NCBI GenBank assembly: GCA_027064305.1 | Contig: JAMOPY010000049.1 | Coordinates: 1 to 27,227 of the forward strand | Origin: Methanobacteriota archaeon | Lineage (GTDB): Archaea > JAADCQ01 > Methanopyri > Methanopyrales > Methanopyraceae | Length of the DNA: 27,227 nucleotides | Direction of reading: 5' to 3' | The notes under the pieces: model-generated | What the model saw: only the letters and a program-made list of their open reading frames with translations | The model's database searches: none | What the model was told of the DNA's origin: nothing | Made by a program: the position numbers and the translations under genes | Part shown: piece after piece, positions 1 to 27,227 of the stretch | How the letters are laid out: every line of letters starts with the position of its first letter | How positions within the stretch are numbered: position 1 is the stretch's first letter

Positions 1-173
1 TGCCCGTCATCGCCTCGGGGGGCTGCGGTCACCCGAGGCACATGCTGGAGGTGTTCGAGGAGGCCGGGGCGGACGCGGCGCTGGCCGCCTCGATCTTCCA
101 CTACGGGGAGTACTCGATCCGTGAGGTGAAGGAGTTCCTGGCGCGGCGGGGCGTGCGCGTACGCCCGTGCTGA
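1..173 (+). CDS. hisF: Imidazole glycerol phosphate synthase cyclase subunit, C-terminal part (5' truncated by window)
   Basis: Frame 3 translated by hand: [63 protein letters not shown] and [11 protein letters not shown] are diagnostic HisF motifs. TGA at 171-173. Confidence 0.93.
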
Positions 174-805
174 AGGTGATGCTGCTGTACCCGGAGCGCG
201 AGCGGTGCAAGGTGCTGACGGCGTTCCGGGAGCTGCCGGAGGGACTGAAGCCCGAGGCCCGGGTCACGCTGGTCAGCTGCCGGAGGCGGCTGGAAGGGCC
301 GAGGACGATCGTCTCCGGCGGTACGGTGGTGATCACGCTACCGGCCGGGGGCGACCTGACCTCCGTAAAGCTGTCGTTGGCCCACGAGCTGGCGCACGCG
401 CTTCAGGCCGAGCGGGGCGTGCTGCCGGGCCGCGTGCCGCCCCTCCGCGCCCTGTCGCTGCCGCTCGAGTGCGGGGCGGAGGAGCTGGTGCTGAAGTTCA
501 TCCCGGGCTCAGTCGGTCGTAGGGTGGAGATGGGACTGCGGCTGGTTCGGAGGATGGTGCCCCGGGACTTCCTGACGGATCTGGAGCGGTCGCTGGTGCT
601 GGAGCCCGTGCGTATGGCCGTGGAGCGGCTGGGTGAGCGGGTGTCGGTGCCCCGGGTGGAGCCCGTGAGCCGCCGGGCGCGTGAGGTGCGGGAGGAGCTG
701 GTGCGGGCGGCGCGCGAGGTGGACCCGTGGGACCCGCTGTCCGTGCGCCGGTACGTGGAGGACGCGCGGGCGATCGTCAGCGCGGCCCTTCGGCGAGGCG
801 CTTGA
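167..805 (+). CDS. Hypothetical protein with HExxH zinc-metallopeptidase motif
   Basis: 212 aa ORF overlapping the hisF stop. Contains LAHELAHAL followed by ECGAE (possible third zinc ligand). Codon usage matches neighbours. Confidence 0.6.
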
Positions 806-1748
806 GCCGCTCGATGCGCTTCTCCGTGGGCGGGTGCGTGCTGAACAGTCGCGCCAGCATCCCGCCGCGGAACGGGTTGCGGATCCAGAGGTGGGCGGTG
901 GCCGCCTCCGCCGTCGTCTCCGCCCGGATCGGGGCGCCTCTCACGGCCTCCTCGATCTTGGCCAGGGCCCGCGCGAGCCCGAGCGGATCCCCGGTCAGGC
1001 GCGCGCTCCCCTCGTCCGCGAGGTACTCGCGCGTGCGGCTGATAGCGGCCACGATCACGGTGACGATGATGGAGGTGACGAAGCCGAGCAGGATCAGCGT
1101 CAGCCAGTCCTCGTCGGAGTCCAGGGCCGCGTTGATGAACGGGTCCAGCGCGTAGGAGAGCGTCGTGCCGATCGCGGCCGCGATCGTCATGATCAACGTA
1201 TCCCGGTTCCGCACGTGCGAGACCTCGTGCCCGAGCACGCCTCGGATCTCGCGGTCGTCCAGCAGCCTCAGCAGTCCCTCCGTGACCCCGATCACCGGGC
1301 GGGACCGGCGGCCCACGGCGAAGGCGTTGGGTAGGGCACCCAGGTCGGTCTCCTCGGGCACGACCACGAGCCTGGGTCGTTCGATCCCGGCCCGGGCCGC
1401 CAGCTCGTCGACGAGCTCCCGAACCCGGAGTAGCCGGTCGGACAGTTCGGGCCTCAGCGCCCGGAACTCCTCCTCGCTCACCGCCCCCATGCTCAGCAGC
1501 ACGAGCTTGTCGCTTGTCAGGTACGAGATGGCCGCCCAGGTCAGCCCCACCGCGGCCCCGACGAGCACGCTCTTGGTCAGGAAAGCGGTGACTCCCGCCA
1601 GGACGGAGAAGAGCAGTCCCATCAGGCCGAGGGTTCGGAGCACGATGAAGTGGCTTCGATCGCCCAGCCTGCCGATCGCCAGGAGGGCCAGTGAGGCGCC
1701 CGCGAGCGGGATCAGGGCCTTCAGCGCCGTGGGCCACGCGCTCATCAT
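777..1748 (-). CDS. htpX: HtpX-family (M48) membrane zinc metalloprotease
   Basis: TM segments, [56 protein letters not shown]. Confidence 0.93.
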   Translation of the reverse strand: MMSAWPTALKALIPLAGASLALLAIGRLGDRSHFIVLRTLGLMGLLFSVLAGVTAFLTKSVLVGAAVGLTWAAISYLTSDKLVLLSMGAVSEEEFRALRPELSDRLLRVRELVDELAARAGIERPRLVVVPEETDLGALPNAFAVGRRSRPVIGVTEGLLRLLDDREIRGVLGHEVSHVRNRDTLIMTIAAAIGTTLSYALDPFINAALDSDEDWLTLILLGFVTSIIVTVIVAAISRTREYLADEGSARLTGDPLGLARALAKIEEAVRGAPIRAETTAEAATAHLWIRNPFRGGMLARLFSTHPPTEKRIERLKRLAEGPR

Positions 1749-1757
1749 GGGTCCCTC

Positions 1758-2897
1758 CTAGAACCCCCTCTCGTGGACGATCCGTCCCGGGAACGTCCCG
1801 GCCCTCGTCACGTAGACCACGTCGTACCTCTCATAGCTTTTCCGTAGTCGGATCACGTCCCTTCTCCCCAACCGCACCCCGATGGACCGCACGATCGGGG
1901 GTCCCTCGCCCTCCTCCCCCACCTTGACCACGCGGATCACGTGGTCGGGCGGATCCTCCGGGGGCGCCCCGGTGGTGGCCAGCAGGGACTCCCGTCCCGG
2001 GGTGAGGGTCGGGTACGCGTCCAGCTCCTCCGCGAGCAGCGTCGATAGGCGGGCCTTGCGCACGGCCGGGTCCTGCTCGATGATGTAGGCGACGCGGCCC
2101 GGTTTCGGGGATCTCCGGGGAGTCTCCGGGTCTCCCTCGAGGACCGCGCGCGTCTCGGACACGATCGCGGCGGTTCCGTCGATCAGGTTCGTCCAGCACA
2201 CCGCGCGCACCTCCCGGGCCCGGCTGAACACCGCGGTGCCGGGTCGGGCCGGGGTCGCCGGGGGCACCTCGATCAGGTGCGGCAGACCGTCGAGGAGTTC
2301 GCGGAGCTCGGTGGCCGGGGGACTCGTCTCCCCGGGCCGTCGGGCGCCGCGCCGGCTCGGGTCCGCGTGGGCGACGTCCGCATCGGGTGATATCCGGGTC
2401 GCGTCGTCCTCAACGACCCGGACGTCCTTGGGCGCGTGAAGGCGGGCGTTCGTGCGCAGGGCGCGGGCTCGGGACCCCTCGAGCTCGACGGAGGTGACGT
2501 GGTAGTGCCGAGAGAGAGCGAGGGTGTCGCCACCGATGCCAGCGCAGAGGTCGAGGCACTCCCGGCCGCCCGCTCGATCCGACAGGAATCGGGCCTTGGC
2601 GCGCGCCACGTGCTCGCCGGTGAGCTCCTCGGCGGCCCGCACGTCGGGGCACGCTAGCGGGGCCCACTCCTCCACCTTGGCGGCCACCTTGGTGTGGATG
2701 GTCAGCAGCGCGGTGATGAGCGGGTCGGTGCCGACGTTGGGGTCTCGCCGGAGGAGCTCGCCCGGGTTCCGGCAGCCGGTGTAGGCGAGGGCGACGGCGG
2801 CCTCGCGCGGCGGGAGGCGTCGGGGGAGCTCGCTCGAGTCCTCCGACCGTTCCAGCTCGAGCTTGATCCGTTCCCAGTCCAGGTCGAGGGTCTTCAC
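1758..2897 (-). CDS. Class I SAM-dependent methyltransferase (probable RNA methyltransferase, THUMP-like C-terminal region)
   Basis: AEELTGEHVARAKA, motif I CLDLCAGIGGDTLAL, VELE, and ADPSRR at the motif IV position. Confidence 0.75.
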   Translation of the reverse strand: MKTLDLDWERIKLELERSEDSSELPRRLPPREAAVALAYTGCRNPGELLRRDPNVGTDPLITALLTIHTKVAAKVEEWAPLACPDVRAAEELTGEHVARAKARFLSDRAGGRECLDLCAGIGGDTLALSRHYHVTSVELEGSRARALRTNARLHAPKDVRVVEDDATRISPDADVAHADPSRRGARRPGETSPPATELRELLDGLPHLIEVPPATPARPGTAVFSRAREVRAVCWTNLIDGTAAIVSETRAVLEGDPETPRRSPKPGRVAYIIEQDPAVRKARLSTLLAEELDAYPTLTPGRESLLATTGAPPEDPPDHVIRVVKVGEEGEGPPIVRSIGVRLGRRDVIRLRKSYERYDVVYVTRAGTFPGRIVHERGF

Positions 2898-3604
2898 AGG
2901 ATGCCCAGCTCCCTCGGGTCCGTCTCGTGGGGCTCGACGCCGAGCTTTCTGGCGATCCGGATCAGCGGCTTGAACCGTCCCACCTCCTCGGGCGCGTGGG
3001 CGTCGGAGCCGAAGGTGATGGGGGCGCCCACCCGGACGGCGATCTGGTACAGGGTGAAGTCCCGCGGGAGGTGGCGGGCGTTCAGCTCCAGGCCGACGTT
3101 GTGGTCGGCCGCGGCGTGGGCGAGTTCCTCGGCCTCCCGGGCGGTGATGCGGTGGCCGAGTTCCTCCAGTATCCAGACCGGGTGGGCGATGATGTGCACC
3201 TCACCGCGCTCGATGCAGCGGAGGGTGGATTGGATGATGACCCGACGCACCTCCTCCGTCCCGACCGGGTTAGGGGCGAGGAGGTGCGGGTGGTGCACGG
3301 CGCCCAGGACGAGGTCGGCCTGCTCGAGCATCGCCGGGGTGGCGTCGATCTCGCCGGTGGGGGAGACGATGTTGGACTCGATCCCGACGTAGACCTTCAC
3401 CGAGAGCTGTCGTTCCGCCTCCTTCGCCTCGGAGCGGAGGCGTCGGAAGGAGCGGTCGGTGAGCCCCTCCGGTGAGGCGGGCCCGTGGTCGGTGAGCGCC
3501 ACCGCCTCGAGGCCTCTTTCCTCGGCGGCGGCCGCGTTCTCGAACGGGGTGCCGTGGCCGTCGGAGTAGACGGTGTGCGTGTGCAGGTCGTACCGGAGCC
3601 TCAA
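2894..3604 (-). CDS. PHP-domain phosphoesterase (histidinol phosphatase/YcdX-like)
   Basis: DLHTHTVYSDG, LTDH, GIE, GAVH, IIAHP, LELN, FGSDAH metal-binding motifs. Confidence 0.9.
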   Translation of the reverse strand: MRLRYDLHTHTVYSDGHGTPFENAAAAEERGLEAVALTDHGPASPEGLTDRSFRRLRSEAKEAERQLSVKVYVGIESNIVSPTGEIDATPAMLEQADLVLGAVHHPHLLAPNPVGTEEVRRVIIQSTLRCIERGEVHIIAHPVWILEELGHRITAREAEELAHAAADHNVGLELNARHLPRDFTLYQIAVRVGAPITFGSDAHAPEEVGRFKPLIRIARKLGVEPHETDPRELGIL

Positions 3605-3618
3605 CGCCGGGGGTCCCG

Positions 3619-4782
3619 TTACTTCAGCGCTCTCAGCCGGACCTCCGGCTCCAGCGTCCTCGGCTCGGCCGCGACGATCGCCGCGCCCTTGGCGACCACC
3701 GTCATCGGGTCGTCCGCCAGCTCGGCCGGGATGTCCGTCTCCTCCTCGATGCGCGCCTGCATGCCCGGCATCAGGGACGTGCCGCCCACCATGACCGTGT
3801 TGTCGTACACGCCCGGGATCAGCTCCGCGGGCAGCCGGTCCAGGATCCTTCGGATGGCGCGGATGATCTCCTGCACGACGGGCTCGGCGGCCTTGGCCAC
3901 CAGCTCCGAGTCGATCGTGATCTCCTTGGGCTTGTTCGTCTCGACGTCCTTGCCCACGACCTCGATCTCCTTGTCCTCGAAGTCCTCGGTCTCGGAGAAC
4001 ACGCGACCCACCTCGATCTTGGCCCGCTCGGCCTCGTGGATGCCGATCCGGACCCCGTACTCCTCCTCGACGAGCTCGACGATGTTCTGGTCGATGTCGT
4101 CGCCACCCACGCGCATGGTCTCCTGGTCCGTGATGCCGCCCAGCGAGATGACCGCGATGTCGGTGGATCCGGCGCCGATGTCGATCACCATCGTGCCCGT
4201 GGGCTCGGCGATGGGTAGGCCGGCGCCGATGGCCGCCGCGAGGGCCTCCTGGATGATGATCACGTTGTCCTCCTCGATCCCGACCTCGACGGTCGCCTCC
4301 TTGATCGCGCGGCGCTCCACCTCGGAGGCGTCACCCGGGACGCCCACGGCGACCCGCTCGATCTCCTCCGGGTTGTTGTTCGAACCGACCTCGATCGCGT
4401 ACTGGACGATGAACTTGGCGTACTCCATGGACTCGATGACTCCGTGCCGGAGGGGTCGGACGGCCACGATGTCCTCCGGGGTGCGGCCGAGCATCTTGCG
4501 GGCTTCCTCACCGATGGCCAGCACCTTGTTCGTGCCCTTCTTGACGGCCACCACGGAGGGGAACTGTTTGACCTGGAACTCCTCCTCCGAGGGGCGCGCC
4601 ACCACCGTGTTCATGGTGCCCAGGTCGATGCCGAGGGCCGCGTAATCGCCGTAGATCTCGACCTCTTCCTCCCTCTCCAACTCCTCGGAGATGGACTCCT
4701 CCTCGCGCTCCTCGGTCTCCTCGCCGCGCTCCTCCTCTTCCTCCTCACCCTCCTCGCGCTTCTTCCTCCTCCAGAACGGCAA
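3619..4782 (-). CDS. mreB: MreB/Mbl-like actin-family ATPase (rod shape-determining protein)
   Basis: Phosphate-1 GIDLGTMNT, RPLRHGVI, VERRAI, connect-1 EALAAAIGAGLP, phosphate-2 MVIDIGAGSTD, GGDDID, AERAKIEVG, adenosine VGGTSL, connect-2 VAKGA. Acidic N-terminal extension. Confidence 0.93.
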   Translation of the reverse strand: MPFWRRKKREEGEEEEEERGEETEEREEESISEELEREEEVEIYGDYAALGIDLGTMNTVVARPSEEEFQVKQFPSVVAVKKGTNKVLAIGEEARKMLGRTPEDIVAVRPLRHGVIESMEYAKFIVQYAIEVGSNNNPEEIERVAVGVPGDASEVERRAIKEATVEVGIEEDNVIIIQEALAAAIGAGLPIAEPTGTMVIDIGAGSTDIAVISLGGITDQETMRVGGDDIDQNIVELVEEEYGVRIGIHEAERAKIEVGRVFSETEDFEDKEIEVVGKDVETNKPKEITIDSELVAKAAEPVVQEIIRAIRRILDRLPAELIPGVYDNTVMVGGTSLMPGMQARIEEETDIPAELADDPMTVVAKGAAIVAAEPRTLEPEVRLRALK

Positions 4783-4794
4783 GGTCGAGCTCCC

Positions 4795-5415
4795 CTACCC
4801 CTCCTCCTCGGTGCCCGGGATCTCGTGGACGTAAACGCCACGATCGTTCGCGATCTTTCGAAACTCCTCGGGATCCTCCACCTGCAGGACCATAATGCTG
4901 AACGTCTCCTCCTCGACCCCCAAAAACACGCTTATAATGTTCCTAATGGGGCGAGGCATCACGTCGAAGAGGATCATCGAGGTCTCGATGAACGCGGGCC
5001 CTCTCCTCCTCCTGTTAACCTTAATCTTCATCCGGCTCCTGGCCCGCGACATCACGCTCTTGAGGACGGAGTCCGGCCCGGCAACGACGTAATTCCCATC
5101 ACCTTCCTCGAAAACCAGGGACAGCAGCTCGGACTTGGTCGCCACGCGGCTGATTAACGAGGTGATCTCGGAGGTGGACCGTATTAGGGTGACGCCGTAC
5201 CTCCACACGGTAACCCCGTACTTGGTCTTAACCTCACGATTATCCACGATTTCAAATTTTGAAAATCTCATCGTCTCATAGAGGGCCTCTTCGATATCCT
5301 CAGGATCCCCTAGTATGGCGCAGTACGAGTTCATTTCCTCGTCCATTTTCTCATATGATACGGCGGCGGACCTTAGCAGTTTAACTCTGGTTTCCGGGTC
5401 CTCCGTAGCCTTCAA
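4795..5415 (-). CDS. Hypothetical protein (206 aa) between oapC and mreB
   Basis: Fills the gap in the operon, 4-bp overlap with oapC, GGAGGGG RBS before TTG. No recognisable motif. Low GC. Confidence 0.75.
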   Translation of the reverse strand: MKATEDPETRVKLLRSAAVSYEKMDEEMNSYCAILGDPEDIEEALYETMRFSKFEIVDNREVKTKYGVTVWRYGVTLIRSTSEITSLISRVATKSELLSLVFEEGDGNYVVAGPDSVLKSVMSRARSRMKIKVNRRRRGPAFIETSMILFDVMPRPIRNIISVFLGVEEETFSIMVLQVEDPEEFRKIANDRGVYVHEIPGTEEEG

Positions 5416-5675
5416 CCCCTCCGTCCCCGCCCGTCCGCGGGTGGTAATAGGATAAAGTATCTACCAGATTTGTACACGGTGATGACGTCGTCTATGTTAT
5501 CAATGTTAATCTTGTACACCCCATCCCGCTCCACCACTATGGCGGCAGGGTCATGATTATCGTCCTCAGGAATGCGCTGAAACAACCTACATCCGCAGTT
5601 CGGGCACCCTCTTTTAATCAATTCATCGCTCAGCTTATCGAACGTTCTACCGCATTTAAAGCACCGGTGTGGCAT
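5412..5675 (-). CDS. oapC: Zn-ribbon protein, DUF2072 / OapC (ArvC) family
   Basis: MPHRCFKCGRTF...LIKRGCPNCGCRLF and C-terminal GVYKINI...SGRYFILLP. Start moved to ATG 5675 (RBS GGTGACGGAGG). Confidence 0.85.
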   Translation of the reverse strand: MPHRCFKCGRTFDKLSDELIKRGCPNCGCRLFQRIPEDDNHDPAAIVVERDGVYKINIDNIDDVITVYKSGRYFILLPPADGRGRRG

Positions 5676-5682
5676 GCCTCCG

Positions 5683-6054
5683 TCACCCAAGTTTTAGCGT
5701 GATGAAATCCTCTCCCTTCTCCAGATCCTTGAGCACGTTCGCCGGCGAGATGACGGTCATTCCCTCCTCGGATCGCTTCCCCAGGAGCCTTTTCATCAGT
5801 CCTCTACCGGATCGTCGGGCCGCCCGCTTCGGCGGGACCACGTAGATGTCGATCCCCGTGAACTCCTCCAGGTCCACCTCCTCCATTGTGCGCTGAATGA
5901 TCTCGGTGAGTAGATCCGGGTTGAGTTGGCCCTCGAAAACGATCACCGCACCGTCCTTCGCCCGGCGTATCACGTACTCGATGAGCTCCGACCTGGACAT
6001 GCCCTTTAGCGCCGATCGGGCCATGACCTCGACCTTGATCTCTCCCTCCGTCAA
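5683..6054 (-). CDS. oapB: DUF2073 / OapB (ArvB) family protein
   Basis: MSRSELIEYVI...GAVIVFEGQL...EFTGIDI...GLMKRLLG...MTVISPANVL. Lies between the GTPase and the Zn-ribbon gene, as in the archaeal oapABC triplet. Confidence 0.85.
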   Translation of the reverse strand: MTEGEIKVEVMARSALKGMSRSELIEYVIRRAKDGAVIVFEGQLNPDLLTEIIQRTMEEVDLEEFTGIDIYVVPPKRAARRSGRGLMKRLLGKRSEEGMTVISPANVLKDLEKGEDFITLKLG

Positions 6055-6677
6055 CCCGTGAACTCCCTGATCATCGCCTTGTAGAGGTCTTCCATGTTCT
6101 CTCCGGTCTTGGCGGAAACCTTAACGACGGGGTAGTCCGAGAAGGCGTCCTCCACGGCGCCCGGGTCGGCCTCTTTTAAGTCTATTTTGTTCGCCACCAC
6201 GATGAACGGTACCTCGTTCGCCTCCAGGTTTCCAATCAGCGTCACGTTCACCTGGGTGAGCGGCTCCCGGGTGGAGTCGATCACCACGAGCGCGCCGTCG
6301 ATGGTCTTGAGCAGTCGGATGGCCTCCACCACGCCCTTGGTGGCCTCCTTGGCCCGCTGCTTGGCCTCCTTCACGTCCAACCCGTACCTGAGGAACTTCC
6401 GGTAGTCCACCTTCGTGGTGACGCCCGGCGTGTCCACGATTTCGAAGTCGACTCGGGACGATCCCAGCTCGATGCGCACCCGGCGCCGGACGGAGCGGCG
6501 CGTCTCGTGCGGGATCTCGGAGACCTCGCCGAACCGCTCCGCGCCCCAGTCCTCCGCGATCCGGTTGGCCAGGGTCGTCTTGCCGACGTTGGGGGCCCCG
6601 TAGATTCCTATTTTAACCTCCCTCCTCGCGGACCTCAGGTAGTCCAGGAGTCGGCTGATGAGGCTCCTGGGCCTCAC
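6051..6677 (-). CDS. oapA: Era-like small GTPase, OapA (ArvA) family
   Basis: G1 GIYGAPNVGKTTLANRI, G2 IPHETRR, G3 DTPG, AKEATKGVVEAI, G4 NKID, G5 VSAKTG. Confidence 0.9.
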   Translation of the reverse strand: MRPRSLISRLLDYLRSARREVKIGIYGAPNVGKTTLANRIAEDWGAERFGEVSEIPHETRRSVRRRVRIELGSSRVDFEIVDTPGVTTKVDYRKFLRYGLDVKEAKQRAKEATKGVVEAIRLLKTIDGALVVIDSTREPLTQVNVTLIGNLEANEVPFIVVANKIDLKEADPGAVEDAFSDYPVVKVSAKTGENMEDLYKAMIREFTG

Positions 6678-6703
6678 GTAACCACCCCGTGGGGGTCGGG
6701 GAC

Positions 6704-7249
6704 GTGGGCGTGGTCAGGTTCGTGAGCCGGGCGATCAGGAGGCCGCTGCGAGTGGGGGCTCCGGCGCCCACGCTGCGTGGAACTGCCAGGTTCATGGTGG
6801 AGGTCACGGGCGTGGGTAGGGGAGACCTGGTGGTGGACGCGGGCACGGGAACGGGCGTGGTGGCGTTGGAGGCGGCCCGGCTCGGGTGCGAGGTGGTCGC
6901 CGTGGATCTGGACGAGGAGCTGCTGAAGGTGGCTCGGGAGCGGGCCCGGGAGGAGGGACTGGACGATCGGATCGAGTTCGTGCGGGCGGACGTTAGGGAG
7001 CTGCCGGACCTGGTGGATCGGGCCGACGCGGTGATCTCCACGGTGCCCATCAAAACGCTTCCCGACCCGGGGCGGGTCTTTGAGGCCTACGCCGAGTCGG
7101 TGCGGCCCGGCGGTCGGGTGGTCCAGCTCACCCACTGGCCGGGGCGCTTTCTGCGGGCGGTCAAGGGCGTACCGCTCCGGGTGGAGCGGAGGTACCTGCG
7201 GTGGGTTCACCTGGTGCCGGGATTCATCTTCGTTTGTCGTCGGGAGTGA
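6704..7249 (+). CDS. pmtA: Phospholipid N-methyltransferase-like protein (Sinorhizobium/Agrobacterium PmtA type)
   Basis: N-terminal RRPLRVGAPAPT...ARFM, motif I VVDAGTGTGVV, DAVISTVP, GGRVVQLTH, C-terminal WVHLVPGFIFVCRR. Directly upstream of psd-pssA. Start GTG 6704 (RBS GGGGGT); 6689 is the alternative. Confidence 0.7.
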   Translation: MGVVRFVSRAIRRPLRVGAPAPTLRGTARFMVEVTGVGRGDLVVDAGTGTGVVALEAARLGCEVVAVDLDEELLKVARERAREEGLDDRIEFVRADVRELPDLVDRADAVISTVPIKTLPDPGRVFEAYAESVRPGGRVVQLTHWPGRFLRAVKGVPLRVERRYLRWVHLVPGFIFVCRRE

Positions 7250-7255
7250 CGGGGT

Positions 7256-7948
7256 ATGCTGGCGCCCGGCTGGCACCGGTTCGTGCTGCCGCCCGCGGTG
7301 CTCGGTGCGATCACCGCCCCCGTGTGCAAGCCCGCCTCCGCGCTGTTCCTGGCCGCGGCCGGCTTCCTGGCCTTCTTCTTCCGGAACCCCGATCGGGAGC
7401 CGCCGAGCGACCCCAGGTTGATGGTCTCCGCCGCCGACGGTCGGCTCCTGGGTAGGGTCATGCACGTGGGTCCCGGGGACGAGGAGGTGGAGTCCTACCT
7501 GGACGAGCCGGTGATGGTCTCCGTGTTCATGTCCCCGCTGGACGTGCACGTGAACCGGGCGCCGTTCGACGGCGTCGTGCGGGAGGTGAGCCGGGTCCGG
7601 GGGCGCACCGTGCCCGCGTTCAGGTCCTCCTCGGCGACGGAGAATCACCGGGCGATCCTGCTGTTCGAGGGCAGGGTGCCGTTCCTTGTGCGGCTGGTGG
7701 TGGGAGCGGTCGCGCGTCGGATCGACCTGTACGTGGAGGAGGGAGACCGGGTGCGGCGCGGTCAGCCGATAGGGATGATAAGACTGGGTTCCCGGGTGGA
7801 CGTGGCCGTTCCGCGGGCTCACGTGGACCGGGTCCTGGTCTCGGTGGGTGACCGGGTCAGGGCGGGTGAGACGCCGATAATCAGGGTAAAAGAGGGGAGG
7901 AGGAGTGGACGAGCGGATCGAGAGGTGGAAGATCACCAGCCTGCTTAA
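7256..7948 (+). CDS. psd: Archaetidylserine/phosphatidylserine decarboxylase proenzyme
   Basis: FFFRNPDR, VSAADG, SVFMSPLDVHVNRAP, ENHR, GAVARRI, self-cleavage motif GMIRLGSRVD, VRAGET. Confidence 0.93.
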   Translation: MLAPGWHRFVLPPAVLGAITAPVCKPASALFLAAAGFLAFFFRNPDREPPSDPRLMVSAADGRLLGRVMHVGPGDEEVESYLDEPVMVSVFMSPLDVHVNRAPFDGVVREVSRVRGRTVPAFRSSSATENHRAILLFEGRVPFLVRLVVGAVARRIDLYVEEGDRVRRGQPIGMIRLGSRVDVAVPRAHVDRVLVSVGDRVRAGETPIIRVKEGRRSGRADREVEDHQPA

Positions 7949-8642
7949 CGCCCCGTCGGTGGTGTCCACGCTCAACGTGGTGTTCGGCTCCATCTCCGTG
8001 CTCGCGTCCCTGTCCGGGTGGCCCGGGCTCTCCTCCCGGATGATCCTGCTCTCCTTCATCGCCGACTCGATCGACGGGTTCGTGGCGCGGAGGAAGCGCA
8101 AGACGTCCGAGTTCGGTAAGCAGCTGGACTCGCTCGCGGACGTGATCTCGTTCGCCGTGGCCCCGGCCTCGCTGCTCCTGGTCGGGAAGATGGCGCCCGC
8201 GCTCGTGGCCTACCCGCTGGCCGTGGTCATGGTGTGCTGCGGGGCCCTCCGCCTGGCCCGCTTTAACGCGATGTGCGCCGAGGGTTACTCCCCGGACGAG
8301 TACTACTTGGGACTGCCGGTGCCCTGGGTGGGCACCGCCACCTCGTGCCTGTACTTCCTGACCACGGACCTGCCCTCGCGGGTCTGGCTGGTGGTCAACC
8401 CGGTGGTGCTGGCGGGCGCGTCGGCGCTCATGGTGTCCACCGTTCGGTTCCCGAGCTTTAAGCGCCCTCACCCGGCGGTGATCACCATCGGTGGCGCCTC
8501 GATGCTGGCCCTCCTGTTCAGTCCCCTGTTCTGCCCGGGCTGGTTAAGGGGGAAGTTGGAGGTGGCCTCCTCCGGAATGATCCTGGGAATTCTCTCGTAC
8601 TACGCGCTGTCGGGGGTGATAGGGTGCGTGCGGCGGTGGTAG
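7905..8642 (+). CDS. pssA: Archaetidylserine synthase (CDP-alcohol phosphatidyltransferase, PssA subclass II)
   Basis: DSIDGFVAR...SEFGKQLDSLADVISFAVAPA, GALRLARFN, YLGLPVP, LMVSTVRFPSFK. Multiple TM helices. Confidence 0.93.
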   Translation: MDERIERWKITSLLNAPSVVSTLNVVFGSISVLASLSGWPGLSSRMILLSFIADSIDGFVARRKRKTSEFGKQLDSLADVISFAVAPASLLLVGKMAPALVAYPLAVVMVCCGALRLARFNAMCAEGYSPDEYYLGLPVPWVGTATSCLYFLTTDLPSRVWLVVNPVVLAGASALMVSTVRFPSFKRPHPAVITIGGASMLALLFSPLFCPGWLRGKLEVASSGMILGILSYYALSGVIGCVRRW

Positions 8643-9721
8643 CGTCGACGGCGGCCCTGGAGATCCCGGAGGAGCGTCGTCACGCCATCGTGGGCGCGCT
8701 GGTGCTGGGCCTGGTCATCCTGGGGTCCGCCGTCGGCGCCTGGTACTTCCTGTACTACCGACCGTACATGGAACAGCTGCAGAAGCTCCGGCAGCAGAAG
8801 CTCGCGGAGCTGAACAGGTACTTCACGGGGCCGCTGGCCACGTCCCCGATGCGGGCGAAGCTGCAGCAGCAGATCCTGTCCGCGGAGACGATAGAGCAGC
8901 TGCAGGCCATCGACGTGGTGGGAGCGGCCACGGTGGAGTGGCAGAAGTACCAGATCTCGCAGATCAAGAGGAACCAGAAGAACGGCCGGGTCGAGCTGAT
9001 CACGCCCCAAGGGCCGCAGCTGATGTCGGTCAAGGACGCGATCGCGAAGGTGAAGTCCATGTCCGCGGACGATCTGATGAAACTGGTGGTCAAGAGGCCG
9101 GAGACCGTGCTGATCGCCGTCTGGGCGGACCCCAACAAGACCGGGGCCATCCGGGTCGGGGACAGGGTCACGCTGTCGACCGTGGACTGGGTGATCAAGG
9201 CGGCGCTGCACAAGCGGGGTGAGACCAAGGTTCCCAGGGAGCTGCTGAAGGGACCGAACCAAATCAGCGGTGGGATCGTGCGGTACATACTGCTGGTCCG
9301 AGGCGGTTTGGCGGGATTTAACACGAAGATCAACCTGGAGTCGGCCGCCAAGGCGGCGGAGCTGTACCGATCCGGCAGCGTCGACATCGCGGCCCGCAAG
9401 ATGGTCGTGCCGGCCGCGGCGCTCGGCCTGGTCGGGAGAGGAGGGGCCGGCGGGGCCGCCGGCGGCGGAGGAACCCTACAGCGGGCTCAGGAACCCCTGG
9501 TCGGCATCGTCGATCTGTCGGATTTCATCAAGGCGATGGCTCTGGCGAAGGCGAAGAGGGGAGGGTACGTCAAGCAGCTCATGTCGCTGGAGCAGCGGGA
9601 GGGGATCCGCGCGTGGGACAAGCTGATCGTGGTCGTGGAGATCCCCAAGGATGCCGTGACTCCGAAGATCCTCATAGCGGCCGCGGTCCGGGGAGGCTTC
9701 TGGATCATGCCGGAGCGGTGA
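8624..9721 (+). CDS. Single-pass membrane protein, DUF515-like
   Basis: N-terminal TM (IVGALVLGLVILGSAVGAWYFLYY), then RPY...KLAELNRYFTGPLA helical segment resembling DUF515 of methanogens/Thermococcales. RBS GGGGGTGA upstream. Confidence 0.65.
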   Translation: MRAAVVASTAALEIPEERRHAIVGALVLGLVILGSAVGAWYFLYYRPYMEQLQKLRQQKLAELNRYFTGPLATSPMRAKLQQQILSAETIEQLQAIDVVGAATVEWQKYQISQIKRNQKNGRVELITPQGPQLMSVKDAIAKVKSMSADDLMKLVVKRPETVLIAVWADPNKTGAIRVGDRVTLSTVDWVIKAALHKRGETKVPRELLKGPNQISGGIVRYILLVRGGLAGFNTKINLESAAKAAELYRSGSVDIAARKMVVPAAALGLVGRGGAGGAAGGGGTLQRAQEPLVGIVDLSDFIKAMALAKAKRGGYVKQLMSLEQREGIRAWDKLIVVVEIPKDAVTPKILIAAAVRGGFWIMPER

Positions 9722-9736
9722 AACCCCTTAAAAAAT
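9720..9736 (+). promoter_or_regulatory. Putative archaeal BRE/TATA promoter for the surface protein-sortase pair
   Basis: GAAACCCC-TTAAAAAA in a 51-bp intergenic gap, TATA-like box at 9728-9735, about 37 bp upstream of TTG 9773, which has a GGGGG RBS. Confidence 0.6.
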
Positions 9737-9772
9737 GAGGCACCAAAACGCTGGACTGGGTCTACGGGGGAA

Positions 9773-10750
9773 TTGAAGTTGCGACACCTGGGATCGATCG
9801 TGCCGGCGCTGGTGGTCGGCGTGGCGGTCCTAGCCGGGGTCTGGGTGGCGGAGGAGTCGGGACAGGTGAAGCTCGGTCAGATGCCCACCGGATCCCCCGC
9901 CGCCGGGGCTCAGGCGGCCGGTAGCGCGGCCTCAGGGGCCGCGAGGACCGCCGCCGGGGCGGCCCAGTCCGTGGGAGCGGGAGGGGCCGGTGCCGGCGGT
10001 GGCGACCCGTTCGTGGTCAGCGAGGCGATCATCAGGGTCCAGGCGGTCGGCAAGGGGGCCAAGAAGGTCAGCAAGGTCGAGGAGATACCCAACTCCAGAG
10101 TGCGGGAGTGCAAGGTGTCGGGTGATCGGGCGGAGGCGGTCATCGAGGCGCACGACGTTCCCATCAGCGGGCTGCCGGTGAGCGTGAACCCGGGATGGCC
10201 GTTCAAGATGAGCGACTGCCGGTACGAGAGGATCGAGGTCACGTTCAAGCTCAAGGCCAACACGGACAACGCCGAGGAAACGGACTTCGCGGGGCTCATC
10301 GCGCTGAGCGATGGTCGGGTGACGTCGGCCGACCCGCGCCCGGACCGCACGGAGGACGGGACCGCGATCTGGAGGGTGGCCATCCGGGACGGCAAGTTCG
10401 TCATCAACGGCCGTGAGGACGGGGAGTTCCCGCGGTTCCGGTACGTGCTGGAGTACGGTCGGGGCGCCGGGGCCGGTGGAGTCGGTGGAACCGGTGGTGC
10501 CGTCGGTGGTGGTCAGGCCGGTGGTGGAGCCGGGGCCGGTGGTCCGGGAGCCGGGGGCGGCGCGGGTGCCCCCGGACCGGGGGCCGGTGCCGGCGGTGGC
10601 GCCGGTGGGGTCAAGATGGTGAGGGGAGGCGCCGGTACCGGGATGCCGGTGGGCAAGTACCGGACCGGTGAGTCGCTGTTCCTGATCACGGCGGCCGTCA
10701 TCGGGGCGCTGGTGGGAGCGTACCTGGTGTACAGGGGCCTCCGGCGGTGA
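9773..10750 (+). CDS. Secreted Gly/Ala-rich cell-surface protein with C-terminal sortase-type sorting signal
   Basis: N-terminal signal/TM, beta-rich central domain of about 145 aa, Gly-rich linker, then KYRTG + hydrophobic segment (SLFLITAAVIGALVGAYLVY) + RGLRR tail. Stop overlaps the sortase start. Confidence 0.75.
   Translation: MKLRHLGSIVPALVVGVAVLAGVWVAEESGQVKLGQMPTGSPAAGAQAAGSAASGAARTAAGAAQSVGAGGAGAGGGDPFVVSEAIIRVQAVGKGAKKVSKVEEIPNSRVRECKVSGDRAEAVIEAHDVPISGLPVSVNPGWPFKMSDCRYERIEVTFKLKANTDNAEETDFAGLIALSDGRVTSADPRPDRTEDGTAIWRVAIRDGKFVINGREDGEFPRFRYVLEYGRGAGAGGVGGTGGAVGGGQAGGGAGAGGPGAGGGAGAPGPGAGAGGGAGGVKMVRGGAGTGMPVGKYRTGESLFLITAAVIGALVGAYLVYRGLRR
10457..10642 (+). repeat. Low-complexity Gly/Ala codon repeat (GGGGCCGGT/GCCGGTGG-type units) encoding a GAGAGG linker
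   Basis: Translated GRGAGAGGVGGTGGAVGGGQAGGGAGAGGPGAGGGAGAPGPGAGAGGGAGG. Imperfect short repeats, no spacers. Confidence 0.8.
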
Positions 10751-11232
10751 GGCTCCGGTACCTGGTCCCGGGGCTGCTGCTTCTGGCCCCATCCACCGTT
10801 TATTTGGGCCAGCTGGCGGCGAGGGAGCTGGCGTATCGGCTGTACCACGGTTCCGTGTCCGTGCCCGGGTGCGAGCTGGTTATCCCGAAGCTGCACCTGC
10901 GGGAGCCGATCAACGCGATCTCGCCGGACTATGGGGTGTACTACGATCCGGAGACGCCGGAGCCCGGGGAGCGCGGGATCACGATCCTGTACGGGCACCG
11001 GACGCTGTTCGGGTCCCCGTTCAGGCGGTTAAACGAGCTGGAGCGGGGCGACGAGGTGATCGTGTACTGGTTCGGGCGGAAGTACGTGTACCGGGTGTAC
11101 GGGAAGGAGGTGGTGAGCCCGGACGCGCGGGTGGACCCGTACGGGGTGGGCCGGGACGAGCTCTGGCTGGTCACGTGCGCGCCCTTGTGGTCGTCGAGCG
11201 AGCGGTTGGTGGTGAAGTGCGCCCGGGGTTAG
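10747..11232 (+). CDS. Sortase (class D/E-like)
   Basis: N-terminal hydrophobic anchor, LVIPKL, ILYGHRT...PFRRLNELERGD, YVYRVY, LWLVTC, ERLVV. His/Cys/Arg catalytic triad intact. Confidence 0.92.
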   Translation: MRLRYLVPGLLLLAPSTVYLGQLAARELAYRLYHGSVSVPGCELVIPKLHLREPINAISPDYGVYYDPETPEPGERGITILYGHRTLFGSPFRRLNELERGDEVIVYWFGRKYVYRVYGKEVVSPDARVDPYGVGRDELWLVTCAPLWSSSERLVVKCARG

Positions 11233-13481
11233 GCGGCGTCGCGCAGGATCTTGCGGACGAGGCGCTCGAGGACCTTGTTCCGGTGGGCCTCGGCGAAGGA
11301 GATGGAACCGGCGGTCTCGTGGCCTCCCCCGTCGATGGCGGCCTCCGGGAGCTCCTCCCGCAGCTCCTCGACGATCTCGTTGAGGTTGATGCCCAGGTTC
11401 TCGGTGGCGCGGATCACGGCGAAGTCGGGCCCGTACGCGATGGTAACGACCTTGGCGTCCTCACCCTCTTCCTCCACCTTGAGGTCGTGGACGAGGCCGC
11501 AGGTCTTGCCGGGGCCCGGGTACTCGAACTTGCGGGCGTAGCGCTCGACGTCCACCGTGACGACCTTGATGCCGTTGGACTCGTACTCCTTCACGCCCGA
11601 GAGGGCGGCCTGGAGCTGTCGCTCGCAGGCGCGCTTGTGCTGCTCGTACAGGTTCTCGACGAGCCGGCGGTGTCGGACGTCGTTCCCGGTCGTGCCGAGG
11701 ACGTCGTTCATGAGGTGACGGCCCGGGGTGTGACGGAGCTGGAAGGCCTGGTAGTCCACGCTGGCGGCGATCTTCTGCAGCCATTCGCGGTCGTATCCGG
11801 ACTCCTCCGCGATCTCCAGGTACTGTTCGGCCTCCTTGGACTCGGCGTGGTCGCCGACGCAGGCGACGGCGGGCAGGTGGCGGATGCGGTCCTCGACGTC
11901 CGGGTTGATGAGCCGGGCGATCTCGGTGGCGAGGACGCCGGCCGGGATGTTCTTGCCGTCCCCGTCCGCGGCGTAGGGGTTGACGTGCACGTCCACGTGG
12001 TCGTCGATGGGGAACTTTCGCAGCCCGTCCGCGCTCTCGCCGGTGGGTTCGCCGGGGTAGTGGTGGTCGATGACGATCACGTCGACCCCGTAGGCGCGCA
12101 TCTCCTCGATGGCCGGGACGTCCTCCTCCGTGCAGCCGATGTCCAGGAGGATGAGGAGCGGGACCTGGTGGCCGTAACGGTGGACGTCCTCGAGCGCGTG
12201 GTTGAGGTCCCGGGACGCGTCCTCCATCGTGTAGATGGGGGCCTTGTTCGGGAAGCGCTTGTAGAAGTGGTACTCCGCCTCGGGGTCGGGGTTGTTCTCG
12301 CGGAGGATGGGCAGTATGGCCTCCTCGAGGGCGATGCCCCCGGAGATTCCGTCGGCGTCGGCGTGGTGTCGGATCAGGATGGGGCGGCCCTCGAGCACGG
12401 CCCGCTTGATCATTCTGGCGGCCTCGCGCATCCGCGGCCAGAGCCGCTCCAGGACCTCGCTCTCAACCATCGGGGTGAGGTCCTCGGGCGGCTCGGCCTC
12501 GCGCTCGAGGGCCTCGTCGATCGCGCGCTTGATCTTCACCTTCTCCGTGCCGATGAGCTTCTCCATGTCCAGGATCTCGACCTGCAGCTGGCCGTCGTGG
12601 GTGGTGACCTCGCCGACCACCCGCACGTAGTCGCCCGCCTCGATGTCCGGGTAGGCCCGGATGCCCGGCCCCTCGAAGGCGGCCATCCAGATGCTGCCGG
12701 TCTCGTCGCGGAGGGTGAAGACGGTGGGGCCGGGCGTCTGCTGGACGTGGATGATCTTGCCCTTGAGTAGGACGGTCTCGCCGACCTTGGACTCGTCGAT
12801 GTCGCGCACGTACGTGCGCTCGAGGTCCTTCTCCACGACCTCCTCCTCGTACTTCTCGGGCCGCGGGTCGATCCCCTCGATCGTGAAGTCGATCTCGCCC
12901 TCCTCGGGCCGCACGTCGATGGCCTTCACGACGACCTCCTGGTCGATGGAGAAGTCCTGCGGCTCCTTGTCGCCCATGTCGCGCTTGTGGAGGAGCCCGA
13001 GGGTGCGGTCGTTCAGCTGGATGAACACGCCGTACTTCTCCACGCGGGCGACGCGGCCCTTGTACAGCTCGCCCACCTCGACGTCCTCGTACCCGCAGGC
13101 TGGGGACAGGACCTTGACCTTGGGGCGCTTCTTCCGGCGGATCTCCTTGATCTTCTCCCGGCACTCCTCGCACAGGTCCTCCTCGGCGTTCGGGTCCAGC
13201 TCCTTGCCGCACTCCCGGCAGACGACGATGTGGCCGGTGCCCCCGCACCGGTCGCACTCCTCGTAGACCGGGATCACGCCCTTGCCCTGGCACTTGGGGC
13301 ACGGAACCTCGCGGGACCCGGCCAGGTCGTACCCTTCGATCGCGTGCTGGGAGGCGCCCTTGAAGTGCTCGCTGATGTCCACGTCCTCCACGTAGCCGGT
13401 ACCCTGGCACTCGGGGCACTCGCGCTCTCCGGCCTTGATCTTACCCTTTCCATCGCACTTCGGGCACTTCTTCCTCGGCAA
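11229..13481 (-). CDS. Archaea-specific RecJ-like DHH exonuclease with DnaJ-type Zn fingers, S1 and OB domains (HAN/COG1107-like)
   Basis: Four CxxCxGxG repeats, S1 (VEKYGVFIQL...GLLH), OB fold (QQTPGPTVFTLRDETG), RHHADADG, LLDIG, VIDHH, DHHA1 GGGHETAG. Confidence 0.9.
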   Translation of the reverse strand: MPRKKCPKCDGKGKIKAGERECPECQGTGYVEDVDISEHFKGASQHAIEGYDLAGSREVPCPKCQGKGVIPVYEECDRCGGTGHIVVCRECGKELDPNAEEDLCEECREKIKEIRRKKRPKVKVLSPACGYEDVEVGELYKGRVARVEKYGVFIQLNDRTLGLLHKRDMGDKEPQDFSIDQEVVVKAIDVRPEEGEIDFTIEGIDPRPEKYEEEVVEKDLERTYVRDIDESKVGETVLLKGKIIHVQQTPGPTVFTLRDETGSIWMAAFEGPGIRAYPDIEAGDYVRVVGEVTTHDGQLQVEILDMEKLIGTEKVKIKRAIDEALEREAEPPEDLTPMVESEVLERLWPRMREAARMIKRAVLEGRPILIRHHADADGISGGIALEEAILPILRENNPDPEAEYHFYKRFPNKAPIYTMEDASRDLNHALEDVHRYGHQVPLLILLDIGCTEEDVPAIEEMRAYGVDVIVIDHHYPGEPTGESADGLRKFPIDDHVDVHVNPYAADGDGKNIPAGVLATEIARLINPDVEDRIRHLPAVACVGDHAESKEAEQYLEIAEESGYDREWLQKIAASVDYQAFQLRHTPGRHLMNDVLGTTGNDVRHRRLVENLYEQHKRACERQLQAALSGVKEYESNGIKVVTVDVERYARKFEYPGPGKTCGLVHDLKVEEEGEDAKVVTIAYGPDFAVIRATENLGINLNEIVEELREELPEAAIDGGGHETAGSISFAEAHRNKVLERLVRKILRDAA

Positions 13482-13499
13482 GGAAGGTTCCCCTGAGGA

Positions 13500-14687
13500 T
13501 CATGAGGAGTAGGCGGTGACGACCTTCTCGACGGCCCGGACCACGTCCTCAAGGTCCTCGCGGGAGAGCCCGGGGTGCACGGGGATCGACAGGACGGTAC
13601 GGGCCGCGAGCTCGGAGTTGGGGAGGCTCGCGGTGTGGTACCCGCGCTTGAGGTACACGGGCTGCCGGTGGAGGGGCCTGGGGTAGTGGACGGCGCAGTC
13701 GACGCCCTCCGCCCGGAGGGCCTCCGCGAACTCGTCCCGGGTGCACTCGAGCGCGTCCGGGTCGAGGCGGATGGTGAACTGGTGGTAAACGTGTTTTGCC
13801 CAGGACCGCTCGCGGGGGAGCCGGATCTCGGGCTCTAGGTCGCTCAGCTCCCGGATGTAGAACCGGGCGTTCTTCCGGCGGCGCCGGTTGAGCTCGTCCA
13901 GCCGTTTGAGCTGCTCCAGCCCGATCGCCGCGGCGATGTCGGTCATCCGGTAGTTGTAGCCCAGCTCCACGTGATCGTACCGCTCGCGCTCCCCGTGGGA
14001 GCGGAGCATCGCGGCGGCCTCCGCCAGGTCCTCGTCGTCCGTCGTGATCGCCCCGCCCTCGCCCGTGGTCATGTTCTTCGTCGGGTAGAAGCTGAAGCAG
14101 CCCGCGTCGCCCAGGGCGCCGACCCGGTCCCCGCGGTACTCGGCCCCGTGCGCCTGGGCCGCGTCCTCGATCACGAGGAGGTCGTACTCCTCCGCGAGCT
14201 CGAGGATGGGTCGCATGTCGGCCGGGTGACCGTACAGGTGCACGGGGATCACGGCGACGCGGCGCGGGGTGAGCCGCCGCTCCCGCTCCAGGCTCCGGAG
14301 GAGCTCCTCCAGGGAGGCGGGGTCCAGGCAGTACGTCTCCAGGTCGATGTCGACGAACGCGACCTCGGCCCCGGCGTGCAGGGCGACGTTGGCCGTCGCG
14401 ATAAACGTAAAAGACGGCACGATCACGAGGTCGCCCGCGCCGATTCCGGCCGCTTCCAGCGCCAGCTGAAGGGCGGTCGTGCCCGAGCTCGTGGCCACGC
14501 AGTGCTCCGTCCCCACGTACTCGGCGAAGCGCCGCTCGAACTCCTCCACGCGCGGTCCCTGCGCCAGCTGTCCGGAGCGCAGCACCTCCTCCACGGCCCG
14601 GATCTCCTCGTCGCCGATCACCGGCTGCGCGATCGGGATACGCTCCTCCCGCACCGGCTTACCGCCCTCGATGGCCAGCCTGGACAA
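13500..14687 (-). CDS. DegT/DnrJ/EryC1/StrS PLP-dependent sugar aminotransferase
   Basis: SSGTTAL, PSFTFIAT, PVHLYG, IEDAAQAHGA, FSFYPTKNMTTGEGG, GYNYRM. Start moved to TTG 14687 (MSRLAIEGG), which removes the overlap with rpl35ae. Confidence 0.92.
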   Translation of the reverse strand: MSRLAIEGGKPVREERIPIAQPVIGDEEIRAVEEVLRSGQLAQGPRVEEFERRFAEYVGTEHCVATSSGTTALQLALEAAGIGAGDLVIVPSFTFIATANVALHAGAEVAFVDIDLETYCLDPASLEELLRSLERERRLTPRRVAVIPVHLYGHPADMRPILELAEEYDLLVIEDAAQAHGAEYRGDRVGALGDAGCFSFYPTKNMTTGEGGAITTDDEDLAEAAAMLRSHGERERYDHVELGYNYRMTDIAAAIGLEQLKRLDELNRRRRKNARFYIRELSDLEPEIRLPRERSWAKHVYHQFTIRLDPDALECTRDEFAEALRAEGVDCAVHYPRPLHRQPVYLKRGYHTASLPNSELAARTVLSIPVHPGLSREDLEDVVRAVEKVVTAYSS

Positions 14688-14713
14688 CCCGCGGCCCCCT
14701 GGGGGTTGGCCCG

Positions 14714-14995
14714 ATGTCGGAGGTGAAGGTGAAGCGCGGCGTGATCGTGAACTACCGAATGGGCAGGCACACGCAGGACCCACGGCAGTGCATAATAGAG
14801 TTTCAGGGTGTGGACAGCAAGTCCGAGGCGGCGCGGCTGATCGGCAAGGAGGTGGTCTGGAGGCACCCGGAGACGGGTACGGAGATCCGGGGCAAGATCG
14901 TGGACACGCACGGGAACAACGGGGCCGTGCGGGCCCGGTTCGAGCGCGGCCTGCCGGGCCAGGCCCTCGGGACCGAGGTGGAGCTGCGCGACTAG
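14714..14995 (+). CDS. rpl35ae: 50S ribosomal protein L35Ae (eL33)
   Basis: GVIVNYRMGRHTQ...GVDSKSEAARLIGKEVVW...GKIVDTHGNNGAVRARFERGLPGQALG. Confidence 0.95.
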   Translation: MSEVKVKRGVIVNYRMGRHTQDPRQCIIEFQGVDSKSEAARLIGKEVVWRHPETGTEIRGKIVDTHGNNGAVRARFERGLPGQALGTEVELRD

Positions 14996-15013
14996 GGCGT
15001 CACGGGGCCGGCG

Positions 15014-16153
15014 ATGAGGGTCGAGACGGTCAGGGAGGGCCGGACGCTACTCAAGGTTCCCCGAGTCCGCGGTCAGCCCTCCTCCCGCGACCCCGTGTTC
15101 TACAACCCGCGCATGCGCCTTAGCCGGGACCTCACGGTGGCCTCGGTCGGTCCCGCCAACCCGCGCCTCGTGTGCGACCCGCTCGCGGGCGTGGGGGCCC
15201 GCGGCCTCCGGATCGCGGTGGAGCTCGACCCGGACACGGTCGTGCTCAACGACATCAACGAGCGGGCCGTGGAGCTGATCGAGGAGAACGTCCGGCTGAA
15301 CGGCGTCGAGGACGTCTGCCGGGTCGAGAACCGGGACGCGAACGCGCTGATGTGCGAGGACGAGCTGGCCGGCGCGTTCGACTACGTGGACCTGGACCCG
15401 TTCGGCCCGCCCGTTCCCTTCCTCGACGCGGCCGTTCGCACCCTGCGGAACCGGGGCCTGATCGGGGTCTCCGCGACGGACGTCTCCGCCCTCGCTGGTC
15501 GCTACCCGCGGGCGGCGCGCCGTAAGTACTGGGTGGAGGTGGAGCGGGTCGAGTTCTACCAGGAGGTGGCCATCCGGGCCCTGCTCTCGTACGTGGTGAG
15601 GACGTGCGCGAAGTACGACCTGGCGTTCGAGCCCCTCGTCGCGTTCTTCCAGCGTCATCACGTGCGCGTGGTGGGCCGGGTGCGGCGCGGGGCGAGGCGC
15701 GCGGACAGGGCGCTGAGGCGGCTGGGGCACGTGGGGCACTGCCGGAAGTGCGGGTTCACGGCCGTGGTCGAGCCGGGCGAGGACGAGTGCCCGGAGTGCG
15801 GGGAGGGGCTCACCGTCCTGGGCCCGCTCTGGTTGGAGGACTTCGTCGATCGCGCGTGGGCCCGCCGGGCGGCGGAGGTGGCGGGGCGTCTGGGGCTCGA
15901 GCGGGCTCGTGAGCTGCTGGAGCGGTTGGCCGAGGAGGTAGGGCTGCTTCCCTGGAGCTACGACGTGCACCGGTGGGCGTCGCGGTTGGGGCTGCCCCGG
16001 GTCCCGCGGCTGAAAGATGTATTGGAGGGGCTGCGGGAGAGGGGGCGTCGGGCCCTGAGGCCGCACTACTCCCGGCGGTCCGTGGTCAAGACGGACGCCG
16101 ATCCGGGGGAGTTCCGCGAGGTGCTGCGCGAGCTGGGGGAGGGAGCATGCTGA
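15014..16153 (+). CDS. trm1: tRNA (guanine-26-N2)-dimethyltransferase
   Basis: PVFYNPRMRLSRD, DPLAGVGARGLR, LNDIN, YVDLDPFG, VSATD, CxxC...CPECG Zn finger, GPLW, VKTDA. Confidence 0.94.
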   Translation: MRVETVREGRTLLKVPRVRGQPSSRDPVFYNPRMRLSRDLTVASVGPANPRLVCDPLAGVGARGLRIAVELDPDTVVLNDINERAVELIEENVRLNGVEDVCRVENRDANALMCEDELAGAFDYVDLDPFGPPVPFLDAAVRTLRNRGLIGVSATDVSALAGRYPRAARRKYWVEVERVEFYQEVAIRALLSYVVRTCAKYDLAFEPLVAFFQRHHVRVVGRVRRGARRADRALRRLGHVGHCRKCGFTAVVEPGEDECPECGEGLTVLGPLWLEDFVDRAWARRAAEVAGRLGLERARELLERLAEEVGLLPWSYDVHRWASRLGLPRVPRLKDVLEGLRERGRRALRPHYSRRSVVKTDADPGEFREVLRELGEGAC

Positions 16154-17130
16154 CGCAGGTCGCCCTGGACGTGACCTCGCTCTCCCGGGCGATCGAGCTG
16201 GCGGAGGCGTGCGCCGAGGCCGGCATTCACCTCCTCGAGGCCGGCACCCCGCTCATCAAGTCCTGCGGCGTCCGGGCGGTGGAGGCCCTCGTCGAGCGCT
16301 TCCCGGAGCGTCCGGTGGTGGCGGACACGAAGACGATGGACACGGGGGCGCTGGAGGCGGAGCTGGTGGCGTCCCGGGGCGCCGGGCTCGGGTGCGTGCT
16401 GGGGGCGGCCCCGGAGGAGACGATCGAGTCGTTCGTGACCCGGGCGCACGAGCTGGGCATGGGGGCGCTGGTGGACACGATCGGTGCGGAGCCGGGCGAC
16501 GTGTTGAGGAAGGTGGACGGCCTGTCGGACGGGCCGGATTACCTGCTGATTCACGCGGCCATCGACGAGTCCGTCACGGGCGAGCAGCTGCTGGAGCGGG
16601 CCGGGGTGGGCGAGTGTCCGTACCGGACGGCCGTGGCCGGGGGGCTTACGCCCGAGAAGGTGGAAGGGTTGGACGGCGTCGACGCGGTCATCGTGGGCGG
16701 TTACATCACGTCGTCCGAGGACCCGGGGCGCGCCGCCGAGGAGGTGCTGGAGGCGGCGGGCGCCGAGCCGTACGGGTTCCGACCGGACGAGCGGCAGCGC
16801 GAGGCCCTGTTGGGCCTTCGGCGGCGGGCGCGCGTGGGGATCGTGGTGCGGGACCCGGACCGGGTGGCCGAGGTGCTCCGCGCGGCGGTGCGGTCGCTTC
16901 GGTGGGTCCGGCGGGGGGCGGACGTGGGCGCGGTGGGGGACGACGACTTAGAGCTCCTTCCGGAGGGCGTGGACGGTGAGGGCCGGGACCTGCTGATCGT
17001 CGTGGGCGCCGAGGAGTTCGAGGGTGAGGAGCTGGAGCGGCTGGCGCGCGACGGTCGGCGGGTCGTGCTGGTCTCCGAGGAGCACGTGCTGAAGGTCTAC
17101 GGGGTGGCGGAGGCGGTGTACGAGGTGTAG
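16147..17130 (+). CDS. hps: 3-hexulose-6-phosphate synthase (OMPDC/HUMPS barrel) fused to a degenerate C-terminal SIS-like domain
   Basis: QVALD, LEAGTPLIK, VADTKTMDTG, IHAAID, AVAGGL, VIVGGYIT. Start moved to ATG 16147, overlapping the trm1 stop. Confidence 0.82.
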   Translation: MLTQVALDVTSLSRAIELAEACAEAGIHLLEAGTPLIKSCGVRAVEALVERFPERPVVADTKTMDTGALEAELVASRGAGLGCVLGAAPEETIESFVTRAHELGMGALVDTIGAEPGDVLRKVDGLSDGPDYLLIHAAIDESVTGEQLLERAGVGECPYRTAVAGGLTPEKVEGLDGVDAVIVGGYITSSEDPGRAAEEVLEAAGAEPYGFRPDERQREALLGLRRRARVGIVVRDPDRVAEVLRAAVRSLRWVRRGADVGAVGDDDLELLPEGVDGEGRDLLIVVGAEEFEGEELERLARDGRRVVLVSEEHVLKVYGVAEAVYEV

Positions 17131-17142
17131 GGGGAGCCAGGG

Positions 17143-18876
17143 TTGAGCGAGGAGAGGCGGGAGGACCGGGACCTGTACGAGCGGGTGATGGAGGTCTCCC
17201 GCCGACGCGGGTTCCTGCTGCCTTCCTGCCGCATCTACGGTGGGGCCCGGGGCTTCTACGACTACGGCCCGCTGGGCGCGCTGCTCAAGCGGAAGATCGA
17301 GGAGAAATGGCGCGAGTACTACGTGTACCGCGAGGGATTCATGGAGATCGAGGCCCCCACGCTGCTCATCGGCGAGGTGTTCGAGGCCTCGGGCCACGTG
17401 GACCACTTCATCGACCCGATGACGTACTGCCGGGAGTGCGGGGAGTTCTTCCGGGCGGATCACCTGGTGGAGGAGGAGCTGGGGATCGACGCGGAGGGTC
17501 TCTCGATCGAGGAGCTGGAGCGGCTGATCCGGGAGCACGACCTGCGGTGCCCGGAGTGCGGCGGCGAGCTGGGTGAGGTGACGGAGTTCAACCTGATGTT
17601 CCGGACGAACATCGGGCCGAAGGAGGGCCGGGACGGGTACCTGCGGCCCGAGACGGCGCAGGCCATCTTCATCCAGTTCAAGGACCTGTACCGGTGGGCC
17701 CGGCAGAGGCTGCCGTTCGGCGTCGTGCAGATCGGCCGGGCGTACCGGAACGAGATCAGCCCGCGTCAGGGCGTGATTCGGCTCCGCGAGTTCACGCAGG
17801 CCGAGGCGGAGGTGTTCCTGGACCCGGAGGACAAGCGCTACCCGGGTCGGTGGGATTACGAGCGGGAGCGGCTGCTGTTCTACCCGATCGAGGAGCAGCG
17901 GAAGGACGACGGCGAGATGCTCGAGATGCGCGTGGAGGAGGCGGTCGAGGAGGGACTCGTCAGCCAGCCGATCGGCTACTTCCTGGGCCTCACGAAGCGG
18001 ATGCTGGTGGAGATGGGGATCGACGAGGGCGCGATCCGGGCGCGGCAGCACCTGCCGGAGGAGCGGGCGCACTACGCCCGGGACTGCTGGGACGTGGAGG
18101 TACGGCTGGATCGGTTCGGGTGGGTGGAGGTCGTCGGCATCGCGGACCGTACGGACTACGACCTGCGGCGCCACTCGGAGCACAGCGGGGAGGATCTCCG
18201 GGCGTTCGAGGAGCTGGACGAGCCCCGGATCGTCTACCGCCCGGAGCCAATCATGGAGAAGCTGGGCCCGGAGTTCAAGTCGGACGCCCCGAAGATCGCG
18301 GAGGAGCTGAGGAGAATCAAGGCGGAGTCGAGGGAGGAGCTGGAGGGCGGCCTGACGGTCGAGGTGGACGGTGAGGAGATCGAGGTGCCGCCGGACTGCT
18401 ACGAGATCGTGGAGGAGAAGGTCACCGGGCGCCGGTTCTACCCGCACGTGGTCGAGCCCTCGTACGGGATCGACCGGATCCTGTACTGCGTGCTCGAGCA
18501 CAACTTCGACCCGGAGGAGGGGATGTTCCGCTTCCCCGCCTGGCTGGCGCCGATCGAGGTGGGCGTGTTCCCGCTGCTCAAGCGGGACGACATGGTGAGG
18601 TACGCGAGGCGGATCGCGCGGGAGCTGCGCGAGGAGGGGTTCACGGTGGAGTACGACGACTCGGGCTCCATCGGGCGCCGGTACGCCCGAGCCGACGAGA
18701 TCGGCGTCCCGTACTGCGTGACCGTCGACCACGACACGCTCGAGGAGGACACGGTGACGATTCGGGACCGGGACACGACCGAGCAGGTTCGGGTGCCCGT
18801 GGACGAGCTGCCGGAGATCCTACGCGGGCTCATCGACGGCGAGATCGAGTTCGAGGAGGCCGGCGAGCCCGTTTGA
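17143..18876 (+). CDS. glyS: Glycyl-tRNA synthetase (archaeal/eukaryotic alpha2 type)
   Basis: [58 protein letters not shown], anticodon-binding [13 protein letters not shown]. Confidence 0.97.
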
Positions 18877-19270
18877 ACCACTCCGGCACGCGGACGTCGC
18901 CCTCCGGCTCGTCGTAGCCCGGCAAGTACGGCTTCAGGTCGATCACCGGGGAGCCCTCGCGGGCGTCGAGCCCCTCCACCCTCACCCGACCGCGCCCCGG
19001 GTCCACGTCGAGGAGCCGGCAGAGCGTGAGGAGGACGGGGTTGGGTCGGTCGGGGCTGCGGCTGGCGAACACGCCCACGATCGTGGGCGCCCGGCCGTGT
19101 AGGGGTCGCACCCGGCGCACCGATCGGTCGGACTCGTGGCCCCACCAGAGCACCCAGGCGTGGGAGAAGTCCTCGAGCCCCTCTAGGCACCGTCGGTACT
19201 CCCTGTAGATCGTCAGGGTGGCCCGCTCGTCCCCCGCCTCGGAGACCTCGCCCACCGGGCGCAGCCTCAC
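18830..19270 (-). CDS. trmO: TrmO/TsaA/YaeB-family SAM-binding tRNA methyltransferase domain
   Basis: [49 protein letters not shown]. Real start likely GTG 19270, the 3' part of the 353-aa track ORF. Confidence 0.87.
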
Positions 19271-19297
19271 CCGGGTCCCCCCGGGGCGTGATCGTCG

Positions 19298-20122
19298 GTG
19301 GCGCGGTACGCCCACGTGATGGAGTGCCTGGGACGGGTGCCGGTGCGAGTCGTGTGGGAGGATGGCGAGGTTCGGGCCGAGGCCCGCGGGGAGCCGATCA
19401 TCGAGGAGTGCCCGCTGATGAGGTCCCGGGAGGGGTTCGAGCGGCTGACCCCGGAGGCCGCGGAGCGGCACGTTCTGCGCAAGGCACGGGAGCTGGGGAT
19501 GTTCACGCCGGAGCGTCGGCTGAGGTCCTGCCGGCGGTACACCCCGTTCGGCGTTTCGGAGACGCTCATGGTGTGCCTTCGTTACGGGCTGGTCAACGCG
19601 GCGGTGGTGGTGTCGGACTGCCTGGGTACCGTGGTGACGGACCGCCCGTCCGTGGTGCAGGGGCTCGGGGGCGAGGTCTCGGGGATCGTGGAGACGGACC
19701 CGATCCCGGAGGTGGTGGAGCGGGCGGAGCGGCTCGGGTGCACGGTGCTGGAGCGGATCGACCAGGCGGAGGGCGTGGAGACGGCCCTCGAGGAGTTCGA
19801 GCCGCCGGTGGCCGTGACGGTGGTGGACCCGGACGAGGCCGTGCGGATCCGGGAGGGGTTCGGCCGGGACGTGCTCATCGCGGCCGTGCACACCTCGGGG
19901 CTCGACGAGCGTGGGGCGGACCGGCTGGTCCGCGCGTGCGACATCGTCACGGGGTGCCCGTCCGAGGCCGTTAAGGGGGCGTGCGAGCGGGCCTACCTGG
20001 TGAAGTCGGGGCGCAGCATCCCGGTGTACGGCGTGACCCCGATGGGCGCGGAGGCGTTGCTGCTCAACGCCCGGGAGCTCTCCGGTGAGGAGCCCGTACG
20101 CATCCTGAGGGGTAGGGGGTGA
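19298..20122 (+). CDS. Methanogenesis marker protein 8 (DUF2099)
   Basis: HVMECLG, EPIIEECPL, GMFTPER, FGVSE, GTVV...VQGLGGEVSGIVETDPI, IDQAEGV, AVHTSG, CDIVTGCPS. Confidence 0.85.
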   Translation: MARYAHVMECLGRVPVRVVWEDGEVRAEARGEPIIEECPLMRSREGFERLTPEAAERHVLRKARELGMFTPERRLRSCRRYTPFGVSETLMVCLRYGLVNAAVVVSDCLGTVVTDRPSVVQGLGGEVSGIVETDPIPEVVERAERLGCTVLERIDQAEGVETALEEFEPPVAVTVVDPDEAVRIREGFGRDVLIAAVHTSGLDERGADRLVRACDIVTGCPSEAVKGACERAYLVKSGRSIPVYGVTPMGAEALLLNARELSGEEPVRILRGRG

Positions 20123-20126
20123 GGGG

Positions 20127-21512
20127 ATGCCGGAGATGGTTCACGTGGGGCTGTTCGGCCACATCGACCACGGGAAGACGGCGCTGGCCGCGCAGCTCAC
20201 GGAGAAGGCCTCGACCGCGGCGCTCGACAAGCACCCGGAGGAGCGGGAGCGGGGGATCACGATCGACCTGGGCTTCTCCTCGTTCCGGCTGGGCGATTAC
20301 GAGGTCACGCTGGTGGACGCCCCGGGGCACGCGGACCTGATCCGGACGGTCGTGGCGGGCGCGGAGATCATCGACGCGGCCATCCTGGTCGTGGCGGCGG
20401 ACGAGGGGCCGCAGGTGCAGACGGGCGAGCACCTGGTCGTCCTCGACTACCTCGGGGTGGATCGGGGCGTCGTGGCGCTCAACAAGGTCGACCTGGTCGA
20501 CGAGAGCACGGTGGAGCGGCGCGTTGAGGAGGTCCGGAGCGTCCTGCGGGGTACCTGCCTGGAGGACGCCCCGATCGTCCCGGTCTCGGCGAAGACGGGG
20601 GAGGGGATCGACGAGCTGCGCGAGGCGCTGCTGGAGGTGCTGGAGCCCCCGGAGCGGGACGTGGACGCGCCGTTCCGGATGCCGATCGACCACGCGTTCC
20701 ACGTGAAGGGGGCGGGCACGGTCGTCACGGGGACGATCCTGTCCGGGGAGGTGGAGGTGGGGGACGAGGTGGTCCTGTACCCCTCGGGCAAGGTGGTGGA
20801 GGTGAAGTCGATTCAGTGCTTCGGCCGGGATCTAGACGCCGCCCGGGCCGGTGATCGGGTGGGGATGGCGCTGCGCGGGGTGAGGGAGGAGGAGATCGAG
20901 CGGGGCCATCAGCTGGCGGAGTCGGACTCCCTGAAGGTGACGCGCGACCTGGATCTGGAGGGCGTGGAGGTGCACCCGCTGTTCCCGCAGTCGCTCGGGG
21001 CCCGGACCATGGTGCACGTGCACGTCGGTCTGCGCTCGGTCCCGGGGTATGTGGTCCCGCACGAGGACGGGTTCCTGCGGGAGGAGCTGCGGCCCGGCGA
21101 GTCCGGAGAGCTGTACGTGCGGCTCAACGAGCCGGTGGCGGTGCGGGAGGGCGACCCGGTCGTGCTCGTGAAGATGGACCTTCCCCCCACGAAGCTGCGG
21201 ATCGCGGGCGCGGGCCGGGTGTCGGGCACGGAGCGGCGGGAGACGTTCAAGCGCGTGTCCGAACGGCGGGGTCGGGTCACGAACCCGGACCACATGGGGA
21301 AGGGGCTGGCGGTGGTGGACGGGCTGGCGTTCAACAAGGAGCACGCGGAGAAGCTGGTGGGTGAGGAGGTGGAGACGGAGGGCGGGGTGAAGGGGCGGAT
21401 CGTGGACACGCACGGGACGCGCGGCGCCGTCCTGGTCGAGTTCGAGGGTAAGGTCAGGACCGGCGAGCGGGTGCTGCTGCGGCGGGTGCGGGAGGTTAAG
21501 TTGGACCTCTAG
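20127..21512 (+). CDS. selB: Selenocysteine-specific translation elongation factor (archaeal SelB)
   Basis: GHIDHGKT, STAALDKHPEERERGITIDLGFS, VDAPGHADLI, NKVD, IDHAFHVKGAGTVVTG, MDLPPTKLRIAG, short beta-barrel domain IV. Confidence 0.94.
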   Translation: MPEMVHVGLFGHIDHGKTALAAQLTEKASTAALDKHPEERERGITIDLGFSSFRLGDYEVTLVDAPGHADLIRTVVAGAEIIDAAILVVAADEGPQVQTGEHLVVLDYLGVDRGVVALNKVDLVDESTVERRVEEVRSVLRGTCLEDAPIVPVSAKTGEGIDELREALLEVLEPPERDVDAPFRMPIDHAFHVKGAGTVVTGTILSGEVEVGDEVVLYPSGKVVEVKSIQCFGRDLDAARAGDRVGMALRGVREEEIERGHQLAESDSLKVTRDLDLEGVEVHPLFPQSLGARTMVHVHVGLRSVPGYVVPHEDGFLREELRPGESGELYVRLNEPVAVREGDPVVLVKMDLPPTKLRIAGAGRVSGTERRETFKRVSERRGRVTNPDHMGKGLAVVDGLAFNKEHAEKLVGEEVETEGGVKGRIVDTHGTRGAVLVEFEGKVRTGERVLLRRVREVKLDL

Positions 21513-21567
21513 TCAGCGCTGGAACGTCTCTTCACGTGGGATCCGCTCCCGAGGGGCTCATCATCCG
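21510..21567 (-). ncRNA. Box C/D methylation-guide sRNA (predicted)
   Basis: Minus strand: C box ATGATGA (21564-21558), 12-nt guide GCCCCTCGGGAG, D' CGGA, C' GTGAAGA, 12-nt guide GACGTTCCAGCG, D box CTGA (21516-21513). Fills the gap between selB and the convergent gene. Ends approximate. Confidence 0.8.
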
Positions 21568-22244
21568 AAGCACCGTCGGGCGATCGGTAGCGTCTCGTCC
21601 GCCTCCTCCCGGGAGGTGATCCCGACCGCGACCGCGTCGGCGTACTGGGCGGCGTACGGGAGCCCCTCCTCCGGGGGGACGGCGCCCGCGGCCAGGACCT
21701 TCTTCGCGATGACCGTTCGGTCCGTGTCCTCCAGGAGCTCCTCCACCCGGCTCCGGTCCCCCATGAAGGCGCCCCTTGGGTTCAGCGGCACCATGTACAC
21801 GTCCACGCCGTCGCGTTCCTCCCAGGCGGGGAGGGTGGCGTCGGGTCGGTGGGTGGCGATGCCCACGGGCACCCCGAATCGGTCGCGGAGCCGGTCGAGG
21901 TCGCGGAGCACGTCGTCCGGGTCCCGGCCGTCCACCCGGCTGGCGTGCAGGAGGACGGCCCGGAGGTTCATCCCCTCGATCGTGCGCGCGTCCTCGCGGA
22001 GCGGTCCGAGGCCGACGACGGCGACAACTTCAAGGTCGTGCTCGACCCTCCGGAGCGCTCGCGTGATCACGGGGTCCGCGAGCGCCTGGACGCCGCGAAC
22101 GTCGTGCCGCTCGGCGCAGTACTCCACGAGCCGCGTGATGTTGTCGGGCCGCTCGTAGAACCGCCGTCGGTACTCGAGCGCGCGAGGCCCGAATTGTCCC
22201 GCGCCCAGGAACGGTGAGGTCCCCACCATGACCCGGGGGAGCAG
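21561..22244 (-). CDS. Aldo/keto-reductase-like TIM-barrel protein
   Basis: PRVMVGTSPFLGAGQFG, AVLLHAS, PVGIATH, YMVPLN, VIAKKVLAAG, AVAVGITSREEADE. Start uncertain (CTG 22244 or ATG 22229); the track start at 22313 lies in a predicted sRNA C box. Confidence 0.7.
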   Translation of the reverse strand: MLPRVMVGTSPFLGAGQFGPRALEYRRRFYERPDNITRLVEYCAERHDVRGVQALADPVITRALRRVEHDLEVVAVVGLGPLREDARTIEGMNLRAVLLHASRVDGRDPDDVLRDLDRLRDRFGVPVGIATHRPDATLPAWEERDGVDVYMVPLNPRGAFMGDRSRVEELLEDTDRTVIAKKVLAAGAVPPEEGLPYAAQYADAVAVGITSREEADETLPIARRCFG

Positions 22245-22259
22245 GGTCCTTCCCCCCGC

Positions 22260-22318
22260 GGGGTCGGTAGCGCGGACCCTCCTCACCGGGCTCGGCCCGT
22301 GGTCCGTCGTCATCCCCC
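22260..22318 (-). ncRNA. Box C/D guide sRNA (predicted, variant boxes)
   Basis: Minus strand: GGGGG, C box ATGACGA (22313-22307), 11-nt guide CGGACCACGGG, D' CCGA, C' GTGAGGA, 12-nt guide GGGTCCGCGCTA, D CCGA (22267-22264), CCCC. Terminal G/C stem and canonical spacing. Confidence 0.6.
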
Positions 22319-22332
22319 GGGGGTGGTGAGCG

Positions 22333-24903
22333 ATGGGTGAGCGTGTTGAAGTGTGCTTCGATGAGGCGCTGCTGGACCACGCGGACGTGGACGAGGTGGC
22401 GCTCGACGTCGGGGAGGAGGCGCTGGCGGAGGCGCTGGCCCACCGGCACCGGCGGATGATCGTGTTCGAAGGGGACGAGCTGAAGGCGGCCGCGGCGGGC
22501 GCGGTGGCGGCCGGGGCCGCGGACGTGCTCTCGGAGGTGAGGGATCGGCCCGTGTCCGTGCTCTACGTGACGGACAGCCTGAAGGAGGGCACGTACGCGC
22601 GGGAGCGGTACGAGGAGTTTCGGGACGTGTTCGAGGGTTTCCTGGAGGAGGTGGGGGTCGACTACGAGCTCGAGGCGCTCACGTTCGGGCGCTCGAAGCG
22701 GGTGCTGGGCACGACCTGGGACATCCTGGTCATGGACCTGTCCTACGAGCTGGATCCGGACGCGATCGGTCGGCTGATCGAGACCGTGCGCGGCGGCGGG
22801 CTGGTCCTGCTCCTCACGCCCCCGTTCGAGCGGTGGCGGCGGATGTGGACGGCCTTTCACAAGAGCCTGGTCACGCCCCCGTACACCCTGGACCACGTGG
22901 GTAAGCGGTTCAACCGGCGGTTCATTCGGAAGCTGGAGGAGCACGACGGGATCTGGATCGTGAACACGGACGAGTGGGAGGCGCGGCCGGAGCCGAGGGA
23001 GGAGCCGGAGCTGGAGGTGGAGGTGAAGCGCCGGGAGACCCCGGACGTGGAGCCACCGGAGCGCGCGATGCTGCCCGAGGAGGTCTACCGGATGTGCGCG
23101 ACGGAGGATCAGTTCAAGGCGCTGACCCGGTTCGAGGAGCTGCTGCGGGCCCGGAGCAAGACGGCCCTCATTCTCACGGCCGACCGGGGCCGGGGCAAGT
23201 CCGCGCTCCTGGGGCTCGCCATCGCCGGGGCGGGGACGGTCTCGGAGGACGTGTACGACGTGGTGGTCACGGCCTCGGAGCCGGAGAACGTGGGGGTGCT
23301 CTTCGAGTTCCTACTGAAGGCGCTGGACCGGCTGGGGGTGGAGTACGAGTTCGAGGAGGACGAGGACGGGAACGTGGTCTACGTGGAGACGGACGAGTTC
23401 GTGGTCGAGTACGAGCGCCCGTCGGACGCGGCCGAGATCGAGTGCGACCTGATGGTCGTGGACGAGGCGGCCTCGATCCACGTGCCCATCCTGCACCGGA
23501 TCCTGGACAACAACGACCTCGTGGTGTACTCGTCCACGATCCACGGGTACGAGGGCGCGGGACGGGGCTTCTCGGTCCGGTTCCTGCAGAGCGTGGAGCG
23601 GCGCGACGACGTGCGGCTGATCAAGTTCAAGATGCACGAGCCGATCCGGTACGACCCGGACGATCCCATCGAGCGCTGGCTGTTCGATACGCTGCTGCTC
23701 GACGCCGAGCCGGCCGAGCTGGACGAGGAGGACTTCGAGTGCGTGCGGCGCCAGCGGGTCCGGCTCGAGAAGCCGGACCTCCGGTTCTGGTTCGAGGACG
23801 AGGAGGGCGAGGAGGAGCTGCGCCAGTTCATCGGCATCTACGTGATGGCGCACTACCGGAACCGGCCCAGCGACGTGATGGTGCTGGCGGACGCGCCGCA
23901 CCACGAGGCGTACGCGCTCAAGACGGAGACGGGGAAGATCGTCACGGCCCTGCAGGTGGCCCGGGAGGGGTCCATCCCGCGCGACGTGATCGTCAAGATG
24001 CGGAAGGGGTACCGGCCCCCCGGGAACGTGATCCCGGACCTCATGGTCCAGCACCACGACGCGCTCGAGTTCCCGCGGATGAAGGGGTACAGGATCGTCC
24101 GGATCGCGACCCACCCGGACGTGATGCGCCAGGGGCTGGGCTCGCGGGCGCTGGAGGAGCTGGCCAAGGTGTGCGAGGAGAAGGACTTCGACTGGATCGG
24201 CACGGGCTTCGGCGCGAACGAGGAGCTGACGCGGTTCTGGCTCAAGAACGACTTCGTGCCCGTGCACATCAGCCCGAACCGGAACCCGGTGAGCGGCGAG
24301 TACTCCGTGGCCGTGATCCGACCCATCTCGGACGAGGCGCGGGAGATCATCCAGCGGGCCAACTTCGAGTTCCGGCTCAAGCTGGTGGACTGGCTCGGGG
24401 AGACGCACCGCGACCTGGAGCCCGAGGTCGCCCGGCTCCTGCTGACCCCAATGTCACCGCACCGGTACCGGCCCGCGCTCACGGACGGCCAGCTCCGACG
24501 GCTCAAGAAGTACGTGGACATGGTCCACACGTACGAGATCGCCGCCGACGCGATCCGGGAGCTCGTCAAGACCCACTTCCTGGACACGGAGGACCGGCTG
24601 GAGCTGTCCCGGGAGGAGGAACTCCTCCTCGTGACCAAGTGCCTCCAGCGCTGGGAGTGGGAGAAGGTCGCGAACTTCCTGGACGAGGAGGTGCCCGACC
24701 TCATGCGCACGCTGCGCGACCTGATCGGCCTCCTGTACGAGGAGTACAAGGAGGAGCTGGGACGCCACTCCGCGCTGGAGGGCGTCGGCAAGGCCGTCGA
24801 GCGGCTCGCGGAGAAGGGGCACTCCGGCGAGGTCATCGTGCGGGTGGAGGAGGGCGAGCCCAAGGAGGTGGTGATCAGGCGGGAGGAGCGCTTCGAGCTC
24901 TGA
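22333..24903 (+). CDS. tmcA: RNA cytidine acetyltransferase TmcA/NAT10 (DUF1726 + helicase + GNAT)
   Basis: AHRHRRMIV, VLGTTWDILVMD, IETVRGGG, Walker A TADRGRGKSA, VVDEAA, STIHGYEGAGRGF, EPIRY, AHYRNRPSD, RIVRIATHP...QGLGS. Confidence 0.95.
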   Translation: MGERVEVCFDEALLDHADVDEVALDVGEEALAEALAHRHRRMIVFEGDELKAAAAGAVAAGAADVLSEVRDRPVSVLYVTDSLKEGTYARERYEEFRDVFEGFLEEVGVDYELEALTFGRSKRVLGTTWDILVMDLSYELDPDAIGRLIETVRGGGLVLLLTPPFERWRRMWTAFHKSLVTPPYTLDHVGKRFNRRFIRKLEEHDGIWIVNTDEWEARPEPREEPELEVEVKRRETPDVEPPERAMLPEEVYRMCATEDQFKALTRFEELLRARSKTALILTADRGRGKSALLGLAIAGAGTVSEDVYDVVVTASEPENVGVLFEFLLKALDRLGVEYEFEEDEDGNVVYVETDEFVVEYERPSDAAEIECDLMVVDEAASIHVPILHRILDNNDLVVYSSTIHGYEGAGRGFSVRFLQSVERRDDVRLIKFKMHEPIRYDPDDPIERWLFDTLLLDAEPAELDEEDFECVRRQRVRLEKPDLRFWFEDEEGEEELRQFIGIYVMAHYRNRPSDVMVLADAPHHEAYALKTETGKIVTALQVAREGSIPRDVIVKMRKGYRPPGNVIPDLMVQHHDALEFPRMKGYRIVRIATHPDVMRQGLGSRALEELAKVCEEKDFDWIGTGFGANEELTRFWLKNDFVPVHISPNRNPVSGEYSVAVIRPISDEAREIIQRANFEFRLKLVDWLGETHRDLEPEVARLLLTPMSPHRYRPALTDGQLRRLKKYVDMVHTYEIAADAIRELVKTHFLDTEDRLELSREEELLLVTKCLQRWEWEKVANFLDEEVPDLMRTLRDLIGLLYEEYKEELGRHSALEGVGKAVERLAEKGHSGEVIVRVEEGEPKEVVIRREERFEL

Positions 24904-25393
24904 CGCGGAGCGTTTCCCTCCGCCCGGGCAGGGCGGCCCGGGGCTTGCGACCGAACGTCTCCGCCCACCCTTCCACGATCGCCACCCCCACCCCGCAGCA
25001 CAGGGCCGCGTCCCGCGCGTGCTCGTCCGGGCACTCACCCCGCAGGGAAAGCCGCCGCTCGGCGGCCCGGGGGAACGTCTCGTAGACCCGCACGCCCCGG
25101 CGCCTCAACCGCTCGGCCAGCCGCACGCCCCTCCGGAGCAACCTCCTCATCCCCGGCAGCGTGAGCGGGAGGACGGGAGCGAACTCACGGAAGCGCTCGT
25201 CCCGGCGTCGGAAGGGGCCGTCTGATGGGGTGAGTGGGGCGTCGATCACGACCACCCGGGCCTGGGTGGCAAGCCGGAGGACGCGCTGGTCGTCCGCGGG
25301 CTCGGACCAGCACTCGATCGCCCCGCCTGACCACGTCGCGAACCCGGTGGGGTTGTCGGCCTTTGCCGCGAGGTCGATCCCGAGAACGCGCAT
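24875..25393 (-). CDS. DUF429 family predicted RNase H-fold nuclease
   Basis: MRVLGIDLAA...TG, VVVIDAPL, FRRRD, VLPLTLPGM, VYETFP, HARDA. Start moved to ATG 25393. Confidence 0.8.
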   Translation of the reverse strand: MRVLGIDLAAKADNPTGFATWSGGAIECWSEPADDQRVLRLATQARVVVIDAPLTPSDGPFRRRDERFREFAPVLPLTLPGMRRLLRRGVRLAERLRRRGVRVYETFPRAAERRLSLRGECPDEHARDAALCCGVGVAIVEGWAETFGRKPRAALPGRRETLRVRARSAPPA

Positions 25394-25413
25394 CGAAGGA
25401 CCCCGCGTCAACG

Positions 25414-26124
25414 GTGAGGCGGAAGGTCCGGGAGTGCCTGGAGCGGTCGGGGCACCCCCGGCCCGGCTCCCGCATCCTCGTGGCCATGTCCGGGGGTAAG
25501 GACAGCCTCGCCACGGCGTACGGGCTCTCGGCGCTGTCCGAGGAGTACGGTTGGGAGGTGGAGGGAGCCCACGTGGTGGTGCGGGTGGACGGGCGCGAGG
25601 TCGGGGCGTGGGACGTCGTTCGGGCCCAGGCCAGGAGGCTGGGGATCGAGGTCACGAGGCTGGAGCCGGAGAAGGACGTGATGAGGGCCCGGGAGGAGAT
25701 GCGGGCGCGTAAGGTCTGCTACGCGTGCCGGACGCTGAGGAGGATCGAGCTGGGGAGGCTGGCGGAGGAGCGGGGGTTCGACTACATCGCGCTCGGGCAC
25801 ACGCTGGACGACGCGGCGGCCACGGTCCTCCTCTCGCTGCTCTCCGGGTACCGACGGATCAAGCTGCTGGGCTACGTGGGCTCGTGGCGGAGGGGCCCGC
25901 GCCTGCTCCGGCCGCTCGTTCGGTGCCCGGAGGAGGTGACGCGGGCCCTTCCCGAGCGGCTCGGGGTCAGGGTCGTGAGCACGGAGGAGGTCTGCCCGTT
26001 CGCCGGGGAGGGGTTGAGGGAGGAGGTGAGACGGTTCCTGGACCGGGTGGAGAGGCGTATCCCGACCGTGAAGGGAAACGTGGTGGGCACCGCGTCCAGG
26101 ACGCTTGCGGATCGGGGGCGATAA
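25414..26124 (+). CDS. PP-loop ATPase, TtcA/TtuA tRNA 2-thiolation family
   Basis: ILVAMSGGKDS, CYACRTLRR, IALGHTLDD, LLRPL, CPFA. Start estimated at GTG 25414. Confidence 0.82.
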   Translation: MRRKVRECLERSGHPRPGSRILVAMSGGKDSLATAYGLSALSEEYGWEVEGAHVVVRVDGREVGAWDVVRAQARRLGIEVTRLEPEKDVMRAREEMRARKVCYACRTLRRIELGRLAEERGFDYIALGHTLDDAAATVLLSLLSGYRRIKLLGYVGSWRRGPRLLRPLVRCPEEVTRALPERLGVRVVSTEEVCPFAGEGLREEVRRFLDRVERRIPTVKGNVVGTASRTLADRGR

Positions 26125-26133
26125 CTTAATAAA
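26119..26133 (+). promoter_or_regulatory. Putative BRE/TATA promoter for the TauE gene
   Basis: CGATAAC-TTAATAAA, an AT-rich patch at the start of a 73-bp intergenic region upstream of ATG 26198. Confidence 0.55.
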
Positions 26134-26197
26134 TGGGGTCTCGGCGCGGCCGGGCCGATAATCGGGCCACAGGCCGCCTAGGGGCCCTCGACGCCCG

Positions 26198-26959
26198 ATG
26201 ATAGAGGGCTTCGCGACCCTCACGTACCTGGGGATCGGAGGCCTCGTCGGGCTGATCTCCGGCCTCTTCGGCGTCGGTGGAGGGTTCCTGCTGGTACCGC
26301 TGCTCAACTCCGTCGGGATGCCCATGCGCGTCGCGCTCGGAACGACGCTGCTCGCGGTGAGCTTCGGCGGCTTCACGGGCGCGTTCCGCCACTTCCAGCG
26401 GGGCAACGTTCACGCGAGCATGGCCCCGGTGTTCGGGATCAGCGCCGTCGCGGGGGCCCAGTTGGGAGGGTACCTGGCCTGTCAGGCCCCGGAGCACCTG
26501 CTGAAGCTCGTTCTGGGAGGAGCGTGCGCGGCGATGGCGCTGCGAGTGTTGACGGACGGTCGTAGGGAGAGAGACGGTGGCGAGATCCGGGACGATCCAA
26601 CCACGGCCTCGCTGGCCGGGTTCAGCGTGGGCGCCTTCAGCGGGTTCACCGGGTCCGGTGGTGGCATGCTGTTCGTTCCGGTCATGTCCTCGTTCCTCAA
26701 CTTCCCCACCATGCTGGCCGTGGGAACCTCCTCCGTGATCGTGCCCATCAGCGCGCTGGCCGGTGCCGCCCAGTACTGGTCCAAGGGGTACGTGAACCCG
26801 TGGGCCGCGGCGGCGATCGTGACCGGGATGTTACTATCCTCCTACGTTGGGGCCGAGCTGTCCAACCGGATGGGAGGAAGGAGGGTGAAGAGGGCGTTCT
26901 CGGTGGTGCTGGCGATCGTGGGGGCCAAGATGGTGCTCAGCGGCCTTAAGATGGTCTAG
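26198..26959 (+). CDS. TauE/SafE (sulfite exporter-like) membrane protein
   Basis: GLISGLFGVGGGFLLVP, ALGTTL, and the internal repeat SGFTGSGGGMLFVP...AVGTS. About 8 TM helices. Confidence 0.9.
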   Translation: MIEGFATLTYLGIGGLVGLISGLFGVGGGFLLVPLLNSVGMPMRVALGTTLLAVSFGGFTGAFRHFQRGNVHASMAPVFGISAVAGAQLGGYLACQAPEHLLKLVLGGACAAMALRVLTDGRRERDGGEIRDDPTTASLAGFSVGAFSGFTGSGGGMLFVPVMSSFLNFPTMLAVGTSSVIVPISALAGAAQYWSKGYVNPWAAAAIVTGMLLSSYVGAELSNRMGGRRVKRAFSVVLAIVGAKMVLSGLKMV

Positions 26960-27227
26960 CGGTCTCGACGCTCTCCTTGATCCTCTCCTCCAGCTTCACG
27001 ATCAGCACGTTCACGGGGCTGTGCCGGATCACGTTCTCCGCCACGCTGCCGATGACGGCGTGCTCCAGACCCGTCCGACCGTGAGACCCCATCACGATGA
27101 GGTTCACGTCCTCATCCTCCTCCGCCTCCCTCACGATCTCCCTCCACGGCACGCCGACGCGGATCTTCTTCTCGATCTCCACGTCCACGCCCAGGTCCTC
27201 CGCGATGCGGTCGACCTTTTCCAGCGT
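26946..27227 (-). CDS. Universal stress protein (UspA domain), 5' end outside window
   Basis: GVPWREIVREAE...LIVMGSHGRTGLEHAVIGSVAENVIRHSPVNVLIV. Frame is open to the window edge. Confidence 0.92.
   Translation of the reverse strand, partial: TLEKVDRIAEDLGVDVEIEKKIRVGVPWREIVREAEEDEDVNLIVMGSHGRTGLEHAVIGSVAENVIRHSPVNVLIVKLEERIKESVETARPS

Follow-up and report, generated by a model that had tools for sequence, protein, structure and literature searches.

A vesicle-type ArvABC gene module joined to a conserved X–mreB unit in one genus of Methanopyraceae

Results

Organization of the locus

The window, by which we mean the whole stretch of DNA analyzed (27,227 nt; contig JAMOPY010000049.1 of assembly GCA_027064305.1, from an archaeon of the Methanopyraceae), contains a tightly packed row of minus-strand genes in the order arvA, arvB, arvC, X, mreB, PHP, methyltransferase and htpX, with overlaps or gaps of 14 nt or less (Table 1). 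Reading frames overlap by 4 nt at the arvA/arvB, arvC/X and PHP/methyltransferase junctions, and gaps of 12, 14 and 9 nt occur at X/mreB, mreB/PHP and methyltransferase/htpX, respectively. The arvB/arvC junction is an 8-nt overlap if arvC starts at TTG, or a 7-nt gap if it starts at the ATG at 5675; the ATG appears to be the more likely start because it is preceded by GGAGG and because it yields an MPHxC N-terminus found genus-wide. A preliminary description of this DNA had named five genes, oapA-oapB-oapC-unknown-mreB, all of which are present on the minus strand at the positions it gave. Its spacing of 12 nt or less holds for these five genes but not for the mreB/PHP gap, and its reading of a single operon running on into PHP, methyltransferase and htpX agrees with a row that is operon-like in its tight spacing and its retention in the genus.

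Table 1. Genes of the row and its surroundings (positions in the window).
Feature	Position	Strand	Basis or context
arvA (oapA), small single-domain Arf/Era-like GTPase, 208 aa	6051..6677	-	MMR_HSR1, Arf, G motifs
arvB (oapB, DUF2073), 123 aa	5683..6054	-	PF09846
arvC (oapC, DUF2072), zinc-ribbon protein, 92 aa (TTG) or 87 aa (ATG)	5412..5690	-	PF09845
X, uncharacterised 206-aa protein (OG0001176 of PMC11915815)	4795..5415	-	gene context
mreB, actin-like protein, 387 aa	3619..4782	-	PF06723, NF010539
PHP-domain phosphoesterase, 236 aa	2894..3604	-	PF02811, 1.3e-13
379-aa protein, weak class-I methyltransferase signal	1758..2897	-	Methyltransf_25, 0.0024, below cut-off
HtpX-like M48 membrane protease, last gene of the row	777..1748	-	PF01435, 7.6e-33
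Methyltransferase	6689-7249	+	divergent neighbour
Phosphatidylserine decarboxylase (psd)	7256-7948	+	divergent neighbour
CDP-alcohol phosphatidyltransferase (pssA)	7905-8642	+	divergent neighbour
DUF515/CpaB-like protein	8624-9721	+	PF04415, 5.3e-12
Sortase, member of the published 'cluster C' neighbourhood	10747..11232	+	PF04203, 1.5e-23
DegT-family aminotransferase	13500-14783		near X-mreB

The placement of PHP after mreB is limited to the genus, across which the 379-aa methyltransferase-like gene is also retained. The HtpX models of NCBIfam all score under their cut-offs for the product of the last gene, and an Rfam search of the window and of one further locus (L005) returned zero matches. 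GC3 dips markedly over arvB, arvC and X, with a value of 0.58 in arvC compared with 0.86-0.97 for genes outside the arvA–X segment.

The ArvABC module

The arvA product matches the Pfam families MMR_HSR1 (1.4e-17) and Arf (6.6e-6) and carries the G1 (GAPNVGKT), G3 (DTPG), G4 (NKID) and G5 (SAK) motifs on a small, single-domain protein. The best N-terminal 11-mer, a candidate amphipathic helix, has a calculated hydrophobic moment of 0.81 (95th percentile across the whole protein, 0.69), and the protein is 53% identical to ArvA of genome G007, whose phylum is referred to here as the sister phylum. Directly downstream lies the DUF2073/OapB gene (PF09846, 1.1e-28, 99.6 bits; cut-off 27), and the DUF2072/OapC gene is found within two genes of the GTPase (PF09845, 1.7e-9, 38.5 bits; cut-off 23), with a match that covers only residues 7-51, the N-terminal zinc ribbon at profile positions 1-44 of 133. 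The module is single-copy in this genome, in which second GTPase matches are weak.

The preliminary description considered the Oap triplet to be without a clear mechanism, a statement that is out of date: OapABC has been renamed ArvABC and is reported to govern extracellular-vesicle formation in Haloferax volcanii (PMC10927574). The same report describes a SepF-like predicted fold for ArvB and a Haloferax oapA knockout in which rods form less often, hinting at some influence of Arv on cell shape. The window's module shares with that of H. volcanii the order of GTPase, directly adjacent DUF2073 protein and zinc-ribbon DUF2072 protein, as well as both Pfam families and the GTPase motifs, but its ArvC is short (87-92 aa), with a Pfam match confined to the zinc ribbon, and its operon continues into X-mreB-PHP-methyltransferase-htpX. 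The vesicle role itself has been demonstrated in H. volcanii only and is putative for the module described here.

MreB and its missing bacterial partners

Membership of the MreB/Mbl actin family is supported by scores above the curated cut-offs of PF06723 MreB_Mbl (1.6e-101, 339.9 bits; cut-off 27) and NCBIfam NF010539 (301.3 bits; cut-off 293), while TIGR00904, at 280.7, falls under its cut-off of 365.75. The protein is 58-65% identical to sister-phylum MreB and bears a 47-residue N-terminal extension, in which MPFWRRKKR is followed by a Glu-rich stretch; 23 of the first 48 residues are acidic. MreB is indeed rare in archaea, as had been proposed: at E<=1e-50 it was detected in 13 of 151 sampled archaeal genomes, all of them from this genus or the phylum of G007.

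MreC, MreD and RodA/FtsW (PF04085, PF04093, PF01098) were each found in 0/5 whole genomes searched (G000, G001, G002, G007 and G040), with bacterial control genomes positive. The absence of mreC, mreD and rodA recorded in the preliminary description is thereby extended to whole genomes, and MreB's partners must therefore be archaeal. What the locus has in common with the bacterial mreBCD/Rod system is an MreB-family actin in a wall-bearing rod; unlike that system, it lacks MreC, MreD and RodA/FtsW, and has instead an archaeal gene upstream, X, whose product is cytoplasmic and without bacterial relatives in a search of 1.84 billion representatives (19 hits).

X is strictly paired with mreB

X belongs to no Pfam or NCBIfam family, and a Pfam search of all 25 X sequences revealed no family in common. 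Identity across the four other assessable genomes of the genus (G001-G004) is only 38-82%. In the sister phylum, all 21 mreB loci surveyed (19 genera) have X directly upstream. Across 201 genomes, 182 encode both X and MreB, 17 encode neither, two encode MreB only and none encodes X only; the two MreB-only genomes are 86-87% complete. The 17 genomes with neither include those of genus g36 (0/15 for each protein), the sole sister-phylum genus without MreB. In two genomes, G124 and G200, MreB and X each match twice, and in G124 each X adjoins an mreB copy. Far from being the bystander implied by the preliminary description, the 206-aa gene is the conserved partner of archaeal mreB. The deep link at this locus is thus between X and MreB, in strict pairing and co-loss, and not between arv and mreB.

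The pair has been mentioned in passing in PMC11915815, according to which the MreB gene always follows OG0001176, as part of a "cluster C"; in the supplement to that paper the OG0001176 and MreB groups have consecutive accessions in one genome.

A structure model of X (pLDDT 81.4) predicts an N-terminal helix followed by two ferredoxin-like domains, whereas OG0001176 is called a 'coiled coil protein' in PMC11915815. Fold searches with the model gave nothing more specific than ferredoxin-like, ACT-like and BMC-like matches (Foldseek TM about 0.2-0.4; VIA Z <=7.9), and the function of X can therefore not be derived from its fold. The X profile retrieved only chance-level hits from PDB sequences (E 0.007), and the ESM Atlas yielded no usable match. 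The possibility that X is a duplicated ArvB was ruled out by profile-to-profile comparison (hhalign probability 4%). Prediction of an MreB–X complex, run without controls, gave scores of 0.24 and 0.19 against a mark of 0.32, which speak neither for nor against binding.

Conservation within and beyond the genus

The whole 12-gene block is retained in G001-G004, so that the arv-X-mreB row is present in 5/5 assessable genomes of the genus, the window's own included. In the sister phylum, arvA, arvB and arvC are found at 0/21 mreB loci (19 genera), and in the 31 genomes in which arv and mreB share a contig they are at least 134 kb apart. The synteny survey suggested in the preliminary description thus bears out the GTPase–MreB linkage in all four other assessable genomes of the genus but at none of the sister-phylum loci. 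The phyletic patterns are decoupled in both directions: MreB occurs without ArvB in 75 genomes (genera g31, g32, g39, g42 and g45), and 55 of the 68 ArvB-bearing archaea sampled are without MreB. Around arvB at 15 loci of other lineages, no actin-fold gene was found within 1.5 kb, and the neighbours of arvABC elsewhere are varied. These data do not support the earlier idea that the Oap GTPase switch is tied to the actin cytoskeleton, given that the coupling is confined to one genus. A co-loss of Arv and MreB, for which g36 (lacking MreB, X and ArvB) was a candidate case, was rejected because ArvB is also absent from five MreB-bearing genera. Conservation inside the genus may reflect the general synteny of close relatives and is no proof of selection for the fusion.

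The envelope-gene neighbourhood

Cluster C of pseudomurein-containing archaea is described as comprising OG0001176, the MreB-like OG0000094, the DUF515/CpaB-like OG0001177, sortase E (OG0001178) and an aminotransferase (OG0001210) (PMC11915815). The window matches this description in having X directly upstream of mreB and a DUF515/CpaB-like protein and sortase on the opposite strand, and its nearby DegT-family gene is a candidate counterpart to OG0001210. At sister-phylum loci, X-mreB is accompanied by an adjacent DUF515 gene in 20 of 21 cases, and searches detected psd and pssA as well as DUF515 at 13 of 21. What sets this genus apart from cluster C is the insertion of arvABC upstream of X and the presence of PHP-methyltransferase-htpX after mreB; a GTPase has 0 mentions in the passages of PMC11915815 consulted.

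RNA-library contigs from a congener

In a congener (locus L002), the junctions between arvA and mreB are all bridged by RNA-library contigs, which lie at 3728-4893, 3933-5173, 4309-5330 and 4864-5224; in 3 of 4 runs, arvC/X and X/mreB are crossed by single contigs. The contigs are not plain DNA carry-over, because RNA depth is about zero in bins 1102-2202 of that locus. All four runs come from one study with at most two samples, and such contigs are uninformative on a single transcript, strand or ends. Of the RNA check across the row that had been suggested earlier, the bridging of arvA/arvB, arvB/arvC, arvC/X and X/mreB is seen in a congener. Summed contig depth falls from arvA-X to mreB, a difference that a terminator or an internal promoter could produce; because depth of this kind is unsuited to ranking genes, we do not use it as evidence.

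Discussion

Our analyses describe a gene row in which an ArvABC module adjoins an X-mreB unit. We propose that the row is probably a lineage-specific operon fusion, in which ArvABC came to lie immediately before a more ancient X-mreB unit in one genus. This proposal builds on the gene order and its conservation within the genus, on RNA-library contigs that link arvA to mreB by way of X in a congener, and on the finding that X and MreB are strictly paired and lost together. Functional coupling between Arv and MreB is possible but unsupported.

We envisage the following model. ArvABC would be an Arf-like GTPase with its two regulators, of the kind that controls vesicle budding in Haloferax, and would have become joined in this genus to an X-mreB unit residing within the envelope-gene neighbourhood of methanogens with pseudomurein walls, where psd, pssA, DUF515 and sortase are encoded on the opposite strand. 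X may act as an accessory protein of archaeal MreB filaments; the tightly packed reading frames would keep its synthesis matched to that of MreB, and it may substitute for MreC, MreD and RodZ, which are missing. The fusion would then bring membrane remodelling by Arv and the rod shape given by X-MreB under the control of one common promoter upstream of the row in this genus, while the two modules may well be able to work without each other.

A rather unlikely alternative is that the adjacency arose by chance, through a rearrangement in the genus ancestor that put arvABC beside X-mreB and was never broken, each unit keeping its own promoter and read-through being incidental. The entire 11-kb neighbourhood is kept in the genus, with the arv/X junction not singled out; arvABC has varied neighbours elsewhere; the GC3 dip over arvB, arvC and X could hold AT-rich internal signals; and the lower contig depth over mreB, a weak observation, points the same way. 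The arvC/X junction, however, leaves no intergenic room, being a 4-nt overlap here and a 4-nt gap in congeners, and single RNA-library contigs span arvC/X and X/mreB. In addition, X-mreB in the sister phylum is preceded by a separate intergenic region of several hundred nucleotides, which has been replaced in this genus.

The preliminary description instead viewed the row as one candidate shape/division system. In an integrated machine of this type, the ArvA switch, with ArvB and ArvC as regulators, would directly set where or when X-MreB filaments assemble in this genus. Five genes joined by overlaps or gaps of 12 nt or less in all five assessable genomes of the genus, RNA-library contigs across all junctions, and a single-copy arvABC with only weak second GTPase matches are compatible with such a machine, as are the SepF-like predicted fold of ArvB and the scarcer rods of the Haloferax knockout (PMC10927574), the latter counting against the fusion reading. 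We nonetheless consider an integrated machine unlikely, since the linkage does not extend to any of the 21 sister-phylum loci, since MreB and ArvB each occur widely without the other, since arvB in 15 other lineages has no actin-fold neighbour, and since X has no profile similarity to ArvB. Most improbable is a version in which ArvA and X-MreB of this hyperthermophilic methanogen genus constitute one co-transcribed membrane-shaping machine with X as adaptor, a small GTPase steering a prokaryotic actin-fold cytoskeleton as eukaryotic Arf/Rho proteins do. The likeness, an analogy only, consists of a small GTPase gene beside an actin-fold gene and a candidate amphipathic N-terminus, whereas the linkage is confined to one genus.

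What is the relevance of a fused operon of this kind? As a single-genus arrangement, the ArvABC-MreB row does not allow a tie between a vesicle GTPase and archaeal actin to be generalised. Were Arv to bind X or MreB in this genus, it would constitute a rare case of a prokaryotic small GTPase coupled to actin. The few MreB-bearing archaea lack MreC, MreD and RodA. Gene context suggests that X is the partner of archaeal MreB in function as well, and this family of ~210 residues, with no known domain and lost together with mreB, offers a concrete and testable candidate.

Results

The preliminary description placed oapA, oapB, oapC, an unassigned gene and mreB in a single row on the minus strand, and both the coordinates and the Pfam and NCBIfam matches confirm it (Table). 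These genes belong to eight co-directional reading frames spanning 777-6677, named by Pfam and NCBIfam, in which neighbours either overlap by 4 nt or are separated by 7-14 nt. The triplet is now named ArvABC (PMC10927574); X denotes the 206-aa protein between arvC and mreB. Motifs G1, G3, G4 and G5 are all present in the GTPase, whose N-terminal stretch is strongly amphipathic. MreB carries a 47-residue N-terminal extension, in which MPFWRRKKR leads into a Glu-rich linker (23 of the first 48 residues are acidic) and which may serve as a membrane or partner tether; its relatives in the sister phylum (that of genome G007) begin with a short hydrophobic tip, MxxFG, and then charged residues.

Table. 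Features of the window, of L002 (the locus of G002, same genus) and of locus L004
Feature	Locus	Position	Strand	Matches
small GTPase (arvA)	window	6051-6677	-	MMR_HSR1 1.4e-17, Arf 6.6e-6
OapB (arvB)	window	5683-6054	-	PF09846 1.1e-28
OapC (arvC)	window	5412-5690	-	PF09845 1.7e-9, zinc-ribbon part only
X, 206 aa	window	4795-5415	-	no family (Pfam, NCBIfam)
MreB	window	3619-4782	-	PF06723 1.6e-101; NF010539 301.3 bits (cut-off 293)
PHP phosphoesterase	window	2894-3604	-	
methyltransferase, weak	window	1758-2897	-	
HtpX-like M48 protease	window	777-1748	-	
arvA	L002	3232-3858		
arvB	L002	3855-4217		
arvC	L002	4231-4485		
X	L002	4490-5110		
mreB	L002	5126-6307		
GC-dip stretch (arvB, arvC, X)	window	4795-6054		
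GC-dip stretch	L002	3855-5110		
GC-dip stretch	L004	1548-2834		

Within the genus, the full block is kept in all four other judgeable genomes (G001-G004), one strand carrying DUF515, pssA, psd and a methyltransferase, and the opposite strand running from arvA, arvB, arvC and X through mreB, PHP and methyltransferase to htpX; X itself is only 38-82% identical among them. G005, with mreB and arvB on separate short contigs, was left out of this count. Four RNA-seq runs from one study (at most two samples), used as contigs, cover L002, where no junction between arvA and mreB is left unbridged by the contigs at 3728-4893, 3933-5173, 4309-5330 and 4864-5224. Depth is about zero in bins 1102-2202, so this cover is not plain DNA carry-over. 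A single transcript, its strand and its ends lie beyond what contigs can prove. Outside the window, L002 10574-10642 holds a very abundant ~68-nt small RNA, its summed contig depth reaching about 5,000-13,000; its ends are back-joined, 10641-10642 to 10574-10578, which suggests a circular RNA.

Outside the genus the arv–mreB linkage is gone. Of the 201 sister-phylum genomes, 184 have MreB (E<=1e-40), and of their 29 genera only g36 is without it (0 of 15 genomes). Loci fetched around mreB (~19 kb from 20 genomes, 11 kb from G007; 19 genera) contained ArvA, ArvB or ArvC in 0 of 21 cases. ArvB (PF09846) is present in 108 of the 201 genomes, and the closest pair among 31 genomes with mreB and arvB on one contig lies ~134 kb apart (G072; counted by hand). 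In five genera every genome has MreB and none has ArvB (g31, 53; g32, 5; g39, 12; g42, 3; g45, 2; 75 genomes in total); G128 and G204 have ArvB and lack MreB. Among 151 sampled archaeal genomes, 68 encode ArvB and 13 MreB (E<=1e-50), with 55 ArvB-bearing genomes lacking MreB. Neighbours of arvB in other lineages came from 17 loci with 127 ORFs of at least 100 aa; once opposite-strand overlapping ORFs and two redundant or short loci were dropped, 78 of these ORFs were scanned in 15 loci (1.5 kb each side). No actin-fold family was found among them, and the genes after arvC vary.

The deep, cross-lineage link is that between X and MreB, not that between arv and mreB. All 21 loci have a homologue of X immediately upstream of mreB (18 by single-sequence phmmer, three by inspection and alignment, later profile-confirmed), the frames usually 1-3 nt apart, and a DUF515 gene adjoins the pair in 20. 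A 25-sequence profile finds X in 182 of the 201 genomes: both proteins occur in 182, neither in 17 (all 15 of g36, G128 and G204), MreB only in two (G220 and G229, both 86-87% complete) and X only in none. G124 and G200 have two matches to each protein. The G124 copies, each with X beside mreB, lie at C1 657729-659436 and 1519014-1520721, those of G200 on C41 and C91. Many X matches in g31 contain one in-frame TAA or TAG (e.g., G099:C1:2128658-2129296); rather than marking broken genes, these codons may come from matches that extend beyond a start or stop. In line with the reported lack of mreC, mreD and rodA, MreC, MreD and RodA/FtsW were not found in five of five whole genomes, with positive bacterial controls.

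What is X? The available portion of PMC11915815, where X is OG0001176, describes a 'cluster C' that is bidirectional and confined to pseudomurein archaea, notes that OG0001176 is always followed by the MreB gene, regards the cluster as unrelated to wall synthesis and does not mention a GTPase. No Pfam family is common to 25 X members, and a genus-weighted profile gave 19 matches among 1.84 billion representatives. The AlphaFold model (pLDDT 81.4) comprises a conserved N-terminal helix and two ferredoxin-like alpha/beta domains; structural matches are generic (Z below 8). X is unrelated to ArvB (hhalign probability 4%). From gene context only, we infer that X is an MreB accessory factor.

Discussion

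The best-supported account is probably a genus-specific operon fusion without mutual dependence. ArvABC would have joined an older X-mreB unit within an envelope-gene neighbourhood, and both modules would consequently share upstream expression signals in this genus. Elsewhere the two modules are independent in both directions, which argues against an obligatory Arv–MreB machine; a local one confined to this genus is possible and compatible with that independence. Chance adjacency, with arvABC and X-mreB regulated separately despite their shared row, is unlikely. Slightly less likely still is an integrated machine in which the ArvA switch directly controls X-MreB: the gene row kept in every judgeable genome of the genus fits the Oap–MreB coupling first proposed, but the link disappears outside the genus, where each module also occurs without the other.

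The view that oapABC lacks a clear mechanism is out of date, because vesicle phenotypes have been published. According to PMC10927574, deletion of oapA in Haloferax volcanii lowers extracellular vesicles 2.94-fold and overexpression raises them 3.5-fold; loss of arvB lowers them 3.13-fold, loss of arvC raises them 1.65-fold, and rods are less frequent in the oapA mutant. The proposal made there is that the GTPase acts as an Arf-like switch that binds membranes, for which ArvB, of predicted SepF-like fold, is a possible exchange factor and ArvC a possible activating protein. Literature searches combining Methanopyrus with DUF2073, DUF2072, ArvB or 'archaeal vesiculating' returned this paper only, itself without mention of Methanopyrus, and among 31 papers with both 'arva' and 'mreb', none of the 10 titles listed concerned archaea.

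On the plus strand, 11 nt from arvA, run genes for a methyltransferase, phosphatidylserine decarboxylase, CDP-alcohol phosphatidyltransferase, a DUF515 protein, a Gly-rich 325-aa protein and a sortase. As arvA and the 186-aa methyltransferase diverge from start codons just 11 nt apart (6678-6688), their promoters must lie inside each other's coding regions, unless the transcripts are leaderless. Within 9773-11232, the Gly/Ala-rich protein directly precedes the sortase (PF04203, 1.5e-23), has hydrophobic segments at both termini and no Pfam family, and is a possible sortase substrate. In a 750-aa protein (11229-13481), N-terminal CxxC zinc-ribbon repeats are joined by S1, OB-fold and DHH phosphoesterase domains. 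In L005, the G007 locus, a ~1.5-kb gap from psd to X (3260-4796) holds short, odd ORFs only and gave no Rfam match.

Third-position GC in the window falls markedly, to 0.79 in arvB, 0.58 in arvC and 0.74 in X, against 0.86-0.97 in genes outside arvA-X; in L002 it is 0.40 in arvC and 0.38 in X, against 0.53-0.80 in the other measured genes outside arvB, arvC and X. L004, the third species, has the same pattern, which may reflect low expression, AT-rich internal signals or an old foreign origin.

Follow-up and report, generated by a model that had tools for sequence, protein, structure and literature searches.

Two bacterial families that methylate amino groups of membrane lipids lie closest to the archaeal methyltransferase described here. 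S-type PmtA (NCBIfam model NF045881) is a small, single-domain class I enzyme of about 180-200 aa which carries out S-adenosylmethionine (SAM)-dependent N-methylation of the ethanolamine head group, and OlsG (NF041658) N-methylates the amino group of a different membrane lipid. More remote is the R-type (Rhodobacter/Legionella-type, UbiE-like) PmtA (NF045882; PDB entry 8ys9, going by its deposited name). On the archaeal side, Morii and Koga reportedly described the Methanothermobacter enzyme of the archaetidylserine synthase/decarboxylase system in 2003, and archaetidylcholine is said to have been chemically known from Methanopyrus kandleri since the work of Nishihara in 2002. No characterised archaeal enzyme for the methylation step was known when the locus was first described, which fits our literature search: it did not cover supplements, and within that scope no paper was found that assigns a gene to the methylation of phosphatidylethanolamine or archaetidylethanolamine in archaea. 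Papers by Daiyasu (2005) and by Koga and Morii (2007) are possibly relevant and might already mention this neighbourhood. The words choline, methyltransferase and kandleri are all absent from a 2014 review of archaeal ether-lipid biosynthesis.

The window analysed is a whole stretch of 27,227 nucleotides from a Methanopyrus MAG. Its plus strand carries, at 6704-8642, three genes in the order methyltransferase (MT), psd and pssA (Table 1). The first open reading frame extends over 6689..7249, and the GTG at 6704 within it agrees both with the protein predicted for the window (P0001) and with the starts of the orthologues. The MT stop codon (7247-7249) is separated by 6 bp from the psd ATG, and the pssA GTG lies 44 bp within psd, directly preceded by the purine-rich GAGGGGAGGAGGA. 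The coupling of the three genes claimed in the preliminary description, a 6-bp gap followed by an overlap, is thus borne out by the reading frames and the sequence. No clear TATA-like element could be recognised by eye in the 26 bp between the start of a divergent GTPase gene and position 6704, and a look for RNA evidence over 6500-8800 turned up none. Downstream of the trio on the same strand come genes for a DUF515 protein, for a secreted protein rich in Gly and Ala whose C-terminal tail is hydrophobic and basic, and for a sortase, an arrangement kept in one of the other Methanopyrus genomes (G002).

Table 1. Features of the MT-psd-pssA locus, in window coordinates
Feature	Position	Strand	Remarks
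SAM-dependent methyltransferase (MT)	6704..7249	+	181 aa (186 aa from GTG 6689); orthologues, family placement, Pfam/NCBIfam
N-terminal cationic amphipathic helix VVRFVSRAIRR	6710..6742	+	residues 8-18 of the 186-aa frame
N-terminal signature P-L-R-V-G-A-P-A-P-T	6743..6772	+	invariant in 6 orthologues
SAM-binding motif I D-A-G-T-G-T-G	6836..6856	+	alignments; Pfam Methyltransf_25
Motif IV S-T-V-P	7037..7048	+	proline common to the PmtA/OlsG-like family
psd, archaetidylserine (phosphatidylserine) decarboxylase proenzyme	7256..7948	+	230 aa; PF02666, NF003685
Shine-Dalgarno-like purine-rich stretch	7890..7904	+	inside the psd 3' end, before the pssA start; role inferred
pssA, CDP-archaeol:L-serine archaetidyltransferase	7905..8642	+	245 aa; PF01066, TIGR00473

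We read the trio as a single head-group pathway leading from archaetidylserine through archaetidylethanolamine to archaetidylcholine, and give this reading a probability of roughly 0.6. PssA, an integral-membrane CDP-alcohol transferase, would use L-serine and CDP-archaeol to form archaetidylserine, which Psd, a self-cleaving pyruvoyl enzyme, would decarboxylate to archaetidylethanolamine. MT, small and soluble, would dock on the membrane via its cationic amphipathic N-terminal helix and, with SAM as the donor, methylate the ethanolamine nitrogen as many as three times, yielding archaetidylcholine. In the absence of any measured activity the function of MT stays an inference, and with it the N-methylation, the lipid substrate and the number of methyl groups added.

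The other two genes are ordinary members of the archaetidylserine decarboxylase and synthase families of methanogens. Psd matches PF02666 (129.3 bits, cut-off 22; E 1.9e-37) and passes NF003685 (195.9 against a cut-off of 183 bits); it remains below the cut-off of TIGR00164, the archaetidylserine decarboxylase model (156.4 against 230). A stretch LGSR is visible in its translation, which we take to be the place of the Gly-Ser self-cleavage typical of the family. PssA matches PF01066 (68.6 bits, cut-off 22; E 1e-18), narrowly passes TIGR00473 (110.2 against 107 bits) and stays below the archaeal exception models NF038087 (129.4 against 240) and TIGR04217 (105.6 against 200); the CDP-alcohol motif D-G-F-V-A-R-x8-G-x3-D-x3-D can be read in its translation. 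Both genes also match, below cut-off, the 'protein sorting system' variants of their families in NCBIfam.

PF01066 is matched by one gene in each of the six Methanopyrus genomes, two of which are closed and 99% complete (the completeness of G000 is 89%), so no separate choline-phospholipid synthase of this family was found. The phosphatidylcholine synthase (Pcs) route was considered and rejected, the lone PF01066 gene being one that passes the pssA cut-off. PEMT (PF04191), the integral-membrane methylase of eukaryotes and bacteria, was found in none of the six genomes at E<=0.01, in a search whose controls matched 6 of 14 named genomes. With a single PF01066 gene and no PEMT, a methylation route is needed for a choline lipid. 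It could still be argued that Methanopyrus makes its choline lipid without MT, for example by direct use of choline by its single CDP-alcohol transferase, or with another class I methyltransferase such as the 194-aa product of a gene on contig C2. The R-type model NF045882 does score the C2 gene above MT (28.1 against 19.1 bits; cut-off 390), and PssA matches phosphatidylcholine synthase models at about 19-21 bits. With cut-offs of 350-440, however, both scores are at the generic level; the C2 gene lies among unrelated genes on a contig of 2.5 kb, and PssA passes its own cut-off beside a coupled decarboxylase that only makes sense with serine. M. kandleri, moreover, grows autotrophically without added choline. 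Synthesis independent of MT is therefore very improbable, and the route through the trio remains our preferred one.

MT itself is a class I SAM-dependent methyltransferase (Pfam Methyltransf_25, 6.8e-19), and all the motifs by which it was first likened to PmtA are present along its translation: RRPLRVGAPAPT, GTGTG, DAVISTVP, VVQLT and VPGFIFVCRRE. Like S-type PmtA it is small and single-domained, and it has N-terminal P-x3-G-A-x2-P-(S/T), motif IV S-x-[LIV]-P, G-x3-Q-x-T, a C-terminal P-(P/G)-(A/F) and a cationic amphipathic N-terminal helix; ethanolamine N-methylation is also the reaction predicted for it. Its N-terminal signature corresponds to P-x3-G-A-x2-P-S of the bacterial PmtA/OlsG-like proteins, and F11, G23 and P27 are invariant in an alignment of 10 family rows. 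MT differs from S-type PmtA in the acidic residues of motif I and beta-2, which are D...D as in UbiE-like enzymes and not E...E, in being archaeal and translationally coupled to psd and pssA, and in its predicted substrate, an isoprenoid ether lipid. OlsG provides the best-covering curated model for MT and the top match of three of its six nearest relatives, and it too acts on a lipid amino group, as MT is predicted to; the context of MT, unlike that of OlsG, is serine/ethanolamine lipid synthesis. According to the part of the source available (PMC3972451), archaea lack ornithine lipids.

Curated models place MT only distantly. The S-type PmtA model scores 27.2 bits (E 1.5e-6; model positions 17-163 of 197), with MT the best match in its own genome and the next gene at 13.2 bits; the kinship with S-type PmtA proposed at the outset holds to that extent, but the score is far below the equivalog cut-off of 250 bits. 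The OlsG model behaves similarly, giving 35.4-36.1 bits for MT residues 10-156 on model positions 6-159 of 191, again the best in the genome (35.4 against 28.7 bits for the next gene) and again below the cut-off of 350. MT in fact reaches the cut-off of none of the 25 NCBIfam families listed for it, the top matches being CpaM (66.4 bits, cut-off 180) and TIGR01177 (49.8 bits, cut-off 316.55). The relatives of MT are more informative: PmtA or OlsG is the top NCBIfam match for five of the six nearest full-length ones, the sixth (P0114) having OlsG third and PmtA seventh, and all nine scanned full-coverage matches of a wider profile have only PmtA and OlsG at E<=1e-12.

Alignment of MT by hhalign with a profile of 16 PmtA/OlsG-like proteins covers the full length (99.65%, E 3.6e-25, 175 columns, residues 5-185 on 9-195), thus meeting end-to-end homology with this superfamily. 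A UbiE-like profile scores better over the full length (7.7e-28) and on the Rossmann core alone (residues 34-147; 1.3e-29 against 3.6e-17). Taken by themselves, residues 1-34 match the PmtA/OlsG-like profile at its N-terminus (P 1.6e-6) and have no match in the UbiE-like one; the C-terminus alone matches the former weakly (P 0.002) and the latter not at all. With R-type PmtA the similarity is likewise confined to the Rossmann core, no N- or C-terminal region being held in common.

In a tree on 190 columns, 29 family rows including MT are split from 33 UbiE-like or generic rows with an SH-aLRT of 99, and the same split is recovered on the 116 core columns (SH-aLRT 96), as was anticipated if MT is a lipid methyltransferase of the PmtA type. 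One Legionella-type relative in the tree (P0373) falls among the UbiE-like controls. Two residues, the motif IV proline P120 (S-x-[LIV]-P) and Q146 (the Q of G-x3-Q-x-T), are found in 29/29 family rows and in 0/33 UbiE-like or generic rows; the groups had been set by coverage and score and not by these residues. The trees are quick searches without bootstrap, the control rows were hand-picked from the best generic matches, and none of the proteins used for comparison as PmtA/OlsG-like reaches an equivalog cut-off or has been characterised by experiment. Within these bounds, sequence comparison supports a grouping of MT with the bacterial PmtA/OlsG-like lipid head-group N-methyltransferases and not with UbiE-like enzymes, and MT appears as a candidate archaetidylethanolamine N-methyltransferase, distantly related to the S-type PmtA/OlsG family.

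The NCBI name for the MT orthologues is 'TRM11 family'. A TRM11 tRNA methyltransferase was rejected, TIGR01177 covering only the core of MT at a score well short of its cut-off and no THUMP domain being among the 23 Pfam families listed for MT (181-186 aa).

A substrate other than a lipid (tRNA or rRNA, a protein or a small molecule), with psd and pssA merely sharing the transcript, would fit the observations that only generic class I methyltransferase domains pass the Pfam thresholds, that CpaM and TIGR01177 head the NCBIfam matches, that the core is closest to UbiE-like profiles and that the fold search does not discriminate. We nevertheless regard it as improbable, because both NCBIfam matches are far below cut-off, MT at 181 aa is short as well as lacking a listed THUMP domain, and the signature residues and both trees favour a lipid N-methyltransferase-like family. 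Linkage to psd and pssA in a second phylum and in another order (see below) is also poorly explained by a chance neighbourhood.

The AlphaFold2 model of MT (pLDDT 80.8) has a helix at residues 7-17, with low confidence there. Foldseek comparison of the model with the PDB gave 1696 matches at E<=0.001, with UbiG, TrmN and Trm14 at their head, and generic methyltransferases came top in PDB searches by sequence and fold alike; 8ys9, the one solved phosphatidylethanolamine N-methyltransferase, reached 33 bits over the core only. Since function cannot be told from the class I fold, the structural evidence was set aside. The nearest ESM Atlas clusters are bacterial methyltransferases of 174-192 aa, often with RrnaAD matches; one cluster is automatically named 'Phospholipid N-methyltransferase family', which is a lead only. 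In the sequence, the N-terminal helix VVRFVSRAIRR has the highest 11-residue hydrophobic moment in MT (1.05) with a net charge of +4, and the corresponding segment ranks first in five of six orthologues. We propose it as the membrane-docking element, a role inferred by analogy with PmtA of A. tumefaciens, whose membrane-binding helix is similarly cationic and amphipathic according to the available portion of its description (PMC6914677).

Full-length MT orthologues occur in all six Methanopyrus genomes (AAM01380.1 in M. kandleri), with identities among them down to 56-59%. The order MT-psd-pssA is seen in four of the six (G000, G001, G002 and G003); in a fifth (G004) a psd fragment comes after MT and is cut off by the contig end, and in the last (G005) the contig stops 112 bases past MT and the order cannot be judged. 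Outside the genus, 1.84 billion representative proteins yielded one close relative, P0114 (E 8.3e-32, full length), which is found in two MAGs titled Undinarchaeota. There its gene is flanked by psd and pssA, in the order psd-MT-pssA, and overlaps each of them by 4 bp; a second archaeal phylum thus has the trio too, with another gene order. This cluster is without any sortase, which points to the trio itself as the conserved unit. Among 393 other archaeal genomes sampled, only one (G227) has a full-length MT relative, located away from psd and pssA and not beside lipid genes. A further full-length family member, P0158, comes from a metagenome contig of 3 kb that also encodes DUF547 and a LuxR-type response regulator, neighbours that mark it as bacterial, and no lipid genes. 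The range of MT matches that of the lipid, as the preliminary description had suggested should be examined: M. kandleri is the only source of a phosphatidylcholine-type lipid reported from archaea, so far as the available part of the source extends (PMC11988840). That the MAG itself makes a choline lipid is inferred. Family placement, range and recurrence together support the operon reading from serine to ethanolamine to choline ether lipid, its product remaining an inference.

This reading can be varied in its end product. MT may act on the amino lipid of the operon and yet not make archaetidylcholine: methylation might end with mono- or dimethyl-archaetidylethanolamine, archaetidylserine might be methylated, or MT might serve a lipid or surface-anchoring process of the DUF515 protein, the Gly/Ala-rich protein and the sortase. 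The sequence does not reveal how many methylations take place, bacterial Pmt enzymes vary in product spectrum (PMC3972451, in the part available), OlsG, with its different amino lipid, is among the best models of the relatives, and the three downstream genes, kept in G002, are joined by the sub-cut-off 'protein sorting system' matches of psd and pssA. Against this, no choline or N-methyl lipid other than archaetidylcholine has been reported from the genus, as far as the partial sources go, the cluster in the Undinarchaeota-titled MAGs does without a sortase, and the sortase of Methanopyrus may just serve the cell wall. Another product is thus unlikely, though not to be dismissed, and archaetidylcholine remains the product we favour.

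For the methylation step of archaeal choline-lipid synthesis, the locus supplies a specific candidate gene for the first time, available for cloning and testing as M. kandleri AAM01380.1 or one of its relatives, and a sequence signature with which the pathway can be sought in metagenomes. With its help, strains of E. coli already producing archaetidylethanolamine might be engineered to form archaeal-type phosphatidylcholine lipids. More tentatively, and at somewhat less than even odds, we suggest that MT is the founding member of an archaeal branch within the PmtA/OlsG family and forms, with psd and pssA, a self-contained serine-ethanolamine-choline module; that the Undinarchaeota-titled MAGs, which have large genomes, point to choline ether lipids in uncultured marine archaea, a second lineage for which the prediction is made without lipid data; and that the Methanopyrus module may be wired to the sortase encoded downstream and to the putative sortase substrate, so that amino-lipid synthesis would be tied to the anchoring of surface proteins. 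If MT does act as predicted, a bacterial family of lipid head-group N-methyltransferases would extend to the ether lipids of archaea.

The window is contig C49 of G000, a Methanopyrus metagenome-assembled genome (MAG) of 1.21 Mb that is 89% complete, and its G+C content is 65-73% over most of its length, going down to 55% at 5001-6000. Three consecutive genes encode a 181-aa SAM-dependent methyltransferase (MT), a decarboxylase (psd) and a CDP-alcohol serine transferase (pssA). The preliminary description had read this trio as a PssA/Psd/PmtA-type route to archaetidylcholine, and its observation of three genes at 6704-8642 is borne out as written, quoted motif strings included, by the ORFs, the family matches and the translation. 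Only 6 bp lie between the MT stop codon and the psd ATG. The pssA GTG, preceded by a purine-rich stretch, lies 44 bp inside psd, and the translated protein retains an intact CDP-alcohol motif. The MT is above threshold only for generic class I domains (Methyltransf_25, 6.8e-19, Pfam) and falls short of the cut-off for all 25 NCBIfam families shown.

Features of the trio and of other genes in the window
Feature	Position	Strand	Evidence or remark
MreB/Mbl homologue	3619-4782	-	PF06723 1.6e-101
OapC	5412-5690	-	PF09845 1.7e-09; divergent from operon
OapB	5683-6054	-	PF09846 1.1e-28; divergent from operon
Small GTPase	6051-6677	-	Divergent from operon
MT	6704-7249	+	ORF (longest from 6689)
psd	7256-7948	+	PF02666 1.9e-37; NF003685 195.9 bits vs cut-off 183
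pssA	7905-8642	+	PF01066 1e-18; TIGR00473 110.2 vs 107 (narrow pass)
DUF515 protein	8624-9721	+	Start overlaps pssA by 19 bp
Secreted Gly/Ala-rich protein	9773-10750	+	Conserved G-x-Y-[RK]-[TA]-G-E-S-L-F-L-I, then hydrophobic segment, then basic tail
Sortase	10747-11232	+	PF04203 1.5e-23; 4-bp overlap with Gly/Ala-rich protein gene
DegT/DnrJ-type aminotransferase	13500-14783	-	3e-135
Trm1-type N2,N2-dimethylguanosine tRNA methyltransferase	15014-16153	+	PF02005 8.4e-85

We favour, with a probability of about 0.6, a route in which the trio takes the head group from serine through ethanolamine to choline. PssA would join serine to CDP-archaeol to give archaetidylserine, Psd would decarboxylate this to archaetidylethanolamine, and the soluble MT would bind the membrane and methylate the amine stepwise with SAM. 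These steps are inferred; what has been demonstrated is confined to the identity of the genes, their coupling and conservation, and the family placement of the MT. The amphipathic moment of the MT peaks in the N-terminal segment VVRFVSRAIRR (1.05, charge +4), its equivalent ranks first in five of the six orthologues, and a structure model places a helix there with low confidence. One study describes the PmtA of A. tumefaciens as binding anionic membranes via an amphipathic helix at its N-terminus that carries basic residues (PMC6914677).

The GTPase gene starts only 26 bp from the MT start, and OapB and OapC belong to 'origin-associated protein' families. On the other side, three further genes (8624-11232) follow pssA on the same strand, in an order kept in a second Methanopyrus genome (G002; L050 1845-4320). 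Judged by its sequence, the C-terminal end of the Gly/Ala-rich protein resembles a sortase sorting signal. The arrangement may link amino-lipid synthesis with the anchoring of surface proteins, or the sortase may have no more than a cell-wall role. It is conceivable, though unlikely, that methylation is only partial or that the MT acts on another amino lipid, and the MT may also relate to these downstream genes.

As regards the choline route preferred here, the six nearest full-length relatives of the MT outside Methanopyrus were scanned against NCBIfam. The top match was PmtA (NF045881) or OlsG (NF041658) in five of the six, all scores being below cut-off; for P0114, the closest of them, these models rank only third and seventh. 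A profile of the Methanopyrus proteins and these six relatives (A2) was used to search for further small proteins. All five matches that carry a source name and cover at least 75% are called phospholipid or phosphatidylethanolamine N-methyltransferase, the names being automatic annotations. Ten matches were scanned: nine full-coverage proteins of 168-219 aa have PmtA and OlsG as their sole NCBIfam matches at E<=1e-12, with whole models aligned, and the tenth, P0373, also one of the five named, is a Legionella-type, UbiE-like PmtA.

In profile-profile comparison, the Methanopyrus alignment matched 16 PmtA/OlsG-like proteins at 99.65% (E 3.6e-25), residues 5-185 on 9-195. The match to 13 UbiE-like proteins has a slightly better E (7.7e-28) but covers residues 34-147 only. 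By themselves, the N-terminal 34 residues align with the N-terminus of the PmtA/OlsG-like profile (P 1.6e-6) and with no part of the UbiE-like profile; the C-terminal piece alone matches the former weakly (P 0.002), and the core alone favours UbiE-like proteins (1.3e-29 versus 3.6e-17). A maximum-likelihood tree of 62 proteins splits 29 rows (Methanopyrus, Undinarchaeota-titled, intermediate and the 16 PmtA/OlsG-like proteins) from all 33 UbiE-like or generic methyltransferases with SH-aLRT 99, or 96 with core columns only. On the family side, 29/29 rows have the motif IV proline (S-T-V-P in the MT, mostly S-G-L-P in the bacterial members) as well as a glutamine following strand 5; on the other side 0/33 have either. 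On these profile, tree and signature-residue results the MT is placed with the PmtA/OlsG-like family as a divergent archaeal relative; it is not classed as a PmtA equivalog, since it scores 27.2 bits on that model against a cut-off of 250. In the published classification, Pmt enzymes of the S-type are similar to rRNA methylases and those of the R-type to UbiE (PMC3972451). The MT has the ends and signatures of the S-type, whereas its core also looks like UbiE. The NCBI name 'TRM11 family' implies a non-lipid substrate, but the MT lacks a THUMP domain (Pfam) and scores 49.8 against 316.55 on TIGR01177, and we regard such a substrate as quite unlikely.

The putative lipid methyltransferase is narrowly distributed. 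Of 113 matches from a word-indexed search of 5.8 billion proteins, only three reach 97% query coverage (the protein encoded in the window itself, P0002 with 81% identity, and P0003 with 58%, from Methanopyrus); the next best (E 1.8e-11) covers 59%. When 1.84 billion representatives were searched exhaustively with a profile, 51,603 matched at E<=0.001 but only two at E<=1e-30, the Methanopyrus cluster and P0114. Whole-genome searches found orthologues in all six Methanopyrus genomes, the lowest identity being 56-59%. Among 401 archaeal genomes of 268 genera, 13 match at E<=1e-20; the match is full length in nine (the six Methanopyrus genomes, two of one other genus and G227) and confined to the Rossmann core in four. 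The two are the Undinarchaeota-titled MAGs that carry P0114 (G317 and G337, which coincide with G031 and G032), and only these 2/17 genomes of their phylum have the MT. They are 3.6-3.8 Mb, 98-99% complete and 5-6% contaminated; the other 15 are 0.6-1.2 Mb.

The MT-psd-pssA order is intact in G000, G001, G002 and G003; in G004, where the contig ends within psd, the MT and the start of the psd fragment overlap, and G005 could not be judged. A distant archaeal lineage also has genes of these three families coupled, but arranged differently: in both Undinarchaeota- or Undinarchaeales-titled MAGs (L011, L012) the P0114 gene, encoding the MT, follows psd and precedes pssA, overlapping each by 4 bp. 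The transferase there is above the pssA cut-off (124.9 versus 107); the decarboxylase is below that of NF003685 (170.2 versus 183), yet matches PF02666 at 9.8e-41. Coupling of this kind is difficult to account for if the MT does not act together with the products of psd and pssA. Each of these MAGs has four PF01066 genes, and an RDD protein and an S49 (SppA-type) peptidase are encoded 5' of psd. A bacterial family member, P0158, has no adjoining lipid genes. Nor has that of G227 (1.0 Mb, 100% complete), whose neighbours include pyrimidine-synthesis genes: L047 1498-2067, between dihydroorotase-like and cold-shock genes with psd and pssA not adjoining, encodes a typical bacterial-looking PmtA/OlsG-like protein (TGAIAPSS, SGLP, NLPPAFVY).

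According to a 2025 paper citing Nishihara et al. 2002 (PMC11988840), phosphatidylcholine head groups in archaea are reported only from M. kandleri. That the choline lipid is made in another way seems very improbable. Each of the six Methanopyrus genomes, two of them closed and 99% complete, has exactly one PF01066 match, the operon pssA, so no separate phosphatidylcholine-synthase-type enzyme of this family is found in them; a PEMT-type methylase is likewise found in 0/6. In G000, both the PmtA and the OlsG models have the operon MT as their best match; the R-type PmtA model favours another methyltransferase (contig C2), whose score of 28.1 bits is at a generic level and whose gene lies among unrelated genes. 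For other head groups derived from CDP-archaeol, if the genus makes them, the PF01066 model detected no enzyme in G000-G005.

A literature search, paper supplements excluded, found no gene assignment for the head-group methylation step in archaea. Two older papers, Daiyasu 2005 and Koga and Morii 2007, may already refer to the neighbourhood of the trio. The words choline, methyltransferase and kandleri are all absent from a 2014 review of archaeal ether-lipid biosynthesis. The MT is a new, divergent archaeal form of a known kind of enzyme.

Follow-up and report, generated by a model that had tools for sequence, protein, structure and literature searches.

The two overlapping genes at positions 9773 to 11232 of the window, by which we mean the whole analysed stretch of 27,227 nucleotides from a Methanopyrus genome, probably encode a dedicated sortase and substrate pair with a sorting signal other than LPxTG. 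In the proposed mechanism, the 325-aa product of the first gene would be exported via the Sec system and stay anchored in the membrane through its C-terminal helix and the residues RGLRR, which would place a G-K-Y-R-T-G motif at the outer membrane face. The co-translated, membrane-anchored sortase (Cys144, His84, Arg153) would cut after Thr298, giving a thioester intermediate, and pass the substrate to an amine. The scissile bond is predicted between T298 and G299 by analogy with cleavage between T and G of LPxTG. As acceptor we would favour the free amino group of a pseudomurein stem peptide, the alternative being a lysine of another envelope protein. The long Gly-rich spacer could allow the beta domain to pass through the wall or stand above it. 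A few other proteins that end in G-x-Y-x-T-G tails, an SNase-like nuclease among them, may also be served by this sortase.

The substrate gene is located at 9773-10750 on the plus strand, as are all features described here. It is preceded by the gene of a 365-aa DUF515 membrane protein with an N-terminal helix (8624-9721; Pfam: PF04415, E 5.3e-12, 45.4 bits). The initial annotation had given the two-gene unit its own TATA-like box, and the 51-nt gap behind the DUF515 gene does contain the TATA-like element TTAAAAAA (9728-9735), but a counterpart exists in only three of six orthologous loci, namely the three closest. In the other three the substrate gene stands close behind DUF515 without such an element. 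A ribosome-binding-like site, GGGGGA (9766-9771), is found upstream of the substrate gene in all six Methanopyrus loci. Since its distance to the start is 6-8 nt in the other loci, the sequence suggests that translation truly starts at the second TTG, at 9779.

The substrate begins with a signal peptide or membrane helix (residues 1-27, 9773-9853), in which K2 and R4 are followed by a hydrophobic run and the model places a helix at residues 6-27; a signal peptide at this position would presumably be removed by cleavage. An Ala/Gly linker leads to an all-beta core domain (residues 78-230, 10004-10462), which the AlphaFold2 model predicts with block pLDDT values of 81-94, between disordered linkers. 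A Gly-rich spacer of 63 aa follows (residues 231-293, 10463-10651; pLDDT 29-39), whose length differs among the orthologues. The C-terminus is tripartite: the motif GKYRTG (residues 294-299, 10652-10669, of which KYRTG is residues 295-299 at 10655-10669), a 21-residue membrane helix (residues 300-320) and the basic tail RGLRR at the extreme end (residues 321-325; helix and tail together at 10670-10747, with the model helix at 300-324). KYRTG is followed by ESLFLITAAVIGALVGAYLVY and then by RGLRR. The TGA stop (10748-10750) overlaps the GTG start of the sortase gene at 10747 in the four nucleotides GTGA. Both the order of elements in the substrate and the overlap of its stop with the sortase start are thus as first described.

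The second gene (10747-11232) encodes a sortase of 161 aa with an N-terminal anchor at about residues 5-25. The protein matches the sortase family (Pfam: PF04203) with 83.4 bits at a cut-off of 26.6 and TIGR01076 with 40.6 bits at a cut-off of 39.35, which assigns it to the sortase superfamily; a transpeptidase activity on a C-terminal sorting signal would be expected. Its motifs are GHR (83-85), TCAP (143-146), whose TC at 143-144 corresponds to the TLxTC-like Cys motif of sortases, and SERL (151-154). The initial annotation had described the catalytic residues as intact, and indeed His84 (10996-10998), Cys144 (11176-11178) and Arg153 (11203-11205) align with those of the solved class C sortase 8t28 and are invariant across the six Methanopyrus orthologues. 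The class of the enzyme is less distinct. It scores 53.2 bits with the class E model (NF033747) and 53.7 bits with the class C (pilus) model (NF033745), both under a cut-off of 160, and 25.5 bits with the class GN 'marine' sortase model (TIGR03784), under a cut-off of 158. Class C sortases are among its best NCBIfam and PDB matches (8t28 at E 5e-9), and NCBI labels a 72%-identical Methanopyrus protein as 'class E sortase'.

Apart from the window sortase, PF04203 has no match in the source genome, which belongs to Methanopyrus, a heat-loving methanogen. Among 301 sampled archaeal genomes PF04203 was found in 21, all of them from Methanopyrus or from a second class (that of genome G007, presumably Methanobacteria), and in none of the 280 others. 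This agrees with the earlier statement that archaeal sortases are largely confined to pseudomurein-walled methanogens.

All six Methanopyrus genomes analysed carry the pair. In the six substrate orthologues G294, Y296 and G299 are invariant and T298 is replaced by Ala in one (G002, tag YKAG), so that the consensus reads G-x-Y-[KR]-[T/A]-G. The TG whose conservation the initial annotation had proposed to check is therefore kept in its Gly in 6/6 orthologues, but not in its Thr in G002. The same tag occurs on an unrelated protein of the source genome, an SNase-like secreted protein (Pfam: PF00565, E 3.6e-8) that ends with VVIGRYRTG, a helix and ARRS, and it is found on this protein in four species. 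The orthologues in G003, G002 and G001 retain G-x-Y-[KR]-T-G and the tag is absent from the one in G004. In an alignment of ten tails drawn from both families, the G, Y and G positions never vary and nine of the tails have the T. A profile of the ten tails detected further ones, AGKYKTG twice and AGSYVTG in G004 as well as IGKYVTG on an Ig-repeat protein in G002.

Y[KR]TG occurs 21 times in the 1.95 million residues of the source-genome ORFs of at least 50 aa. Just before the 23 helix-plus-basic C-terminal tails it was observed twice, whereas 0.003 occurrences were expected, and because of this difference a chance origin of the tag position is excluded. The scan for TG-helix-basic tails suggested by the initial annotation has in this way yielded a second tagged protein, the SNase-like one. 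KYRTG, first named as the motif, stands as a non-canonical tag of this kind, but the motif proper is G-x-Y-x-T-G. The L-P-x-T-G pentapeptide is absent from the substrate tail, with T-G alone in common, and no curated NCBIfam model matches this tail at E<=10, in line with the prediction that LPxTG scans would miss it. Among the curated NCBIfam -CTERM models there was none for the substrate tail, and for the SNase-like tail only MYXO-CTERM at E 0.48.

A corresponding arrangement is present in the second class. In 29 of its best 30 loci the ORF directly upstream of the sortase ends with x-x-T-G, a helix and basic residues. This secreted substrate carries a VPxxxTG-type tag, the T and G of which are invariant in 20 aligned sequences, and other proteins of the class end with VPMQxTG. 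Of 121 genomes of this class, 109 have an orthologue of the sortase, and of 12 genomes of the genus g44 none has. A substrate homologue was detected in none of the five g44 genomes searched, and the best match of the tail profile there, at E 0.33, covered only part of the profile positions; the tag is thus absent from 5/5 genomes of this sortase-less genus. In the sortase-bearing genomes G045 and G066 the tail profile matched at E 2e-21 and 1e-15. The pairing is not universal, because in 7/7 further loci examined (g40, g47, g49, g53 and g50) there is no substrate gene next to the sortase, and the tail profile matched nothing in two g40 genomes. Taken together, the six Methanopyrus genomes, the other tagged proteins, the second class and the sortase-less genus support the initial proposal of a sortase-substrate pair with a non-canonical signal.

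The substrate belongs to no Pfam or NCBIfam family, a word-based homologue search returned only three Methanopyrus clusters, and a profile search with the core domain in 1.84 billion representatives returned three Methanopyrus representatives and the repeat protein P0006. The latter looks unrelated to the core domain. Foldseek found nothing in the PDB at E<=0.001 for the substrate and its best ESM Atlas feature score, 0.75, was not informative. The best VIA-align Z was 6.1 (AdoMetDC) for the window substrate and 7.2 (mu-homology domain) for the substrate of the second class, both within the range for unrelated models. Comparing the two substrates with hhalign gave a probability of 62% for the whole proteins and 6.7% for the core domain alone. 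Both match generic beta-sandwich folds, which we did not count as evidence for their homology.

In the Methanopyrus loci the DUF515 gene precedes that of the substrate, and in the second class it lies upstream of either the substrate or the sortase gene. Its adjacency to the sortase is kept even in loci that lack the substrate gene, and judging from this gene order DUF515 is part of a conserved sortase module. DUF515 is also present in the sortase-less g44 (12/12) and in the Methanocaldococcus jannaschii control, which points to a role independent of the sortase. The window further contains MreB (3619-4782) and a DegT aminotransferase (13500-14783). With MreB, DUF515, sortase and DegT aminotransferase all present, the region appears to be Cluster C of the pseudomurein-specific genes in PMC11915815 (mSystems 2025), for which the available passages list an aminotransferase, an MreB-like protein, a coiled-coil protein, 'RcpC/CpaB' and 'Sortase E'. 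The cluster was judged there to be unrelated to pseudomurein, and those passages differ from our description in that they name no substrate gene or sorting signal.

The sortases of these archaea and the DUF515-sortase cluster have already been reported. The sorting signal and the dedicated substrate appear to be undescribed in the available text of the literature searched on sortases of methanogens and pseudomurein. Boekhorst 2005 is reportedly the reference for an LPxTG protein of M. kandleri. LPxTG scans gave no more than one or two candidates in each genome according to the accessible part of PMC2812497. In the passages available from PMC10117817, no transpeptidase homologues were found for the pseudomurein wall. 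We rejected the sortase as the transpeptidase that cross-links pseudomurein, because g44, an inferred member of the pseudomurein-walled class, has a sortase in 0/12 genomes.

Combining these observations, it is possible, and we propose it tentatively, that all pseudomurein-walled archaea share an ancestral non-LPxTG sortase pathway, reading P-x-x-x-T-G in the second class and G-x-Y-x-T-G in Methanopyrus. The module of DUF515, beta-domain protein and sortase would stand among cell-shape genes (MreB, coiled-coil protein). With the product of this module, covalent attachment to pseudomurein would become known for a protein for the first time, and its role might be structural, within the wall or between wall and membrane, instead of that of an adhesin.

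The sortase might instead act on the tag with a protein as the acceptor, either building a head-to-tail fibre in the style of class C pili or using a lysine of DUF515. Several observations are compatible with this, but we consider it unlikely. The class C matches of the sortase favour it, but their score is far under the cut-off and level with that of class E. The DUF515-sortase adjacency without a substrate gene would fit as well, although DUF515 in g44 and Methanocaldococcus jannaschii speaks for a role that does not depend on the sortase. Pilin-like beta domains are among the weak fold matches of the substrate (Z 4-4.7), but unrelated models would be expected to score higher than these matches do. 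In class C sortase substrates the lysine of the pilin motif is of the YPKN type. Such a motif was not seen on reading the substrate alignments of Methanopyrus and the second class, where there are nevertheless invariant lysines, K114 (Methanopyrus, alignment A1) as well as K57 and K67 (second class, alignment A3). A literature passage, in the part available, counts in favour of a protein acceptor in that it ties DUF515 and the sortase to pilus or surface proteins.

Another enzyme that might read the G-x-Y-x-T-G, helix and basic tail is a membrane protease of the archaeosortase family, in which case the adjacent sortase would be incidental or linked in another way. The source genome encodes a 164-aa protein of the exosortase/archaeosortase family (TIGR04178, 40.8 bits), which the initial annotation did not mention. 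The gene is present in 5/5 Methanopyrus genomes searched (above the PF09721 cut-off in four), no subtype or cognate signal is assigned to its product, and archaeosortase signals are said to have the same tripartite layout (archaeosortase literature cited in PMC3387779, available in part). Gene order makes this reading very improbable: the genes of substrate and sortase overlap in the window and are neighbours in all six genomes, whereas the tagged genes found in the complete genomes G001 and G002 all lie >200 kb away from the archaeosortase gene. Moreover, of the 29 second-class genomes in which a TG substrate adjoins the sortase, 19 lack any archaeosortase-family match at E<=0.01 and a match above the cut-off exists in only eight, and the substrate tails match no curated -CTERM model. 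A permanent, uncleaved membrane anchor, with the motif needed for folding, for glycosylation or for packing against the membrane surface, would explain why helix and tail are unusually conserved in the genus (YLVYRGL is invariant or nearly so, which is unexpected for a removed signal), but its chance is slim given that the motif recurs on unrelated proteins with helices of different sequence, that TG is invariant beside sortases in two classes and that genomes without the sortase (g44) lack the tails as well.

The preferred reading, a dedicated sortase and substrate, resembles the Gram-positive LPXTG system (sortase A type; PF04203, TIGR01167) in its tripartite signal of a motif ending in TG, a helix and a basic tail, in its enzyme, a Cys transpeptidase anchored in the membrane that has His, Cys and Arg, and in a host whose thick glycan wall is cross-linked by peptides. 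It differs in lacking Leu-Pro (G-x-Y-[KR]-T-G in Methanopyrus, VPxxxTG in the second class), in Methanopyrus tails that match no curated anchor model, in the wall, which is pseudomurein, and in the minimal size of the enzyme. Class E sortases of Actinobacteria are likewise housekeeping-type, single-copy enzymes with a motif that departs from LP at the first positions. Their substrate motif is LAxTG, unlike the signal found here, and the Methanopyrus sortase, although the group is named 'Sortase E' in the available part of PMC11915815, scores far under the class E cut-off and about the same with the class C model. The class GN 'marine' sortase also combines one sortase with one adjoining substrate and a lineage-specific motif variant, but the window sortase scores far under the cut-off of its model, the host is archaeal and there are extra unlinked substrates.

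For testing whether proteins are covalently attached to pseudomurein, the locus offers a specific enzyme, the defined peptide VGKYRTGES and a natural substrate that is conserved. A minimal thermostable sortase with a new specificity may also serve protein ligation. The motifs G-x-Y-x-T-G, VPTxxTG and VPMQxTG could be used to predict the wall-anchored surface proteome of methanogens, and such predictions may extend to gut and rumen relatives. One such tail was observed in an ORF of 2417 aa in G086.

The genes of a DUF515 membrane protein (8624-9721; PF04415, E 5e-12), a 325-aa ORF without Pfam or NCBIfam family (9773-10750) and a 161-aa sortase (10747-11232; PF04203, 83.4 bits) lie head-to-tail, all on the + strand. 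The 325-aa protein, the putative substrate, has a basic and then hydrophobic N-terminus, followed by an Ala/Gly-rich stretch and a folded core. The core is followed by a 63-residue Gly-rich spacer, GKYRTG (residues 294-299), a 21-residue hydrophobic segment and RGLRR. Reading of the ORF confirmed this layout and the position of KYRTG (10655-10669) proposed in the initial annotation, as well as the overlap of the two genes, in which the substrate TGA and the sortase GTG share the sequence GTGA. A TATA-like box had also been described; TTAAAAAA is indeed present at 9728-9735, but only three of the six orthologous loci, the closest ones, have a counterpart. Upstream of the substrate gene, GGGGGA is kept in all six loci and, with the usual spacing of 6-8 nt, favours a start at the second TTG (9779).

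The substrate-sortase pair is present in all five other Methanopyrus genomes (G001-G005). The substrate tail reads GKYRTGES in the genome of the window (G000), G005 and G003, GQYKTGES in G001, GQYKAGES in G002 and GTYKTGVS in G004, so that both Gly residues of the tag and its Tyr are invariant. Conservation of the TG pair among orthologues thus holds for Gly in all six and for Thr in five, with Ala in G002.

To find further tails in G000 we screened all stop-to-stop ORFs with 80 aa or more for an uncharged C-terminal helix with a basic residue after it, which gave 23 tails, many of them on spurious frames of the GC-rich genome. Two of these have Y-R-T-G directly before the helix, namely the substrate and an SNase-like secreted protein encoded on contig C31 (PF00565, E 3.6e-8; C-terminus VVIGRYRTG-helix-ARRS). 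From the 21 occurrences of Y[KR]TG in 1.95 million ORF residues of G000, only 0.003 pre-helix coincidences are expected. The SNase-like protein retains G-x-Y-[KR]-T-G in G003, G002 and G001; in G004 the orthologue ends differently and lacks the tag. In G001 the tagged gene is divided between two frames that overlap (L055/L057, G001:C1:~1419211-1419907), which may reflect a frameshift or a sequencing error.

A profile of ten substrate and SNase-like tails was then searched against the six Methanopyrus genomes. It detected two small secreted proteins with AGKYKTGVP ends and a 453-aa protein with an AGSYVTGVP end in G004, and in G002 an Ig-repeat protein ending in IGKYVTGIP and a weaker VGEHSTGTP tail (E 0.008). 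These tails lead to the working motif G-x-Y-x-T-G and to an estimate of some 2-4 tagged proteins in each genome; the non-LPxTG tag suggested initially is therefore supported, in this wider form and not as KYRTG. G002 also encodes a 1640-aa ORF ending in ...RLPPTGVN, a helix and HRSVR (E 0.05 with the same profile; L076, G002:C1:~1130720-1130800), and canonical LPxTG and G-x-Y-x-T-G tails coexist in this genome.

The sortase starts with a hydrophobic anchor and is the only PF04203 match in G000. In alignments, its GHR (83-85), TC (143-144) and R153 match the catalytic residues of sortases with solved structures, and they are invariant in all six orthologues, which bears out the claim of an intact H/C/R triad. 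Curated scores place it in no sortase class, with 53.7 bits for class C and 53.2 bits for class E against a cut-off of 160 in both cases. A Methanopyrus protein with 72% identity to it carries the NCBI name 'class E sortase'. Two non-catalytic cysteines, Cys42 and Cys158 (10870-10872 and 11218-11220; columns C4 and C120 of the alignment), are likewise invariant in the six sortases and may form a stabilising disulfide in this extracellular enzyme of a hyperthermophile.

Beyond Methanopyrus, sortases were found in one other archaeal class, inferred from the literature to be Methanobacteria. PF04203 was positive in 21 of 301 sampled archaeal genomes and in none of the 280 outside these two groups; the other positive genomes belong to families f3, f32 and f33 only. 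With a sortase orthologue of this class (from G031) as query, matches were obtained in 109 of its 121 genomes and 24 of its 25 genera; genus g44, with 12 genomes, gave none. At 29 of the 30 best-scoring sortase loci (12 genera) a secreted protein of ~310 aa is encoded immediately upstream on the same strand, ending in ...VP[TSG]-x-x-T-G-[VAL]-P-[YFW]-helix-Y-[AT]-[KR]... An alignment of 20 full-length sequences of this protein shows no variation at T and G and at least 90% conservation of the flanking prolines. In G041, the one exception, this protein is encoded elsewhere (...TVPTKETGAP...), and a second, unrelated 204-aa protein has a ...TIPTKKTGVP... end. Among seven further loci from lower-scoring genera (three from g40, and g47, g49, g53 and g50) none has an adjoining substrate gene; the sortase directly follows DUF515 in six and a CDP-alcohol transferase in G089. 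Searches with the substrate profile gave no homologue in the four g40 and g47 genomes tested, nor in five sortase-less g44 genomes, where the best tail-profile match reached E 0.33 and matches span only part of the profile positions.

A profile built from 14 tails of this kind matched further proteins with VPMQxTG-[TVAI]-P-helix-basic ends: five further ones at E<=0.004 in G045, two weak ones in G066, one 2417-aa ORF in G086 and none in two g40 genomes. Genomes with such proteins encode two or more sortase paralogues. The VPMQxTG-tailed proteins, many of which occur in this class (L091, L094 and L096-L099 in G045, L092 and L095 in G066, L090 in G086), are otherwise unrelated to one another, and the motif is apparently a second, general sorting tag, distinct from the VPTxxTG tail of the protein encoded beside the sortase.

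The best-supported reading, which we consider likely, is a classical sortase reaction that acts on a new recognition motif. The substrate would be exported via Sec and held in the membrane by its helix and basic tail, Cys144 would attack the Thr298-Gly299 bond, and the protein would then be transferred to an amine. Processing of the tag by an archaeosortase-family enzyme instead must be considered, because exosortase/archaeosortase-type enzymes process C-terminal helix signals, and Methanopyrus encodes a 164-aa protein of this family (G000 contig C29, L087:1703-2197, - strand; TIGR04178 40.8 bits, with no subtype model reaching its cut-off). Each of the five Methanopyrus genomes searched with PF09721 gave a match, in four above the cut-off. 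However, the gene is unlinked to the tagged genes, lying >200 kb from every one found in the complete genomes G001 and G002, and the tails match no curated -CTERM model. Moreover, 29 genomes of the other class encode a TG substrate next to the sortase, and in 19 of them no archaeosortase is matched at E<=0.01; two have sub-cut-off matches with in-frame stops and eight have real matches.

The least secure part of the proposed sortase reaction is the acceptor. Pseudomurein suggests itself as the candidate, since archaeal sortases track this wall type. Transfer to a protein, through fibre formation or DUF515, seems improbable; DUF515 is found in 119 of the 121 genomes of the second class, g44 included, and in the Methanocaldococcus jannaschii control, a broader distribution than that of the sortase. 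A role of the sortase as the missing pseudomurein cross-linking enzyme is unsupported, as g44 lacks it.

Genome papers have given counts of the sortase genes of these methanogens (PMC2812497, PMC3087415). In a 2025 pangenome study, a cluster that is specific to archaea with pseudomurein includes the groups 'RcpC/CpaB' and 'Sortase E', and the study judges this cluster unrelated to the wall (PMC11915815). The window, with MreB (3619-4782, - strand; PF06723, E 1.6e-101) and a DegT aminotransferase (13500-14783, - strand), appears to be this cluster. In the literature searched we found no description of a dedicated substrate or a non-LPxTG signal, and no curated model matched these tails. The initial observation is confirmed and its interpretation supported, cleavage and acceptor being predicted. 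The locus is of moderate-to-high interest, as it opens the covalent attachment of proteins to pseudomurein to direct testing.

An AlphaFold2 model of the substrate, based on the alignment of six orthologues, has a confident all-beta core (residues 78-230, block pLDDT 81-94); its linkers are disordered and the chain ends in a helix. Models of the Methanopyrus and other-class substrates are both beta-sandwich-like, and the fold search gave no convincing solved relative for either. Comparing the two with hhalign gave 62% for the whole proteins and 6.7% for the core alone, over the same aligned segment; the two proteins may be homologues or may correspond in gene position only. Four tandem repeats of the 432-aa protein P0006 match the Methanopyrus core-domain profile at positions 102-142 (E 1.8e-9), probably through a shared beta-hairpin motif and not as a relative.

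The window is contig C49 of an assembly of 1.21 Mb in 50 contigs (69.8% G+C, 89% completeness), and the closest protein relatives of its genes are labelled Methanopyrus sp. in the source records. An ORF without family (4795-5415, - strand) adjoins MreB, and a phosphatidylserine decarboxylase with CDP-alcohol phosphatidyltransferase is encoded at 7256-8642 (+ strand). The gene of a 750-aa protein with DnaJ-type zinc finger, S1, OB, DHH and DHHA1 domains (11229-13481, - strand) is convergent with the sortase gene, their 3' ends overlapping by 4 nt. The gene order CDP-alcohol transferase, DUF515, sortase recurs in the second class (L080-L086), where a ~120-aa protein containing RERAIFEGAISMGALFH is found directly 3' of the sortase (L081:3027-3392, L082:3182-3532, L016/L017).
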